This document shows, piece by piece, positions 1 to 64,000 of a stretch of 64,000 nucleotides of DNA. Numbering within the stretch: position 1 is the first letter of the stretch; each line of letters starts with the position of its first letter. This DNA is from an uncultured delta proteobacterium. GTDB taxonomy: Bacteria; Myxococcota_A; Polyangia; Fen-1088. Under the pieces are notes generated by a model. That model had not been told where the DNA came from. It made no database searches and saw only the letters and a program-made list of their open reading frames with translations. The stretch lies in the NCBI GenBank assembly GCA_963737265.1, contig CAVTRY010000014.1, positions 390,714 through 454,713 of the forward strand, written 5' to 3'. Position numbers and translations under genes: made by a program.

Positions 1-433
1 GAGCAAGTCGGTGAGTAGCGCTGCCAGGCTGGTGAAGCGGACGGAATAGCCACGAGTCAGGGCCGCGAAGCCGAGATTCTGCGCGAGGGTGGTCTTGCCG
101 ACGCCGCTTTGTCCGCGCAGGAGTACGTTCTCTCCACGCTCGATGAAATCGAGGGTGGCATGGAGGTGTTCGTAAAGGCCGCGGTCGATGGAGCGGGGAT
201 GGCTTCCAGTCGAAGCCATCGAGGGTGGCGAATTTGCCGAGGGTGGCGAGGCGCGTGCGCGCCAGGAGATTGCGACTGTCGCGTTCGCGGCGCTCCATCT
301 CGACGAGTTTTTCGCAGACTTCGACCGGGCCGATTCGACTCTTGGTGGTGTGCTCGAAAAAAGCGCGCAACGTCGGCAGCGAGACGCGAAAGCCGAGCGC
401 TTGCAGTTGCGTGGCGACATCATCGTTTGACAT
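1..433 (-). CDS. istB: IstB-like ATPase of an IS21 element (IS21-C), running off the window edge
   Basis: Manual minus-strand translation: MSNDDVATQLQALG...LDFIERGENVLLRGQSGVGKTTLAQNLG (Walker A). Confidence 0.85.
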   Translation of the reverse strand, partial: MSNDDVATQLQALGFRVSLPTLRAFFEHTTKSRIGPVEVCEKLVEMERRERDSRNLLARTRLATLGKFATLDGFDWKPSPLHRPRPLRTPPCHPRFHRAWRERTPARTKRRRQDHPRAESRLRGPDSWLFRPLHQPGSATHRLA

Positions 434-600
434 CGTAGCCTCCGAGGTCGTGCGGGATGACGTCTCTGTCAGGGATGTGGTCGCCCAAGGAGACGTGGAT
501 GGGGACGGGATGCTCGGCGGCGCGGCGATGCTTTTCGCACAGGACGCCGACTTCGCCGGGGTCGTGCGTGCCGCGCTCGATGGTTTCGGCGATGGCTTTG
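420..600 (-). pseudogene. istA: C-terminal part of IS21-C IstA, split by the transposon at 601-8373
   Basis: KAIAETIERGTHDPG...YDVKR continues the frame ending ...LYGQDIFAK at 8374 across the CTTTG duplication. Confidence 0.85.
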
Positions 601-1099
601 TGTTCCGAGGCGGTGTGAGTGCGGCTGAGCGGCGGGAGATTGTGCTCCCTCCGTGATGGCATCGGTTGGACAATCGCCATCATTCCCGTCGTGGAAATGT
701 TCATGGCGGCTTGCGGGGAATCAGGGTAGTGGCGGCAGGGAAAGGAGGAGCATCGGCATCTCGCTGGCCGCAGCTATGTAGGTGACCAGGAGGGCGTATC
801 CACCACCCTGCCTGGTCGTGCTCCGCACCCGACGTGAAAGGAAACGAAAGGAACGGAGCGCTTCAGACAATCGTGCACGGCAAGGTCGGGGTCAAGCTCT
901 GGTTGGCGGCAGTGCCAGGCGTGGACTTGCTCAGACCGAGCACCTGCCCTCTATGTGGACGAGCTGGCTGTCCGCCGGGAGCAAGTCTGCTGAGCGACAA
1001 TTACATCTCCCCAAAGACGACAGCTACGTCGCCCCGCTTTGAGGCGCGACGGTGACCGTGAGGTAGACCTCCAAGCCCGCAAGCGGGCAGGAGGCACCT

Positions 1100-2599
1100 T
1101 TGAAGCCGGTCACCGACGCCCAAGTGAGGCGTTTGATGGAAGAGATGAGCAAGATTGGAAAAGTAGGCCAGGCCGCCATGAAGGCGGGCATGGACCGGAA
1201 GACAGGGCGGCGATACATCGCCGCGGGCAAGCTACCGTCGGAGCTACGGCAGCCGCGGTGGTGGCGGACGCGCCCTGACGCGTTCGCCGAGGACTGGCCA
1301 GCCGTGGCCAAGTTGCTGGAGGAAACGCCTGGGCTGGAGGCTCAGACGGTGCTGGAGCTGCTGGAGGCGAAGCAGCCAGGGCGGTACAACGAGAGCCATC
1401 TTCGGACAATGCAGCGGCGAATCCGTCGCTGGCGGGCCGAGCATGGTCCTGCGCGTGAGATTTGGTTCACGCAGGCGCATCGGCCCGGTGAAGCCGCGCA
1501 AACCGACTTCACGTCGACGGCGGAGCTTGGTGTGACGATCGTGGGCCAGCTATTTGTGCACCTTTTGTGCGTGACGGTGCTGCCGTACTCGAACTGGCAA
1601 TGGGCGACCGCGTGTCTGTCGGAGTCTCTGGCAGCGCTTCGGCGAGGGATCCAGTCGGCGCTGTTCCAGCTTGGGCGGGTGCCGCGATACCACCAAACCG
1701 ACCACTCGACGGCGGCGACACATCAGATCGCTCGCGATGCGGAAGATCGCACTTTCAACGATGAATACAAGGCGGTCATGCGGCACCTCGGAATGGAGCC
1801 ACGAACTACAGCCGTCGGGGCCAAGGAACAAAACGGCGATGTGGAGGCCAGCAACGGCGCGCTCAAGCGTCGGCTTGAACAAGCGTTGCTGGTGCGTGGC
1901 AGCCGCGACTTCGCGGACCAAGACGACTACGAACGCTTCGTAGCCAAGGTGGTCCGCAAAGCCAACGCTTCGCGAGGCCCGCGCGTCGCCGAGGAGATCG
2001 AAGCCATGCGGCCGCTGGTGGTGGAGCGTTTGCCGGAGTACGCAGAAATGACGGCACCTGTGGCGTCGACGAGCACCATCCGGGTCAAGTCGTGCGCCTA
2101 CTCGGTGCCGTCGAGGCTGATCGGCGCACGGGTGAGAGTCCGCGTGTTCGAGCACCGAATCGAGGTGTACTACGCCGACAACTTGGAATTGGCCTGCGAC
2201 AGGCTGCGAGGCAAGACCGCGCGCATCGACTACCGGCACGTCATCTGGTCTTTGGTGCGCAAGCCGGGCGCGTTTTCTCGCTACGTCTACCGAGAAGAGC
2301 TGTTTCCAAGCGTGACTTTCAGGCGGGCATACGACGCGATCCAGGCGACCAAGCCTGGAATCAAAGGCGACGTTGAATACCTGCGCATTCTTCACCTGGC
2401 CGCCAGCACGATGGAAGCCGATGTCGAGCAAGCGCTCACGACTCTGCTTGCCGATGGGACCATCTTGACGGCGGATGCAACCAAGAAGAGATGCACACAG
2501 GCGACGGACAGTACCTATCCACCGAGCGTCCCCGCGCTCGAAGCACCGCTGGTCGATCTCGCGTCCTACGACCTGCTCCTCGAACAGGTGGCATCATGA
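1100..2599 (+). CDS. istA: IS21 transposase IstA
   Basis: 499 aa; N-terminal HTH, PGEAAQTDF, DHS, NGDVE, YSVP motifs. Confidence 0.95.
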   Translation: MKPVTDAQVRRLMEEMSKIGKVGQAAMKAGMDRKTGRRYIAAGKLPSELRQPRWWRTRPDAFAEDWPAVAKLLEETPGLEAQTVLELLEAKQPGRYNESHLRTMQRRIRRWRAEHGPAREIWFTQAHRPGEAAQTDFTSTAELGVTIVGQLFVHLLCVTVLPYSNWQWATACLSESLAALRRGIQSALFQLGRVPRYHQTDHSTAATHQIARDAEDRTFNDEYKAVMRHLGMEPRTTAVGAKEQNGDVEASNGALKRRLEQALLVRGSRDFADQDDYERFVAKVVRKANASRGPRVAEEIEAMRPLVVERLPEYAEMTAPVASTSTIRVKSCAYSVPSRLIGARVRVRVFEHRIEVYYADNLELACDRLRGKTARIDYRHVIWSLVRKPGAFSRYVYREELFPSVTFRRAYDAIQATKPGIKGDVEYLRILHLAASTMEADVEQALTTLLADGTILTADATKKRCTQATDSTYPPSVPALEAPLVDLASYDLLLEQVAS

Positions 2600-3149
2600 C
2601 CAACGTCTCCGTAGACACGGTCAAGCCGAGCGCGCTCGACGCTCTGCTGGTGCTTCTGCGCGCGCTCAAGCTGCCTGCCTTCACCCGGCACGCCGAGGAG
2701 ATCGCGATCAAGGCCAGCCGCGAGGGGTGGACCTTCAGCCAATACCTCCAGCACCTGGCCGAACTGGAAATCGAAGAGCGCCGAACCCGTCGCATCGATC
2801 GCGCGCTTCGCGATTCGGACCTTCCCACGGAGAAAACCCTGGCCACCCTGGAACGTGGTCGGCTGTCACCCAAGGTGATGAAGCAGATGGCGAGCCTGTG
2901 TGAGGGTGGCTTTGTCGAACGTGGGGAGAACCTGCTCGTCTTCGGACTGCCCGGCCGAGGCAAAAGTCACGTTGTGGCTGCCATCGGCCACGAACTCATC
3001 CGGCGCGGCTACCGGGTCCTCTTCACGCCGACCTTCGCGCTTGTCCAGAGGCTGCTGGCCGCCAAGCGCGACCTTCGCCTGGAACGAGAACTGGCCGCGC
3101 TCGACATCTATCACGCCGTGATCCTCGACGACATCGGCTACGTCCAGCA

Positions 3150-4930
3150 GGGTGGGTTGCACGGGCCCGGGTTCTGGTGGCGGCTGAAGGGCCCGTTTTC
3201 CGAGCGCGCTACGGGACGTTGATTCGAGGGCGAGTTGGTGGGTGGCGCGCTCGGAAAACGGGCCCTGGCGTGGTTCCCAAAATGGAAGGAATTTGCGTAG
3301 GAAGGAGATTCATGGCGATGCCTTCAGCTATCCAAGAAGGAGGCACCGCCATGAGACGACCCAATGTCGCAGGATTGACTTTGCAGGCTCTGGAACCGCT
3401 CGTCCAGAAATTGAACGAGCTCGAACAACAAGCGCTGCGCGGCGATGGCATGTCCGTGGCGACGCTGGGGGCTGCGCTGGCGACGACGTTGTCGACTGTG
3501 GGCCGAAGAGCCATGGAACTGGTCATCCAACAGGCCGCGCGGGCTCATGGACCTGGACAAGTCTGCACCTGTGGAAAGCAAGCCAAATCCAGAGGATTTG
3601 AGAGAACGACGTTCGTGGCGAGATTCGGTCGGGTGGAAGCCGATCGTCGACGCAACGAGTGTGTTTGCGGCCGCAGCTGGTTTGCCTTTGACGAGGCTTG
3701 GGGCCTTCCTGCGGGCGAATACGCCGACGATGTGCGCGAGGCGACCGAAAGGCTGGCCTGCCGGATGGGCAGCTTCGACGAGGCCGTCGAGGAACTCCGT
3801 TACCTGTGGGCCGTGGCTCCCGACGGGAGCACCGCCAAGCGATGGGTGACCGAAGATGGAACGCGTGCCGCCCAGGCCGCCCAGGCCGATGCCGAAGCCC
3901 ATTGGAGCAAGTACGACCAACAGGTGCATGCCCAGGCTCGCGGTGACCTGTGTGCGCCCAAGCGTACAGAGGGCTTCGGCGTGATCGAGGTTGACGGTGT
4001 TCACGTCCTGACCTGGAAACCAGGACAAGAGCCACGGCGCAAAGCGACCGACGAGGCGAAGGCGCCGTCTGCGGTCCCGAACGCCACACAGTCGGCAGCG
4101 GTCAGCGAGACCGGCGAACGTGCCCTTCGCCATCAGGCGCCGAGTACCCTGTCCGAGGTCGCTGGCTCGCCCATGGGGCCCACCGGGCGCTCACCACGGG
4201 TCGCCGGCCGCGAGGTGTGCATGGGACTGACCTACCTCGGGGAACACGCCTGCGAGGAGAGCCCCGGCCGAGGCGTCTTGCTGGACCGGCGCTACGTCGC
4301 AACACTCAACGACCGAGACGGCTTTTGGCACAAGCTGCACGCCGCCGCCACGACCCAGGGCGTGCTGTCTCGCCAGAAGGTAGTCCGTGTCTCCGACGGT
4401 GGCGCTTACTTCATCGAGCACAGCGACGAGATCTTCTGCGACCAGCCGTTGCTTGGCATCCTCGACTGCCAGCACGCCAAGCAGCATGTCTGGGAGGCAG
4501 GTCACAAGGTCGTGCCGGACAAGAAAGCAGTGCCATCTTGGGTCTTGCCACGTACCGAGGCCATCATGGACGGCAAGGTCGACCAGGTGCTCTCGGGCCT
4601 CGCCCAAGAGCGGCAGCGTTCCACCGGCAGCCAAGCGGTCAAAGCCCTCGACGACTTGACCGGCTACCTGAGCCGCCACAAGCACATGATGGACTACCCC
4701 GCATACCACGCTGCCGGCTATCCGCTGGCCAGTGCCGCCATCGAAAGCACCAACAAGCGCCTCGTCGGCCGGCGCTGCAAGCAAGGCGGCATGCTCTGGA
4801 GCGAGGTCGGCCTTGAAGCCATGGTCGCGCTCAGGGTTGCCTTCTACAACCCGGGGGCCTGGCTCGCCCTCTGGCCTCACACCCAAGCCCAGCCGCCCAG
4901 TCATGAAACCCGGACCCGTGCAACCCACCC
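3150..4930 (+). mobile_element. ISKra4-like insertion sequence
   Basis: 16-bp perfect TIR GGGTGGGTTGCACGGG; 9-bp TSD CGTCCAGCA at 3141-3149 and 4931-4939. Confidence 0.85.
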
Positions 4931-5234
4931 CGTCCAGCAGAGCCGCGATGAAATGGAGGTCCTTTTCACCTTCCTGGCCGAGCGGTACGAACGCAAGAGC
5001 GTCCTCATCACCAGCAACCTGGTCTTCAGCGATTGGATCCGCATTTTCAAGGATCCCATGACCACCGCCGCCGCCATCGACCGACTGGTCCACCACGCGG
5101 TCATCCTTGAGATGACCGGCCCCAGCTACCGCAGCGAAGAAGCACGAAAGAGAGGCGTCACCACCCCAGCGACAACTACGACAACTACCGATCAACCAAC
5201 GACAACTACCCCCGACAACAATGGGGCGATGTAA
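3351..5234 (+). CDS. ISKra4-like DDE transposase, reading through into the IstB C-terminus
   Basis: CxC Zn-ribbon, EVDG, SDGG, ILDCQHA, SAAIES, GMLWS motifs. Confidence 0.8.
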   Translation: MRRPNVAGLTLQALEPLVQKLNELEQQALRGDGMSVATLGAALATTLSTVGRRAMELVIQQAARAHGPGQVCTCGKQAKSRGFERTTFVARFGRVEADRRRNECVCGRSWFAFDEAWGLPAGEYADDVREATERLACRMGSFDEAVEELRYLWAVAPDGSTAKRWVTEDGTRAAQAAQADAEAHWSKYDQQVHAQARGDLCAPKRTEGFGVIEVDGVHVLTWKPGQEPRRKATDEAKAPSAVPNATQSAAVSETGERALRHQAPSTLSEVAGSPMGPTGRSPRVAGREVCMGLTYLGEHACEESPGRGVLLDRRYVATLNDRDGFWHKLHAAATTQGVLSRQKVVRVSDGGAYFIEHSDEIFCDQPLLGILDCQHAKQHVWEAGHKVVPDKKAVPSWVLPRTEAIMDGKVDQVLSGLAQERQRSTGSQAVKALDDLTGYLSRHKHMMDYPAYHAAGYPLASAAIESTNKRLVGRRCKQGGMLWSEVGLEAMVALRVAFYNPGAWLALWPHTQAQPPSHETRTRATHPVQQSRDEMEVLFTFLAERYERKSVLITSNLVFSDWIRIFKDPMTTAAAIDRLVHHAVILEMTGPSYRSEEARKRGVTTPATTTTTTDQPTTTTPDNNGAM

Positions 5235-5869
5235 TTGACGTCACCGGGTGAATGTAGTTGACGTCCAGCAGTCTTGGGATCATCGGGCACGGGCTGCGCT
5301 CAAGACAGTTTTGGGGACCGCCAGGACCGGGGCAAGTGCCCAAGATGGTCTTGCTGCTCGTCCGTCGCTTTCTCTGCAAGTGCGGCGCCGTGCTCACCGT
5401 GGTTCCTTGCGAAACGATACCGGGACGGCTTTACACCTCGTCTGCGGTCGGGTGGGCGTTGGCCTTGTTCGGGGTGCAGAAATTGTCTATTGCGGAAGTG
5501 CGGCGACAGACGAGTCCGCGGACGATCATCGGCGAGACCGCCATCACCGGTTGGGCCACGTTGCGGCGCTGGATTCGCGCCATTCGTGCGGGCACGCTGC
5601 TGTCCGGACTGCGCGCTTCGCCGTCGGATTTCACCGCACGGCAGGCGGCTGAGCGGGCGGCGTTGGGACTCGCTTCACTCGGGCCGCCGCCCTCGAACGA
5701 GGCGTCTGTGGCAACCCGGGCTTTCCAAGGAGCGACGCTCGCTATGCGATGACCATCAGACTTTTCCCGTCGCTGGGACTTCGCCCACCCGCGAAGATCC
5801 CTGCCAGGCGTGGCCGGAATGAAGCATGGCTTTACCTGCATCGCACACCGCGATTGCAGAAGGGACACC

Positions 5870-7234
5870 ATGACCGACCTACAAAGCCTGAAGCCCAAGG
5901 ACCATGCCGAGGAGGTAGCCATCTTTCGCAGCGAGATCGTCGGCGCACTCACCCGGCGAGATCTCGACCACGGAGAGTTGGCGGCGACGCTGAAAGATCT
6001 GGCCGCCGAGCGCTACCGGCCGCCGGGAGCGGACAGCACGCGCAGATTCTCCATTCCGACGCTGGAGCGTTGGTACTACGCCTACAAAGCTGGAAGCCTA
6101 GATGCCCTGCGCCCCGAACCACGCAGCGATAGTGGACGCGCGCAGGAGCTGACAGCGGAGCAGCGCACGCTTCTGTGCGACATCCGGCGCGAGCACCCCT
6201 CGGCTTCGGTGCCCTTGATCCTTCGCACCCTGACCCTCGACGGACGATTGAGCAAGGACGCGGTGTCGGCCTCGACGGTGCGGCGGCTTTTCGCCGACGA
6301 GGGACTGGACCGCATTCCCATGCGCGATAGCAAGGGGCCGAAGACCAGGCTGCGCTGGGAAGCCGAGCGGCCTGGGGCGCTCTGGCACGGTGATGTCTGT
6401 TACGGCCCGGCGATTTCGGTCGACGGCAAAAACATGCCGGTGCGAATTCACGGACTTCTCGACGATGCCTCTCGCTTCATCATCGCGCTGGAAGCGCACC
6501 ACACCGAGCGCGAGGTGGATATGCTCGGCATGTTTGTGCGCGCCCTGCGCAGGCATGGGCCACCCGATGCCTTGTACCTCGACAACGGCAGCACCTATCG
6601 CGGCGACATCTTGTCCACGGCTTGTGCGCGCATGGGCGTCTCCCTGTTGCACGCGCGTCCCTACGACCCGCAGGCACGTGGAAAAATGGAGCGCTTCTGG
6701 CGCACCCTGCGCCAGGGATGTCTCGACTTTCTTGGCCAGGTGTCGTCGTTACACGACATCAACGTGCGACTGTGGGCCTTTCTCGACGAGCACTACCACA
6801 AGGCGCCGCACGCGTCGCTGCTCGGCCGCGCGCCCGCGCGCGTGTACGAGGCAGCCGAACGTCCCACCGACCGCTTTGACGAGCACAAGCTGCGCGAGGC
6901 GCTGACCGTGCGCGTGCGCCGCCGCGTACGCCGAGATACCACGCTGCCACTGGAGGGTACGGACTGGGAGCTTGACCAGGGCTTCCTCGCAGGGCGACTG
7001 GTCATGGTGGCCCGTTGCCTCGTCGACATGAACGAAGCTCCGTGGGTCGAGCACGAGGGAAAGGCGCTGCCTCTTCATCCCGTCGACCCTGCTAAGAACG
7101 CCCGCCGAAAGCGCTCAAATCGTGGCGGGGGACATGCGACAAAAGCCTCGCGACCGGTGCCCTTCGATCCGCCCTCCGTGCTGCTCGACCGAGCCGTCGG
7201 CCGAAACCCTTCGCCACAAGGAGGTGACCGATGA
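5870..7234 (+). CDS. DDE transposase/integrase (rve, Mu/Tn552-like)
   Basis: LWHGD...LDDASR...LYLDNGS...GKMERFW; N-terminal HTH. Confidence 0.9.
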   Translation: MTDLQSLKPKDHAEEVAIFRSEIVGALTRRDLDHGELAATLKDLAAERYRPPGADSTRRFSIPTLERWYYAYKAGSLDALRPEPRSDSGRAQELTAEQRTLLCDIRREHPSASVPLILRTLTLDGRLSKDAVSASTVRRLFADEGLDRIPMRDSKGPKTRLRWEAERPGALWHGDVCYGPAISVDGKNMPVRIHGLLDDASRFIIALEAHHTEREVDMLGMFVRALRRHGPPDALYLDNGSTYRGDILSTACARMGVSLLHARPYDPQARGKMERFWRTLRQGCLDFLGQVSSLHDINVRLWAFLDEHYHKAPHASLLGRAPARVYEAAERPTDRFDEHKLREALTVRVRRRVRRDTTLPLEGTDWELDQGFLAGRLVMVARCLVDMNEAPWVEHEGKALPLHPVDPAKNARRKRSNRGGGHATKASRPVPFDPPSVLLDRAVGRNPSPQGGDR

Positions 7235-8046
7235 CGCCTGCCTATCTCGGCCACTTCGCCCTCGAACGCGCCCCCTTCTCCAAGGAGATTGCCGACGTCG
7301 ACCTGTGGATGCCGCCTTCCAAGGAGGCCCTGGTACACGAGCTGTGCGAGGCGCTCCATGAGCGTGCGTCCATTATCCTCACTGGCGATCCCGGCGCCGG
7401 CAAAACCTGCGTCCTGCGTGCCTTGCGCCACAGGCTGCCGCAAACTGGTTTCCGTCTGACCTACTGCCACAACGCCACTCTCGGCCGCCGCGATTTCTAT
7501 CGCCAGCTTTGTCTCGCCTTGGGGCTCGCGCCTTCCGCCGCCGCCGCGGCTCTCTTCTTCGCCGTCTCCTCCCACGTCGAAGATCTTGGCCGCGAGCGTG
7601 TTCACCCGGTCTTCCTCTTGGATGAGGCCCACCTGCTCCACCAAGACATGCTGGATCATCTGCACATTTTGCTGAACTACCAGTGGGACAGTAGGGCGCT
7701 CCTGTCCCTCGTCCTCGTCGGCCTGCCAGAACTTTCCGACAGGCTCGTCCTCCGTCGCAATCGATCCTTGTACTCGCGCATTTACACCCGGCTCAATGTC
7801 GCGCCCCTGACCCCGGACGACACCGCCGACTACATTCGCTCCAGACTCAAACAATCAGGCTGCGACCGCGAGCTTGTCACGGCCGACGCCTTGGCCATGC
7901 TCCACGAAGCCGCCGCCGGATCTTTGCGCGACCTCGACCGGCTCGCCACCGCCGCCCTTCGCGACGCCGCCCGCAGAAAGCGAAAACTCGTCGAGCGCGA
8001 TGCCATCACCCGTATCGTCGACTCCGAACCCAGGGATCCAGCATGA
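7231..8046 (+). CDS. ExeA-like AAA+ ATPase transposition helper
   Basis: GDPGAGKT, LLDEAH, LVLVG; ATGA overlap with the transposase. Confidence 0.9.
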   Translation: MTPAYLGHFALERAPFSKEIADVDLWMPPSKEALVHELCEALHERASIILTGDPGAGKTCVLRALRHRLPQTGFRLTYCHNATLGRRDFYRQLCLALGLAPSAAAAALFFAVSSHVEDLGRERVHPVFLLDEAHLLHQDMLDHLHILLNYQWDSRALLSLVLVGLPELSDRLVLRRNRSLYSRIYTRLNVAPLTPDDTADYIRSRLKQSGCDRELVTADALAMLHEAAAGSLRDLDRLATAALRDAARRKRKLVERDAITRIVDSEPRDPA

Positions 8047-8267
8047 GGCGCCCACCGCCACCACACGCCCAGATCCATCTGCCTCCAATGGACGCATCGT
8101 ATGCCCTGACCATCGTCGACGTGTTCGAGCGGGCCATCGCAGCCATCTGGCGTGCCCATGGCGATGCCATCGCCGACCTGCAGGCGTTGCGCGGGATCGA
8201 AACACCCAGGCCCCCTGACGCCGTCTGGGAATCTGTCCCCGACGGCCCTCACGACGACTGCTTCTGA
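8043..8267 (+). CDS. Small accessory protein (AIWRAHGDAI core, acidic DDCF tail)
   Basis: ATGA-coupled to the ATPase; similar to ORFs at 14740 and 26635. Confidence 0.7.
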   Translation: MRRPPPPHAQIHLPPMDASYALTIVDVFERAIAAIWRAHGDAIADLQALRGIETPRPPDAVWESVPDGPHDDCF

Positions 8268-8373
8268 ACCGACCCAATGATGGGCATCACGGAAGTGACA
8301 GGCACCCTGTCACCTTCGCGATGCCCATCTGCTATCTGGACCGCAAACCCATCAGCCTGTTTGCGTGGCAACA

Positions 8374-9670
8374 CTTTGGCAAAGATGTCCTGGCCGTAAA
8401 GGTCGAGCAGTTTGGTGGTTCTGGCCGTCATGCTGCCCACGTTGCGGCCAGCCTCGACCCAGCGCTCGAACAGGACGCCGATGTCGGGAGCAGCGGCACG
8501 CAGACGACCGCCACCGGTGGACGCTGCGGCGCCTTGCTTGCGGCGTACGATCTCGGCGCGATGCTCGGGAAGCTCGATCTTTTGGCGATGACCGAAGGAG
8601 CGGGCGTGCTGGGTAACGACGGTGGCGCCATCGAGCAGTCGGACAGTGCGGTCGTCGGCGACCAGGGTCAAGGTGCGTTCGACGTAGTCTGGAGGCACCG
8701 AGTAGATGTTGCTCTCGAAGCGAGCGAAGGCAGTCTTGTCGATGAGCACGGGCGTTACCAGGTCGGTGGCAGGCAAGGGACTTGGCAACGGAAGCAGTCG
8801 TGGGGTTTCCTCGGCCAAGCAGTCGGCGATCGTGCGTTTGGGAAAGTTGGGGTGGTGCTGCTTGTGCGCGATGGTGTCGATGAAGCCCAGCAATTCGCGG
8901 TTGCCTTGCCCGATGCTGTGAATGTCACGACCTGCGAGAAAGCGGTCGCGCAAGAAGCGGATCTTGCGTTCCACGCGTCCCTTTTCGTTGCCCCGGTAGG
9001 GAGCGCACAGGCGCAGTTGAACGTGCATGGCGCTGCCAAGGTCGAGGAGCAAGGGATGGAAGCGAGCCGCGTCGCCGTGCCGCTCAAGCACGACGATTTT
9101 GGGATTGTCGAAGAGCCACTGGCGTGTGGAGCCGCCGAAGAAGGAAGCGGCTCGCACCAGGGAGCGCAGGAGCGAGTGCACGGTGGTGTCGAAACAGAAT
9201 TCGCCACACATAGCGCGCGACCAAGCCAGCACCATGACGAAGAGCCAGAGCGAGCGGGTGCCGCCGCCAGGAACTGGCAGTTGCCCTACGTGCGCCCAGT
9301 CGACTTGGGCTTGCTCACCGATGAGCGGGTCGAGACGCAGAAAGGCTTCGCGGCTTGGCGTTGGGCGCACCATCGCGACGAAGCGACGCAAGGTGCGCTC
9401 GCTACCGAGATAGCCGCGCTCTTTGATCATGTCGAGAAGCCTGGTCGAGCACAGGCGCGGGTATTTCTTGAGCGTCTCTTGGATGAAGCCGTCGTAGGGT
9501 GCAACCAACAGTGGCGTGCGCTCTGGGCGCGGCTGTGCCGGGAGCAGGCCGAGGACGCGCCTTACCACATCGTGATGGACACCAAGCTGATCGGCAATCG
9601 TGCCCACTTTCCAGTGCTCGACGGCAAAGAGCCGGGCTATCTCCGCCTCGACCTCGGCGGCGACCGTCAC
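8374..9670 (-). pseudogene. istA: N-terminal part of IS21-C IstA
   Basis: GTG start at 9670; GEQAQVDW, WLFDNPK, KGRVER, YSVP motifs. Confidence 0.9.
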
Positions 9671-9800
9671 TGTTGCCACGCAAACAGGCTGATGGGTTTG
9701 CGCTCCAGATAGCAGATGGGCATCGCGAAGGTTGAAGTGGACCCCAAAAATGGGACCAGGAGCTAAGGTGTAGTCCGCCTCAACAACGAGGCAGGACACG

Positions 9801-10094
9801 ATGAAAACGAACCGCCAAAAGCACACAGCACTCTTCAAGGCGCAGGTAGCTCTCGAAGCCATGCGGGAGCAGGCAACGGTTGTGGAGATCGGGCGCCGAT
9901 ACAAGATCAACCCGAACCTGGTTCACAAGTGGAAGAAGGAAGCCGTCACACGGCTGGCCATGGTTTTCGAACCAGGCCATGCAAATGCAGAGGAATCGGC
10001 GAACGCCGAACGCGAATCGGAATTGCTGCGCAAGGTGGGGCAGCTGACGCTGGAGAATGATTTTTTAGCACGCGGGCTCGCGCGCATTCGCTGA
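9801..10094 (+). CDS. IS3 OrfA
   Basis: FKAQVALEA HTH; LLRKVGQLTLENDFL. Confidence 0.9.
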   Translation: MKTNRQKHTALFKAQVALEAMREQATVVEIGRRYKINPNLVHKWKKEAVTRLAMVFEPGHANAEESANAERESELLRKVGQLTLENDFLARGLARIR

Positions 10095-10108
10095 CGGAGA
10101 AGCGCGCC

Positions 10109-10945
10109 ATGATCGAGCCCCACAACGACCTATCTGTCCGTCGGCAGTGCGAGCTGCTGAATCTTGCGAGATCGGGCATCTACTGGGAGCCGATGCCGAT
10201 GGCAGAGGAAGATCTGGCCATCTGCAAGGAGCTGGACAAGCTGCATCTCGAATTGCCAGCATTCGGCAGCCGGAAGCTGTCACGGTTGCTAAAGGCACAG
10301 GGGCAGACGGTGAATCGCAAACGGGTGCAGAGACTGATGCGAATCATGGGCATCGAAGCGCTGGCGCCCAAACCACGGACGACCGTGCCCGCGCCGGAAC
10401 ATACGAAATTCCCGTACTTGCTGCGCCATCTCGCGATCATTCGGCCCAATCAGGTGTGGGCCTCGGATATCACGTACATCCCGATGAGACAGGGGCATTG
10501 CTACCTGGTCGCCGTGATGGATTGGTACACGCGCCGGGTTCTGTCCTGGCGCATTTCAAACACGATGGACAGCCGTTTTTGCATCGAGGTCGTGGAAGAA
10601 GCTCTTGCGAACTTCGGCTTGCCGGAGATCTTCAACACCGACCAGGGGTCGCAGTTTACCGACGACAACTTCACATCGGTTTTGCTGGACAAGGGCGTAA
10701 AGGTCAGCATGGACGGTCGCGGCCGATTCATGGACAACATCTTCGTCGAGCGTCTATGGCGGTCTGTCAAATGCGAGGAGGTCTACTTGAACGACTACCG
10801 AGACGTGGCCGACGCCCGCAGTGGCATCGCGATCTACCTGGACAAGTACAACCACAGGCGGCCTCACCAAACCCTTGGATTTCAGACACCCGTAGCGTTT
10901 TACGAATTCGAACTAAAGAAGTCGGCGATGAAAGAGGCCGCCTAA
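10109..10945 (+). CDS. IS3 OrfB DDE transposase
   Basis: WASDITYI, NTDQGSQF, DNIFVERLWRSVK. Confidence 0.95.
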   Translation: MIEPHNDLSVRRQCELLNLARSGIYWEPMPMAEEDLAICKELDKLHLELPAFGSRKLSRLLKAQGQTVNRKRVQRLMRIMGIEALAPKPRTTVPAPEHTKFPYLLRHLAIIRPNQVWASDITYIPMRQGHCYLVAVMDWYTRRVLSWRISNTMDSRFCIEVVEEALANFGLPEIFNTDQGSQFTDDNFTSVLLDKGVKVSMDGRGRFMDNIFVERLWRSVKCEEVYLNDYRDVADARSGIAIYLDKYNHRRPHQTLGFQTPVAFYEFELKKSAMKEAA

Positions 10946-11215
10946 ATCGCCGCTGCATCATGCTGATGGCACGCTGCCCACAACTGCAACGCGTTCACCT
11001 GCTTCTGTGGGGCCGTGCGCGCATTGCATCCGTGGACAGCAGCCATCAGCATGCCTCCGCTCTCAACAATTTCCTTGCCGGCGAGGCTCACCCGGATCTA
11101 CAAACAAACCCACGCGGACTCTCTCTTAGCTCGGGCCATTTCTGGTCCTACCAAAGGGGTCCACTTCAGGTGACAGGGTGCCTGTCACTTCCGTGATGCC
11201 CATCATTGGGTCGGT

Positions 11216-11440
11216 TCAGAAGCAGTCGTCGTGAGGGCCGTCGGGGACAGATTCCCAGACGGCGTCAGGGGGCCTGGGTGTTTCGATCCCGCGCAACGCC
11301 TGCAGGTCGGCGATGGCATCGCCATGGGCACGCCAGATGGCTGCGATGGCCCGCTCGAACACGTCGACGATGGTCAGGGCATACGATGCGTCCATTGGAG
11401 GCAGATGGATCTGGGCGTGTGGTGGCGGTGGGCGCCTCAT
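11216..11440 (-). CDS. Small accessory protein (copy 2)
   Basis: Identical to 8043-8267. Confidence 0.7.
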   Translation of the reverse strand: MRRPPPPHAQIHLPPMDASYALTIVDVFERAIAAIWRAHGDAIADLQALRGIETPRPPDAVWESVPDGPHDDCF

Positions 11441-12252
11441 GCTGGATCCCTGGGTTCGGAGTCGACGATACGGGTGATGGCATCGCGCTCGACGAGTTTT
11501 CGCTTTCTGCGGGCGGCGTCGCGAAGGGCGGCGGTGGCGAGCCGGTCGAGGTCGCGCAAAGATCCGGCGGCGGCTTCGTGGAGCATGGCCAAGGCGTCGG
11601 CCGTGACAAGCTCGCGGTCGCAGCCTGATTGTTTGAGTCTGGAGCGAATGTAGTCGGCGGTGTCGTCCGGGGTCAGGGGCGCGACATTGAGCCGGGTGTA
11701 AATGCGCGAGTACAAGGATCGATTGCGACGGAGGACGAGCCTGTCGGAAAGTTCTGGCAGGCCGACGAGGACGAGGGACAGGAGCGCCCTACTGTCCCAC
11801 TGGTAGTTCAGCAAAATGTGCAGATGATCCAGCATGTCTTGGTGGAGCAGGTGGGCCTCATCCAAGAGGAAGACCGGGTGAACACGCTCGCGGCCAAGAT
11901 CTTCGACGTGGGAGGAGACGGCGAAGAAGAGAGCCGCGGCGGCGGCGGAAGGCGCGAGCCCCAAGGCGAGACAAAGCTGGCGATAGAAATCGCGGCGGCC
12001 GAGAGTGGCGTTGTGGCAGTAGGTCAGACGGAAACCAGTTTGCGGCAGCCTGTGGCGCAAGGCACGCAGGACGCAGGTTTTGCCGGCGCCGGGATCGCCA
12101 GTGAGGATAATGGACGCACGCTCATGGAGCGCCTCGCACAGCTCGTGTACCAGGGCCTCCTTGGAAGGCGGCATCCACAGGTCGACGTCGGCAATCTCCT
12201 TGGAGAAGGGGGCGCGTTCGAGGGCGAAGTGGCCGAGATAGGCAGGCGTCAT
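11437..12252 (-). CDS. ExeA-like AAA+ ATPase (copy 2)
   Basis: Identical to 7231-8046. Confidence 0.9.
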   Translation of the reverse strand: MTPAYLGHFALERAPFSKEIADVDLWMPPSKEALVHELCEALHERASIILTGDPGAGKTCVLRALRHRLPQTGFRLTYCHNATLGRRDFYRQLCLALGLAPSAAAAALFFAVSSHVEDLGRERVHPVFLLDEAHLLHQDMLDHLHILLNYQWDSRALLSLVLVGLPELSDRLVLRRNRSLYSRIYTRLNVAPLTPDDTADYIRSRLKQSGCDRELVTADALAMLHEAAAGSLRDLDRLATAALRDAARRKRKLVERDAITRIVDSEPRDPA

Positions 12253-13613
12253 CGGTCACCTCCTTGTGGCGAAGGGTTTCGGCCGACGGCTCGGTCGAGC
12301 AGCACGGAGGGCGGATCGAAGGGCACCGGTCGCGAGGCTTTTGTCGCATGTCCCCCGCCACGATTTGAGCGCTTTCGGCGGGCGTTCTTAGCAGGGTCGA
12401 CGGGATGAAGAGGCAGCGCCTTTCCCTCGTGCTCGACCCACGGAGCTTCGTTCATGTCGACGAGGCAACGGGCCACCATGACCAGTCGCCCTGCGAGGAA
12501 GCCCTGGTCAAGCTCCCAGTCCGTACCCTCCAGTGGCAGCGTGGTATCTCGGCGTACGCGGCGGCGCACGCGCACGGTCAGCGCCTCGCGCAGCTTGTGC
12601 TCGTCAAAGCGGTCGGTGGGACGTTCGGCTGCCTCGTACACGCGCGCGGGCGCGCGGCCGAGCAGCGACGCGTGCGGCGCCTTGTGGTAGTGCTCGTCGA
12701 GAAAGGCCCACAGTCGCACGTTGATGTCGTGTAACGACGACACCTGGCCAAGAAAGTCGAGACATCCCTGGCGCAGGGTGCGCCAGAAGCGCTCCATTTT
12801 TCCACGTGCCTGCGGGTCGTAGGGACGCGCGTGCAACAGGGAGACGCCCATGCGCGCACAAGCCGTGGACAAGATGTCGCCGCGATAGGTGCTGCCGTTG
12901 TCGAGGTACAAGGCATCGGGTGGCCCATGCCTGCGCAGGGCGCGCACAAACATGCCGAGCATATCCACCTCGCGCTCGGTGTGGTGCGCTTCCAGCGCGA
13001 TGATGAAGCGAGAGGCATCGTCGAGAAGTCCGTGAATTCGCACCGGCATGTTTTTGCCGTCGACCGAAATCGCCGGGCCGTAACAGACATCACCGTGCCA
13101 GAGCGCCCCAGGCCGCTCGGCTTCCCAGCGCAGCCTGGTCTTCGGCCCCTTGCTATCGCGCATGGGAATGCGGTCCAGTCCCTCGTCGGCGAAAAGCCGC
13201 CGCACCGTCGAGGCCGACACCGCGTCCTTGCTCAATCGTCCGTCGAGGGTCAGGGTGCGAAGGATCAAGGGCACCGAAGCCGAGGGGTGCTCGCGCCGGA
13301 TGTCGCACAGAAGCGTGCGCTGCTCCGCTGTCAGCTCCTGCGCGCGTCCACTATCGCTGCGTGGTTCGGGGCGCAGGGCATCTAGGCTTCCAGCTTTGTA
13401 GGCGTAGTACCAACGCTCCAGCGTCGGAATGGAGAATCTGCGCGTGCTGTCCGCTCCCGGCGGCCGGTAGCGCTCGGCGGCCAGATCTTTCAGCGTCGCC
13501 GCCAACTCTCCGTGGTCGAGATCTCGCCGGGTGAGTGCGCCGACGATCTCGCTGCGAAAGATGGCTACCTCCTCGGCATGGTCCTTGGGCTTCAGGCTTT
13601 GTAGGTCGGTCAT
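12249..13613 (-). CDS. DDE transposase (copy 2)
   Basis: Identical to 5870-7234. Confidence 0.9.
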   Translation of the reverse strand: MTDLQSLKPKDHAEEVAIFRSEIVGALTRRDLDHGELAATLKDLAAERYRPPGADSTRRFSIPTLERWYYAYKAGSLDALRPEPRSDSGRAQELTAEQRTLLCDIRREHPSASVPLILRTLTLDGRLSKDAVSASTVRRLFADEGLDRIPMRDSKGPKTRLRWEAERPGALWHGDVCYGPAISVDGKNMPVRIHGLLDDASRFIIALEAHHTEREVDMLGMFVRALRRHGPPDALYLDNGSTYRGDILSTACARMGVSLLHARPYDPQARGKMERFWRTLRQGCLDFLGQVSSLHDINVRLWAFLDEHYHKAPHASLLGRAPARVYEAAERPTDRFDEHKLREALTVRVRRRVRRDTTLPLEGTDWELDQGFLAGRLVMVARCLVDMNEAPWVEHEGKALPLHPVDPAKNARRKRSNRGGGHATKASRPVPFDPPSVLLDRAVGRNPSPQGGDR

Positions 13614-13730
13614 GGTGTCCCTTCTGCAATCGCGGTGTGCGATGCAGGTAAAGCCATGCTTCATTCCGGCCACGCCTGGCAGGGATCTTCGCGGGTGGGC
13701 GAAGTCCCAGCGACGGGAAAAGTCTGATGG

Positions 13731-14363
13731 TCATCGCATAGCGAGCGTCGCTCCTTGGAAAGCCCGGGTTGCCACAGACGCCTCGTTCGAGGGCGGCGGC
13801 CCGAGTGAAGCGAGTCCCAACGCCGCCCGCTCAGCCGCCTGCCGTGCGGTGAAATCCGACGGCGAAGCGCGCAGTCCGGACAGCAGCGTGCCCGCACGAA
13901 TGGCGCGAATCCAGCGCCGCAACGTGGCCCAACCGGTGATGGCGGTCTCGCCGATGATCGTCCGCGGACTCGTCTGTCGCCGCACTTCCGCAATAGACAA
14001 TTTCTGCACCCCGAACAAGGCCAACGCCCACCCGACCGCAGACGAGGTGTAAAGCCGTCCCGGTATCGTTTCGCAAGGAACCACGGTGAGCACGGCGCCG
14101 CACTTGCAGAGAAAGCGACGGACGAGCAGCAAGACCATCTTGGGCACTTGCCCCGGTCCTGGCGGTCCCCAAAACTGTCTTGAGCGCAGCCCGTGCCCGA
14201 TGATCCCAAGACTTGCTCCCGGCGGACAGCCAGCTCGTCCACATAGAGGGCAGGTGCTCGGTCTGAGCAAGTCCACGCCTGGCACTGCCGCCAACCAGAG
14301 CTTGACCCCGACCTTGCCATGCACGATTGTCTGAAGCGCTCCGTTCCTTTCGTTTCCTTTCAC
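13731..14363 (-). CDS. Zn-finger/HTH accessory protein (DUF6431-like)
   Basis: CPLC...HG...RRFLCKCG..TVVP..TIPGRLY; WATLRRW. Confidence 0.7.
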   Translation of the reverse strand: MKGNERNGALQTIVHGKVGVKLWLAAVPGVDLLRPSTCPLCGRAGCPPGASLGIIGHGLRSRQFWGPPGPGQVPKMVLLLVRRFLCKCGAVLTVVPCETIPGRLYTSSAVGWALALFGVQKLSIAEVRRQTSPRTIIGETAITGWATLRRWIRAIRAGTLLSGLRASPSDFTARQAAERAALGLASLGPPPSNEASVATRAFQGATLAMR

Positions 14364-14597
14364 GTCGGGTGCGGAGCACGACCAGGCAGGGTGGTGGATA
14401 CGCCCTCCTGGTCACCCTACATAGCTGCGGCCAGCGAGATGCCGATGCTCCTCCTTTCCCTGCCGCCACTACCCTGATTCCCCGCAAGCCGCCATGAACA
14501 TTTCCACGACGGGAATGATGGCGATTGTCCAACCGATGCCATCACGGAGGGAGCACAATCTCCCGCCGCTCAGCCGCACTCACACCGCCTCGGAACA

Positions 14598-15204
14598 CCA
14601 ATCTGCCTTACGATGCCTGGTACGAATTCCTGGGCAACAAGAAGATGGTCGAGGCGCTCCTCGACCGTCTTCGCCAACGCTGCCACACCATCATCATCGA
14701 GGGCCCTTCGCTGCGCAGCCCCGCAGCCTCGGCAACGCCGTGAAAACCCGACCTCCCATTCGCGTCATCGCGATCCAGATCCCAGCCCTCTCCACTCACG
14801 AGGCGGAGGCACTCATCGACTTTCTCGGGCAGATCCAGGGCGCACTCTGGGACACCTACGGTGCCGCCATCGTCGAGCGCATCACCGAGGCATCTCCGCC
14901 TGTCGCTGACCACCCCAGCAGTCCCTCCGACCCCAGCGACGACAGCACGCCCTTCTGATTCGCCCGTGTCCGGACACCTGCTGCGACGGCGCTCACGCCT
15001 TGGGCCGGCTGGGGCCTCTGCCATGTGGGCTCTCGGCTGGGGAACGCTGTCTTGGTACCCCGGCCCTCCTGGCCTTGCGGCTTCACCGCAGGTGCCACAG
15101 CTCCTGAATCCACATCCTGATTCAGATCGAGCACCACGATCCGTGATCTAAGCCCGGGTCAATTTCAATGAGCGTCGCTGGGTCAATTTCGATGAGCGGC
15201 GAAG
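14598..15204 (+). mobile_element. Right-end remnant of an IS21-like element related to the ParB-IS21 at 23031
   Basis: istB C-terminus TNLPYDAWYEFLGNKKMVEALLDRL (14598-14743), small ORF, and tandem GGGTCAATTTCRATGAGCG terminal repeats. Confidence 0.75.
14740..14958 (+). CDS. Small accessory protein (ALWDTYGAAI core, DDSTPF tail)
   Basis: GTGA overlap with the istB stop; homologous to 26635-26847. Confidence 0.7.
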   Translation: MKTRPPIRVIAIQIPALSTHEAEALIDFLGQIQGALWDTYGAAIVERITEASPPVADHPSSPSDPSDDSTPF

Positions 15205-15350
15205 GCCAGTTAGCCTCAGAACACGCATCGCTTTCGCATAACCACCAACCTAACCACCTGAGCGAGACGGGGCTGGACGGCCCGAGACTCCCTGTGACGG
15301 TAAGCCCGCGTCTCTACTCGGTTTCTCGGCGGTGAAGGGGGCCTTTACCC

Positions 15351-15390
15351 CCTTGCCAAGGTGGACGTCGAGGGTTCAAGTCCACCGCTC
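15351..15390 (+). other. 3' fragment of tRNA-Gly(GCC), probable att-site scar
   Basis: CCTTGCCAAGG anticodon arm and GGTTCAAGTCC T-loop; 5' half absent, acceptor stem damaged. Confidence 0.65.
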
Positions 15391-15558
15391 AGAAGTGTCT
15401 TGAATTATTGCTTTTTCTGGCATTGCCGGCGGTGCCTGGCCAAGCCGACGACTATTCACGCTCGACGAGTTTCCGGGTCGTCGCGAGTCAACTCCGATCT
15501 TCTTAGTTGGGGGATCGCCACGAGGGAGTCTATAATGTCCCTTAAAGGACACACAAAG

Positions 15559-15852
15559 ATGAATCTCATCGCCATCAAGGATCTCAAGCAACCGCGTCGC
15601 TTGAAGGAACGCTTGTCGAACGAGAAGGAACTTCTGCTCACCAGCGATGGCAAACCGGTGGCTGTCTTGGTCAATGTGGGCCCCTTGGACGACCCCGAGG
15701 TGGTCATTCAGGCCGTGCGCGATTCGCGCAGCCGGCTGGCGCTGGCTCGTGTGCGTGATTCGGCGCGGAAAGCCGGGACGAATACGATGAGCATGCGGGA
15801 CATCGAGCGGGAGATTGCAACCGCGCGCCGAGAGCGTGGGATACAGCGATGA
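15559..15852 (+). CDS. Phd/YefM-like antitoxin
   Basis: MNLIAIKDLK...LLLTSDGKPVAVLV; overlaps the PIN gene. Confidence 0.8.
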   Translation: MNLIAIKDLKQPRRLKERLSNEKELLLTSDGKPVAVLVNVGPLDDPEVVIQAVRDSRSRLALARVRDSARKAGTNTMSMRDIEREIATARRERGIQR

Positions 15853-16262
15853 TTCGGGCTGTGTTCGACACCAACGTCGTGGTGTCGGGCTTTCTTTCAC
15901 CGTCAGGTCCGCCCGGCCGAATCGTAGATTGGCTACGAGCAGGCTCTGTCATCGCGGTCGTTGATGAACGAATTCTTGGGGAATATGCCGAGGTTTTGGT
16001 CCGCCCAACCTTTGGGCTGCGACCAGCGGACGTGGACGAGGTGCTCGCCGCGATTCAATCTCGGGTGACATGGGTGGAGGTGGGGCCCGACGACATGGTG
16101 AAACTCCCTGATCCCGATGATGCCGCCTTCGCGGAGTGCGCTCTGGTCGAAAGAGTTCCTCTCGTGACAGGGAACTTGCGCCATTTCCCGAAGCAAGCCT
16201 GTCATGGTCTGCGAATCATGACGCCAGCCGAGTTCGTGCGGTTTGCTGGGGGCGCTCAATGA
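15849..16262 (+). CDS. PIN-domain (VapC-like) toxin
   Basis: AVFDTNVVVS, PDPDDAAFAECA, LVTGNLRHFP. Confidence 0.9.
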   Translation: MIRAVFDTNVVVSGFLSPSGPPGRIVDWLRAGSVIAVVDERILGEYAEVLVRPTFGLRPADVDEVLAAIQSRVTWVEVGPDDMVKLPDPDDAAFAECALVERVPLVTGNLRHFPKQACHGLRIMTPAEFVRFAGGAQ

Positions 16263-16355
16263 GGGACGTCCCCCAGAATGAGGAACGCCCCTCATGAGGG
16301 ACGAATGAGGGACGGATCCCGGTGGATAGTCCCTTCAAGCACCACTTTGCTTTCA

Positions 16356-16383
16356 ATGTCTGATAAGAAGCATTACGTCAATT
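16356..16383 (+). other. dif-like XerC/XerD site
   Basis: ATGTCTGATAA-GAAGCA-TTACGTCAATT (11-6-11 layout). Confidence 0.7.
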
Positions 16384-16449
16384 ATGTGGCCTATTTCTCG
16401 GGGATGTAGGTGTGCGACCGGAGGGTGCCGGTGCGGTTCCTGATTGGGG

Positions 16450-16815
16450 TCAAGGGACAGAGGTGGGCGCGGCCGAGCGAAGCTCCTTGAGGTCGTCTCT
16501 GGCCTGTTCGAGGCGCCGGGCAAGCAGCCGTGCACTGTGGCCGGAAGGCCCCTTGCAGAGGTTCTTCGTGATCCAAGAAATCACGCTCTGGACAAGTGCG
16601 ACTGCGTCCAGGTCAACGATGTCTGCCAGGTCGCCGCGGGGAAGCTCGTAGCGTGTGGCGATGCGGCTGAGGGCCTCGAAGTACTCGCGGCCGACGGTCT
16701 CGTCGACGATCTGGGTGTAGCGTAAGGTCATCCGGAAGTCGCGATGGCCGAGCAACTTCATGATGCCGAGCAGGCTCATGCCTCCGTTCATCAGAGAAGT
16801 TGCGAAGCAATGCCT
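16450..16815 (-). pseudogene. Tyrosine integrase C-terminus, split from 22743-22900 by the RIT element
   Basis: RHCFATSLMNGG...KLLGHRDFRMTLRY. Confidence 0.85.
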
Positions 16816-16935
16816 GTTATGCCGAGCTCGGCATAACAGGCATTATGCCGAGTGCCCGGTTATGCCGAGTTGTTCGCCATCGGATGCAGGAATCACGAGG
16901 ATTCCGGGTTCGTTTAAGTACCCGACTCGGCATAA

Positions 16936-17934
16936 TCAAAGGCTCTGTAGGAAGGCGAGGAGCTTGTCATCGGGACGGAAGCGAGTGGGTCGCGTCCCCG
17001 AGGGCGTCGTCTTGGCGAGCGCCCGCTCCTTGAGCTGGAGGCTGGCAGCGAAATAGATCTGCGTGGTCTCGACCGACTCGTGACCAAGCCAGAGCGCGAT
17101 CACCGAGCTATCAACACCGGCTTGAAGGAGATCCATCGCCGTCGAGTGGCGCAGCACGTGCGGAGACACACATTTCTCCTTCAGCGATGGGCAACGGATC
17201 CGAGCGGTCTGCACGTGTTTCGCGAGCAGGTACTCGACGCCGTCGCGACTGAGGAAACCGCCCCGCGCGTTGGGGAAGAGGGGCTCGGTCGCGGTGGCGG
17301 AGCGTTCGCGCAGCCACGCCCGGAGGACAGCGACGGCCTCTTTGCGCAGAGGCGTGCAGCGTTCCTTGCGACCCTTGCCGAGGCAGTGGACGTGCGCACC
17401 GATTCCGAGGACCACGTCCTGCACGCGGAGCCCGGTCAGCTCGGATACGCGCAGTCCGGTCTGCACGGCCACGAGAAGCAGGGCGCGATCGCGCCTGCCG
17501 GACCATGTGGCTCTGTCGGGAGCTTCGAGGAGCGCGTCGATCTCGGGCCGGGACAGAAAGTGGACGATCTCGCGATCGTACTTCTTGCCCTGTATGGCCA
17601 GGACCCTCTGGATGACGGCGCTGTGGTCGGGCGCCTGCAGGGCGGCGTACTGGAAGAAGGAGTGGATCGCCGCGAGCCTGGCGTTTCGCGTGCGCGGAGA
17701 GTTGCCACGCTCCTTCTCTATGTGATCCAGGAACGCGCTAATCGCTGGCGTGTCGAGGTCGTCCAGTGCGAGCGCCGAGGGAGCCTTCTTCAGGTGTTGC
17801 TTTGTGAAGGCTAGCAGCAGGCGGAAAGTGTCGCGATAACTCTGCACCGTATGCTGACTTGCCCGGCGCTGGCGCAGAAGATGGTCCACGAAGAAGGACT
17901 CGAGCAGCGCAGGGAATTCAGGGGAGGGCCTCAC
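16936..17934 (-). CDS. ritC: RitC tyrosine recombinase
   Basis: TGLRVSE, GKGRKER, PHVLRHS, WLGH. Confidence 0.9.
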   Translation of the reverse strand: MRPSPEFPALLESFFVDHLLRQRRASQHTVQSYRDTFRLLLAFTKQHLKKAPSALALDDLDTPAISAFLDHIEKERGNSPRTRNARLAAIHSFFQYAALQAPDHSAVIQRVLAIQGKKYDREIVHFLSRPEIDALLEAPDRATWSGRRDRALLLVAVQTGLRVSELTGLRVQDVVLGIGAHVHCLGKGRKERCTPLRKEAVAVLRAWLRERSATATEPLFPNARGGFLSRDGVEYLLAKHVQTARIRCPSLKEKCVSPHVLRHSTAMDLLQAGVDSSVIALWLGHESVETTQIYFAASLQLKERALAKTTPSGTRPTRFRPDDKLLAFLQSL

Positions 17935-18865
17935 GGCGACGTCCTATCTCGCTCCAGGAGCGACATGGCGAGGCTCATCAACTCCGGCACTGCGGTCAGG
18001 TACCAGTAGGTGTCGCTCACGTGAGTGTGCCCGAGGTAGGTCGACAGTTGCGGCAGGTGCCGCTCCACATCGAGGCCTGCCCGGTACCAGCGCAGCATGG
18101 TGTCACGGCCCACCGATGACGAAGGTCATGCAGACGCGGACCATGACCGTGACGACCTTCAGGACCACGAAGTCCAATTCGGCGAGATAGTTGGACGAAG
18201 GTGTCTTCTGCGGTGTTCTTCACCAACCGGGCACCTGCCTCGCCGACCAGGAAGCTACTCGTCCGTGGTCTGGGATGAACGCCATCTCGGAAACGTGCGT
18301 ACCGGCGCAGAGCCAGCGATGTCGATCTATGAACGGGCACCAGCCGGGTCTTCCCGAATTTGGTCTGGCGGATCGTCAGGATCCCGCCTTCGAGATCGCC
18401 ATCCTCGCGGTCGAGAGCGATCGCTTCGCTGATCCTCAAGCCGGTCACGGTGAGCAGGCCAAGCAGCGTGACATAGGTCTGAGCACGAAGGCCCGTCGGT
18501 GATGCAAGTTGTACCGCCGCACCCATCAGCCGCGCGATATCGTCCTCGCTGTATATGTAGGGGCGCTTGCGCTGATACCGAGCCCGGAGGAGCCCGAGGG
18601 CAGGGACCTCGGTGCGAGAATCGGTGGCGCGCCGATACTGCGCAAAGAGCCGAACCGCCGAGAGGCGGCTGGCCCAATACCCGGGCTGGGCCTTGGTCGG
18701 CAGCATGGCCCACTCGCGGGCCAGATCGCTGGTGATGAACGGCGCCTTCCGCTGCTCCATGAAGGACACGAACTGCAGCAGTAACCGTCCCGAGCGGTCC
18801 AGTTTGTAGCCCAGCCGACGTCGCAGCGACAGGTACGCCTCGACGCCTTCGCAGAGCGTACTCAT
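17931..18865 (-). pseudogene. ritB: RitB tyrosine recombinase, frameshifted near 18105
   Basis: TGLRISE, TKFGKTR, LHDLRH; LSTYLGH..TYWYL lies in another frame. Confidence 0.85.
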
Positions 18866-19570
18866 CGCCTGCCTCCCGGCCATGCAGGAGCGAGAGCACG
18901 TAGTGCCTGGAGATCTACCTTCGCGTAAATCGTCGTCGTGTCGGCTCGACGGTGTCGCAGGACCTGTCCGATCTCGGTGAGGGTCGCTCCTCGATGCAGC
19001 ATCGAGCAGGCGAGCGCATGGCGAAGAATGTGCCCGCCCTTGCATGGTGGGTCCAGTCCGGCGAGCTCCAGTGCACGCCTCACGATCGTACAGATTGCGC
19101 CCGTGGTTGTGAAGCCACGTCGTGGTGCTCTCGCGCGGACGAAGACTCTCCGGCACGAGCATGCTGGGCGGCCATGGCGCAAGTACCGGGCGACGGCCTT
19201 GCCGACATCGGACGGCAACGGGAGGACGTCTTGCCGCCCACCCTTGCCGTGGACCCGCACCGTGCCGGCGGCCCAGTCGAAGTCTGCCAGATCCAGGCTC
19301 ACGACTTCTCCACCGCGAAGGCCGAGTCGTGCCATCAGCATCAGGACCGCGTGGTCGCGCAGGCCGGCTTCGGAGCTTCTTCGTCGACAGCGGCGCAGAA
19401 GATGCTCGAACGTCCCGCGCCGGAATCGATTTCGGCACCGTTGAGAAGCGCCAGCAGGCGACCGCGGGTACCGTCGCCGCTAGGTCCGCTGCCAGGGCTC
19501 CTTTCAAATGCGCCCACCGTAGAAGACTGCGTAGTGCTGGACGTCAACTACATTCACCCGGTGACGTCAA

Positions 19571-20420
19571 TTACATCGCCCCATTGTTGTCGGGGGTAGT
19601 TGTCGTTGGTTGATCGGTAGTTGTCGTAGTTGTCGCTGGGGTGGTGACGCCTCTCTTTCGTGCTTCTTCGCTGCGGTAGCTGGGGCCGGTCATCTCAAGG
19701 ATGACCGCGTGGTGGACCAGTCGGTCGATGGCGGCGGCGGTGGTCATGGGATCCTTGAAAATGCGGATCCAATCGCTGAAGACCAGGTTGCTGGTGATGA
19801 GGACGCTCTTGCGTTCGTACCGCTCGGCCAGGAAGGTGAAAAGGACCTCCATTTCATCGCGGCTCTGCTGGACGTAGCCGATGTCGTCGAGGATCACGGC
19901 GTGATAGATGTTGAGCGCGGCCAGTTCTCGTTCCAGGCGAAGGTCGCGCTTGGCGGCCAGCAGCCTCTGGACAAGCGCGAAGGTCGGCGTGAAGAGGACC
20001 CGGTAGCCGCGCCGGATGAGTTCGTGGCCGATGGCAGCCACAACGTGACTTTTGCCTCGGCCGGGCAGTCCGAAGACGAGCAGGTTCTCCCCACGTTCGA
20101 CAAAGCCACCCTCACACAGGCTCGCCATCTGCTTCATCACCTTGGGTGACAGCCGACCACGTTCCAGGGTGGCCAGGGTTTTCTCCGTGGGAAGGTCCGA
20201 ATCGCGAAGCGCGCGATCGATGCGACGGGTTCGGCGCTCTTCGATTTCCAGTTCGGCCAGGTGCTGGAGGTATTGGCTGAAGGTCCACCCCTCGCGGCTG
20301 GCCTTGATCGCGATCTCCTCGGCGTGCCGGGTGAAGGCAGGCAGCTTGAGCGCGCGCAGAAGCACCAGCAGAGCGTTCGAGCGCGCTCGGCTTGACCGTG
20401 TCTACGGAGACGTTGGTCAT
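19571..20420 (-). pseudogene. istB: IstB with a +1 indel near 20377
   Basis: One extra base relative to copies 1 and 3. Confidence 0.85.
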
Positions 20421-21916
20421 GATGCCACCTGTTCGAGGAGCAGGTCGTAGGACGCGAGATCGACCAGCGGTGCTTCGAGCGCGGGGACGCTCGGTGGATA
20501 GGTACTGTCCGTCGCCTGTGTGCATCTCTTCTTGGTTGCATCCGCCGTCAAGATGGTCCCATCGGCAAGCAGAGTCGTGAGCGCTTGCTCGACATCGGCT
20601 TCCATCGTGCTGGCGGCCAGGTGAAGAATGCGCAGGTATTCAACGTCGCCTTTGATTCCAGGCTTGGTCGCCTGGATCGCGTCGTATGCCCGCCTGAAAG
20701 TCACGCTTGGAAACAGCTCTTCTCGGTAGACGTAGCGAGAAAACGCGCCCGGCTTGCGCACCAAAGACCAGATGACGTGCCGGTAGTCGATGCGCGCGGT
20801 CTTGCCTCGCAGCCTGTCGCAGGCCAATTCCAAGTTGTCGGCGTAGTACACCTCGATTCGGTGCTCGAACACGCGGACTCTCACCCGTGCGCCGATCAGC
20901 CTCGACGGCACCGAGTAGGCGCACGACTTGACCCGGATGGTGCTCGTCGACGCCACAGGTGCCGTCATTTCTGCGTACTCCGGCAAACGCTCCACCACCA
21001 GCGGCCGCATGGCTTCGATCTCCTCGGCGACGCGCGGGCCTCGCGAAGCGTTGGCTTTGCGGACCACCTTGGCTACGAAGCGTTCGTAGTCGTCTTGGTC
21101 CGCGAAGTCGCGGCTGCCACGCACCAGCAACGCTTGTTCAAGCCGACGCTTGAGCGCGCCGTTGCTGGCCTCCACATCGCCGTTTTGTTCCTTGGCCCCG
21201 ACGGCTGTAGTTCGTGGCTCCATTCCGAGGTGCCGCATGACCGCCTTGTATTCATCGTTGAAAGTGCGATCTTCCGCATCGCGAGCGATCTGATGTGTCG
21301 CCGCCGTCGAGTGGTCGGTTTGGTGGTATCGCGGCACCCGCCCAAGCTGGAACAGCGCCGACTGGATCCCTCGCCGAAGCGCTGCCAGAGACTCCGACAG
21401 ACACGCGGTCGCCCATTGCCAGTTCGAGTACGGCAGCACCGTCACGCACAAAAGGTGCACAAATAGCTGGCCCACGATCGTCACACCAAGCTCCGCCGTC
21501 GACGTGAAGTCGGTTTGCGCGGCTTCACCGGGCCGATGCGCCTGCGTGAACCAAATCTCACGCGCAGGACCATGCTCGGCCCGCCAGCGACGGATTCGCC
21601 GCTGCATTGTCCGAAGATGGCTCTCGTTGTACCGCCCTGGCTGCTTCGCCTCCAGCAGCTCCAGCACCGTCTGAGCCTCCAGCCCAGGCGTTTCCTCCAG
21701 CAACTTGGCCACGGCTGGCCAGTCCTCGGCGAACGCGTCAGGGCGCGTCCGCCACCACCGCGGCTGCCGTAGCTCCGACGGTAGCTTGCCCGCGGCGATG
21801 TATCGCCGCCCTGTCTTCCGGTCCATGCCCGCCTTCATGGCGGCCTGGCCTACTTTTCCAATCTTGCTCATCTCTTCCATCAAACGCCTCACTTGGGCGT
21901 CGGTGACCGGCTTCAA
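20417..21916 (-). CDS. istA: IS21 transposase IstA
   Basis: Identical protein to 1100-2599. Confidence 0.95.
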   Translation of the reverse strand: MKPVTDAQVRRLMEEMSKIGKVGQAAMKAGMDRKTGRRYIAAGKLPSELRQPRWWRTRPDAFAEDWPAVAKLLEETPGLEAQTVLELLEAKQPGRYNESHLRTMQRRIRRWRAEHGPAREIWFTQAHRPGEAAQTDFTSTAELGVTIVGQLFVHLLCVTVLPYSNWQWATACLSESLAALRRGIQSALFQLGRVPRYHQTDHSTAATHQIARDAEDRTFNDEYKAVMRHLGMEPRTTAVGAKEQNGDVEASNGALKRRLEQALLVRGSRDFADQDDYERFVAKVVRKANASRGPRVAEEIEAMRPLVVERLPEYAEMTAPVASTSTIRVKSCAYSVPSRLIGARVRVRVFEHRIEVYYADNLELACDRLRGKTARIDYRHVIWSLVRKPGAFSRYVYREELFPSVTFRRAYDAIQATKPGIKGDVEYLRILHLAASTMEADVEQALTTLLADGTILTADATKKRCTQATDSTYPPSVPALEAPLVDLASYDLLLEQVAS

Positions 21917-22742
21917 AGGTGCCTCCTGCCCGCTTGCGGGCTTGGAGGTCTACCTCACGGTCACCGTCGCGCCTCAAAGCGGGGCGACGTAGCTGTCGTC
22001 TTTGGGGAGATGTAATTGTCGCTCAGCATGCGTAGGGCGGTCACCATCAGAGCGGCTCTCTTTGGATGGACCACGTGAACATGCCGGACCAGGAATTCAC
22101 CCGCATCCTGGGGCCCGAGCGCATTGAGGTGCACCTTCCTGCCATCGAACCGCTCCGCGAGGAACGAGCGGACAATGGGCAGGTAGCTGATCCGAGTCGA
22201 GACGGACAGGCCACGGTCTACCAACAGATACCGGCCGAATTCGCTCACGATCCGCCCGATCGCAGTGTCATCGACCTTAGTTGGGGCTGGCGGGGCCAGG
22301 CCGGCAGAACGGACCTGTTCAAGTAGAACACGCAGTGTCGCCGCGTCCCCACGCCGGGGCGAGCAAGGATGGCCCTGGACGAAGCGGACTACGACTTGCT
22401 CGTCGACCTCACCGATAGCGAGTCCTCGCCGTCCAAGCCACTGTCCGAATTTCGCTGCCACGCGCACCTTCAGCGCCACGGTGGCGGGCGAATATCCCTT
22501 CTCGGTGAGCGTCGCCGCAAACGTGTCCAGGTGCGGACCCAAGGGGCCGCTACGCAGTCGTTGCCATTCCACAAAGTCGTCGTGCATCCGGGGCATGTGT
22601 CCTCCTTCGGCCCAGTAGCCAGAAAGAGACGACGACGCCCTGGTTATGCCGAGTCTGCAAGCCCATCTGCCGAAGGAATCTCCGATGATCGAGCGAGATC
22701 GAAAGACTCACTCGGCATAACCGGGCACTCGGCATAATGCCT

Positions 22743-22900
22743 CAGCCGATGGGTGCAGAGCCGCTCCGACAGCGGCAGATCGCCGCCGATCTTGGTCAGA
22801 GTCGATTGGTAGGTGGTCGTGGCAATCGGTCGACCGCGTGCGCCCTGGACCAGGTAGGGATGGTCCTGGCGGGCCCGACGTTGCAGCTCGGTCACTGCCG
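22743..22900 (-). pseudogene. Middle fragment of the RIT-interrupted integrase
   Basis: ...LPLSERLCTHRLRH abuts the RIT end. Confidence 0.75.
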
Positions 22901-22904
22901 CCAG

Positions 22905-23030
22905 AGCGGCGTTCTCGAAGGGGTCGAAACCCGCGGACTCTCACGTTGCACGGTCGAAGCCTACGCGCATGACTTGGCCCTGGTGCACCGATGGCTTTTC
23001 GCCTCGGGACAAAAACTCGCGGAGCTTCCG
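22905..23030 (+). pseudogene. Integrase N-terminal (SAM-like) fragment
   Basis: ETRGLSRCTVEAYAHDLALVHRWL. Confidence 0.6.
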
Positions 23031-23132
23031 CTGAGGCGCTTTTGAGGAAGAGTCCGGGTCTGCTCTGCAGAAGTAGTCCACCCTCGACCTGATCGGTGGT
23101 GGCAGCGGAGGTGGCGAGGCGGGCGGGTTCCG

Positions 23133-23579
23133 GTGAGCGTGGCCGCGATGTGCACGCGGCTCAAGAAACGGCCATGCCGGATTTGTGGGAAGTGGTTCTG
23201 GCCTGACCCACGGGTCGGGCAGCGACAGCGGACGTGCACGGCGAAGGAATGCCAGTGCAAGCGCCGGGCGTGGACGCAGGCAGCGTGGCGTGGTGCGAAC
23301 CCGGAGTACGCCATCGCGTACCGGCTGCAAAAGCGGGCAGCGGCGCCGGAAAGGGAGCGCTCGGAAGCGCGTCATCCACCGCCCTTGGATCGACTGCCCT
23401 GGGACCTGGCGAAAGACGAGTTCAAGGCGCAAGGCCGCGATTTTCTTGAGGTATTGGCGCGAGTCCTCCTGGCTGGCATGAAAGACGAGATGCGAGCCCA
23501 AGTAGCCGTAATCACGCATGAATTCCGAGGACACCCCCCTTTGGTACCGAAAGACCAGACCGGGACTGCGGCAGTGTAG
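23133..23579 (+). CDS. Zn-finger protein
   Basis: CRICGKWFWPDPRVGQRQRTCTAKEC. Confidence 0.7.
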   Translation: MSVAAMCTRLKKRPCRICGKWFWPDPRVGQRQRTCTAKECQCKRRAWTQAAWRGANPEYAIAYRLQKRAAAPERERSEARHPPPLDRLPWDLAKDEFKAQGRDFLEVLARVLLAGMKDEMRAQVAVITHEFRGHPPLVPKDQTGTAAV

Positions 23580-23586
23580 CCGGGCG

Positions 23587-24504
23587 ATGGAGGTTGAATT
23601 TCAACATCTGGATTTGCGCTACGAGCGGCTGCGCAAGCACCACCCTGCGCGCGAGCGGCAGTTGCTCGGATCGCTGGCCGACCACGGGCAGCAGGTGCCT
23701 ATCGTGGTGGTGCGTGGCCCGGGCGAGATGCGTGTGGTGATCGATGGGTACAAGCGGGTGCGGGCGCTACAGCGGCTGGCGCGGGACACGGTGTGCGCGA
23801 CGGAATGGTCGGTGTCGGAGCCAGAGGCGCTGATCGTGGAGCGGGTGATGCGTGCCACGAGCGGCGAGGACGCGCTGGAGCAAGGCTGGCTTCTGCGCGA
23901 ACTGGTCGATCGATTTGGGCTCGGCCAGGAGGAGTTGAGCCGGCGCTTCGACAAGAGCAAGAGCTGGGTGAGCCGGCGGCTAGCGCTGGTCGCGGCTTTA
24001 CCGACGGCGATCCAGGACACCGTACGCCAGGGGAAACTGGCGGCACACGCTGCGATGAAGTACTTCGTGCCGTTGGCGCGCGCCAACGAAGAAGTGGCGG
24101 TGTCTCTGGCGGCAAAAGCGGCGACGCTGCGACTGAGCACGCGGCAGGTGGGCGCCTTGTACGTGGGCTATGTCTCTGGAAGCGCGCGAACACGCGAGCT
24201 GGTGTTGCAAGACCCGCGGATCTTTCTGCGCGTGCAACAGGAGGCACAGCAGAAGAAGGACGCGCCCCAGGGGCCGGTCAAGGAGATTGAAGGCGAATTG
24301 GGTGCGCTGGGCGGGATTGCCCGCCGACTGCACCGGAAGCTGCAACAGGGGCTGTGGCGCAATCTGGATCCCTGCGAGCACGAGGAAATCAGGTCGCATG
24401 TGCAGCGGGCGCGTGCGGATGTGCAGACGTGCCTGGCGAATTTCGACGAGGAGCAAAGTGATGCTGGACCAGAACACGCGAACGTCGATTCTCAAGCTTC
24501 GTGA
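23587..24504 (+). CDS. ParB/Spo0J-like protein
   Basis: SLADHGQQVPIVV...VIDGYKRVRA (ParB N-domain) plus HTH QEELSRRFDKSKSWVSRRL. Confidence 0.85.
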   Translation: MEVEFQHLDLRYERLRKHHPARERQLLGSLADHGQQVPIVVVRGPGEMRVVIDGYKRVRALQRLARDTVCATEWSVSEPEALIVERVMRATSGEDALEQGWLLRELVDRFGLGQEELSRRFDKSKSWVSRRLALVAALPTAIQDTVRQGKLAAHAAMKYFVPLARANEEVAVSLAAKAATLRLSTRQVGALYVGYVSGSARTRELVLQDPRIFLRVQQEAQQKKDAPQGPVKEIEGELGALGGIARRLHRKLQQGLWRNLDPCEHEEIRSHVQRARADVQTCLANFDEEQSDAGPEHANVDSQAS

Positions 24505-25891
24505 AAAGGGGCACGGCACGCGCAAGATCGCCCGTGCGCTCGGGGTCTCGCGAAAAGCGGTGTGCCGGGTGATCGAAAGTGGAGACGCGGCCGTGCCCAT
24601 GATCGAGCGACGAGAGCTGGCCGAGCCCTACCGGGAGCAAATTCTAGAACTGCACGCCGCATGCAAAGGACATCTGGGGCGGGTCCACGAGGAGCTGGTG
24701 AAACAGGGCGCGACCTTATCGTACCAGGCCCTGACGGGATTCTGCCGTCGCCACGGGATTGGGTACGAGGCGCCGTTGCCGGCTGGGCGCTACGAATTCG
24801 CACCTGGGGAAGAAATGCAGCACGACACTTCACCCCACCGGGCGAAGATGAAAGGCGTGCTGGTCGAAGTAGAGACGGCATCGCTGGTGCTGTGCTACTC
24901 GCGCATGCTGTATTTCCAGATGTATCCGCGCTTTCGGCGCTTCGAGTGCAAGGTCTTTCTGACCGACGCGCTCGGGTATTTTGGCGGCGCCGCCGGCCGG
25001 TGCATGATCGACAATACGCATGTGGTGGTGCTCAAGGGGACGGGCAAGACCATGGTGCCGGTGCCGGAGATGGTGGCTTTGGGCCAGCGCTTTGGCTTTG
25101 TCTTCGCGGCCCACGAGGTGGGTGATGCCAATCGCTCGGCCCGTGTCGAGGGGCCGTTCAACTGGATCGAAAACAATTTTCTCAACAACCGCGACTTCAA
25201 CGACTGGGAGCACCTGAACCGGGAAGCCACCGCCTGGTGTGACAAGGCCAACGCCACCCACAGCAGCAAGCTGCACGGAACCCGGCGCGAGCTCTTCGCG
25301 GTGGAGCAGCCTCGACTGCGACCGCTGCCCATCTTCGTCCCCGAGGTGTACCAGTTGCAGCACCGCTTTGTGGATGTGGAGGGCTACGTGCGCATCAACC
25401 GCATTCGCTACTCCGCCCCGTACCAGCTCATTGGCCGGCTTCTGGAAGTGCGCGAATTGAAAGATCGGGTCGATGTCTACGATGGCCCTCGGTTAGTGGC
25501 CACGCACCGTCGGGTCCACGGTCCCCTGGATATCCGCGTGACCGATCCGGCGCACCGGCCGGAACGAGGCAGGCTAAAACCCGCCGCGGGACCGCCACCC
25601 GAAGAAACCGCGATCCTTTCACGCGAGCCAAGGCTCTCCGCCTACGTGGCCGCATGCAAGCAACACGTCGGCGGCCGTGGTGTCCTGGTGTTGCGACGGC
25701 TGCTAGGCATGCTGCGCGAGTACCCGCGCGAGCCCTTGCTCGCGGCTGTCGAACGCGCCCAGCAGTACGGCCTCTATGACCTGGGCCGGCTCGAACGCCT
25801 GGTGCTCGAACAGATCCGGCGTGACTACTTCGTGATGGACGGCCTGTTGCCCGGTGAGAACGACGACGAGGAGAACGACGATGACCGATGA
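24461..25891 (+). CDS. istA: IstA-like transposase
   Basis: HTH TRKIARALGVSRKAV; PGEEMQHD, CMIDNT, ARVE, YSAP. Confidence 0.9.
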   Translation: MLDQNTRTSILKLREKGHGTRKIARALGVSRKAVCRVIESGDAAVPMIERRELAEPYREQILELHAACKGHLGRVHEELVKQGATLSYQALTGFCRRHGIGYEAPLPAGRYEFAPGEEMQHDTSPHRAKMKGVLVEVETASLVLCYSRMLYFQMYPRFRRFECKVFLTDALGYFGGAAGRCMIDNTHVVVLKGTGKTMVPVPEMVALGQRFGFVFAAHEVGDANRSARVEGPFNWIENNFLNNRDFNDWEHLNREATAWCDKANATHSSKLHGTRRELFAVEQPRLRPLPIFVPEVYQLQHRFVDVEGYVRINRIRYSAPYQLIGRLLEVRELKDRVDVYDGPRLVATHRRVHGPLDIRVTDPAHRPERGRLKPAAGPPPEETAILSREPRLSAYVAACKQHVGGRGVLVLRRLLGMLREYPREPLLAAVERAQQYGLYDLGRLERLVLEQIRRDYFVMDGLLPGENDDEENDDDR

Positions 25892-26609
25892 CCTCGACCA
25901 ACTGCTCAAGCTGCTGCGCCTCAAGGGGATGTCCGAGATCCTCGACGAGGAAATGCGCAAGGCCGACAAAGAAAGCATGCCCTTTCGCAAGCTGCTGGCG
26001 CGTCTGCTGCGCGCCGAGTGGCAGCACCGGCAAGAGAGCGCGCTGGCCTGGAGGATCAAACACGCGGCCATGCCCGAGAAGTGGAGCATCGAGTCCTTCC
26101 CCTGGAAGAGCCAGCCTGGCGTCAACCAGCGGCAGATCCGCACCTTCGCTGACCTGGACTTCATCCCCAAGGCTGAAAACATCGTGCTCATTGGTCCGAC
26201 CGGCGTGGGTAAGACCGGGCTGGCGTGTGGTCTTCTGCTCAAGGCTCTGCACAATGGCCATCGCGGCGTCTTCGTGCGCGCGCAAGATCTCTTCGACGAG
26301 ATGTACGCATCCCTGGCCGACCGCTCGACGCGCAAGCTGCTCAAGTACCTGGCGCGCATTGATGTATTGCTGATTGATGAAATGGGCTATTTGAACGTGA
26401 AGCCCGAGCAAGCCAACATCTTCTTCAAGTTGATGGAAGAACGGTACCGTCGCTTTCCAACCATCATCACCACCAATCTTGATTACGACGATTGGTACAG
26501 CTTCCTGGGCAATAAGCCCCTGGTCGAAGCACTGCTCAGCCGCTTGCGCCACCAGTGCCACACGGTGAAGATCGACGGCCCCTCCCTGCGCACGCCGGCC
26601 GCCCCCTGA
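25881..26609 (+). CDS. istB: IstB ATPase
   Basis: GPTGVGKT, LIDEMGY, IITTNL. Confidence 0.9.
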   Translation: MTDDLDQLLKLLRLKGMSEILDEEMRKADKESMPFRKLLARLLRAEWQHRQESALAWRIKHAAMPEKWSIESFPWKSQPGVNQRQIRTFADLDFIPKAENIVLIGPTGVGKTGLACGLLLKALHNGHRGVFVRAQDLFDEMYASLADRSTRKLLKYLARIDVLLIDEMGYLNVKPEQANIFFKLMEERYRRFPTIITTNLDYDDWYSFLGNKPLVEALLSRLRHQCHTVKIDGPSLRTPAAP

Positions 26610-26634
26610 CCTCGATCCCGAGAGCACCGCAGCC

Positions 26635-26847
26635 ATGAGCCCCAGAACACTGCCGCACATCGTCTCCTTCGCCATCCCCGCCATCGAGCCACGCCAGGCC
26701 GAGGCACTCATGGACCTGCTCGGACAACTACAGGCCGCACTGTGGGATGCATACGGTGAAGCCATCCTCGCAACCGCGGACGACCCTCTCCAAGACATCG
26801 ACCAAGACGAGCCCACGTCAGATCCCGGCGACGCCTCGCCTTTCTGA
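26635..26847 (+). CDS. Small accessory protein (ALWDAYGEAI core, DASPF tail)
   Basis: Homologous to 14740-14958. Confidence 0.7.
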   Translation: MSPRTLPHIVSFAIPAIEPRQAEALMDLLGQLQAALWDAYGEAILATADDPLQDIDQDEPTSDPGDASPF

Positions 26848-27226
26848 CCCGCCCTTGTCCCGCCATCGCTTGGCTGGGTGACAACCGCTGGCCTCGCCAC
26901 GCGCCGTCGCTGCGTCCGTCTTTCACGTCCACGTGTCCATTCCCGGCCGCGATCGCAGTACCGATCTCTGTTTCGCCCAGGGCCTCTTTCTGCGGAACGA
27001 GACTGGCCTCCTCCTGCGGAGCGGCTCAGAGCTTCCGGTCAGCTACGCCAATTTTCCTCCCCAAAGACCTCAGCGATCCTGGCGATCCTTCCCTCAACCA
27101 AGGATGCCCAAAACGGCCATCGAGACCCCAATAGGCCACATAAATGTCAACTACATGGACCTACATGTCGAGCTGGTTAAGCTATCCCTATACCCGGCGG
27201 GGCACACCCGTGCCGAGAAAGATTTT

Positions 27227-27728
27227 CTCCTGGCCCGACTCCTGGCCGCCACCGCCGGAGCCTCCCCAGCCGGCCCCGCGCACAAGCGGGCGCCTGTGCG
27301 CATCGTGCTCGACCCCGACGCCACGCCCATGGCCAAGGGCAAGCTATGCGGCCAGCAACGCAGGGCAGTCGACTCCATCCCGAGCTGGTCGACGTGCCGT
27401 CAGTTCAGCCAGTCTTCGCCCTCGGGCCCCGCGCTCCGGGGTCCGATCCCAGGGTCGTGTGCCGCGCGGCGCGCGAGCGCCCGCGCGGCGCGCGAGCGCC
27501 ACGTTGGTCAGCGGTGCGGCGAGGTCACTGACGAGCCGTCGACAAGGGCGGCGGGATGGAGCAGACTGCCCTGCGTGGTAGAGAAAGCCCCATCAGGCCC
27601 CCAAAACCCGATTAAGCGCGCTGCGCCAACGCAATCGCGTCCGCGCTGATGCGGTCCAGCAGGGTTCTCAGACGCTCAGAAAAAACGCTTCGAAATGCCT
27701 ATGGGCACGCTTCGAAATGCCTATGGGC
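27227..27728 (+). mobile_element. Scrambled IS91-like remnant with a duplicated oriIS-like end
   Basis: LLARLLAATAGASPAGPAHKR fragment, an inverted 3' piece, then the terminal block. Confidence 0.75.
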
Positions 27729-27729
27729 C

Positions 27730-28560
<831 letters not shown>

Positions 28561-28594
28561 TAGTCATGGCCCGCGGATTGCAGCTTCCACTGGC

Positions 28595-29014
28595 ATGCGA
28601 TTTACGATTGGCCCAGCGTTATTTCTCGCCACCTGCGCGCTCGCGCAACTTCCCGCTTGTGGGGGTGGATGCTACGCCACACAGCAAAACTTCCTCGTCA
28701 CGCCGGCAGAGAGCTGTATTCAGCCAGTACTCGACGTCTGCCAAGCCCAAGGTGGATGGCTGACACTGCAAAACAACTGCTCCGATAATCTGACCATCCT
28801 CAATCCCCTTGGAGACGCTGGAGCCCCAAATATCGGCGTCCCCGATGCTGGTGGTGCGGATGCCTTCCCTACCGACGTGGTGATTGCTCACGGCACGAAG
28901 GTCCAGTTCGATGCAAGTCCATTCTCCAAGACATCGGAGAGCGGTAGCCGCTACGTGACGATTCCCGCTGTTCTGGGCGCGACATCGATCACGATCACCT
29001 ACGTAGTAAATTAG
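28595..29014 (+). CDS. Putative lipoprotein
   Basis: Signal peptide, LPACGGG, Cys-rich body. Confidence 0.6.
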   Translation: MRFTIGPALFLATCALAQLPACGGGCYATQQNFLVTPAESCIQPVLDVCQAQGGWLTLQNNCSDNLTILNPLGDAGAPNIGVPDAGGADAFPTDVVIAHGTKVQFDASPFSKTSESGSRYVTIPAVLGATSITITYVVN

Positions 29015-29149
29015 GCGGGGTCAGGCCCAGGGTCAGGCCCATGGGTCAGGCCCTGCCATCAGGACTCGGACAATGCCTATTGCCGCTATTGAGCACCCTG
29101 GCACTCGCCCATTGCCCGTGAAACGTTTGCGCGCCTGCATGCGCTAGGA

Positions 29150-30421
29150 ATGCATGGACTCGGCCCGCCTGGATTGTCAACAATGAGGAATGCCATGAAC
29201 AATCAATTGATAGACTCTGCTCGATTCGCCTCTCACTTGTTGCTCGGTCTCGCCCTCACCCTCGGTTGCACCCAGACCGATTCCCTCGGCAATGGTGGCC
29301 GGGACAACAGCGCTAAGGATGCTTGGGTCGCCGACGGCCCTCTGCAATCACACGACACAGGTGGCGCTGCCAGCCTGGGCGGCGCGGGGGCTGGCGGGAC
29401 GGCAAGCAGCACGGGTGGTATCGCTGGCCTGGGCGGCGCTGTCACCGGTGGCAGTGGCGCGAACACTGGCGGGACGGCAAGCGGCACGGGTGGTGTCGCT
29501 GGCCAGGGCGGCGCTATCACCGGGGGCGGTAGCGCGAACACTGGCGGGACGGCAGGCGGCACGGGTGGTGCCACCGGCGCGGTTTCCTGCCAGGAAAGTC
29601 CAGCCACGGGCCAGCACTGCACATCCCTGCCGGCGGGAAAGGTCTGTCGTCTAGGCGCCAGCTGCCTCGGTGGCTGCGCGCCGGACTGCTCTTGCACAGA
29701 CGGGTACTGGAGTTGTGAGAGCGTCTGCCGCGACTGCCACCTCAATGCCGACGCTGCCGTGAGCTCACCTTGGTCAGCCGCGCCGCTTCTGTGCGAGGTG
29801 TTCTGTGACTACCAGCCTCCCACGCTCGACGCTGGCGTCGACGCCCCAGCCATGGATGCGCCGGCTGATAGAATGGCTTGCGCCGGTTCCAGCCCGGCCG
29901 ATGTCACGTGTCTCACCAGCCAGAACCAGTGCGTCCCCTCCAGCTGCTTCTGCCTAGGCTCGAACGACTGGACGTGCACCGCGGACTGCCGAAGCCTGCC
30001 CTTGTGCGACGGCGGCGCCGGCCCAGACGGCAAGCGGGACGCGGCAGGACCGGATGCCGTCCCGGACGTTGCGGCGGCCGAGGCCCCTGCGCTTGCCAAC
30101 TACACTTGTCGGGACGACTCCGACTGCTGCATCGTCGTGGACACGTGCATGGACGTTGCCTATCTCTACAGCAAGGCACCGGAAGCGACGGGGCCGCAGT
30201 CTTTCCCGCCCAGCACCATGTGCATTTCCTGCATCCCGCCAGCGGTCCAGGTTCGCTGTGACCTCGGGCAGTGCGTAGGCGAAAAGATCTCGACGGAAGG
30301 CGACTACAACAGCCCGCTCCGCAAGAACCACTGCGGTCAGGTCGCTCGGCCCGACGCGGGGGCGGCATCGATCTACCCGCCGTCGAACGGAGCCGCGCAA
30401 CCGACCTCGTGGGGTTGCTGA
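29150..30421 (+). CDS. Gly/Cys-rich putative lipoprotein
   Basis: LTLGC lipobox, GGT repeats, DAG linkers, Cys-rich domains. Confidence 0.75.
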   Translation: MHGLGPPGLSTMRNAMNNQLIDSARFASHLLLGLALTLGCTQTDSLGNGGRDNSAKDAWVADGPLQSHDTGGAASLGGAGAGGTASSTGGIAGLGGAVTGGSGANTGGTASGTGGVAGQGGAITGGGSANTGGTAGGTGGATGAVSCQESPATGQHCTSLPAGKVCRLGASCLGGCAPDCSCTDGYWSCESVCRDCHLNADAAVSSPWSAAPLLCEVFCDYQPPTLDAGVDAPAMDAPADRMACAGSSPADVTCLTSQNQCVPSSCFCLGSNDWTCTADCRSLPLCDGGAGPDGKRDAAGPDAVPDVAAAEAPALANYTCRDDSDCCIVVDTCMDVAYLYSKAPEATGPQSFPPSTMCISCIPPAVQVRCDLGQCVGEKISTEGDYNSPLRKNHCGQVARPDAGAASIYPPSNGAAQPTSWGC

Positions 30422-30456
30422 CCCATGGGCCGGCAATCGAAACGCACGCTTATTGG

Positions 30457-31948
30457 CGCCCATCACGCTTTCGGGCGAGCTTCCGTCGAGGGTCAGTGGC
30501 AGCATGAGAAATACAGGATCTGCATGAGGTTGTCGGGGTTGCGGTAGCCGTGGCCACGCTGGCTGATGCCGCGAACACGTGAATTGTTGCCTTCGAGGGC
30601 TGCGTTGGAAAGACCGTGCTTGGCCCAGGCAATAACGCCCGACCAATGGCGCTTAATCATGTTCCAGAATCGCTTCAACGAGCCAAGTCGTTGCCAGCGT
30701 AATAGGCGACGCCAGTGGTCGAGTGCTGCAGCCATACCGACCTCAGTGTGATAGCCCCATACGACGTCGAACTGCTCCTTGAGCAGGTACGCTACCTGGA
30801 GACGTCGGTTGAGGCGGAATAGCTCGTCAAGCTCGCGACGGCGACGCCAGTGAAGACGACGACGCTTCTTGAGCAGGAGGAACTTCTTGCCTCGGATGGC
30901 CTCGCGATACAGGCCACCCTTGCGCCAAAATTCCGCCTTGCGGACCTTGGTCGACGGCGTCGGTGAGGTGGTGCTCGATGTGGAATCGGTCGAAGACGAG
31001 GTCAGCCTGTGGGGCATGTTCGCAGATGGCGTTGATGTAGCCTTGGGCCATGTCCAGCGTGACTGCCACCAGCCGATGCGACCGGCGCGGTCCCAGCTTC
31101 ACGAAAAACTGCTTGAGTGTTTCCTCCTGCTTGCCCTCGCCGATCCAAACCACGTGTCCGGCCTCGTGGTCCCAGACGATGGTCAGATACTTGTTCTGGC
31201 CTCGGCCGTAGCTGACCTCGTCGACGCCGATGATGCGAAGCTTGCGATGGAAGCGGCGCTCGACCGCATCCTCGACCCAGTGGGTGATGAGGCGCATGAC
31301 GGTAGTCCAGTGCAGCCCGAGTTGGCGGCACACGCCGGCAATGGAAGTCGTGCGGGCACGCCGCAGGACCTCCGCCTCGAACATGTGAGTCATGCGCGAG
31401 CCGGTGCGCGCCCACGGGACCTGTTCGACCCGGATCCCACAGCGGCGACAGCGCACGCGCCGCAGAGGCGCGATGACGACCGTGCGGATGCCCCAACCGT
31501 CGAGATGACGCCAGGCCCGGGCGCAATTCTTGATATCCAGCGCGCAGCGCTTGGTCTCTCCACAGCCGGAGCACACAGCCGACTGCCTGGTCGGATACAG
31601 GTGTACATGCCAGGAGCCATCGGTACCGCTGTGGCTGTCGAAACTGACACGCCAGCCGTTTGCAATGGCCAGCTGCAATGCCAAAATACCAGGGACGGAC
31701 GTTCGTTGGGAGTTCCTCGTGATTTGCATAAACCCGAAGGATCACCGACGGACGTCCACTTTTCATTTCGCGCACCGTCGCGCGCGGCGACGAGATCCTC
31801 GTCGTCGCATAGCAGCACCTGAGCCGCCAGCGAGGAGGCCGTCACCCGTAGGGCCGGAGCGAAGCGGAGGAGGCGCGAAGCGCCTTGCCGGCCCCCGGAG
31901 CGGCGGCTACGCCGTTGCCTTCGCAATCACCCGAACGCGCGATGAACC
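30457..31948 (-). mobile_element. ISL3-family element; transposase 31729-30493 frameshifted near 30955
   Basis: CSGC Zn-finger, IGVDE, TLDM, DRFH, SNAALEGNNS; imperfect IR GGTTCATCGCGCGTTCGGGTGA. Confidence 0.85.
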
Positions 31949-32328
31949 TCAAATCCAAAAGCCAACGGATGGATCGCCCATCACTAAGGATTCGAAGTTG
32001 TCCTGGTCGAGTGTCCTGAATGCGGTGTACTTGCTTGATGCTGCCCCAGATTCTGACACGCCGGCCGCGCCTCATATTCAAGCGTATGTCATGGGAACGC
32101 AGCTTGGCTGGCCAGATCTAAAGCCCATGGGGGTGGAATTTCCAGCCGGGACAACCTACACATGCCAGGTGTCAGCTCTGGTCCCATACGCCTCCACGGA
32201 CGATCTCGCTTCGTCGAAAGGGCTCTACAAGACGGGCATAGATAGGCAACAGCTCGATTCGGACACGGTCGATCTCAGTCCTCGTCCAGTGATCCACAGA
32301 AAAAAATCCCGGTCAAAACAAGGCTAGA

Positions 32329-32853
32329 ATGCGCAATCGCCAAGTCAGAATATCCGGAATGTCAGCCTGTGAAGTAGACGTTGCGGGCAGGTCGTTTGCG
32401 TTCCTTGTGGCACTGGTGTTGCTGGGGTTCGTGGCGTGTAAGCGCACTGAGGAAGTTCAGGTGGTCAAAGCAACTGCGTCAGTTCCCCAGGCTGCAAGGA
32501 CGCCTAGGGAGGAAACAACAAAGGCCGATGTCGCCAAGCCAGTTGGGCCAGCGCCAGCGGAAAACGCCGACAAAGCGAAGCGTGAGAATGGCGCCAAGCT
32601 GTGTGATGACATTTGCCAAATCTCGAAACCACTTGGCTGTAAGAATGCGGCTGAATGCAATCCGCACTGCCAGTCTATGGCGGCACTGCCAGTCTGTGGT
32701 GCCGAGGTGGATGGCCTGTTTGGTTGCCTGATTCGACAGCCGATCAAGAACTGGGAATGCGATGAGGACGGGATAGGCGCGATCCGAGATCCGTTTTGTG
32801 GCAAGGAACAGGCCGCGCTGGCGGCATGCGCCGAGACGAATCTTCGACGTTGA
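32329..32853 (+). CDS. Putative Cys-rich lipoprotein
   Basis: FVAC lipobox; Cys-rich C-terminal half. Confidence 0.6.
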   Translation: MRNRQVRISGMSACEVDVAGRSFAFLVALVLLGFVACKRTEEVQVVKATASVPQAARTPREETTKADVAKPVGPAPAENADKAKRENGAKLCDDICQISKPLGCKNAAECNPHCQSMAALPVCGAEVDGLFGCLIRQPIKNWECDEDGIGAIRDPFCGKEQAALAACAETNLRR

Positions 32854-33938
32854 CACTGACGTTGGCAGCCAGAGGTGCTCAGGGGGTAATGCGGCCGATC
32901 TTGTTGCCGCGTTGCTCCGTGAACCAAATGTTGCCATCCTTGCCAACAGCAATGCCTTCGGGACTGCTGGATGGGGTGGGGATGGGGAATTCGGTGATCG
33001 TCCCAGTCGGGCTGATGCGGCCAATGTTGTTGCAGATGTACTCAGTGAACCACAGATTGCCGTCTGGATGGGCCACGATAAAGTAGGGCTCGCAACTCTT
33101 GGTAGGGAGTGGAAATTCGGTGATCGTTCCACTGGGCGTGATGCGGCCGATCTTGCTAGAATCAAATTCAGCAAACCAAATGTTGCCATCCGGCCCGGCT
33201 GCTATGCCATTGGGTGTGCTGCCGAAGGTGGGAATTGGGAATTGGGTGATGGTCCCCGCCGGTGTAATGCGGCCGACAATGTTGCCATTGCCGTCGGAAT
33301 ACCAAAGGTTGCCATCCGTGCCCGACGCGATGGCGAAAGGTATCGGACCTGATGACTCCGATTGCGGCACCGTTGGGATGGGGAATTCGGTAATGTCCCC
33401 AGCAGTCGTGACTCGTCCGATTTTGCCGCCAACTTCGGTGAACCAGAGGGCACCATCTGGCCCACCTGAAATATAGTAGGGAACAATTTTAGCTGTCAGG
33501 AGAGAAAATTCCGTGATGGTTCCTGTGACAGTGATGCGGCCGACATTGTTTCCGGTGGCTTCGACGAACCAAAGGTTGCCGTCTGGTCCCCCCACAATGC
33601 CGTAGGGGTCACTCCCCCCAGTTGGAACTGGGAATTCCGTGACAACTCCAGAAGGTGTGATACGACCGATCTTGTTGAAACTTGATTCGGTGAACCAGAT
33701 GTTGCCATCCGAACCGGCGGCGATGCCATTCGGCCCGCTGTATGCGGTCGGAATGGTAAATTCGGTAATCGTGTGAGTGCCTTCGGTGGTCGTTCCGCCG
33801 CTGCCCGCAATACCGCCGGAGCCAGCCGCGGCAGTACCACCCGAACCTGTGGCATCGTTTGGGCCGCTCGCCCCACCCTGGGCCGAGGCGCCGCCCACTC
33901 CTGAGCCTGCCGAGCCGCCAGGACCTTCTCCGCCACCC

Positions 33939-35366
33939 CATAGGCATTAACCCAATTCCTCCGCAAGATGTTGCTGGAACTTAACGGCGCTGCGTAGACG
34001 CTTGCGCGGGACTTGGAGTTGAAGGTGGTCAAGGAATGCCTGCAAGAAATCGGGAAACCGACTGGCGCTGATCGGCGTGAGCGCCGCGCATACGGTTTGC
34101 CAGAGGACGGTCATGAGACGCCATGGCTCGGCTACGACCCGGTGCTTTGATCGCCTGAGTCCGGCCCTGACGCCTTTCTGCGGCTCGTCGGATGCCGAAC
34201 CAGTCGAGTTCTCCACAGGGGGGAATAGCCACGTTGGGTGTAGCAAGTTTGCGGGCGATCTGGGTAAGCAGCATCTTGGCGCAAATCCAGGAATAGACAG
34301 TGTCGTTGCGAAAGTTGGGCAGTCGGTCGAGCCCTGCGATGGATTTGTCCCGCTTGATGTGAAGCTCGATTTGCCAGCGGAGGCCGTATAGTTCCATGAC
34401 CAGGGCGGCGGTCAGCCGCGACCTCGGTACGGTCGTGAACACCACCACGTACTGCGCGGCCGCAAGGGTTTCCTCAGTCACAGACGGACCTTGTTCCCGT
34501 CGCGCGCGCTGCCGAGCCTCCTCTGCTTTGTCGGGCGGCAAGAGCAACGCGCACAGCCGGCCAGCGATCGCCTTGCCACCCTGCGGATGGACCTCTGCGT
34601 ACCATTCGCGTGCAACCCCCGGATGCTTGAGGCGAGCCAGCATTCGCTGAACGTCGAGTAGCTGCCCGTTCATGCCGTACAGAGGAAGCGAGCCACGGTT
34701 GTATCGGACCAGTACGTCGGCATCCGCCGCCATGATCGCCGCTATGCCAGGCGGGTTCGAGTAGCCGCGGTCGCCCATCCACAGTTGTCCCGCCTCGGCA
34801 TCGAAGTTTCTGAACGTCTCGCCGCCCTTGTCATCCGTGACCTCGATTTGCACAGGCCGCAACGTGCTCAAGCGCAGCGCATAGTGAACGCGAGCCGTGG
34901 TGCCCTCGGCTCCTGGCCGCGACACCGAAGAGCCGTCCACGATCACCACGTCGTAGCCCGCCCATCGCTCCGCTGCGAACGAAGCCTCGGCATCCGTCAT
35001 CAGCGTCACCAGTCGCGCCAGGTAGGGACCAATGGTTCTCATTCGCTTGTGCAGCCCGACTGCCGACATCTTGATCACCCCGGCCGCCGCCGCCATCGCC
35101 ACCGTCACGGCCAGCGACGAGTTCGTCGCCACCTGGTACAGAATCGGCTGCAGCAAATGTGCCGCCTCGGTCACCTTCGTGCCCATGTGCGCCGGAAACT
35201 TCGTGTAGACCACGCCCATCTCGACCGCCAGATCCTCCCATCCGGATGGAAGCTGCGCCGCAATCATTGGCCAGTCGCCCGTGGTGCTGTCCTTCGCTAT
35301 GTTGTCCATCCCGAGCATATGCGGGCGTTCTTGGAGAAATCGCAAGTTTTTGGGTTAATGCCTATG
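33939..35366 (-). mobile_element. IS4-family element
   Basis: 16-bp TIR CATAGGCATTAACCCA; 11-bp TSD CTCCGCCACCC. Confidence 0.95.
34029..35345 (-). CDS. IS4 transposase
   Basis: IVDGS, GDRGY, YGLRWQIELHIK (YREK signature). Confidence 0.9.
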   Translation of the reverse strand: MRFLQERPHMLGMDNIAKDSTTGDWPMIAAQLPSGWEDLAVEMGVVYTKFPAHMGTKVTEAAHLLQPILYQVATNSSLAVTVAMAAAAGVIKMSAVGLHKRMRTIGPYLARLVTLMTDAEASFAAERWAGYDVVIVDGSSVSRPGAEGTTARVHYALRLSTLRPVQIEVTDDKGGETFRNFDAEAGQLWMGDRGYSNPPGIAAIMAADADVLVRYNRGSLPLYGMNGQLLDVQRMLARLKHPGVAREWYAEVHPQGGKAIAGRLCALLLPPDKAEEARQRARREQGPSVTEETLAAAQYVVVFTTVPRSRLTAALVMELYGLRWQIELHIKRDKSIAGLDRLPNFRNDTVYSWICAKMLLTQIARKLATPNVAIPPCGELDWFGIRRAAERRQGRTQAIKAPGRSRAMASHDRPLANRMRGAHADQRQSVSRFLAGIP

Positions 35367-35799
35367 CTCCGCCACCCCCCCCAGCCGAAGCTGCGGTGTC
35401 AACGGCGGGCGACCCTGACCCGCTTCCACAGGCAAGGCTCAGAGACAATGCAGAGAGTGCAACCGTGAGGTAGATGAGGGGCTTCATGGTACCGACGTCC
35501 TTTGGGTTGATGGCACCAGTATACAGGCAGTCGAGCATGGTGGATCTCATCTTCCGCAATGAGGGTAGCACTACCGTTTGGAACACGACCTTTTTCGACA
35601 GTGCAAGGGGCCGAAAGTGCGGCGAAAGTCGCAAGTCGCCGTTGGCGCGCTGGATGGCGGTCGCCGCGGCCGGCAATTCGCGCGAATCGGCCCGCGAGTG
35701 TTTGTGGCGCAATCCCGCCGTATTCACGCAGAGCCCGCAGCACTTGTACTACCAGGCCATTGCGAAGATGAGCGCGCTTCGCTCCGCTGCGTGCAGCCA

Positions 35800-35998
35800 C
35801 CTCGGCTTCGCGTAGAAAGCGCGCGCGAAATTCTGGGGTTTGCGCAATGCTGGCTAGCAGGGTCTTGATTGCGAAGCGCTTTTTCAAGGCGGGATGGAAG
35901 GCCTCGTAGACCGTTCCCATTCCGCCCTCGCCGATGATTCGGACAATCTGGTAGCGTGCGAAGATCTGTCCTGTTTGCAGTTGTGGGTCGGCGTTCAT
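35800..35998 (-). pseudogene. Ser/Thr kinase N-terminal fragment
   Basis: YQIVRIIGEGGMGTVYEA..FAIK..ARFLREAEVAAR. Confidence 0.8.
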
Positions 35999-36193
35999 CC
36001 CTTGGAACCGTTGGCAGGATACAACATATGGCACGGCAGACAAAGCCTCACCGGGTGGGCTTGGGTGGGCTCCTGGTACCCGGTGATACTGGTGGAAGTG
36101 GGACCCCAGAGCGCCGCTGGCGACAGCGCCGCCATCGTCAGCACGCTGCCGCCCGGGCGCACGTGCGACGTAAGATTCTGCGCTGGCACGGCC

Positions 36194-36300
36194 ATAGTCT
36201 AATCGAAGCGGTTTTTTGAGCGTCGGAGAACTATGACTGAGCGAGCCATGTTCGTCCCGATCGCGTCGGCGCAGCGCGCTTGACCCGGTTTCTGGGGTCT
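36194..36300 (-). mobile_element. Solo IS91-like oriIS end
   Basis: Matches the terminal block at 53796 and 58478. Confidence 0.7.
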
Positions 36301-36432
36301 GAGCGCGTTGGCAAATCTGGTTTGCTACACAAGTGTTTCGATTCGTTCTTACGTTCTTACCTCAACTACGCCCATGGATCTGCAAAAGCCTGCGCGCGTA
36401 TCCTCCTTGCCTGATCCGGGAGCCGATCCGGC

Positions 36433-36582
36433 GATGAGTGGTCCCACCTACTTCATGGAAAGCGAGGAGGAGTCCCTCCGGCTCGACCTCAAGACCGACT
36501 CCGGAACGGTAGAGGAGCAGGCCCGCTGGGCCGGGGTCGTTCCAGGTATACGGGTGGCCGACCTCGGCTGCGGCGCCGGGTG
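36433..36582 (+). pseudogene. SAM methyltransferase fragment
   Basis: RVADLGCGAG. Confidence 0.6.
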
Positions 36583-36770
36583 TCGGCGTGCTGTCTTCGC
36601 GGAAGTGCTGGGGAGCTTGGTGACGCACGAACATGTAGAGGATCCCGGGCAGAACCACCAAGGTTGTCAGCGCCCCGACGGCGATGCCCGCGGCGACGGC
36701 GGTCGCCTGGGTATAGGCGATACTTCTGCTGTGTAGGTGGATTTACGTAAGAAATAGCGATTTGCGGGAG

Positions 36771-37290
36771 TCACCTGGCCAAGGGCGCGGCCGAGGTCGC
36801 TGCCCAGCGATAGAACGGCGCCCTGCCCTTGCCCGCCGGCACCGTCGCCCGCAACACCAGTTTGCCCGCAAGCGGAAGACACCGGCGCAGGTGGCCGAGC
36901 GTCGCGGCCAGGGCTTGGTCGTCGAGGTGGTGGATAACATCGAGGCACAAGACCGCCGCCGCGGCCACCTCGGGCAAGTCCGCGGGCGCCGGGCCCTCAT
37001 GCACTTCACCGGCCGCGCCCAGCACGAAGCGCGCGACATCGGCGCGGTCCTCGTCGGGCTCAAGCGCGACCACGCGCAGGTCGGACGAACGCGCCAGGGT
37101 CCACGCCGCGGCCACGCCGAAGCCGCAGCCCACGTCGAGCACAATTCCGCTCTCGGGCAGAAAATCGCCCAGGCGCCCCCCCATGGCATCGGCCGTCGAG
37201 AAGTTCTGGGTCACGCTCACGAACGCGACGTTGGCGCGGTTGAACCGGTCCATCAGCTTGGCGAAGTCGAGCAGCGAGCGGCTCAGACGG
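36771..37290 (-). pseudogene. Chimera of a serine recombinase fragment and a methyltransferase fragment
   Basis: [24 protein letters not shown] joined to [16 protein letters not shown]. Confidence 0.7.
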
Positions 37291-37294
37291 TGCG

Positions 37295-40200
37295 GTCACA
37301 ACGCCCCGCAAGGCTTGAGCAAGAGCACTGCGGGGCTCACGCAACTTCCGTGCCCCGCTGACCGACATCCTCCTTCATGGAGGCAGCGGCATGCGCAAAA
37401 CCTGCGACCGGGTACACCTATGCCCGCCGGGAGCCGGAAAAGACCGCCCTTTTCCAGGTGCTCCAGCAGCATCTTCTGACCTTCGAGCAGGAGTGGACCG
37501 ACAAGTCCGACGGCCGCACGCTGCCCAGCTTCGTCACCGACGAGCTGCACGACTTCCTAGGGTGTGGAATCTTGGCGCGGGGCTTCGCACAACTTTTCTG
37601 TAAAACCTGCCACGAGCGGTATGCGGTGGCTTGGTCCTGCAAAGGTCGTGGTTTCTGTCCGAGCTGTGGCGGCAGACGCATGAACGCGGGGGCGCTGACT
37701 CTCGTCGACCACGTGCTGCCCGAAGTGCCCATCCGACAATTCGTGCTTACGCTGCCTTTCCCTCTGAGGTTTCCCTTGGCCTTCGACGGAAAACTACTCG
37801 GCCAAGTCCTGCGCATCTTCATCGACACCGTGGCGTCCAACTATCGCAAGCGCATGGCAGATCGGGGTATTGCCGACGGCGAGTGTGGCGCCGTCACTGT
37901 CATCCAGCGCGCCAACAGCGACCTGCGGCTCTCACCGCATTTTCATGTCCTCCAGCTCGATGGCTGCTACGCCCCTGGGCGCGACGGCGGTGCGCCCATC
38001 TTCCACCCGGCGCCGGAACTTGCCCAACAGGACGTCCTTGCCATCGTCGCGCGCGCCAGCAAGCGCATCCTCCGCTTCCTAAAGCGTCGCGGTGTCATCA
38101 CCCTCGTTACCGCCCCCGGCGACGGTGAGGTCACCGTCGTCACCGACGAAACCATGGGCGACAAAGATCCGCTCCTGGCCCGCTTGTTGGCCGCCGCCAC
38201 CGCTGGCGCCTCTCCCGCCGGTCCTGCGCACAAGCGCGCTCTCGTGCGTATCGTGCTCGACCCAGACGCCACTCCCGTGGCCAAGGGCAAGCTATGCGGC
38301 CAGCAAGCCGGGTTTAACCTGCATGCTCAGACCAAGGTCGCCGCCAACGACAAGAAGGGTCGCGAGAACCTGTGCAAGTACATCTTGCGCCCGCCCCTGG
38401 CCAACGACCGCCTCAAGATCCTCGACGACGGTCACGTGAGGCTGGAGTTCAAGCGGCCTTGGTCCGATGGCACATCGTCAGTTGACCTTGCGCCGCTCGC
38501 CCTTATTGCGCGCTTGGCGGCCTTGGTTCCCCCTCCTCGTCGGCATGTCGTCAGATACTCGGGGGTCATCTCCTCGCACTCCAGCCTCCGCAGCCAAGTC
38601 GTCCCAGTCCCCGCCGTGGCCGCGCCCGAGGAAGACGACAAGCCTTCACTGCCACTTTCACACTACATTTCCTGTGAAGTGGACCCCTTTGGTAGGACCA
38701 GAAATGGCCCGAGCTAAGAGAGAGTCCGCGTGGGTTTGTTTGTAGATCCGGGTGAGCCTCGCCGGCAAGGAAATTGTTGAGAGCGGAGGCATGCTGATGG
38801 CTGCTGTCCACGGATGCAATGCGCGCACGGCCCCACAGAAGCAGGTGAACGCGTTGCAGTTGTGGGCAGCGTGCCATCAGCATGATGCAGCGGCGATTTA
38901 GGCGGCCTCTTTCATCGCCGACTTCTTTAGTTCGAATTCGTAAAACGCTACGGGTGTCTGAAATCCAAGGGTTTGGTGAGGCCGCCTGTGGTTGTACTTG
39001 TCCAGGTAGATCGCGATGCCACTGCGGGCGTCGGCCACGTCTCGGTAGTCGTTCAAGTAGACCTCCTCGCATTTGACAGACCGCCATAGACGCTCGACGA
39101 AGATGTTGTCCATGAATCGGCCGCGACCGTCCATGCTGACCTTTACGCCCTTGTCCAGCAAAACCGATGTGAAGTTGTCGTCGGTAAACTGCGACCCCTG
39201 GTCGGTGTTGAAGATCTCCGGCAAGCCGAAGTTCGCAAGAGCTTCTTCCACGACCTCGATGCAAAAACGGCTGTCCATCGTGTTTGAAATGCGCCAGGAC
39301 AGAACCCGGCGCGTGTACCAATCCATCACGGCGACCAGGTAGCAATGCCCCTGTCTCGTCGGGATGTACGTGATATCCGAGGCCCACACCTGATTGGGCC
39401 GAATGATCGCGAGATGGCGCAGCAAGTACGGGAATTTCGTATGTTCCGGCGCGGGGACGGTCGTCCGTGGTTTGGGCGCCAGCGCTTCGATGCCCATGAT
39501 TCGCATCAGTCTCTGCACCCGTTTGCGATTCACCGTCTGCCCCTGTGCCTTTAGCAACCGTGACAGCTTCCGGCTGCCGAATGCTGGCAATTCGAGATGC
39601 AGCTTGTCCAGCTCCTTGCAGATGGCCAGATCTTCCTCTGCCATCGGCATCGGCTCCCAGTAGATGCCCGATCTCGCAAGATTCAGCAGCTCGCACTGCC
39701 GACGGACAGATAGGTCGTTGTGGGGCTCGATCATGGCGCGCTTCTCCGTCAGCGAATGCGCGCGAGCCCGCGTGCTAAAAAATCATTCTCCAGCGTCAGC
39801 TGCCCCACCTTGCGCAGCAATTCCGATTCGCGTTCGGCGTTCGCCGATTCCTCTGCATTTGCATGGCCTGGTTCGAAAACCATGGCCAGCCGTGTGACGG
39901 CTTCCTTCTTCCACTTGTGAACCAGGTTCGGGTTGATCTTGTATCGGCGCCCGATCTCCACAACCGTTGCCTGCTCCCGCATGGCTTCGAGAGCTACCTG
40001 CGCCTTGAAGAGTGCTGTGTGCTTTTGGCGGTTCGTTTTCATCGTGTCCTGCCTCGTTGTTGAGGCGGACTACACCTTAGCTCCTGGTCCCATTTTTGGG
40101 GTCCACTTCACTGGTCCCAGCTTCTGAAAAAAACGTTCGAGATCGACACCGTCTGCCCTCGCTGCAAAACACCTCTGCGCCTCATCGCCATGATCGAGAC

Positions 40201-40528
40201 CGAGGACACCATCAAGAAAATCCTCAAGGCCATGGGCCTGCCCACCTGTGCGCCAAAACTCTGGCCCGCACGACCGCCTCCCTCGCAATCTGGTGGCGAG
40301 GGCGGAGACTGGCTGAACTGACGGCACGTCGACAAGGGCGGGATCGAGTAGACTGCCTCGCGTGCTCGAAAACGCTCGAAAACGCCCCGTCAGGCCCCAG
40401 AAACCCGGTCAAGTTCGCTGCGCGGTCGTGATAGGTCCCCACCTGATGCGGTCCGGCATGGTTCTCCGACGCTCAGAAAACCCCTTTGATTCGACTAGTG
40501 ATGCCAGAAAACCCCTTTGATTCGACTA
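37295..40528 (+). mobile_element. IS91/ISCR-like element; transposase 37377-40321 interrupted by IS3
   Basis: CG..C..C..SCKGRGFCPSC Zn domain, PHFH HUH motif, YILR; upstream hairpin GCCCCGCA..TGCGGGGC; oriIS-like end. Confidence 0.9.
38675..40110 (-). mobile_element. IS3-family element, copy 2 (orfA 39749-40042, orfB 38898-39734)
   Basis: Near-identical to 9733-11168; 3-bp TSD CTG. Confidence 0.95.
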
Positions 40529-41037
40529 GTGATGCCTGGAGGTACCCATGAAACCATAAGGTGAAAATCCTGAAGCGGTAGAAGGTCGAAGCCGCATAGC
40601 TTGGGTGGCGCCGAGTAGGGAAATCCTGGCGGCGAAGCCCACCGACAAAGCCCCGCATGGCGGGGTGAGCAAGTGCACGGGCCGTAACGACGAGTGAACG
40701 TCCGGACGAGGCCCCGAGATCAAGAAACCCGGACGCCGAGCTGGCTAGTCATTGGCGAAGGCAACAGGCGATTCCGAATGCGATCTGCGGAATCGCCGTC
40801 CGGCGGGGTAAAGGACGGCAGCACGTGCACAAGGACATGGGAGAAAACAGGGAAGGGCTCCTCGCCCCGTGGAGAAAACCCACGGAAGCAAGGTAGCCGC
40901 GCGAGCCGGAAGGCGAAGTGCGGTGAAGGCGAGAGCCTGACGGATGGGTCCGTAGGAGCGACGAAGCGGGGCAACGCCCGCGGAGCAAAGGGACCCTGCC
41001 GGAGGCAATCGGAGCAGAGAAGCGAGGCAAGAGCGGG

Positions 41038-44000
41038 ATGACAAAGCCCACCATCAGTTTGCAAGAACTTCGAGCGAAGATAGGCCAACGGGCGAAGTCC
41101 GCCCCTGCGCATCGCTTTTGGGGATTGCACGTCCACATCATGAAACTCGATACGCTCGAAGCGGCGTACTTGGAGGCCAAGCGCAATGGCGGAGCCCCTG
41201 GGTCCGACGACGAGACGTTCGAGTGCTGAGCGACAATTACATCTCCCCAAAGACGACAGCTACGTCGCCCCGCTTTGAGGCGCGACGGTGACCGTGAGGT
41301 AGACCTCCAAGCCCGCAAGCGGGCAGGAGGCACCTTTGAAGCCGGTCACCGACGCCCAAGTGAGGCGTTTGATGGAAGAGATGAGCAAGATTGGAAAAGT
41401 AGGCCAGGCCGCCATGAAGGCGGGCATGGACCGGAAGACAGGGCGGCGATACATCGCCGCGGGCAAGCTACCGTCGGAGCTACGGCAGCCGCGGTGGTGG
41501 CGGACGCGCCCTGACGCGTTCGCCGAGGACTGGCCAGCCGTGGCCAAGTTGCTGGAGGAAACGCCTGGGCTGGAGGCTCAGACGGTGCTGGAGCTGCTGG
41601 AGGCGAAGCAGCCAGGGCGGTACAACGAGAGCCATCTTCGGACAATGCAGCGGCGAATCCGTCGCTGGCGGGCCGAGCATGGTCCTGCGCGTGAGATTTG
41701 GTTCACGCAGGCGCATCGGCCCGGTGAAGCCGCGCAAACCGACTTCACGTCGACGGCGGAGCTTGGTGTGACGATCGTGGGCCAGCTATTTGTGCACCTT
41801 TTGTGCGTGACGGTGCTGCCGTACTCGAACTGGCAATGGGCGACCGCGTGTCTGTCGGAGTCTCTGGCAGCGCTTCGGCGAGGGATCCAGTCGGCGCTGT
41901 TCCAGCTTGGGCGGGTGCCGCGATACCACCAAACCGACCACTCGACGGCGGCGACACATCAGATCGCTCGCGATGCGGAAGATCGCACTTTCAACGATGA
42001 ATACAAGGCGGTCATGCGGCACCTCGGAATGGAGCCACGAACTACAGCCGTCGGGGCCAAGGAACAAAACGGCGATGTGGAGGCCAGCAACGGCGCGCTC
42101 AAGCGTCGGCTTGAACAAGCGTTGCTGGTGCGTGGCAGCCGCGACTTCGCGGACCAAGACGACTACGAACGCTTCGTAGCCAAGGTGGTCCGCAAAGCCA
42201 ACGCTTCGCGAGGCCCGCGCGTCGCCGAGGAGATCGAAGCCATGCGGCCGCTGGTGGTGGAGCGTTTGCCGGAGTACGCAGAAATGACGGCACCTGTGGC
42301 GTCGACGAGCACCATCCGGGTCAAGTCGTGCGCCTACTCGGTGCCGTCGAGGCTGATCGGCGCACGGGTGAGAGTCCGCGTGTTCGAGCACCGAATCGAG
42401 GTGTACTACGCCGACAACTTGGAATTGGCCTGCGACAGGCTGCGAGGCAAGACCGCGCGCATCGACTACCGGCACGTCATCTGGTCTTTGGTGCGCAAGC
42501 CGGGCGCGTTTTCTCGCTACGTCTACCGAGAAGAGCTGTTTCCAAGCGTGACTTTCAGGCGGGCATACGACGCGATCCAGGCGACCAAGCCTGGAATCAA
42601 AGGCGACGTTGAATACCTGCGCATTCTTCACCTGGCCGCCAGCACGATGGAAGCCGATGTTGAGCAAGCGCTCACGACTCTGCTTGCCGATGGGACCATC
42701 TTGACGGCGGATGCAACCAAGAAGAGATGCACACAGGCGACGGACAGTACCTATCCACCGAGCGTCCCCGCGCTCGAAGCACCGCTGGTCGATCTCGCGT
42801 CCTACGACCTGCTCCTCGAACAGGTGGCATCATGACCAACGTCTCCGTAGACACGGTCAAGCCGAGCGCGCTCGACGCTCTGCTGGTGCTTCTGCGCGCG
42901 CTCAAGCTGCCTGCCTTCACCCGGCACGCCGAGGAGATCGCGATCAAGGCCAGCCGCGAGGGGTGGACCTTCAGCCAATACCTCCAGCACCTGGCCGAAC
43001 TGGAAATCGAAGAGCGCCGAACCCGTCGCATCGATCGCGCGCTTCGCGATTCGGACCTTCCCACGGAGAAAACCCTGGCCACCCTGGAACGTGGTCGGCT
43101 GTCACCCAAGGTGATGAAGCAGATGGCGAGCCTGTGTGAGGGTGGCTTTGTCGAACGTGGGGAGAACCTGCTCGTCTTCGGACTGCCCGGCCGAGGCAAA
43201 AGTCACGTTGTGGCTGCCATCGGCCACGAACTCATCCGGCGCGGCTACCGGGTCCTCTTCACGCCGACCTTCGCGCTTGTCCAGAGGCTGCTGGCCGCCA
43301 AGCGCGACCTTCGCCTGGAACGAGAACTGGCCGCGCTCGACATCTATCACGCCGTGATCCTCGACGACATCGGCTACGTCCAGCAGAGCCGCGATGAAAT
43401 GGAGGTCCTTTTCACCTTCCTGGCCGAGCGGTACGAACGCAAGAGCGTCCTCATCACCAGCAACCTGGTCTTCAGCGATTGGATCCGCATTTTCAAGGAT
43501 CCCATGACCACCGCCGCCGCCATCGACCGACTGGTCCACCACGCGGTCATCCTTGAGATGACCGGCCCCAGCTACCGCAGCGAAGAAGCACGAAAGAGAG
43601 GCGTCACCACCCCAGCGACAACTACGACAACTACCGATCAACCAACGACAACTACCCCCGACAACAATGGGGCGATGTAATTGACGTCACCGGGTGAATG
43701 TAGTTGACGTCCAGCAGTTCGAGGCGATTGAGGCGCAGGGCCGAGGAGAGTTTCTCGCGAAACTCGCCGAGGAACTGCGCACGGACGCGTACCACCCGAG
43801 GCCGTATCGTCGGAGAGAGATTCCTAAGGAAGGCGGCAAAGTCGGCGTGATTTCGATTCCTGCGATTCGAGACCGCGTGGTGCAAGGCGCCCTCCGGCTT
43901 ATTGTGGAACCAATCTTCGAAGCCGACTTCTCGGACAGTTCGTATGGGGCGAGGCCGGGACGAAGCGCGCACGAGGCAATCGAGAAAGTGCGAGTGGGAC

Positions 44001-44818
44001 TGAACCAGGGCCGACACCGCGTGGTCGACGTCGATCTGTCGCGCTACTTCGATACGATTCGGCACGACCGAATCTTGGCGAAGGTGGCAGGGCGGGTTGT
44101 CGACAGCGATGTACTGGCCATGGTGAAACAGTTTCTCAAGAGCACTGGCGACCAAGGCGTGCCACAAGGCTCGCCGCTGTCACCACTCCTCGCGAACCTC
44201 GCGCTCGACAACCTGGACCACGCTCTCGATCGAGGAGGCGACACCATCACCTATGCCCGATACCTGGACGACATGGTCGTGCTCGCGGCCGACACCCCCA
44301 AGGGGCGGCAGTGGGCAGACCGAGCGCTTATGCGCATCCGCCAAGAGGCGGAGGCCATCGGCGTGTCGCTCAACGCAGAGAAGACCCGTTTGGTTACGAT
44401 AACGGAGCCAAGGGCCAGCTTCGCGTTTCTGGGATTCGAGTTCCGTTGGGAACGGAGCTCGAAGACTGGAACATGGTATTCGAGCAGAACCCCGCGACCG
44501 AAGAAGGTCATTGCGGTCCTACAGGAACTTGGAAACATCCTGCGCCGGAGCCGCCACTTGCCTATGCAAGCGGCAGTGGCGCAGGTGAACCGGGTCCTGC
44601 GGGGCTGGGTGAACTACTTTCGAGTCGGCAACTCGGGGACGGCGTTCGGCAAAATCAAGTACGAGGTCGAGCGCAAGGTGAGGCGACTGGCGGCCAAGAA
44701 GCGCAAGCGCAAGGGATTCGGCTGGAAGCGGTGGAGTAGCGCCGTGGTGTACGGAACGTGGGGTCTCTTTCGAGACTACCGCGTGGTGTACTGGAACGCG
44801 AAAGCCTGCCCCAACTGA
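41038..44818 (+). pseudogene. ltrA: Intron-encoded reverse transcriptase/maturase split by IS21-A; no endonuclease domain
   Basis: GGAPGSD, RDRVVQ, PQGSPLSPLLAN, RYLDD, LRGWVNYF. Confidence 0.9.
41224..43716 (+). mobile_element. IS21-A copy 3 (intact: istA 41336-42835, istB 42832-43680)
   Basis: 7-bp TSD GTTCGAG. Confidence 0.95.
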
Positions 44819-45093
44819 ACGGACGCATAACCCCGATGGAAGACGCCTTCGCGGTGAGCCGAGATGCGGGAAATCCGCCTGTCCGGTTCGATGTGGCGGG
44901 TGCCGGAGACGGGGTGATGGAACCCCTAAACGGGCACGAAGCCGGAAACGGCCGACACAGCCAAGGGGCGTCCTGCACACCACCGCGCCGGTCCCCGACC
45001 CGACTCCACGACACGTTCTGAATCTCAGTCTGAATGGTCGTCGTGGAGTTGGCGCCAATTGGGGGCCGACGGGATACGCCCGACAGTCACGGG

Positions 45094-45876
45094 TCAGCCA
45101 CGCCCGGGTCTAACGAAGCCGCCATTGCCGCGCCCTGGTAGGACGAATCCACCATCGCCCAGGCCCGGGAATGTGAAGCCGCCGTCGCCCTGCCCCGGAA
45201 TTGGGAATGTGAAGCCGCCGTCGCCCTGCCCCGGAATTGGGAATGTGAAGCCGCCGTCGCCCTGCCCCGGAATTGGGAATGTGAAGCCGCCGTCGCCCTG
45301 CCCCGGAATTGGGAATGTGAAGCCGCCGTCGCCCTGCCCCGGAATTGGGAATGTGAAGCCGCCGTCGCCCCGCCCCGGAATTGGGAATGTGAAGCCGCCG
45401 TCGCCCATACTGGGAATAGTGATGCCCGCATCGCCCAAACCGGGGATCGGATTTCCACCGCCGCCCGGGATCGGAATGGTGACGCTGGCGTCTCCGGGAC
45501 CATGGATCACGATGCCCGCGTCGGTCACGACCGGAGTGTTGCCGCCGACCGGGATCGGAATTGTGACGCTGCTGTCGCCTGGACCATGAACGACGATGCC
45601 ACCGTCTGTCACGACCGGCATTGCAAAGCCACCAGCGCCAGAGCCTGGACCGGCGAAGCCACCAGCACCGAACCCATTTGCGCCGGCTAGGCCCGTCGAA
45701 CCCTTGGCTCCGCCCGCGCCGCCCGAGCTCCCGCCGGCACCGGTCTTGCCGCCGCTGCCCTTCGCACCGCCCGTACCAGGTGTGAGGCCGCCGACATTCG
45801 ACGAGCAGCCCAGCGCACCGGCAAATGCGATAATCGCACCGGCAAGGCATGTGTTCAATCGAGACGCATTCTTCAT
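45094..45876 (-). CDS. Gly-rich lipoprotein with 12-aa repeats
   Basis: ALGC lipobox; (FTFPIPGQGDGG)n. Confidence 0.8.
   Translation of the reverse strand: MKNASRLNTCLAGAIIAFAGALGCSSNVGGLTPGTGGAKGSGGKTGAGGSSGGAGGAKGSTGLAGANGFGAGGFAGPGSGAGGFAMPVVTDGGIVVHGPGDSSVTIPIPVGGNTPVVTDAGIVIHGPGDASVTIPIPGGGGNPIPGLGDAGITIPSMGDGGFTFPIPGRGDGGFTFPIPGQGDGGFTFPIPGQGDGGFTFPIPGQGDGGFTFPIPGQGDGGFTFPIPGQGDGGFTFPGLGDGGFVLPGRGNGGFVRPGRG
45167..45406. repeat. 36-bp coding tandem repeat, about 6.7 copies
   Basis: GGGAATGTGAAGCCGCCGTCGCCCTGCCCCGGAATT with no spacers. Confidence 0.95.
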
Positions 45877-45972
45877 GTTGATCTCCCGTGCATGGTGTCC
45901 CCCAACGGGGTTGGTTGCCCAACGGGGTTGGTTGCTCTCTTGGTGCCCGCTGGGAGAAATCCCTTCGGTAGT

Positions 45973-47121
45973 TCAGCGAACGTGCAGACGACGCAACCCT
46001 TCGTCGGCGCCTTCACGAACCTTGGCGGACGAGTTCCGGGCTGCCCGTTCGAAGAGAACGCGCGCTCCTTCGCTGTCACCGGCGTCGAATCGCAGCCACG
46101 CCAGCGCCAAGGCTGCGGCGCCGGCACGAGCGCCCGCATGAAAGCGTTGCAGGAGCACCTCGAACACCTGGCTCGCCTCCCGCGCACGGCCGGCACGAGC
46201 CGTGGCCACGGCTTGCCAATACAATGCGTCTTCCTCCAAGGCCTGGCCGCGTGCTTGCACCGCCACGGCCGAGAAGCTGCGAATGGCTTTGTCCCATTCC
46301 CCACGGCGCAGATGCGACCAAGCCAGATCGAAGCCTTCTCTATTGTTCGTCTCGAAGACTGACTTGGCCTTGTCCGCTGCGGGCTCTGCTGGGGGTGATG
46401 TCGGCTGGCGCTGCCACTCGTCGCCGGCCTGCAATCGCAGATCCATGTCCCCGACGCGAACATCGACTCTGCCCTCCGTGACGGCAACCGACCACAATGC
46501 GTCGCCTCGAGTCTCCACCTCGAATTTTGTGCCGCGCACCTCGACTTCGCCGTCGCCGGTGATGACGCGAAATCGCTGCGCACCCGCTAAATGCGCGACT
46601 TCGAAGGCGACGCGTCCCGCTTCCACGCGCACGGTCTCATCAGGTGGTCCCGACACCCGACGGAACTTCGCCTCGCCGAACGCACGAACCTTCGCCACGG
46701 ATCCCAACTTCCCATCGACTTCGGCGGCTTCGCCCGACCGCTGCACAAGCTGGGATTCCGCACGCCGCCGCACGTAGAACCAGCCACAAAGAACGAGCGC
46801 GATGCTGGCCAGCCCGCCAGCGAAGGCCCAGGTCAGGCGCATGCGTCGCCGTCCAGCCCAGGCAGGTCTTGCTTCAACGTTGGCTACGCTCAAGGCATCG
46901 CGGATGCGTTCGCGCGATGCTTGCGACATCGGCGGAACAGGCGGCAACTCGGCGGCGGCAGAGACGACGGCGCGTAGCTCGTCCGCCAGTTGCGCGCACG
47001 CCGGACAACTGCGCAGGTGGCAAACCACATTCGCGCTGGTTTCCGCCTGGGAAAGCGCCTGGGTGATTTCCCAGCCCGCTGGGCACGACGAATTGTCGAA
47101 ATGCGGCCGAAAGTGAATCAT
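45973..47121 (-). CDS. Anti-sigma factor (Zn-finger, TM, FecR, TPR)
   Basis: HLRSCPAC, TM helix, VEVRGTKFEV, C-terminal TPR-like helices. Confidence 0.85.
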   Translation of the reverse strand: MIHFRPHFDNSSCPAGWEITQALSQAETSANVVCHLRSCPACAQLADELRAVVSAAAELPPVPPMSQASRERIRDALSVANVEARPAWAGRRRMRLTWAFAGGLASIALVLCGWFYVRRRAESQLVQRSGEAAEVDGKLGSVAKVRAFGEAKFRRVSGPPDETVRVEAGRVAFEVAHLAGAQRFRVITGDGEVEVRGTKFEVETRGDALWSVAVTEGRVDVRVGDMDLRLQAGDEWQRQPTSPPAEPAADKAKSVFETNNREGFDLAWSHLRRGEWDKAIRSFSAVAVQARGQALEEDALYWQAVATARAGRAREASQVFEVLLQRFHAGARAGAAALALAWLRFDAGDSEGARVLFERAARNSSAKVREGADEGLRRLHVR

Positions 47122-47714
47122 GGTGCCTCCTTGTCGAGCAACTGCCCGCGCAACCTCATGCGCGCCTCGTGGAGCCGGCGCCAGACCGTGCCCTCGGGCA
47201 GGTCAAGAGCGTGCGCAACCTCGGTCCCGCGCAAACCCTCCACATCGCACAGAAGAAAGACTTCTTTGTGGTCTCGCGACAACTCGTCAAAAGCACGCGC
47301 GAGTCGCGCGATGAGCTGTCGGTTCGAGGACTCGTCAAAGGGCGATTCGGCCATCGGTACGGACGGCAGTGTCCTGCCCAGGTTCGTCAAGGCCGATCGG
47401 TGGCGGACTTCGCCGCGAACATAGTGGCGCATGACATTCACCGCGACGCCGACAATCCACGTGCCGACCGCTGACTTCGCGTTGTAGCGCGCGGCCGAAC
47501 GTTGGACCTCGAGAAAGGTGCTTTGCACGAGATCGTCCACATCGACGGTGTTGACCGAGCGCAGGCGGGCGAGAATACGGTGAACGCGCTCGTGATGGCG
47601 CCCGAAAAGCTCCGCCATGGCCGCTCTCTCGCGACGGGCGACACAGCGAACCAGGTCCACGTCGGAAAGCTCGCGGTAGGTGTCGCGGTGAAGGTGCAAC
47701 AGGCGCTCGCTCAT
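47118..47714 (-). CDS. ECF sigma-70 factor
   Basis: DDLVQSTFL, VFLLCDVEGL..EVAHALDLPEGTVWRRLHEAR. Confidence 0.9.
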   Translation of the reverse strand: MSERLLHLHRDTYRELSDVDLVRCVARRERAAMAELFGRHHERVHRILARLRSVNTVDVDDLVQSTFLEVQRSAARYNAKSAVGTWIVGVAVNVMRHYVRGEVRHRSALTNLGRTLPSVPMAESPFDESSNRQLIARLARAFDELSRDHKEVFLLCDVEGLRGTEVAHALDLPEGTVWRRLHEARMRLRGQLLDKEAP

Positions 47715-48658
47715 CGACGGTACTCCAAGCCCAAGGCGAGCCACGCCATCTGACCGGGCGGCTCGGGCACGTAAGAGACCAATGGCGAGATCAACCCAAA
47801 ACCCTGCTGTCTCGATGCGTGGGCCAGGGCGATACCCAACTCCCCGGCAAAATCTAGTCGAAGTGCCCATGACGTCGACAGGAACAGGGCGGCACCGAGC
47901 GAGAGCTGTCCGCGCAGGTCGTAGTCGGAAACAGACTTGCGAAATGGCGACGGGAACAGCGATGACTGCGTGTACGCCACACCAAGTGCCAATGCTGGTA
48001 GGAGCTGCCAACGTTGGCCGCCGAGCGGTATGCCCAGAAGGGCCGCGCCGTACCACTGGGATCGTACGAGATCCGACAAGATCCCACCCCCGTTGTCGTC
48101 CTGCGCGAACCGTGCTCGAACACCGATGCAACTCCAAGCCGCTCGCACGCAGCCATCGAGCTCGAATCCGTACCAGGTCGAAGAGTCCGAGCCGAGCAGG
48201 AATCCACCGAGCAGGCTGACCTGCCCGATCCGCTCCGTGGATTCGGTCTCGGTTCCAGGGTGCTCCTCGACCGAAGGCGTGCTCGGTCGATAGAGGAGAT
48301 CGGTGTCCTCTCCAAGCACGAAGCTCTCCACCAAGCTTGCGGCAACGGCGGCTGCGTTTGCGTCTCTTTGGATCCGCCGCCGCGCCTCTTTGCCTTCCGC
48401 GTCGCGGATATTGACCGTGATGGACGCTTGGTCCGACGACTCGTCGACCAGCACGCGGGCGTGGTTGCCCCCGCAAACCTCGACGCGCGTGTGAATGCCG
48501 TGCTGTTCGAGCAGGGACGCGATGGACGCGGCCAAGGTACTATCGCCGCTAGCCGTTTCCACCATGACACATGCATCCAATGCCCTCGCGGGCCGCGAAA
48601 GCAATAGTACCGCGAACACAAGCCATCCCAGGCTTGAGGTGGACAACCGCCGGCTCAT
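47711..48658 (-). CDS. Exported, probably outer-membrane protein upstream of the ECF sigma
   Basis: Signal peptide ending ARA; beta-strand-like C-terminus LGLEY. Confidence 0.65.
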   Translation of the reverse strand: MSRRLSTSSLGWLVFAVLLLSRPARALDACVMVETASGDSTLAASIASLLEQHGIHTRVEVCGGNHARVLVDESSDQASITVNIRDAEGKEARRRIQRDANAAAVAASLVESFVLGEDTDLLYRPSTPSVEEHPGTETESTERIGQVSLLGGFLLGSDSSTWYGFELDGCVRAAWSCIGVRARFAQDDNGGGILSDLVRSQWYGAALLGIPLGGQRWQLLPALALGVAYTQSSLFPSPFRKSVSDYDLRGQLSLGAALFLSTSWALRLDFAGELGIALAHASRQQGFGLISPLVSYVPEPPGQMAWLALGLEYRR

Positions 48659-49309
48659 TCCCTGGAAACACACCCAAGTCCCCGTTGGACAAAGACAGAC
48701 GGCGCCGCCCGAGGTTGGGACGCAGGCGCTGGTTGGCCCCGCCGTGCAGGACACGCCTCGTTGGACGGACGCTTCGCACGATGGAACGCCACCGGGCGGG
48801 ATGCCGGCGTCGGGTCGAGGGAACGGGTCCGGAAGGGTGAGGTGGTCTGGGAAACCCACATCATTCGATTGTATTCGGCTCGTGCTCTGCTGTCCGGTCG
48901 ATGTTGCGCGCCGAGGGCGAATGCACCGCCCGGCCCGGTCCTCCACTCGTGCCACCGCCTCCCCCCCACCACGCGCAATGTCTGCTCCGCTATCAGAGTC
49001 AGACGTCGCCGAACCATGATCCACTCGTAAAAAGTCCCAAGCGGCTTTTCGGGTGGTCTGAAACTTCCCCGCATTGAGATATCCACAGGCCAAGCCGCCA
49101 GATTGCAAGCTCCAGAAAGGGGTGTCTTCGGAAAAGGGGGGTTTTACGAACGGATCAACCATCGCAGCCGAAGAGGCATGCACCGACCGCCAGGCCGGCC
49201 AGACACAATCGCGACGCCCATCGACATATCGTTTAACTTCCTCGGATGCGGGATCCCCGTGAGGCACCTCGGTGGCGGAGTATAGGCGACGCAGGCGCCG
49301 AAGCACGGC

Positions 49310-49890
49310 TGGCGACGTCAGGCCGCTACCTCGGGGTCGCGTCGGGCAAGCCGCCGTCGACGGGGATGGTGGCGCCGGTGGTGGGGGGTTGGCGGGTGAG
49401 AAAGAAGAGCACGGCGCGTGCCACGTGCTCGGCGATGACGGGGGCTTTGAGGAGGTTGCGCGAGTGGTAGTATTCTTCCAGGCCGTGTTCATCGAGGCCA
49501 CGCGTCTTCATGCGGTTGGGCCCGACGGCGGCCCACAGACCCGAGCGCTTTTCTCCGTGCGAGAAAACGGCGTCGGGGGCGACCATGTTGACCCGCACGC
49601 CGAGCTGGGCAAATTCGAGGCTGGCGATGCGCGCGAGCTGATGGGCCGCGGCTTTGGTGGCGCTGTAGGCGCCGAAGCCCGCACCGGGGGCGAACACGCT
49701 TTTCGTCGATACCAGCACCACGTCGCCGCCCGTTCCTTGCAGAGCGAAGTGGCGGCCCGCTTGGGCGAGCACGAGCAGCGTGCCTTCCACGTTGACGCTT
49801 TCGAGCTTGCGAAAGGCATCGAGGCTCAGCTCGGTGAGGGGCGCCATGTGGGCGATGCCGGCGCTGACGATCACGCCGTCGATACCGCCG
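49310..49890 (-). pseudogene. SDR domain fragment (aldolase/dehydrogenase-like C-terminus)
   Basis: GGIDGVIVSAG, YSATK, VRVNMVAPD, VDGG. Confidence 0.75.
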
Positions 49891-50143
49891 CGAGAATGTG
49901 CGAGCCAATAGTCAACCAGCGCCACCGCCAATCGGCGAACCGCAAACCCTAGACCAGCCAGCCACGCATGCCGCTGAAGAACCTTCATTTCACGCCGCTG
50001 CGCCACACTTTGAAGGCATCCACGAAACGAAGAAAGAGACGGACATTTGCCCGAGAGTGCACGGCTGCCCCCCTTTGTGTGACCCCATGAAGGGGTCTAG
50101 AGGTGGGGGTAAAATTCATGGCGTTGCCGAAGAGCGCCGGGCC

Positions 50144-51145
50144 ATAGGCGATTCGAAGCGGTATTTTGAGCGTTGGAGAACCCTGCCGGACCGCATCAGG
50201 TCGGCCCCGATCACGTTGGCGCAGCGCACTTGACCGGGTTTCGGGGGTCTGACGGGGTCTTTCTCGAGCCGCAGGGCAGTCGACTCCATCCCGACCTGGT
50301 CGACGTGCCGTCAGTTCAGCCAGTCTCCGCCCTCGCCACCAGATCGCGAGGGAGGCGGCCGTGCGGGCCAGAGGTTGGGCGGCTCGGCGACGGGCGCGGC
50401 GCAGCCGCGTGGGGCAGGGGCAGGGTGGGTAGGCCCAAGGCTCCGAAGGAGCAGGGCAAGCCCATGGCAGAGAGAATCTTCTTGATGGTGTCCTCGGTCT
50501 CGACCATGGCGATGAGGCGCAGCGGGGTTTTGCAGCGAGGGCAGACGGTGTCGATCTCGAACGTATTTTTCAGAAGCTGGGACCAGGAAATGTAGTGTGA
50601 AAGTGGCAGTGAAGGCTTGTCGTCTTCCTCGGGCGCGGCCACGGCGGGGACTGGGACGACTTGGCTGCGGAGGCTGGAGTGTGACGAGATGACCCCCGAG
50701 TATCTGACGACATGCCGACGAGGAGGGGGAACCAAGGCCGCCAAGCGCGCAATAAGGGCGAGCGGCGCAAGGTCAACTGACGATGTGTCCCTACGGGACT
50801 AGGGCCTACCCACCCAACCCCTGCCCCACGCGGCTTCGCCGCGCCCGTCGCCGACGGACCAAGGCCGCTTGAACTCCAGCCTCACGTGACCGTCGTCGAG
50901 GATCTTGAGGCGGTCGTTGGCCAGCGGCGGGCGCAAGATGTACTTGCACAGGTTCTCGCGACCCTTCTTGTCGTTGGCGGCGACCTTGGTCTGCGCATGC
51001 AGGTTAAACCCGGCTTGCTGGCCGCATAGCTTGCCCTTGGCCACGGGAGTGGCGTCTGGGTCGAGCACGATACGCACGGGCGACGGGCGCGGCGAAGCCG
51101 CGTGGGGCAGGGGTTGGGCGGGCAGGCCCTAGCGCGCTTGTGCGG
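50144..51145 (-). mobile_element. IS91-like 3' remnant with three 52-bp insertions
   Basis: Colinear with the other copies apart from inserts near 50386, 50788 and 51079. Confidence 0.85.
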
Positions 51146-51546
51146 CGCCCGAGCAGGCGTCGCACGGCCTCTTCCACGATGGCGTCGCCGTTGCGAGTCA
51201 GGATGGATTCGGGGGCTCTTCACCAAGGTGGACTTCCGCGGTGAATTTCGCGAGCGCCCGCTGCGCGTCAAAACACCGTCGCGGTACGAACATTTCGTGC
51301 GTCACCGACCAGCGTTGACGATGCTCTTGATACCCTTCTTCGCGCAATGGTACGCTGCCGCGCACAGGAACAAAATCTTGCGGGAATTGGAGGCAGGACT
51401 GTGGCGAACAACGACTATCTGAATGATGCGCAGCCGACGCCAAGGGCTCGGCTATTAGTTGCTGTAGCCGGTGGCTTTTGCCCTAAGTCTTGCGCGTCCA
51501 ACGGCTTCGCCCGACGACTTTGGCCAGTTATCTTTGGAGGAATGCG

Positions 51547-52305
51547 ATGACATCGACGAAGGGTAACATTGAAGAGGTACATTTCTACCCTGGCAGTCAC
51601 GAAATGATTTACCTGGTCAACGGGGAGCCCAAGGTTCTTGCCGAAGCCTGGGGTGGTCCACCTCACGCAATTCCTCCAGCCAAAGGCGAGAAGATGGCGA
51701 GAGAGCCGACTTCCGCTGGAGAATTCGTCATCGCTGGAACGGAGGCATATAGAACCGACACTTGGGGCACGTCAAAGATCCCCTGGGGAACTCCCATTCG
51801 GCGAAGCAAGACGGACGCTCGGAAGATCGAGTTTCGCACTGAATCTGGCAAATGGAAGCCTCTGTCCATGATGATTACGAGAACGATTTACGATGATAAC
51901 AACCAGCCCAGAGATGAGACAGTGCCGCTGACAGTCGGGATTCTGATGAGTTGGTATATGGACAATTACCGGAGCAGTCTGTTTCCGAGCACGTGGCTGT
52001 TAAACGATTTCGGGCCTATTGCCGTGCGGTACTTTCAAGACCGAAACAAGAACCGAAGACTCGATGCGGGGGAGAAGCTCGAGGGCCGGATGATCCATAC
52101 GACTCCGGAGAACGAGGCTACGACCTTCTTGAACGAGAAGAATCCATTGGCGCCTCGCCCAATCGACCTGGACCCGTCACACGGGTGCATTCATATTCGC
52201 CCCATCGATCTGAGGTCATTCTTGAAGAACGGCGCATTTCGCTACGGGATGCCCCTAATCATTCACTATTACGACGAATCCTATTCCGGAAGCCTTCGAC
52301 GGTGA
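51547..52305 (+). CDS. L,D-transpeptidase-like protein
   Basis: MIHTTP...SHGCIHI motif. Confidence 0.6.
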   Translation: MTSTKGNIEEVHFYPGSHEMIYLVNGEPKVLAEAWGGPPHAIPPAKGEKMAREPTSAGEFVIAGTEAYRTDTWGTSKIPWGTPIRRSKTDARKIEFRTESGKWKPLSMMITRTIYDDNNQPRDETVPLTVGILMSWYMDNYRSSLFPSTWLLNDFGPIAVRYFQDRNKNRRLDAGEKLEGRMIHTTPENEATTFLNEKNPLAPRPIDLDPSHGCIHIRPIDLRSFLKNGAFRYGMPLIIHYYDESYSGSLRR

Positions 52306-52312
52306 TGCGCCG

Positions 52313-53368
52313 ATGTTTTGGCTGCCGCTAATTGCACTACTTTCCGCGAACGCCGCTGATGCTGTGGTCGCCCCCGGAACGCTGGAGAAGCCAGCGCTCT
52401 CCTGGCGCTCTTCCAAAACGGAGACCGGGCGGCTTGCCCTATTTTCCGTCGGCGATGGTTGGCTTGCGCTCGTTGCAATGACGGCAAAGGTTCAGTTCCG
52501 ATCGCCGGCGGGAGCATGGTCCAAAGTCACCGACCTTCCCGTGGACATGGTGCTTCGGGTCGCACACGCCGACCACGGCATCTTAGTTGCCGGGCGTAAA
52601 ACGGAGGAATATCGGACCACAACGATATTCTTTGTCGACATCGAGGGACGCACGCTTGAAACATGGCAGCTCTCCCAGAGGGTCCACTCGCTCGCCGCTT
52701 GGCAGGGAAGACGCTGGGCCACCGTTTCCGATGGGACGAGAGGACAGTTCCCCGGCTTCGATCTGATCGAATTGTTGCCGAAGGGGAGTTTCATCGTTCG
52801 CGAGAAAGTACCACCTGCCGAAGACCGCGGAGAAATGGTTCGTACAAGCTCTGTGTTCCTCGATTTCGGCCCGTCCGGCGAAAGGATCTACTGTTCGTAC
52901 CCAGAATGCATGTTTGAGGCTGGACCCTGTCATCCTGGCTTCTGCTATCGCCAAGATAAGGTTCAGTGGATCCGCTATGGAAGCTGGTTGGGGACCAGGC
53001 TTTGCGGTGGCTACTTACTCGAGAATGAATACGCCAGCGGTGTCATCGACCACTTCGAATTCACGAGGAATCGCGCCGTTGTCCGACGGATTTCGGATGG
53101 CAACGAAGCGGGTTCGATCAATTTTAAGAAGCGCGACGGCCAGGCTTGCGCTGGTCCCGACGAGCTTTTGCTGGCTTCCGATTCGGTCACGAGTGTAAGT
53201 CTCCCATCGGGACGAAGACTGTGGTCGGTTCCAGTTCCACGGTCCGTTGGACGCGCCATAGCGGTCGCACGGGCGAGTGTCTGTACAATTGCTCTTACCA
53301 CGAAGGATGCCATCCTACGTATCTGTCCCGGCGACGGTCAGAAGATGGTAACGACCATCGCGAGGTAG
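52313..53368 (+). CDS. Exported hypothetical protein
   Basis: Signal peptide; 351-aa ORF adjacent to the previous gene. Confidence 0.6.
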   Translation: MFWLPLIALLSANAADAVVAPGTLEKPALSWRSSKTETGRLALFSVGDGWLALVAMTAKVQFRSPAGAWSKVTDLPVDMVLRVAHADHGILVAGRKTEEYRTTTIFFVDIEGRTLETWQLSQRVHSLAAWQGRRWATVSDGTRGQFPGFDLIELLPKGSFIVREKVPPAEDRGEMVRTSSVFLDFGPSGERIYCSYPECMFEAGPCHPGFCYRQDKVQWIRYGSWLGTRLCGGYLLENEYASGVIDHFEFTRNRAVVRRISDGNEAGSINFKKRDGQACAGPDELLLASDSVTSVSLPSGRRLWSVPVPRSVGRAIAVARASVCTIALTTKDAILRICPGDGQKMVTTIAR

Positions 53369-53557
53369 ACAACGATGGCGACCTTCCTGCTTGGCCGCGC
53401 GCCATGCGTTCAAGCTCGCTCCGCTCATCGTCCGTCAACTCGATGTGGATGGGTGTCGGGGCAAAGGCCATGCCGCCACTTCATCACGCTGACGAGCGCC
53501 GTCCAGTCTTTGACTGACGCCGCCTTGGTCACCCTTTTGCGGGGAGTTGTACTTAGT
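53369..53557 (-). mobile_element. IS630-like 5' remnant
   Basis: MAFAPTPIHIELTDDERSELERMAR; possible TA-flanked end. Confidence 0.5.
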
Positions 53558-53795
53558 ACACGAACGGAATCAGCTTGTGGACCCGCTTCTGATAGACCGC
53601 GTAGGCGGGATACTTGGCGGAAAGCCAGCGCTCCTCGCGGCGCGACTTCACGTCGAGGAACAGTAATAGCACGATGGCATACATCGCCGTCAGCGGGCCG
53701 CGCACAAAGAGGGCCCAGCCGAGAGCGAGGGCGAAGCCACCGCAGTAGATGGGATGGCGGACGAATCCATAGACCCCGGTCTGGATGAGCTGACC

Positions 53796-55708
53796 ATAGG
53801 GGAATCAAAGGGTGTTTTGAGCGTCGGAGAACCCTGCCGGACCGCATCAGGTCGGCCCCGATCGCGTTGGCGCGGCGCGCTTGACCGGATTTCTGGGGCC
53901 TGACGGGGTCTTTCTCGAGCACGCAGGGCAGTCGACTCCATCCCGACCTGGTCGACGTGCCGTCAGTTCAGCCAGTCTCCGCCCTCGCCACCAGATCGCG
54001 AGGGAGGCGGCCGTGCGGGCCAGAGTTTGGGCGGCTCGGTGGGCAAGCCCATGGCAGAGAGAATCTTCTTGATGGTGTCCTCGGTCTCGACCATGGCGAT
54101 GAGGCGCAGCGGGGTTTTGCAGCGAGGGCAGACGGTGTCGATGTCGAACGTCCTTTTCAGGAGCTGGCTCCAAGAAATGTAGTGGGAAAGGGGCAGTGAA
54201 GGCTTGTCGTTTTCCTCGGGCGTGGCCGCGGCCGGGACTGGGACGACTTGGCTACGGAGGCTGGAGTGTGACGAGATGACCCCCGAATATCTGACGACAT
54301 GACGACGCGGAGGGGGATGATCGCGGCTAGCCTGGCAATAAGGGCGAGCGGCGCAAGGTCGACCGACGATGTGCCATCGGACCACGGGCGCTTGAACTCC
54401 AACCTCACGTCACCATCGTCGAGGATCTTGAGGCGGTCGTTGGCGAGGGGCGGGCGCAAGATGTACTTGCACAGGTTCTCGCGACCCTTCTTGTCGTTGG
54501 CGGCGACTTTGGTCTGGGCATGCAGGTTGAACCCGGCATGCTGGGCGCATAGTCTGCCTTTGGCCACGGGCGTGGCGTCGGGGTCGAGCACGATGCGCAC
54601 AGGCGCCCGCTTGTGCGCGGGGCCGGCGGGGGAGGCTCCGGCGGTGGCGGCGGCCAGGAGTCGGGCCAGGAGCGGATCCTTCTCGCCGATGGTTTCGTCG
54701 GTGACGACGGTGACTTCACCGTCGCCTGGCGCGGTGACGAGGGTGATGACCCCGCGACGCTTTAGGAAGCGGAGGATGCGCTTACTGGTGCGTTCGACGA
54801 TGGCAAGGACATCCTCTTGGGTAAGTTCCGGCGCCGGGTGGAAGATGGGGGAACCGCCGTCGCGGCCAGGGGCGTACACGCCATCGAGCTGGAGAACGTG
54901 GAAATGCGGGGAGAGACGCAGGTCGCTGTTGGCGCGCTGGATGACAGTGACGGCGCCAGACTCGCCGTCGGTAATCCCCCGATCTGCCATGCGCCTGCGA
55001 TAGTTGGACGCGACGGTGTCGATGAAGATGCGCAGGACTTGGCCGAGCAATTTCCCTTCGAAGGCTAAGGGAAATCTCAGCGGGAAAGGCACGGTCAGCA
55101 CGAATTGTCGGATGGGCACTTCGGGCAGGACGTGGTCGACCAGAGTCAGGGCGCCCGCGTTCATGCGTCTGCCGCCGCAGCTCGGACAGAAGCCGCGACC
55201 TTTGCAGCTCCAGGCCACCGCATACCGCTGGTGGCAGGTCTTACACAAAAGTTGCGCGAAGCCCCGCGCGAGGATGCCACAGCCTAGGAAGTCGTGCAGC
55301 TCGTCGGTCACGAAGCTGGGCAGCGTGCGGCCGTCGGACTTGTCGGTCCACTCTTGCTCGAAGGTCAGAAGGTGTTGCTGGAGCACCTGGAAGAGCGCGG
55401 TCTTCTCGGGCTCCCGGCGGGCATAGGTGTAGCCGGTCGCAGGTCTTGCGCATGCCGCTGCCTCCATGAAAGAAGATGTCGGTCAGCGGGTCACGGAAGT
55501 TGCTTGAGCACGCCCTCAGCGCCCCGCGCCTTCGTCCGGGGGCGGTTCGCTGTCGCGCTGGTTGAGGCAGGCGGCCACGGCGGCGACCAGGCTGCGGCGG
55601 TGGCGGCTCTTGGGGCCCAAGGCAGGCCCAAGGCAGTCGGCTGACTCTTGGTAGCTTGCTGAGATCGGACTGCTGCTCCCCGAGCTGCCTCTCGAAGTGC
55701 GTTTGCAT
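53796..55708 (-). mobile_element. IS91/ISCR-like element; transposase 55467-53963 with a -1 indel near 54313
   Basis: Direct repeat of 58478-60392; HUH transposase. Confidence 0.9.
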
Positions 55709-56089
55709 ACCGAGGCCGACCGTTCAAGCGTCAATCAACCTCCTCCACGGCTTCGGTTCGCCTGTGCGCCGAAAAAACTCGGGCTCGGCCTCGCCAAACC
55801 TGCCCGCGATAGGCTTTGATCGCCAATTGCCCGCTGCCCGCCAATTCGGGAGGCTGCCTGGTAGTTCGGACGCGGGAGGAGTTTTGCCCGAAAAGTTGCG
55901 CCAGGCGCCCGATCCGGTGATTGTTCCCTGACATGGCGCGCATTGAAGTGAAGTCAGTCCAGCGGAAGGTGGCATCAGCCTGGGTAGAAATCGAGAAGAT
56001 CACCGACGCTGAAGTCCGGCGCATCTACAAGACTTTCGACTCTCTGATCAAGACAGAGGAGCAACAGCAGGGGGGTGGGGAGGATGGTT

Positions 56090-56540
56090 TATCGGGTATC
56101 CGACGCGGGCATGAACCGAATCTTGGGAACAACGGCCCCAACGATCCTGTAGCCTGTGGCTCGCAGGTCGAGTGTGTCGACGTGAACTCGGCCGAGGGTA
56201 GGTCTTGGACACAGCGGCAGAGGGATCAGGCGGCGTACGACTTTGGTACCAGAGACACGGACGGATACAGGAACGCTCGCGCCGCGACCATTGGTGAGCA
56301 GGCAGAGTACGGGGCCGAGATTGTTCGAACAGGGAACGGCGGATTCGGAAATACCGCGACGCGAACCGGCCAAGACTACTTCTTCCAGCCAGACCTGTCA
56401 GTTGACCCAGAGGCGGTTGAGCACACGCATATCAGCCCCTATAGGAGCGCGTCGACTGGGGATGTTCAATGGGCTGAACAAAACAACGTCGGAGTCTATA
56501 CCCTCACTGGTCGAGGGGAATTCCTCTACTACGAGCTCCA
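56090..56540 (+). pseudogene. JAB/MPN-like (polymorphic toxin type) fragment
   Basis: EYG...HTH...SASTGD motif. Confidence 0.5.
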
Positions 56541-57217
56541 GGTATGTCACCGTCGAGGCGAAGTAGTCGAACGTCGATTCGGACTTCACGAATCGCAGCT
56601 CCATCAGCCGTCCCGTGGCATCGTCCACGTACACTAGCAGCGTGCAGCGTGGGCCTCGATCCTCGAACCAATCGTGGGGACTTCCATCGATCTGAACCAG
56701 CTCTCCGAAGCATGACCGTCGATGGCGTGGCTGATGTACTTTGGGAAGTCGCTTCGCACGTGTCAGCCAGATGCCAGCCGCGGCCATCCACTTTCGCAGC
56801 GTCTCCCGCGCCACGTTCACGCCATGAAGCTCCCTTAGCTTCTCCTGCGCCAGCGTCGGTCCGAAGTCGACATACATCTCACGCACGATCGCCGTCGCTC
56901 GCAGCTCCAACTCGGCCGGTAGTCGGCGATTGCTCGGCTTCCCGCGCTTTCGCGATGCCAGCGCCGTTGGTCCCAGCTGTTCGTACGCCGTGCACAGTCG
57001 GCGGATCTGCCGCGTGCTCAGGCCCATCAGCTCCGCGGCCTTCACCTGGGATAGGCGTCTCTCAAGTACCCGCCGAACAACCTCCAGACGGTCGATTTCC
57101 TTGCGGCTCATCGTGACCAGCTCCTTCGCCATTTGCCCAGCTTCTGCGCGACACCGGGTCGCCGAAAGCGGACATTTCTACTTGGCTAGAAGCGGACATT
57201 TTCATGTGGCTGCTACA
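56535..57217 (-). mobile_element. IS1202-family (ISNCY) element, 3' truncated; transposase starts at 57132
   Basis: TGT end with AAGCGGACATTT repeats; DFGPTLA, ELVQIDGSPHDWFE, VDDATG. Confidence 0.85.
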
Positions 57218-57222
57218 TGCAA

Positions 57223-57250
57223 ATGTCCGATAACAGATCTTACGTCAACT
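57223..57250 (+). other. dif-like XerC/XerD site
   Basis: ATGTCCGATAA-CAGATC-TTACGTCAACT; IS1202 end lies 5 bp upstream. Confidence 0.8.
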
Positions 57251-57366
57251 ACATGCGCCTACATGCCGAAATTATCCCTATAGATGATCGTCTCCATGCA
57301 AGGGCATGGGATGCTGCCCTGATTCCCCGTGACGAAGGCGTGCGATCCTAGTGTAGTATCCGATAC

Positions 57367-58422
57367 GTGGAGACTTTCACAAAGAAGGAAGCCAAGGAGA
57401 AGATAGGCGCGCTGGTCCGCCAATTCGACGATGACCTTGTCGAATTGAGGGCCACTGCTCATTCCAAAGAGGCGCATGTCGAAGACACCTACATAAAGCC
57501 ATTTTTCCGATATCTGAACTGGAACGTGACCAACGAGGGGCTTCCCCTGGCTCGCCACGAGTTCATCGTCCAAGCCACACAGCAGGTCGGGAGATCACTC
57601 GGGGAGCCCGACTATCTCCTGCGCCTCCCCGAAGAGACCACCGGGCAGATGAAGAGCTGGCTTTTCATGGAGGCCAAACACCCAAGATACGACCTGTCTA
57701 CCAACCTCCGCTGGATGCGCCAAGCCTACCTCTACGCGCACAGCACGCTGAACCGCTGGGATAGTCCTGAGAACCACGTCCGTCTTGCAATCCTCACCGA
57801 CTTTGCCAAATTCAGGCTCTTCGACTGCACGGACCCCTTTCCGCTTACCCGGAACGACCCAGACCTTTTCGCCAAGAGACCTCCTCAGGGTTGCGGCATT
57901 TTGCAAGCTGTGGGCCGAGGGTCTTGTCAACCAGGTATTGCACGATGTACCTGGGCGTGTAGTACACACCTCTAGCATGGCGCACCTGCGGCGTCGGAAC
58001 TGCCTTGATTCCGCGACCTCCATGGGTCAAGAGATTGCCAAGGAAGCTCTCATAGGCGTATCCGATGATTTCCACGGGCATTGCAGCAAGGTCGGGTAAT
58101 GAGCTTGTTCTACAAAACAAAGGCTGTGAAGAGTTCGCGGGAGTTATTCCCGAAGATTGTGATCAAGAACCTGCGAGAATTCCCATTCCCTTCAGAGATG
58201 GAGCTGTCGCTTCGGAGGAGATTGGCTGCGCATGTCGAGGCGATGTTGGAAGTGTGCCTAGCAGTGTCCCATCACGCGCACGACAATGTGCCCGTTGACC
58301 TTCGCCGCAGGGCAGAAGCAATGGACGTCGAATTGGATCTGCTTGCCTACGAGGCCTATGGGCTAAGCCCGGTTGAGATTGCTCTGGTTGAGAGGGAGAC
58401 TGGGGCTCCAGGGGGCTGTTGA
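57367..58422 (+). pseudogene. Fragmented type IIG-like restriction-modification gene with an inverted internal segment
   Basis: PDY..MEAK nuclease (+); GYAYESFLG..GVYYTPRYIV MTase piece (-); C-terminal YEAYGLSPVEIALVE (+). Confidence 0.75.
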
Positions 58423-58477
58423 ACAGTGTGCGGGAGCGCCGTGCAGGCCATGGGCGACGCCAAGCTCAAGATTGACC

Positions 58478-60392
58478 ATAGGGGAATCAAAGGGTGTTTT
58501 GAGCGTCGGAGAACCCTGCCGGACCGCATCAGGTCGGCCCCGATCGCGTTGGCGCGGCGCGCTTGACCGGATTTCTGGGGCCTGACGGGGTCTTTCTTGA
58601 GCACGCAGGGCAGTCGACTCCATCCCGACCTGGTCGACGTGCCGTCAGTTCAGCCAGTCTCCGCCCTCGCCACCAGATCGCGAGGGAGGCGGCCGTGCGG
58701 GCCAGAGTTTGGGCGGCTCGGTGGGCAAGCCCATGGCAGAGAGAATCTTCTTGATGGTGTCCTCGGTCTCGACCATGGCGATGAGGCGCAGCGGGGTTTT
58801 GCAGCGAGGGCAGACGGTGTCGATGTCGAACGTCCTTTTCAGGAGCTGGCTCCAAGAAATGTAGTGGGAAAGGGGCAGTGAAGGCTTGTCGTTTTCCTCG
58901 GGCGTGGCCGCGGCCGGGACTGGGACGACTTGGCTACGGAGGCTGGAGTGTGACGAGATGACCCCCGAATATCTGACGACATGACGACGCGGAGGGGGGA
59001 TGATCGCGGCTAGCCTGGCAATAAGGGCGAGCGGCGCAAGGTCGACCGACGATGTGCCATCGGACCACGGGCGCTTGAACTCCAACCTCACGTCACCATC
59101 GTCGAGGATTCTTGAGGCGGTCGTTGGCGAGGGGCGGGCGCAAGATGTACTTGCACAGGTTCTCGCGACCCTTCTTGTCGTTGGCGGCGACTTTGGTCTG
59201 GGCATGCAGGTTGAACCCGGCATGCTGGGCGCATAGTCTGCCTTTGGCCACGGGCGTGGCGTCGGGGTCGAGCACGATGCGCACAGGCGCCCGCTTGTGC
59301 GCGGGGCCGGCGGGGGAGGCTCCGGCGGTGGCGGCGGCCAGGAGTCGGGCCAGGAGCGGATCCTTCTCGCCGATGGTTTCGTCGGTGACGACGGTGACTT
59401 CACCGTCGCCTGGCGCGGTGACGAGGGTGATGACCCCGCGACGCTTTAGGAAGCGGAGGATGCGCTTACTGGTGCGTTCGACGATGGCAAGGACATCCTC
59501 TTGGGTAAGTTCCGGCGCCGGGTGGAAGATGGGGGAACCGCCGTCGCGGCCAGGGGCGTACACGCCATCGAGCTGGAGAACGTGGAAATGCGGGGAGAGA
59601 CGCAGGTCGCTGTTGGCGCGCTGGATGACAGTGACGGCGCCAGACTCGCCGTCGGTAATCCCCCGATCTGCCATGCGCCTGCGATAGTTGGACGCGACGG
59701 TGTCGATGAAGATGCGCAGGACTTGGCCGAGCAATTTCCCTTCGAAGGCTAAGGGAAATCTCAGCGGGAAAGGCACGGTCAGCACGAATTGTCGGATGGG
59801 CACTTCGGGCAGGACGTGGTCGACCAGAGTCAGGGCGCCCGCGTTCATGCGTCTGCCGCCGCAGCTCGGACAGAAGCCGCGACCTTTGCAGCTCCAGGCC
59901 ACCGCATACCGCTGGTGGCAGGTCTTACACAAAAGTTGCGCGAAGCCCCGCGCGAGGATGCCACAGCCTAGGAAGTCGTGCAGCTCGTCGGTCACGAAGC
60001 TGGGCAGCGTGCGGCCGTCGGACTTGTCGGTCCACTCTTGCTCGAAGGTCAGAAGGTGTTGCTGGAGCACCTGGAAGAGCGCGGTCTTCTCGGGCTCCCG
60101 GCGGGCATAGGTGTAGCCGGTCGCAGGTCTTGCGCATGCCGCTGCCTCCATGAAAGAAGATGTCGGTCAGCGGGTCACGGAAGTTGCTTGAGCACGCCCT
60201 CAGCGCCCCGCGCCTTCGTCCGGGGGCGGTTCGCTGTCGCGCTGGTTGAGGCAGGCGGCCACGGCGGCGACCAGGCTGCGGCGGTGGCGGCGCTTGGGGC
60301 CCAAGGCAGGCCCAAGGCAGTCGGCTGACTCTTGGTAGCTTGCTGAGATCGGACTGCTGCTCCCCGAGCTGCCTCTCGAAGTGCGTTTGCAT
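58478..60392 (-). mobile_element. IS91/ISCR-like element; transposase 60151-58645 with a +1 indel near 59110
   Basis: Direct repeat of 53796-55708. Confidence 0.9.
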
Positions 60393-60802
60393 GCACTGCG
60401 CTGCGGGTCGCCGAGGTAGATCTCGATGTGACGTCGCGCCCCCTGCAACGCAGCTGCGGCGATCGCCGGTTGCATCGCGGCGAAGCTGCGCGGCTCGTCG
60501 GCATACGGCCCGATGTGCAGGATGCGCCCGCAGCGCTGCTCGGGGATCTTCTCCAGGAACACGCGCGCCGCGGCCTCGCTACCCTCGAGCTTGCCGCCCT
60601 TCTTCGTCGTGGCGTCGCGCACGGTGTCCGTGATCTCGGCCGCGGCCACGTCCGCCGGAACGGTGATGCGCAGGCGCCACGTCCAGCTCTCGGGCGGCGG
60701 CACGGTGCCTTCCTCCGGACAGCCCTCGGCCGCCCAGACTCCCTCCAGAGGGGCGACGCGGAACTGGCTCCCGCGGCCGGACTTCTTGCGCGCGAACTTC
60801 AT
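60393..60802 (-). pseudogene. GyrI-like domain protein, truncated
   Basis: PLEGVW, LHIGPYADE, HIEIYLGDP. Confidence 0.75.
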
Positions 60803-60863
60803 CGTATAGACAATGGAGCCTAGTCCAAATAAGCCCGATCTTTCTCTGCGTCATCAGCGAAAA

Positions 60864-60891
60864 AAGTCTGATAAGGCATAATCTGTTAATT
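60864..60891 (+). other. Degenerate dif-like site
   Basis: AAGTCTGATAA-GGCATA-ATCTGTTAATT. Confidence 0.45.
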
Positions 60892-60982
60892 ATGTCGCAC
60901 TGTCCCCCCCATCTGCCCGGCACCCCCCATCTACCCAGGGAGTATTCCCACCCAGCTTATGTACTGGTGCACCGGCAGCAGT

Positions 60983-61186
60983 CTAGGGGGTGGCTGTCGT
61001 GATATCGACGGAGCCACCGGTGAGCGACCCGGAGGTCGCCTTGAGCGTGATCTTTCCGGCGGTTGCCGTGGCCTGGACAATGGCCATGAGCTTGCCGCTG
61101 AAAGCGGCGTGCGAGGTGCCCTTGTAGGAGTCGTGGTTGGTCGAATCTCCGGCGTCGAGGCCCACCAGCGCGCCTGGCGCAGCCAC
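60983..61186 (-). pseudogene. GH2 beta-galactosidase-like C-terminal fragment
   Basis: GLDAGDST..AFSGKLMAIVQ..GKITLKATS. Confidence 0.6.
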
Positions 61187-61207
61187 AGTGGGGCAGATGG
61201 ATACGAA

Positions 61208-63571
61208 CTATTTCAGTGACTCGGTGACGGCCTTGTCCAAGCTAGGAACGTGAATCGGCACCGGCGATCCCGACTTCATTTTCCAGACGGTGAAGCCGCC
61301 CTTGATCACTTTGCCACGCAGCTCCCCTTGTTTGCCTTCCGTGACGAAGCGGACCTGGAGCCTCGTCTTGCCGTCCTCTTTGATGTCGAACAGCTTTCGC
61401 GCCACGGCGTCTGACAGGAGGTGGCCTCCCTTTGTATCCACACAGAAGATGAGGCCCTTCCGCCAGGCGATGAAGTCCGGATAAAAGGAGGCCGTATCGC
61501 CTTCAGACAGCAGCGGAATGAAAAAACCGCCGCTGGCCGGGTTGCGGTGCCACGTGGTGCCATTTGCGTCGAGCGCTTTGGCGTAGGCCAGCTCGAATTT
61601 GTTGAACCCGCTGTAGCGCTCGTAAAGACCATTGGTGAATGCCGGCGCGGCTTTGGGCACTCGCAGCGTACCGAAATGAAAGGGCTTAACGCTTTCGTAC
61701 ACCAAGTCTGAGTGGTCGTAAAAGGCTTCGACAACCTCACGCGCAAGCTTGTCTGTGAGCTTGTCAGCCTTGCTCTGAACCTGGACCCGCACGTCGAACT
61801 TCGGATTCTTCAGATCGACGACGGCGAGGGCGCGAGAGGAGCGCGATTTGACAGCAGTGTTCACGAGCCACCGGAGTCGGACGGGGTTCGTGTGGCCATC
61901 TGTCGTCCATTCGACCGCACCTGCATCTTTGCCGAGCGCTTCGAGGTCGACGATCTGCGTCGTCATGTGCGCTTCGCCAAGCGTGTTGACGTCGCCTTCG
62001 GCGAACTGTGGGAACTCATCGACGATTTCGCCGATGCGTTCGCGGGCGGCCTCGGAATCCACAAACACATGGTGAAGGGCAACATCAACGTCGTCCTTGG
62101 GCTCGAGATCTTCAACGCCGGCGCCCTTGGTCCCGAAATTCGCCGAGATTTCGATGGGCGCGCCTTCCGATTGAAGTTTCTCCTTAACCTTCTGAATCGC
62201 TTCGGTGAAGACGCTTTCCTTATCGACGCGCAAGAAGAAATGCGCGCTGTTCAGCAGTGGGCTCTCGTAGTGCGTTGCGGCGTACTGGCGCAGAACCCGG
62301 CCAATGACTTGCTCGACCTGAATTGCCGAACCCATGCTCTTGTCGATGTAGGCGAGGTAGCACGCGGGATCGTCCCAGCCTTCCTGCAATGACAGGTTGA
62401 AAATGATGTGCTGGTAGTCGCCCGCCCGGAATTCGTTGAAGTCGCTTTCGCCTTTCGAGAATAGGTTTACTTCATCTGGCTTGTTGCCCTTGACGAAGGT
62501 CAGATTGGCGTAAATCGCGATGTCCTTCGGGGCGACTCCCTTCTCCTCGACGAGGTAGCGCCAGATGCGAATCGGCGGTGCGTTGCGGTGCATGAACGGC
62601 TTACTCGCGTCGTCCTTGTCGCCCTCATCCGTGATGTTGGTCTTGGAGACGTAGATGGCCTTGGGCTTGAAGTCCAGACCGCGCAGCTCGATCTCGTGAT
62701 TTAGGATTTCCAGCCGGTTCATCAGGTCGTCAAGGCAGCTTTCCATCCGCGCCGTAGTCCCGTCGAACTGGATCGCCTTCTTCACAAGTTGCGCAGCAAC
62801 CACCTTCTCGCTGCTGACCGCCGTCGTGATGAATCGCTCGGCTTCGGGCCGGCCGCCCTCGTCAACGGCGCCCAAGCCGGCGAACGGGTCCGCGATCTGC
62901 GATTCTTCAACCCACAGCTTGATGGGCTGGATGACGGACTTCTGAAAGTTTGCTGGCAGCTTAAGCGTCGCACTCGCGAGAAGGTACGCGTCAGGCTCGA
63001 GTTCGGAGAGCAGGTCGGTCTGCTGCTCGGAGAGATTGTGGCCTTCGTCGTAGACAATAACGAGCGGCCGGCGCTTCGCCCCATCCAACCGCCCGATCGG
63101 CCGCTCCCATGGCGATTGCTCGCCGAATAGGTCGTTATCCTTCTTGTAGATGTTCAGGGCGCCTTCGGACTGTTCCTTGTTATTAAACAGGCCTGTCGTC
63201 GTCATCAGCAGGAGCGGCGTCGTGCCATCCGCAAGAAGCTTGGGGTTGATGTTCTGAATGTTGATGACGCCGAAGCCGTCGACCAGTTCGCTGTACTTGC
63301 CCCCGGAGAAATTGCTGTAGGTCTGCGCAACCACCGACCGAGCCTTCGACATCCACAGGATGATCGGCTCGGCGCTGAAATGGCCGCGCATCAGCGACAC
63401 GGCCTGGGCGAGGATCGGGGTTTTGCCGGCGCCCGTGAGCGCCGACAGCGCTTGAAAAAATGGCCGCGGCTTGTTGCCCTTGCGCGGCCGGTCAGGGTGA
63501 GCCGCGAAGAATGCGTAGCGACTGGCTATCGTCTTCGCGCTTTCACTCTGAAATACCTTGAGCTCAAGCAA
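61208..63571 (-). CDS. Type III restriction (Res)-like SF2 helicase-nuclease
   Basis: TGAGKT, DEGH, SAT, EGWD, QVIGRVLR, FYPDF..DTKG. Confidence 0.85.
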   Translation of the reverse strand: MLELKVFQSESAKTIASRYAFFAAHPDRPRKGNKPRPFFQALSALTGAGKTPILAQAVSLMRGHFSAEPIILWMSKARSVVAQTYSNFSGGKYSELVDGFGVINIQNINPKLLADGTTPLLLMTTTGLFNNKEQSEGALNIYKKDNDLFGEQSPWERPIGRLDGAKRRPLVIVYDEGHNLSEQQTDLLSELEPDAYLLASATLKLPANFQKSVIQPIKLWVEESQIADPFAGLGAVDEGGRPEAERFITTAVSSEKVVAAQLVKKAIQFDGTTARMESCLDDLMNRLEILNHEIELRGLDFKPKAIYVSKTNITDEGDKDDASKPFMHRNAPPIRIWRYLVEEKGVAPKDIAIYANLTFVKGNKPDEVNLFSKGESDFNEFRAGDYQHIIFNLSLQEGWDDPACYLAYIDKSMGSAIQVEQVIGRVLRQYAATHYESPLLNSAHFFLRVDKESVFTEAIQKVKEKLQSEGAPIEISANFGTKGAGVEDLEPKDDVDVALHHVFVDSEAARERIGEIVDEFPQFAEGDVNTLGEAHMTTQIVDLEALGKDAGAVEWTTDGHTNPVRLRWLVNTAVKSRSSRALAVVDLKNPKFDVRVQVQSKADKLTDKLAREVVEAFYDHSDLVYESVKPFHFGTLRVPKAAPAFTNGLYERYSGFNKFELAYAKALDANGTTWHRNPASGGFFIPLLSEGDTASFYPDFIAWRKGLIFCVDTKGGHLLSDAVARKLFDIKEDGKTRLQVRFVTEGKQGELRGKVIKGGFTVWKMKSGSPVPIHVPSLDKAVTESLK

Positions 63572-64000
63572 CGGCGTTTTCCTCGTTGTTGAAGGCGTCG
63601 GAACGTGGGTTGAAGCCGATATGTTCCAGCACCTTATCGGGGATCTTGTAGAACTCGATCCCTGCGCCTGTGTAGGGCGCAACGGACGCGTAAACGTGGT
63701 AACGGGACTTCAAACCATCGGCCTGTGCTTCGGCGACGATTTCCCTGAACACGTCGCGATTGAGGACAGACGGTTGATCCGCCGCCTGCCAGACGAGGAA
63801 GAATCCTTCGTCCTTTGAGTTCACGGCGAACAAGTATTTGTGCGTGCCGACAGGCAGACGGCGGAGATAAGAACGGGCGCGTTCGTTCTTGTCCCAATAG
63901 CTCGTCAGAAGGAGGTCGATCATCTCCTCGCGGGCGAGGGCATTGACGGCGTCGGCATCGATCTTCTCCCGGCGCAGTTCCATGAAGCGAAAGCCAGCTG
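63564..64000 (-). CDS. C-terminus of a probable type III Mod methyltransferase (partial)
   Basis: Overlaps the Res start; GFRFMEL..FYKIPD; catalytic motifs lie outside the window. Confidence 0.55.
   Translation of the reverse strand, partial: AGFRFMELRREKIDADAVNALAREEMIDLLLTSYWDKNERARSYLRRLPVGTHKYLFAVNSKDEGFFLVWQAADQPSVLNRDVFREIVAEAQADGLKSRYHVYASVAPYTGAGIEFYKIPDKVLEHIGFNPRSDAFNNEENAVA

Follow-up and report, generated by a model that had tools for sequence, protein, structure and literature searches.

An IS21-family branch with ParB-like and zinc-ribbon genes upstream of istA

IS21 is a current structural model for the control of a DDE transposase by an AAA+ ATPase and is regarded as a system of two proteins. 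Canonical members measure roughly 2-2.6 kb, and the target-site duplication (TSD) of the family is usually 4-8 bp. In these elements (IS21, IS5376 and the ISRel3-like elements of rhizobial plasmids) istA is followed by an overlapping istB, each end carries two repeats and the TSD is short, all of which is found likewise in the element analyzed here. In contrast, canonical elements are devoid of the two extra genes that lie upstream of istA in our element, which reaches ∼4 kb. The accessible text of PMC10122671 presents IS5376 as the prototype with two repeats per end (L1/L2 and R1/R2) and gives a terminal 3′ CA signature, 5′-TG...CA-3′, for IS21.

Extent, ends and gene content of the element

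The element occupies positions 23031-27029 of the window (the whole stretch of DNA that was analyzed, 64,000 nucleotides from an uncultured delta proteobacterium) and is an IS21-family unit of 3999 bp with sharp ends. When window 22800-27300 was used as query against its own genome, matches were limited to query positions 231/232-4230, corresponding to window 23030/23031-27029. Because all three copies in the genome match over that span only, the edges of the unit are set by copy boundaries and not by chance repeats. The second copy, at C12:31132-35131, is 100% identical to the window copy. In the third copy, on C11, the left end has lost 1 nt, and an insertion of ∼1.4 kb splits the copy in two; this insertion codes for a transposase of the rve type, which looks IS3-like by eye. 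No TSD was found for the C11 copy. An 8-bp TSD flanks the other two of the three copies: AGCTTCCG for the window copy (left copy at 23023-23030, with the identical 8 bases past the right end at 27030-27037, neither being assigned a strand) and CCGGCGGG for the C12 copy. Since the genome carries, besides the C11 copy, two identical copies that are each framed by a separate 8-bp TSD, we conclude that the element is complete and recently active. A preliminary description of this DNA had proposed a 3999-bp unit bounded by imperfect inverted repeats (IRs) and an 8-bp TSD, and both the copy boundaries and the flanks bear it out. TSD length could be read at four relatives, ranging from 5 to 9 bp, and no target preference was evident among seven TSDs compared, all of which differed in sequence.

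The left terminal IR (23031-23079, + strand) comprises the tip CTGAG followed by the repeats L1 (23038-23055) and L2 (23062-23079), and the right terminal IR (26981-27029, - strand) comprises R2 (26981-26998), R1 (27005-27022) and the tip CTCAG, both being placed by the copy boundary and the repeat pattern. At each end, two 18-bp repeats are spaced 24 bp apart and start 7 nt from the tip; the pattern was derived from these same four sites, which makes the count of four circular. The layout of two repeats per end was also present in relatives. By eye, 18 of the first 25 positions of the IRs match, and the pair was not among the 25 longest repeats returned by a repeat search. Whereas canonical IS21 tips end in CA-3′, those of the window element read 5′-CT...AG-3′, and the tips of its relatives (CTTCG, CTTGG or CTGAG) share the 3′ end AG. 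The signature of the family is thus missing, and the earlier reading of the ends as other than TG..CA stands for the element and its relatives alike.

Five genes are encoded by the element. The first (23148-23579, + strand; start by alignment with 27 homologues) encodes a Cys4 zinc-ribbon protein of 143 aa, with invariant C10, C13, C30 and C35, whose N-terminal part is basic, whose C-terminus forms a long helix and for which no known family was matched. The ParB-like gene (23587-24504, + strand; 305 aa, starting at M24 of a long ORF as in 305-aa homologues) begins 7 nt past the zinc-ribbon stop codon and overlaps istA by 41 nt. IstA (24464-25891, + strand; 475 aa) was recognized by PF22483 (51.3 bits, cut-off 27) and HTH_23 (24.9 bits, cut-off 24.6), and scored 148.5 bits, below the cut-off of 160, with NF033546. 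It carries a Mu-transposase C-terminal domain; no Pfam rve match was obtained, and the DDE residues were read by eye only. Overlapping istA by 11 nt, istB (25881-26609, + strand; alternative start GTG at 25854) encodes the AAA+ helper ATPase, which passes both PF01695 (207.4 bits, cut-off 24.1) and NF038214 (224.6 bits, cut-off 200). The short gaps and overlaps between neighbouring genes are compatible with translational coupling. The last gene, orf70 (26635-26847, + strand), encodes 70 aa of no known family and is confined to a sub-lineage: no match was found in 84 loci from other genomes, and homologues were found in a remnant within the window and downstream of istB in the same-genus genome L115 (41% identity, E 2e-12). 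The gene order and the overlap of the ParB-like gene with istA had been read in the same way before, as had the lack of parA, and none of the five ORFs is of the ParA type.

The remnant, at 14598-15204 (+ strand), is the 3′ part of a diverged relative (65% identity over about 300 nt; 72% mean column identity). Preserved in it are the IstB C-terminus, the homologue of orf70 and a right end, which has two direct repeats and a tip of the clade's CTTCG type and ends exactly at 15204. This content agrees with the earlier suggestion that the remnant points to a family of such elements.

Conservation of the accessory genes

Gene neighbourhoods were compared in loci that were all selected by similarity to the window element. 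Among 80 IstA-anchored loci from other genomes (IstA identity 52-66%; many phyla by record title), 74 had the ParB-like gene directly upstream of istA, and the remaining 6 have just 96-379 nt of upstream sequence. Close IstA homologues therefore mostly carry the gene. Conversely, istA was directly downstream in 74 of the 75 ParB-anchored loci, a set defined by at least 600 nt of downstream sequence. A Cys-rich basic ORF directly preceded the ParB-like gene in 51/54 loci, the same test being passed by 210 of 3721 six-frame ORFs, and the zinc-ribbon type of this first gene varies between sub-lineages. Quantification of distance co-variation (41 rows) gave a Mantel r of 0.835 between ParB and IstA and of 0.828 between IstA and IstB (p = 0.001 each). 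The preliminary description had named a general lack of parB next to close IstA homologues as an outcome that would refute it; the opposite was observed, and the conserved synteny that it wanted checked was found. In 61/69 loci the ParB-like frame stayed open all the way from its expected start to the region where istA begins; of the 8 frames that were flagged, 6 are length variants and 2 look broken. The frame is kept intact with about the same frequency as that of istA. All in all, there is a widespread four-gene IS21 branch made up of zinc-ribbon, ParB-like, istA and istB genes. Because synteny is near-universal in both directions and the distances of the ParB-like protein track those of IstA as closely as those of IstB do, sequence comparison shows the two additional genes to be an obligate and co-inherited accessory part of the element, not cargo.

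These data bear directly on whether a partition or host-directed ParB-like gene simply rides on the element with no part in transposition. ParB homologues usually serve partition. According to a 2025 survey (PMC12704722), mobile elements frequently carry orphan ParB-fold genes. Against such a passenger stand the two-way synteny, the co-variation with IstA and the preserved frame, as well as the overlap with istA and the lack of a ParA gene in the element. Moreover, no close homologue was present in 72,556 plasmid records, the best match aligning with just under half of the protein (46%) at 38% identity. A passenger gene is thus scarcely credible, and the data come close to refuting it.

The branch is large: one-genome-per-species data contained at least 438 stretches that match it, and a profile of the ParB-like protein retrieved, at E ≤ 1e-30, 709 representatives of 50%-identity clusters. 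In lineages with an IstA identity of just 27-31% (L100, L101 and L116), istA is likewise preceded by a ParB-like gene, and the partnership may be ancient or repeatedly acquired. The closest plasmid-borne IstA shares about 31% identity with that of the window, and the ParB gene was absent in both of the two ISRel3-like loci inspected. We found no description of a ParB-carrying IS21 branch in the literature, and a large branch with ParB-like and zinc-ribbon genes is apparently undescribed; the main text of the survey PMC12704722 contains none of the terms 'transpos', 'IS21', 'IstB' or 'insertion sequence', and its supplements may list such a family.

The ParB-like protein and its possible roles

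The ParB-like protein is composed of a ParB/Srx-type N domain with the motif DGYKR, a ParB HTH (PF17762, 36.4 bits, cut-off 22.6) and a helical C-terminal domain. No match to Pfam ParB_N or KorB (PF08535) was obtained at E 0.01, and the TIGR00180 score (46.6 bits) was below the cut-off of 58.45. In relatives, the KorB domain scored 24.6 bits (cut-off 22.3) in the deep relative L100 and 17.6-21.7 bits in closer ones. Sequence matches in the PDB were Myxococcus xanthus ParB (MxParB), Noc and Spo0J. A structure model (pLDDT 89.5) submitted to Foldseek retrieved Noc (E 2.8e-10) and MxParB (E 4.9e-10), together with ParB bound to CDP and KorB-KorA (8qa9), the latter having the top TM-score among the matches listed, 0.38. 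The C-terminal domain contains invariant residues and found no match; ten longer homologues revealed no fusions.

Sulfiredoxin, a serine kinase and SbnI appeared among the lower fold matches, in line with the ParB/Srx fold including enzymes. The N domain could accordingly be a nuclease or other enzyme, for example one making a TnsA-like 5′ second-strand cut that would turn replicative into cut-and-paste transposition. DGYKR seems to resemble the DGxHR-type motifs of ParB-like nucleases, and the copies seen were all simple insertions flanked by TSDs. However, simple insertions are also made by canonical IS21, no nuclease family was matched in profile searches, and by far the best matches are ParB, Noc and KorB, which bind DNA, the HTH being intact. 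All of this makes an enzymatic role very improbable.

R57 and R89 align with R95 and R130 of MxParB and are invariant in 32 sequences, MxParB Q52 being outside the aligned stretch. According to the accessible text of bioRxiv 10.1101/2021.05.05.442810, R95 and R130 bind nucleotide, E93 is needed for CTP hydrolysis and N127 for ring closure, which is blocked by N127A. In the element family, the E93 position (GERR) is occupied by Tyr/Phe (GYKR) and the N127 position (ENLQR) by Arg (ERxMR). Inspection of the element and of the istB-to-end spacers of 15 elements revealed no conserved parS-like palindrome, a search that a non-palindromic or diverged site would escape. One AT-rich palindrome lies at the ParB-like start codon and is not kept in an 81%-identical relative. 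No promoter-like site was found in a search of the element.

We favour, at about even chances, the view that with the ParB-like protein the element encodes its own regulator of transposition, which binds DNA and is gated by nucleotide. The HTH above its Pfam cut-off, the fold matches to Noc, ParB and KorB and the invariant R57/R89 all point to a DNA-binding switch, and orphan ParB-fold proteins on mobile elements bind CTP, ATP or GTP according to the available part of the 2025 survey (PMC12704722). The protein would bind the element's own DNA, probably jointly with the basic zinc-ribbon protein, and its nucleotide-gated switch would set the timing of IstA and IstB action. A KorB-like role is favoured, in which binding at or close to the left end and the promoter would restrain both the operon and transpososome assembly and would be stabilized by nucleotide. 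A long-lived bound state would be expected rather than a fast-cycling clamp, since the ParB hydrolysis residues are absent. Several points argue against such a regulator: the searches of the element for a conserved palindrome or a promoter-like site were negative, Pfam ParB_N and KorB gave no match at E 0.01 and TIGR00180 scored below its cut-off, the Arg at the N127 position may mean that no clamp forms, the ten longer homologues showed no fusion, and a simple repressor would hardly require 305 aa and an N-domain motif that is invariant. The synteny, in addition, was read in loci selected by similarity to this element.

The same fold, HTH and conserved nucleotide-binding arginines would also suit a true CTP-dependent sliding clamp that loads in the element, spreads and steers IstB for cis-immunity, target choice or end pairing. 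A clamp-assisted reading of this kind was the inference of the preliminary description. The helical C-terminal domain, which has invariant residues, could dimerise, and the zinc-ribbon type varies by sub-lineage as a specificity factor might. Mu and Tn7, which are related systems, use their ATPases for immunity. In IS21, the AAA+ protein that selects target DNA is IstB (PMC11208146). Nevertheless, we regard a sliding clamp as unlikely. The residue at the N127 position is Arg, whereas N127A abolishes ring closure in MxParB, so that there is possibly no clamp at all; the catalytic E93 position is likewise changed, no parS-like site was seen in the element or the 15 spacers, and the differing TSDs give no evidence of target preference. 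We judge a regulatory or licensing role roughly twice as likely as one in target choice or immunity. We put forward with low confidence that this IS21 branch recruited a ParB-fold switch and a zinc-ribbon as third and fourth transposition proteins, the pair loading on element DNA, marking it in cis and telling IstB where, or where not, to go.

Comparison with known systems

With ParB/Noc/Spo0J clamps (e.g. MxParB, PDB 7BNK) the window protein shares the N-terminal ParB/Srx fold, the HTH, the GxxR box and the nucleotide arginines. It differs from them in having no ParA partner or recognisable parS, in the replacement of Glu by Tyr/Phe and of the ring-closure Asn by Arg, in its unmatched C-terminal domain, and in falling below the TIGR00180 cut-off with no Pfam ParB_N match. 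KorB and the clamp-locking KorA of plasmid RK2 (PDB 8QA9; PMC11790492) resemble the proposed regulator in that a ParB-fold protein on a mobile element acts outside partition with a small DNA-binding partner, but the candidate partner in the window element is a zinc-ribbon and not an HTH protein, and the context is a transposon and not a plasmid. The orphan ParB-CTPase-fold proteins in the available part of PMC12704722 are also without ParA, on mobile elements and of uncertain nucleotide specificity.

A large IS21 branch that adds ParB-fold and zinc-ribbon proteins offers a natural experiment on the roles of this switch outside chromosome and plasmid segregation, and a route to how transposons regulate or aim themselves. 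If the pair indeed loads on the element and guides IstB, transposition would for the first time be seen to employ a clamp or switch of the ParB type. The ParB-like genes of these elements are now named chromosome-partitioning ParB, an annotation that is misleading.

Mu (A/B), Tn7 (TnsABC with TnsD/E) and Tn5053 (TniABQ) combine a DDE transposase and an AAA+ partner with further DNA-binding proteins, some perhaps with zinc fingers. To our knowledge, none of them uses a ParB-fold protein. No site-specific insertion was seen for the window element family. What the window element has in common with them is a DDE transposase, an AAA+ partner and extra, element-encoded putative DNA-binding proteins.

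Copies, ends and surroundings of the element

The 3999-bp IS21-family unit at 23031-27029 was filled by five co-oriented ORFs. The first encoded a 143-aa Cys-rich protein (23148-23579), hereafter the zinc-ribbon protein, and the ParB-like gene (23587-24504, 305 aa) started 7 nt past its stop codon. The ParB-like gene overlapped istA (24464-25891) by 41 nt, istA overlapped istB (25881-26609) by 11 nt, and a 70-aa ORF (orf70) followed at 26635-26847. IstB exceeded the curated cut-offs of PF01695 (207 bits) and of NF038214 (224.6 bits against 200). IstA combined an N-terminal HTH with a Mu-transposase C-terminal domain (51.3 bits); its score of 148.5 was slightly under the cut-off of 160 for NCBIfam IS21, and the family scan gave no Pfam rve match. 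The ParB-like protein exceeded the cut-off of Pfam HTH_ParB (36.4 bits against 22.6), remained under that of TIGR00180 (46.6 bits against 58.45) and gave no ParB_N match at E 0.01 in the Pfam scan.

A search of the element's own genome with window positions 22800-27300 as query revealed three copies, and in all of them the matches were confined to query positions 231/232-4230, that is, 23030/23031-27029. Besides the window copy, one was located on contig C12 (31132-35131, 100% identical) and another, in two pieces, on contig C11. The sequence AGCTTCCG flanked the window copy on both sides as a target duplication, and CCGGCGGG flanked the C12 copy in the same way. The C11 copy (1391970-1397406, loci L003/L004) had no target duplication, carried a 1-nt deletion in the left-end repeat L2 and was split within orf70 by an insertion of ∼1.4 kb, whose rve-type transposase is IS3-like as judged by eye, with flanking pieces that overlapped by 3 nt; the C11 copy is probably no longer functional and may be rearranged. 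The tips of the element were CTGAG...CTCAG, with 18 of the first 25 positions complementary by eye. Each end held two 18-bp repeats, 24 bp apart and 7 nt from the tip, in a pattern that was built from these same four sites and of which only the symmetry is informative. A fifth match to this pattern (63900-63917), sitting in seemingly ordinary coding sequence, was discarded as chance. The terminal inverted-repeat pair did not rank among the longest repeats listed by the repeat search, and the ends were set by the copy boundaries rather than by the repeat itself.

In ∼15 relatives (3.7-4.9 kb) with a credible alignable inverted repeat, the tips were CTTCG, CTTGG or CTGAG, and two GCTC....AGAA...GACCC-type repeats came next. 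Because relatives carry such tips, the CT...AG terminus is characteristic of the clade rather than a flaw in the window copy. Target duplications could be read in four relatives (8 bp in L093, 7 bp in L081, 9 bp in L022 and 5 bp in L039), and none was visible at several other loci. Two loci on different contigs of one MAG (L030 and L084) had AGCTGCT in common on opposite flanks, neither copy having a duplication of its own, a pattern that would fit recombination between copies.

The segment at 14598-15204 preserved the final ∼45 codons of an istB gene together with a homologue of orf70, and its right end, read as the reverse complement, was CTTCGCCGCTC...GAAATTGACCC twice over, terminating exactly at 15204. 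With 72% mean column identity, and 65% across ∼300 nt in the own-genome search, it is a diverged relative and not a fourth copy. The preliminary description had proposed a bounded unit with a target duplication, non-canonical ends and a related remnant, and all three proposals stood, the edges agreeing between copies and duplications being present at two of the three. The element is real and has been recently active.

On the left side, the element interrupted an ORF (left part 22737-23030, plus strand) without a family match on either side of the insertion, next to a 211-aa ORF (21961-22596, minus strand) with a phage-integrase SAM-like N-terminal domain (PF02899, E 7e-7); the insertion site was probably a mobile element that had already decayed. 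Further left, 528 bp (21501-22028) were 100% identical to 988-1515 and 41224-41751 on the opposite strand and look like another multi-copy element. The right flank (27214-27707) was pieced together from three short repeat modules, which recur at 75-97% identity elsewhere in the genome and in the window (near 38.2, 40.3, 50.1-51.1, 53.8-54.7 and 58.5-59.4 kb), and the C12 copy of the element abutted a 35-bp piece of one of these modules. The remnant was adjoined by a gene for a 474-aa rve-type integrase/transposase with HTH_32 (12249-13673, minus strand), a transposon of a different family. Two overlapping small ORFs (163 and 137 aa; 15361-16262, plus strand) resemble, as judged by eye alone, an antitoxin with a PIN-type toxin as its partner. 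Taken as a whole, the window looks like a hotspot for mobile elements.

Linkage of the accessory genes to istA and istB

We examined the conservation of gene order in 80 loci anchored on IstA (52-66% identity) from one-genome-per-species contigs, whose record titles included Acidobacteriota, Myxococcota, Gemmatimonadota, Planctomycetota, Actinomycetota, Pseudomonadota and others. The ParB-like gene lay immediately 5′ of istA in 74 of the 80 loci, the remaining six having merely 96-379 nt of upstream sequence, and istB came after istA in 77. A second set, anchored on ParB, comprised 80 loci kept from at least 438 stretches encoding relatives; istA was the next gene in 74 of the 75 that had at least 600 nt downstream, ∼10 of the ParB-anchored loci being on contigs also present in the IstA-anchored set. 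In 61 of 69 loci the ParB-like frame stayed open from where it should begin up to the region in which istA starts, and the eight flagged frames extended further into istA (five), ended 105 nt early (one) or were seemingly truncated (two). A programmed frameshift fusion of ParB and IstA was rejected by eye, as the length of the overlap differs among relatives and the overlap is absent in some.

The slot before the ParB-like gene was occupied by a Cys-rich basic ORF in 51 of 54 loci with sufficient upstream sequence, compared with a base rate of 210/3721 six-frame ORFs in the same test. By tblastn, the slot ORF was of the window type in 32 of the 54, and the others showed differing zinc-ribbon architectures, two-module forms included. 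In the zinc-ribbon protein, C10, C13, C30 and C35 were invariant in 28 sequences and located within a very basic N-terminal part, C-terminal to which came a conserved PLxxLPWDLAQ segment and a long helix. No match to this protein was obtained in Pfam, NCBIfam or PHROG, nor in Foldseek at E <= 0.001, and its neighbours in the protein atlas were exclusively unnamed clusters. As for orf70, no match was detected in 84 loci from other genomes; homologues were present in the window remnant and 3′ of istB in a same-genus genome (L115, 41% identity, E 2e-12), and orf70 is not general to the element family.

Mantel correlations of protein distances were 0.835 for ParB-IstA, 0.828 for IstA-IstB and 0.662 for ParB-IstB (each p = 0.001, 999 permutations; 41 rows, after dropping two duplicate-contig rows and excluding rows with <75% coverage of any of the three proteins). 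ParB-like distances thus track IstA as closely as IstB distances do. The synteny for which the preliminary description proposed a test was found, as was co-variation of distances, and its proviso, that close IstA homologues might mostly lack parB, did not apply to these loci. The extra genes are not cargo.

Distribution of ParB-linked elements

Out of 1.84 billion, a profile of the ParB-like protein retrieved 709 representatives of clusters at 50% identity with E <= 1e-30; at E <= 1e-10 the number rose to 2600. Where named, the homologues were annotated as chromosome-partitioning ParB, and their longest contigs were mostly 1-8 kb, as expected since repeats break assemblies. Among 40 related genomes, four encoded the protein at E <= 1e-25 (2/12 of the same genus, 1/12 of the rest of the family and 1/16 of the rest of the class), a patchy distribution that fits a mobile element.

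A ParB-like gene with a DGFKR motif also preceded istA at three loci whose IstA was only 27-31% identical, two of them in the same genome as the window (L100 on contig C10, L101 on contig C21) and one in a same-family genome (L116, genome G021). L100 had a two-module zinc-ribbon gene and L101 a 125-aa non-Cys ORF in its place; two L101-type copies (L102, L103) were 5′-truncated within the ParB-like gene, and it is solely through this truncation that L103 is labelled 'noParB' in the IstA tree. In this quick tree the window clade formed one starred group of 16, and the deeper ParB-linked lineages lay on long branches among elements without ParB. Because the order of the deep branches is not resolved, one and several origins of ParB-carrying IS21 elements are not separable.

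Fold and proposed role of the ParB-like protein

An AlphaFold2 model of the ParB-like protein (32 homologues) had a mean pLDDT of 89.5. Its top Foldseek matches (E 3e-10 to 1e-7) were Noc, the CDP-bound ParB of M. xanthus and of B. subtilis, Caulobacter ParB, and KorB both on its own and in complex with KorA; Srx, serine kinase and SbnI ranked far lower. Residues 195-295 formed a helical domain with invariant G239, R246, R247 and G255, for which no match was found. Ten longer homologues carried no fusion to a zinc-ribbon or IstA, and their extra segments resembled low-complexity read-through.

Residue equivalences were taken from the sequence alignment to M. xanthus ParB (MxParB) and from the family alignment. 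G92, R94, R95, R97 and R130 of MxParB corresponded to invariant G54, K56, R57, R59 and R89, E126 and N127 to nearly invariant E85 and R86, and E93 to Y55, which was Tyr or Phe throughout. According to bioRxiv 10.1101/2021.05.05.442810, Q52 and E93 are the catalytic residues of MxParB, R95A and R130A abolish nucleotide binding, and R54A, R94A, E126A and N127A bind nucleotide without closing the ring. Compared with MxParB, the family therefore keeps the nucleotide-binding residues, whereas one catalytic residue is gone and another residue stands at the position of the ring-closing Asn. It is plausible that the protein binds nucleotide; binding of CTP, ATP or GTP is reported for orphan ParB-fold proteins on mobile elements in PMC12704722.

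The palindrome GTTGAATTTCAAC at the start of the ParB-like gene was dropped as a candidate parS-like site because it is absent in an 81%-identical relative, and no palindrome was common to the istB-to-end spacers of 15 elements. The element carries an obligate four-gene set, and its ParB-like protein has a ParB/KorB-like DNA-binding fold with a retained nucleotide pocket.

The first gene of an IS operon commonly encodes a regulator that binds the element ends, as with IS1 InsA and IS911 OrfA. For this reason, and because the solved complex that fits best is that of KorB with KorA and no target preference is visible, we favour a KorB-like regulatory or licensing role. The ParB-like protein, probably together with the basic zinc-ribbon protein, would bind the element's own DNA and act as a nucleotide-gated switch controlling IstA and IstB. 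Counting against this reading, the analysis found neither a binding site nor a promoter nor a protein contact. A role in targeting or immunity is given about half the odds of the regulatory one.

The literature search, with ISfinder and supplements outside its reach, found no account of ParB-fold genes in IS21 elements and, on a ParB-IS21 link, returned only plasmid papers that name the two separately; ParB was absent from the accessible text of PMC10122671 and PMC12486865, and that of PMC3403914 was irrelevant to the link. In plasmid records, neither the ParB-like protein nor IstA had a close homologue. The nearest IstA genes on plasmids were ∼31% identical and ISRel3-like, and both ISRel3-like loci inspected were without a ParB gene. 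Prototypical IS21 members, as described in PMC10122671, have an L1/L2 and R1/R2 layout and a signature 3′ CA; the element has this layout in common with them, but ends in a 3′ AG instead of CA.

Follow-up and report, generated by a model that had tools for sequence, protein, structure and literature searches.

The window, a stretch of 64,000 nt from a soil myxobacterium, carries three copies of a short hairpin-bearing unit that looks like a parasite of a parasite, switching off IS91 jumping genes. Aligning filled with empty sites showed that the element is gained or lost between near-identical copies of an insertion sequence (IS), and its target range, IS91/ISCR-type transposase genes, is unusual and well supported. 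Judging from the reading frames, the element disrupts the transposase gene by a stop codon or a frameshift. Our preferred reading, to which we give an even chance of being correct, is that of a non-autonomous mini-insertion element of 50-66 nt, which would be inserted into these genes as single-stranded DNA (ssDNA) during the rolling-circle stage through a nick made by an HUH enzyme, the insertion being finished by copy-choice or repair.

The window corresponds to C14:390714-454713 of a 6.55 Mb genome of 25 contigs with ~63% G+C. A 40-mer from the unit matched it at three places, namely 50386-50425 (+, 3 mismatches), 50813-50852 (-, no mismatches) and 51079-51118 (+, no mismatches), and had no match in 100 dinucleotide-preserving shuffles, bearing out the three units reported in the first-pass annotation. 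The host, located by blastn against the genome at 50138-51144 (-), is a truncated copy of a ~1.92 kb IS91/ISCR-type IS that begins at the IS end lying downstream of the transposase gene and reaches roughly residue 293 of a 506-aa transposase (tblastn segments 293-481 and 483-506), with homology ending 13 nt beyond unit 3. An intact 506-aa open reading frame (ORF) elsewhere in the genome scored 81 bits with Pfam Y2_Tnp (cut-off 20.9) and 55.3 bits with Zn_Tnp_IS91 (cut-off 26.3); with NCBIfam models the best score was that of ISCR_clade_Ia (292 bits), with IS91 at 86.5 bits, both under their own cut-offs. The genome holds many copies of this element, several of them empty at the insert sites. 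Those used as comparators in the window were two full-length copies at 53792-55708 (-) and 58473-60392 (-), both empty at sites 1, 2 and 4; a partial copy at 37335-38674 (+), empty at sites 2, 3 and 4, has flanks 99-100% identical to the filled copy. All three are empty, in agreement with the earlier claim that other IS91-like copies lack the unit. Relative to the intact 506-aa ORF of the copy on C23, that at 53792-55708 shows a frame change near residue 389.

Unit boundaries were defined against empty copies in the same genome. Unit 1 (site 1, 50388-50453, +) consists of 66 nt in place of one T (empty CTCGG[T]GGGCAAG, filled CTCGG[CGAC...GGAGCA]GGGCAAG), antisense to the transposase gene and directly after the M-G-L-P codons (residues 481/484); it comprises the GCA-loop hairpin 1 CGCGGC-GCA-GCCGCG (50395-50409, +, also in the centroid fold), four G-runs and hairpin 2 GCTCC-GAA-GGAGC, and its empty allele on C20 at 39478 has a 100% identical flank. 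Unit 2 (site 2, 50787-50849, -) adds 63 nt between GGC and ACA (empty GATGGC^ACATCG, filled GAC...GTCCCGTAGGGAC), in sense orientation between the Gly and Thr codons of W-S-D-G/T (residues 369/370), bringing an in-frame TAG and the hairpin 2 GTCCC-GTA-GGGAC; the filled allele has two substitutions beside the junction (AT to TC), and the empty alleles (C14 429117, C12 30942 and C8 26654) have 100% identical flanks. Unit 3 (site 3, 51079-51130, +), 52 nt in place of AG (empty CGCACG[AG]AGCGCGC, at C14 428956 and C8 26798), lies antisense at about residues 293-296, ends at GGCCCT(AG) and is without the second hairpin. The hairpin CGCGGC-GNA-GCCGCG and the four G-runs, as well as the extra triloop hairpin of two units (units 1 and 2), were described beforehand and can be read directly in the sequence. 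Two further sites with known empty alleles were found outside the host copy, site 4 (empty CAATTCG[TGC]TTACGC, filled with CGAC...CCCTAG) and site 3b in a second transposase lineage (CGGCGGG^GGCCA, a clean insertion).

Filled and empty alleles with 99-100% identical flanks were thus available for sites 1, 2, 3, 3b and 4, and the pairs with fully identical flanks uphold the initial proposal of a small non-autonomous mobile element. At these five sites both terminal inverted repeats (TIRs) and target site duplications (TSD) are absent, and between 0 and 3 target bases are lost; the first-pass annotation likewise saw no duplication and counted 1-4 replaced bases. At its 5' end the unit always begins with (GG)CGAC following a target G, and the 3' end is ragged, falling at CCCT(AG) or past the second hairpin. 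Left flanks end only in G (TCGG, ATGG, TTCG, CGGG, CACG), and the 5' junctions show microhomology of 5, 3, 2, 2-3, 1 and 1 nt at the six sites with known empty alleles. With net lengths of +65, +63 (including a stop) and +50, the insertions disrupt the transposase frame. These lengths, together with the in-frame stop, rule out an intron-like or translational-bypass reading, and a matching take-off/landing codon with a stop, as for bypass, is absent in the sequence.

The host copy is indeed truncated, yet placing the inserts in one dead transposase proved too narrow, because they recur in other copies, other genomes and metagenomes. The triple of the window is found again on C23, with 99.9% identity over 1007 bp and different outer flanks, and C19 carries two of the three inserts. 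A full-length IS91/ISCR-type copy at C23:538502-540516 has five mini-insertions, four of them units (sites 4, 3, 2 and 1) and one a related 'variant B'; the remaining reading frame of this copy is largely intact, with 84-96% identity to the intact protein. Variant B, inserted at residue 255, has the hairpin CGCGC-GAA-GCGCG, G-runs and TCCCC-GAA-GGGGA; it occurs at C23:539342-539404, C14:368363-368425, C12:78923-78985 and C19:5880-5942, with a relative at C15:54551. Its insertion point is the native GGCGAC/GG, the same eight letters as the start of the main unit, a match that could be a 5-nt microhomology or could hint that the main unit acquired its 5' end there.

That the inserts are an assembly or sequencing artefact at G-rich hairpins is extremely unlikely. 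Repeats often end contigs and many of the metagenome matches lie at contig edges, as might be expected of an artefact, but the same unit was found at the same sites in many independent assemblies and its junctions are bridged by public contigs. Logan contigs from run X1, which may be the sample from which the window was assembled, run across unit 1 and across each junction of unit 3, and the empty forms of sites 1 and 2 are present on contigs of runs X1 and X4, which gives independent support. Contigs of run X15, an RNA library, cover the IS and one unit, although contigs cannot show transcription.

The genome-wide search suggested at the outset returned about 20 copies in the 6.55 Mb, with empty alleles at several sites. 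Eighteen are full units and two are atypical, one truncated (C11 668035) and one with the compensated hairpin variant GCGCGC-GAG-GCGCG (C22 94755). All 18 full units have a blastx match to IS91-type transposase on at least one flank and both atypical copies also lie within IS91 fragments; IS91-type transposase coding DNA makes up 44.5 kb, or 0.68%, of this genome. In 18 related genomes, 33 of 51 matches have IS91-type transposase sequence as a flank; of the 18 that do not, seven correspond to a diverged relative, most of the remaining ones have recognisably the same flanks or sit at contig ends, and a few (L055, L046, L066 and L068, for instance) appear to be truly outside recognisable transposase genes. 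No candidate enzyme was found among the ORFs around the few units located outside transposase genes. On metagenome contigs, 75 of 84 units are within IS91-type transposase genes, and the exceptions in both sets are mostly copies at contig edges or members of a diverged relative family. The suspected link to rolling-circle elements is therefore supported by a near-confinement seen in the unit's own genome, in related genomes and in metagenomes. The IS91 fragment at C22:94600-94800 has one unit at its catalytic CKY motif and, at site 2, half a unit in antisense orientation that is fused to a deletion of some 25 codons.

The unit has a narrow distribution. An exact 29-mer searched in one genome per species gave 18 loci, all in Myxococcales or 'delta proteobacterium' metagenome-assembled genomes, and a 28-mer with up to two mismatches matched 19 of the 89 genomes of the order. 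True units were confined to two genera of one Myxococcales family, g1 (the present genome and 8/12) and g11 (8/11), the single matches in g6 and g8 being a diverged intergenic relative. Searching metagenome contigs with an exact 32-mer yielded 96 stretches, of which the 80 examined hold the 84 units mentioned above; viral contigs gave no match to the unit. Nothing relevant was retrieved from Rfam for the window region or for five other loci, and in the literature searched, with ISfinder-type catalogues outside its scope, we came across no mini-element described as a specialist of transposase genes, so that, within Rfam and that literature, the unit is not one already catalogued. Y2_Tnp genes, present in 58/89 genomes and 17/19 genera, are far more widespread than the unit, which is therefore not intrinsic to these genes. 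Three intergenic stretches, C12:313500-313760, C12:370620-370880 and C21:80540-80760, are mosaics of several small repeated modules that include a diverged unit relative, GAG-GGCGCGGCGAAGCCGCG-GGGGG...GGACCCGAAGTGCC, present in other genera too.

Mapped on the 506-aa protein, the insertions fall into about 13 site clusters, in sense orientation at residues 127-129, 158-159, about 338 and 369-372, and in antisense orientation at residues 28, 60, 229-234, 286-288, 293-295, 391-392, 445, 452-455 and 481-489. Many of these clusters are on conserved motifs (RQF/V, CKY, WSDG/T, CPxCGG and LGLP), and near the mapped sites the metagenome contigs gave 45 antisense and 29 sense placements. Site 2 is filled in transposases of three deep clades, as little as about 35-45% identical to that of the window. 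A maximum likelihood tree for this site was built with 24 fragments (11 filled and 13 empty) from 53 candidates, after 29 had been dropped for coverage <60%, an internal stop or lack of a match at the E-value threshold. Four state changes are needed on this tree, the well-supported (starred) branches force at least three gains or losses, and a single origin was allowed by none of 200 bootstrap trees. Among the 11 site-2 copies, the unit core has a median identity of 88%, versus 61% and 57% for the 150-nt flanks, and core identity exceeds that of both flanks in 54 of 55 pairs. The tree, the core-versus-flank identities and the spread of Y2_Tnp together show, at the level of sequence, that the site 2 codon was entered several times and independently in diverged transposases, more recently than the clade split.

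It is unlikely that the unit spread passively, that is, by a few old chance insertions or templated repair events followed by recombination, gene conversion or template switching between IS91 copies, without a dedicated insertion activity. Such a history would fit the restriction of one form (TAA plus CCCC-GCA-GGGG) to site 2 and of another (CCCCT-GAAA-GGGG) to the C-terminal site, the location of occupied sites at conserved protein motifs, stretches in which even diverged copies have nucleotides in common, the 5' junction microhomology at six sites and the duplication of whole multiply-filled copies. About 13 different sites would, however, still require non-homologous entries, and neither the constant 5' boundary nor the recurrence of the same hairpin-2 variants at different sites is in keeping with it. 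Moreover, the site 2 flanks are just 57-61% identical between clades, and at site 4 the three bases adjoining the unit have stayed lineage-specific (TTCG versus TGGG), so that no co-conversion took place there. What makes a codon a target is not explained by its folding into a hairpin loop, as only site 2 lies in a triloop (CGATG-GCA-CATCG) and the other four sites do not. Breakpoints of IS91 copies were found within 25 nt of a unit in 7 of 83 cases, against a rough expectation of 4-5, an enrichment that is not convincing.

Read on the G strand, the unit is composed of the 5' end (GG)CGACGG, hairpin 1 (GCGCGGC-GNA-GCCGCG), a T, four G-runs, AGGCCCTAG and an optional second hairpin of the form NNCCC-GNA-GGGNN. 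Constraint was analysed on 110 distinct 75-mers from 139 units. Four canonical G-runs (at least 3 G with short loops, a G-quadruplex motif by sequence) are present in 89 of the 110 distinct units. In the 90 gap-free units, variants are seen in 24-34 copies at positions between G-runs and in 0-6 copies at positions within them, a comparison that draws on the third and fourth G-runs and the letters beside them because the first 32 letters of the metagenome units are fixed by the search pattern. Directly after CCCTAG, 55/95 units, as opposed to 13/95 shuffled tails, have a perfectly paired stem of 4 bp or more closed by a loop of 3-4 nt; at least 15 different stems are used, and the loop is GAA, GCA, GTA, GGA or GAAA in 50/55. 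This diversity of hairpin 2 stems is, by its pattern of changes, compensatory variation, and the alignments show G-runs and hairpin stems constrained while loops drift. Identical hairpin-2 variants are found at different gene sites, so this hairpin moves together with the element. In hairpin 1 most changes are single and disruptive, the compensated C22 variant being an exception; at its tip it has GCGAAGC or GCGCAGC, matching the motif GCGNAGC, described in PMC13037366 as an unusually stable DNA mini-hairpin. Fold energies were not exceptional relative to shuffles (G-strand z = -0.95, -0.97 and +0.04, from a nearest-neighbour model without quadruplexes).

The same conservation might be expected if the unit were a built-in module of IS91 (a switch, an attenuator or a terminus signal), ancient, under selection and precisely removed when transposase is needed. 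Conservation of the unit is far higher than that of the surrounding coding sequence, the stop at site 2 is kept as a stop in a TAG-to-TAA variant, and the variation preserves structure. We nevertheless judge this very improbable: intact 506-aa transposase ORFs exist without the unit, IS91-type genes of 15 other genera are devoid of it, the +65, +63 (with stop) and +50 insertions break the frame, the tree forces several gains or losses, and single disruptive changes pile up in hairpin 1.

The resident 1.92 kb IS91-type element has ends that do not resemble the unit, and the hairpin 1 sequence occurs nowhere in the genome outside units; a parent element or cognate transposase sharing the ends of the unit was therefore not found among the resident elements. 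The genome does encode a RAYT-like Y1 HUH family (307 aa) with sub-threshold scores, 46.9 bits with NCBIfam REP_Tyr_transpos (cut-off 80) and 19.2 with Pfam Y1_Tnp (cut-off 23), whose genes are at C16:130175-130774, C16:138359-138835, C22:93556-94143 and C23:170311-170907. All four are flanked by inverted 'stutter' arrays of unrelated short repeats and not by units; 10 nt that match hairpin 2 lie upstream of the C22 gene, but this match is not shared by the other three copies. Close homologues of this Y1 protein (at least 69% identity) were found only in the two unit-bearing genera, in 10/12 and 10/11 genomes. All 17 unit-positive genomes have a Y1 match, and the three Y1-negative genomes of those genera (G037, G040 and G050) are without units, one of them (G037) despite seven IS91 matches. 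Four Y1-positive, IS91-bearing genomes (G038, G041, G049 and G052) also have no units.

These data bear on the possibility that the unit belongs with REP or PATE-like repeats and owes its movement to the RAYT-like Y1 protein, with IS91 genes merely a preferred single-stranded target. The presence of the family with its sub-cut-off scores, its co-occurrence with the unit, the unit-free Y1-negative genomes and, as in IS200/IS605, a hairpin near each unit end and no target duplication all speak for this route, which we still regard as quite unlikely. The genomes are close kin and the co-occurrence is therefore not independent evidence, the four Y1-positive genomes with IS91 and no units break it, the repeats on either side of the Y1 genes are unrelated to the unit, the targets share no fixed tetranucleotide, and the units are unpaired and low in copy number. 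A link to a reverse transcriptase (RT) was also discarded, since the nine RVT_1 matches are of the group II intron type and have no consistent adjacency to units; the linked RAYT/TnpA or RT gene that the first-pass annotation had proposed to look for was accordingly not found. The window has two other features of note. An IS21-type IstB-like ATPase ORF (42727-43680) adjoins a 374-aa group II intron-type RT ORF (43694-44818) in the segment 42727-44818, the RT being without the N-terminal part seen in related copies at C14:373928 and C14:389887, and the product of an ORF at 45094-45876 (-) is rich in glycine, with a signal-like N-terminus followed by tandem GDGGFTFPIPGQ repeats.

Under the preferred reading of a mini-insertion element, the unit would be inserted as ssDNA while the IS copy is itself single-stranded or replicating in rolling-circle transposition. 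Cutting would be due to an HUH enzyme, the first candidate being the IS91-type Y2 transposase supplied by intact copies and the second the co-distributed RAYT-like Y1 protein. The fixed 5' end beside the target G would act like an origin end and the ragged 3' end like a sloppy terminus. According to the IS91 account in PMC13181058, this IS forms a bottom-strand ssDNA circle, has subterminal palindromes beside a cleavage tetranucleotide, makes no target duplication and often misses its terminus. The unit echoes this logic with its fixed 5' end by a target G, its ragged 3' end, the lack of duplication and its DNA-type hairpins; on the C strand its fixed end reads hairpin-CCC-GTCG, and GTCG is listed as a minor IS91 target in Table 2 of PMC13181058. 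Lost bases, microhomology and raggedness of the 3' end are not what clean HUH chemistry typically leaves, and copy-choice accounts for them no less well; insertion in both orientations would not be predicted for a single-strand target of one polarity. Also at odds with the preferred reading are the dissimilar ends of the resident element, the left flanks other than CTTG or GTTC, the unexceptional fold energies and the few units outside recognisable transposase genes. For these reasons we favor a start by an HUH nick with a copy-choice or repair finish: the 1-5 nt of junction microhomology and the 0-3 lost target bases suggest that joining would be completed in that manner rather than by clean transesterification.

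A more far-reaching version, which we hold to be quite doubtful, is a 'kill cassette', in which a trans-acting HUH enzyme, be it a RAYT-like protein domesticated by the host or the IS91 transposase attacking the gene that encodes it, would write the hairpin-plus-quadruplex ssDNA into conserved IS91/ISCR transposase codons. If true, this would be an undescribed kind of sequence-directed system limiting or hyperparasitising transposons. The mini-insertion element, if confirmed, would provide a naturally occurring tool for studying single-stranded intermediates in the IS91/ISCR group, relatives of which mobilise antibiotic-resistance genes. It would also be an instance of a transposon parasite inactivating its host element and a test case for a hairpin beside a G-quadruplex motif directing DNA insertion.

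Several known systems share features with the unit. It differs from a MITE in having neither TIRs nor a TSD at five sites. PATEs of the IS200/IS605 family have a hairpin near each end and insert without duplication, plausibly in a strand-specific manner as ssDNA, whereas the unit has no fixed tetra- or pentanucleotide target, no cognate TnpA with the same ends, and two hairpins that differ from each other. Rickettsia palindromic elements and organelle GC-cluster elements occupy many unrelated coding genes and are often in frame and tolerated; a Volvox paper (PMC2670323) reportedly deals with such mobile palindromic elements of organelle genomes. Like the unit, these are small structured selfish repeats in protein-coding genes, but the unit is directed to one gene family, at recurrent codons, and breaks the frame. 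Many units end in CTAG, and CTAG ends are also known from Helitron-like elements. With IS91/ISCR elements and their deletion derivatives the unit shares the lack of target duplication, one fixed and one sloppy end, subterminal hairpins and, presumably, ssDNA intermediates. It departs from them in its ends, unlike those of resident elements, in the loss of target bases and in its size of only 50-66 nt, and its targets end in G while those of IS91 are CTTG or GTTC (Table 2 of PMC13181058).

The comparison with REP and REPIN sequences deserves more space, as the unit had been called REP-like, a designation that did not hold for a low-copy, intragenic and unpaired repeat that does not flank RAYT-like genes. 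Both are short GC-rich hairpin repeats, non-autonomous and presumed to depend on ssDNA and HUH enzymes for their movement; REPs may lie within ORFs, and the unit, like the CGTC REPs, lacks a transposase gene flanked by it. PMC3733652 describes 'CGTC-tagged' REPs as lacking a dedicated transposase, gives GTAG or CGTC as REP heads, and mentions Rickettsia palindromic elements. The head of the unit is instead (GG)CGACGG, and its copies number about 20 against hundreds for REPs. Full units are intragenic in 18/18 cases in their own genome, whereas REPs are extragenic, and they are single, with nearest neighbours 200-400 nt apart at different gene sites, in contrast to the inverted pairs of REPINs. 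The G-run tract and the second hairpin are also unlike REPs, and the Y1 genes are not flanked by units. Small hairpin repeats are thus already known; neither near-confinement to the transposase genes of one IS family nor re-entry into the same codons of transposases with identities down to about 35-40% was found described in the literature searched. By its sequence features, the unit somewhat resembles a REP, a PATE or a mini-IS91 and yet departs from each of them in the very properties by which these elements are defined.
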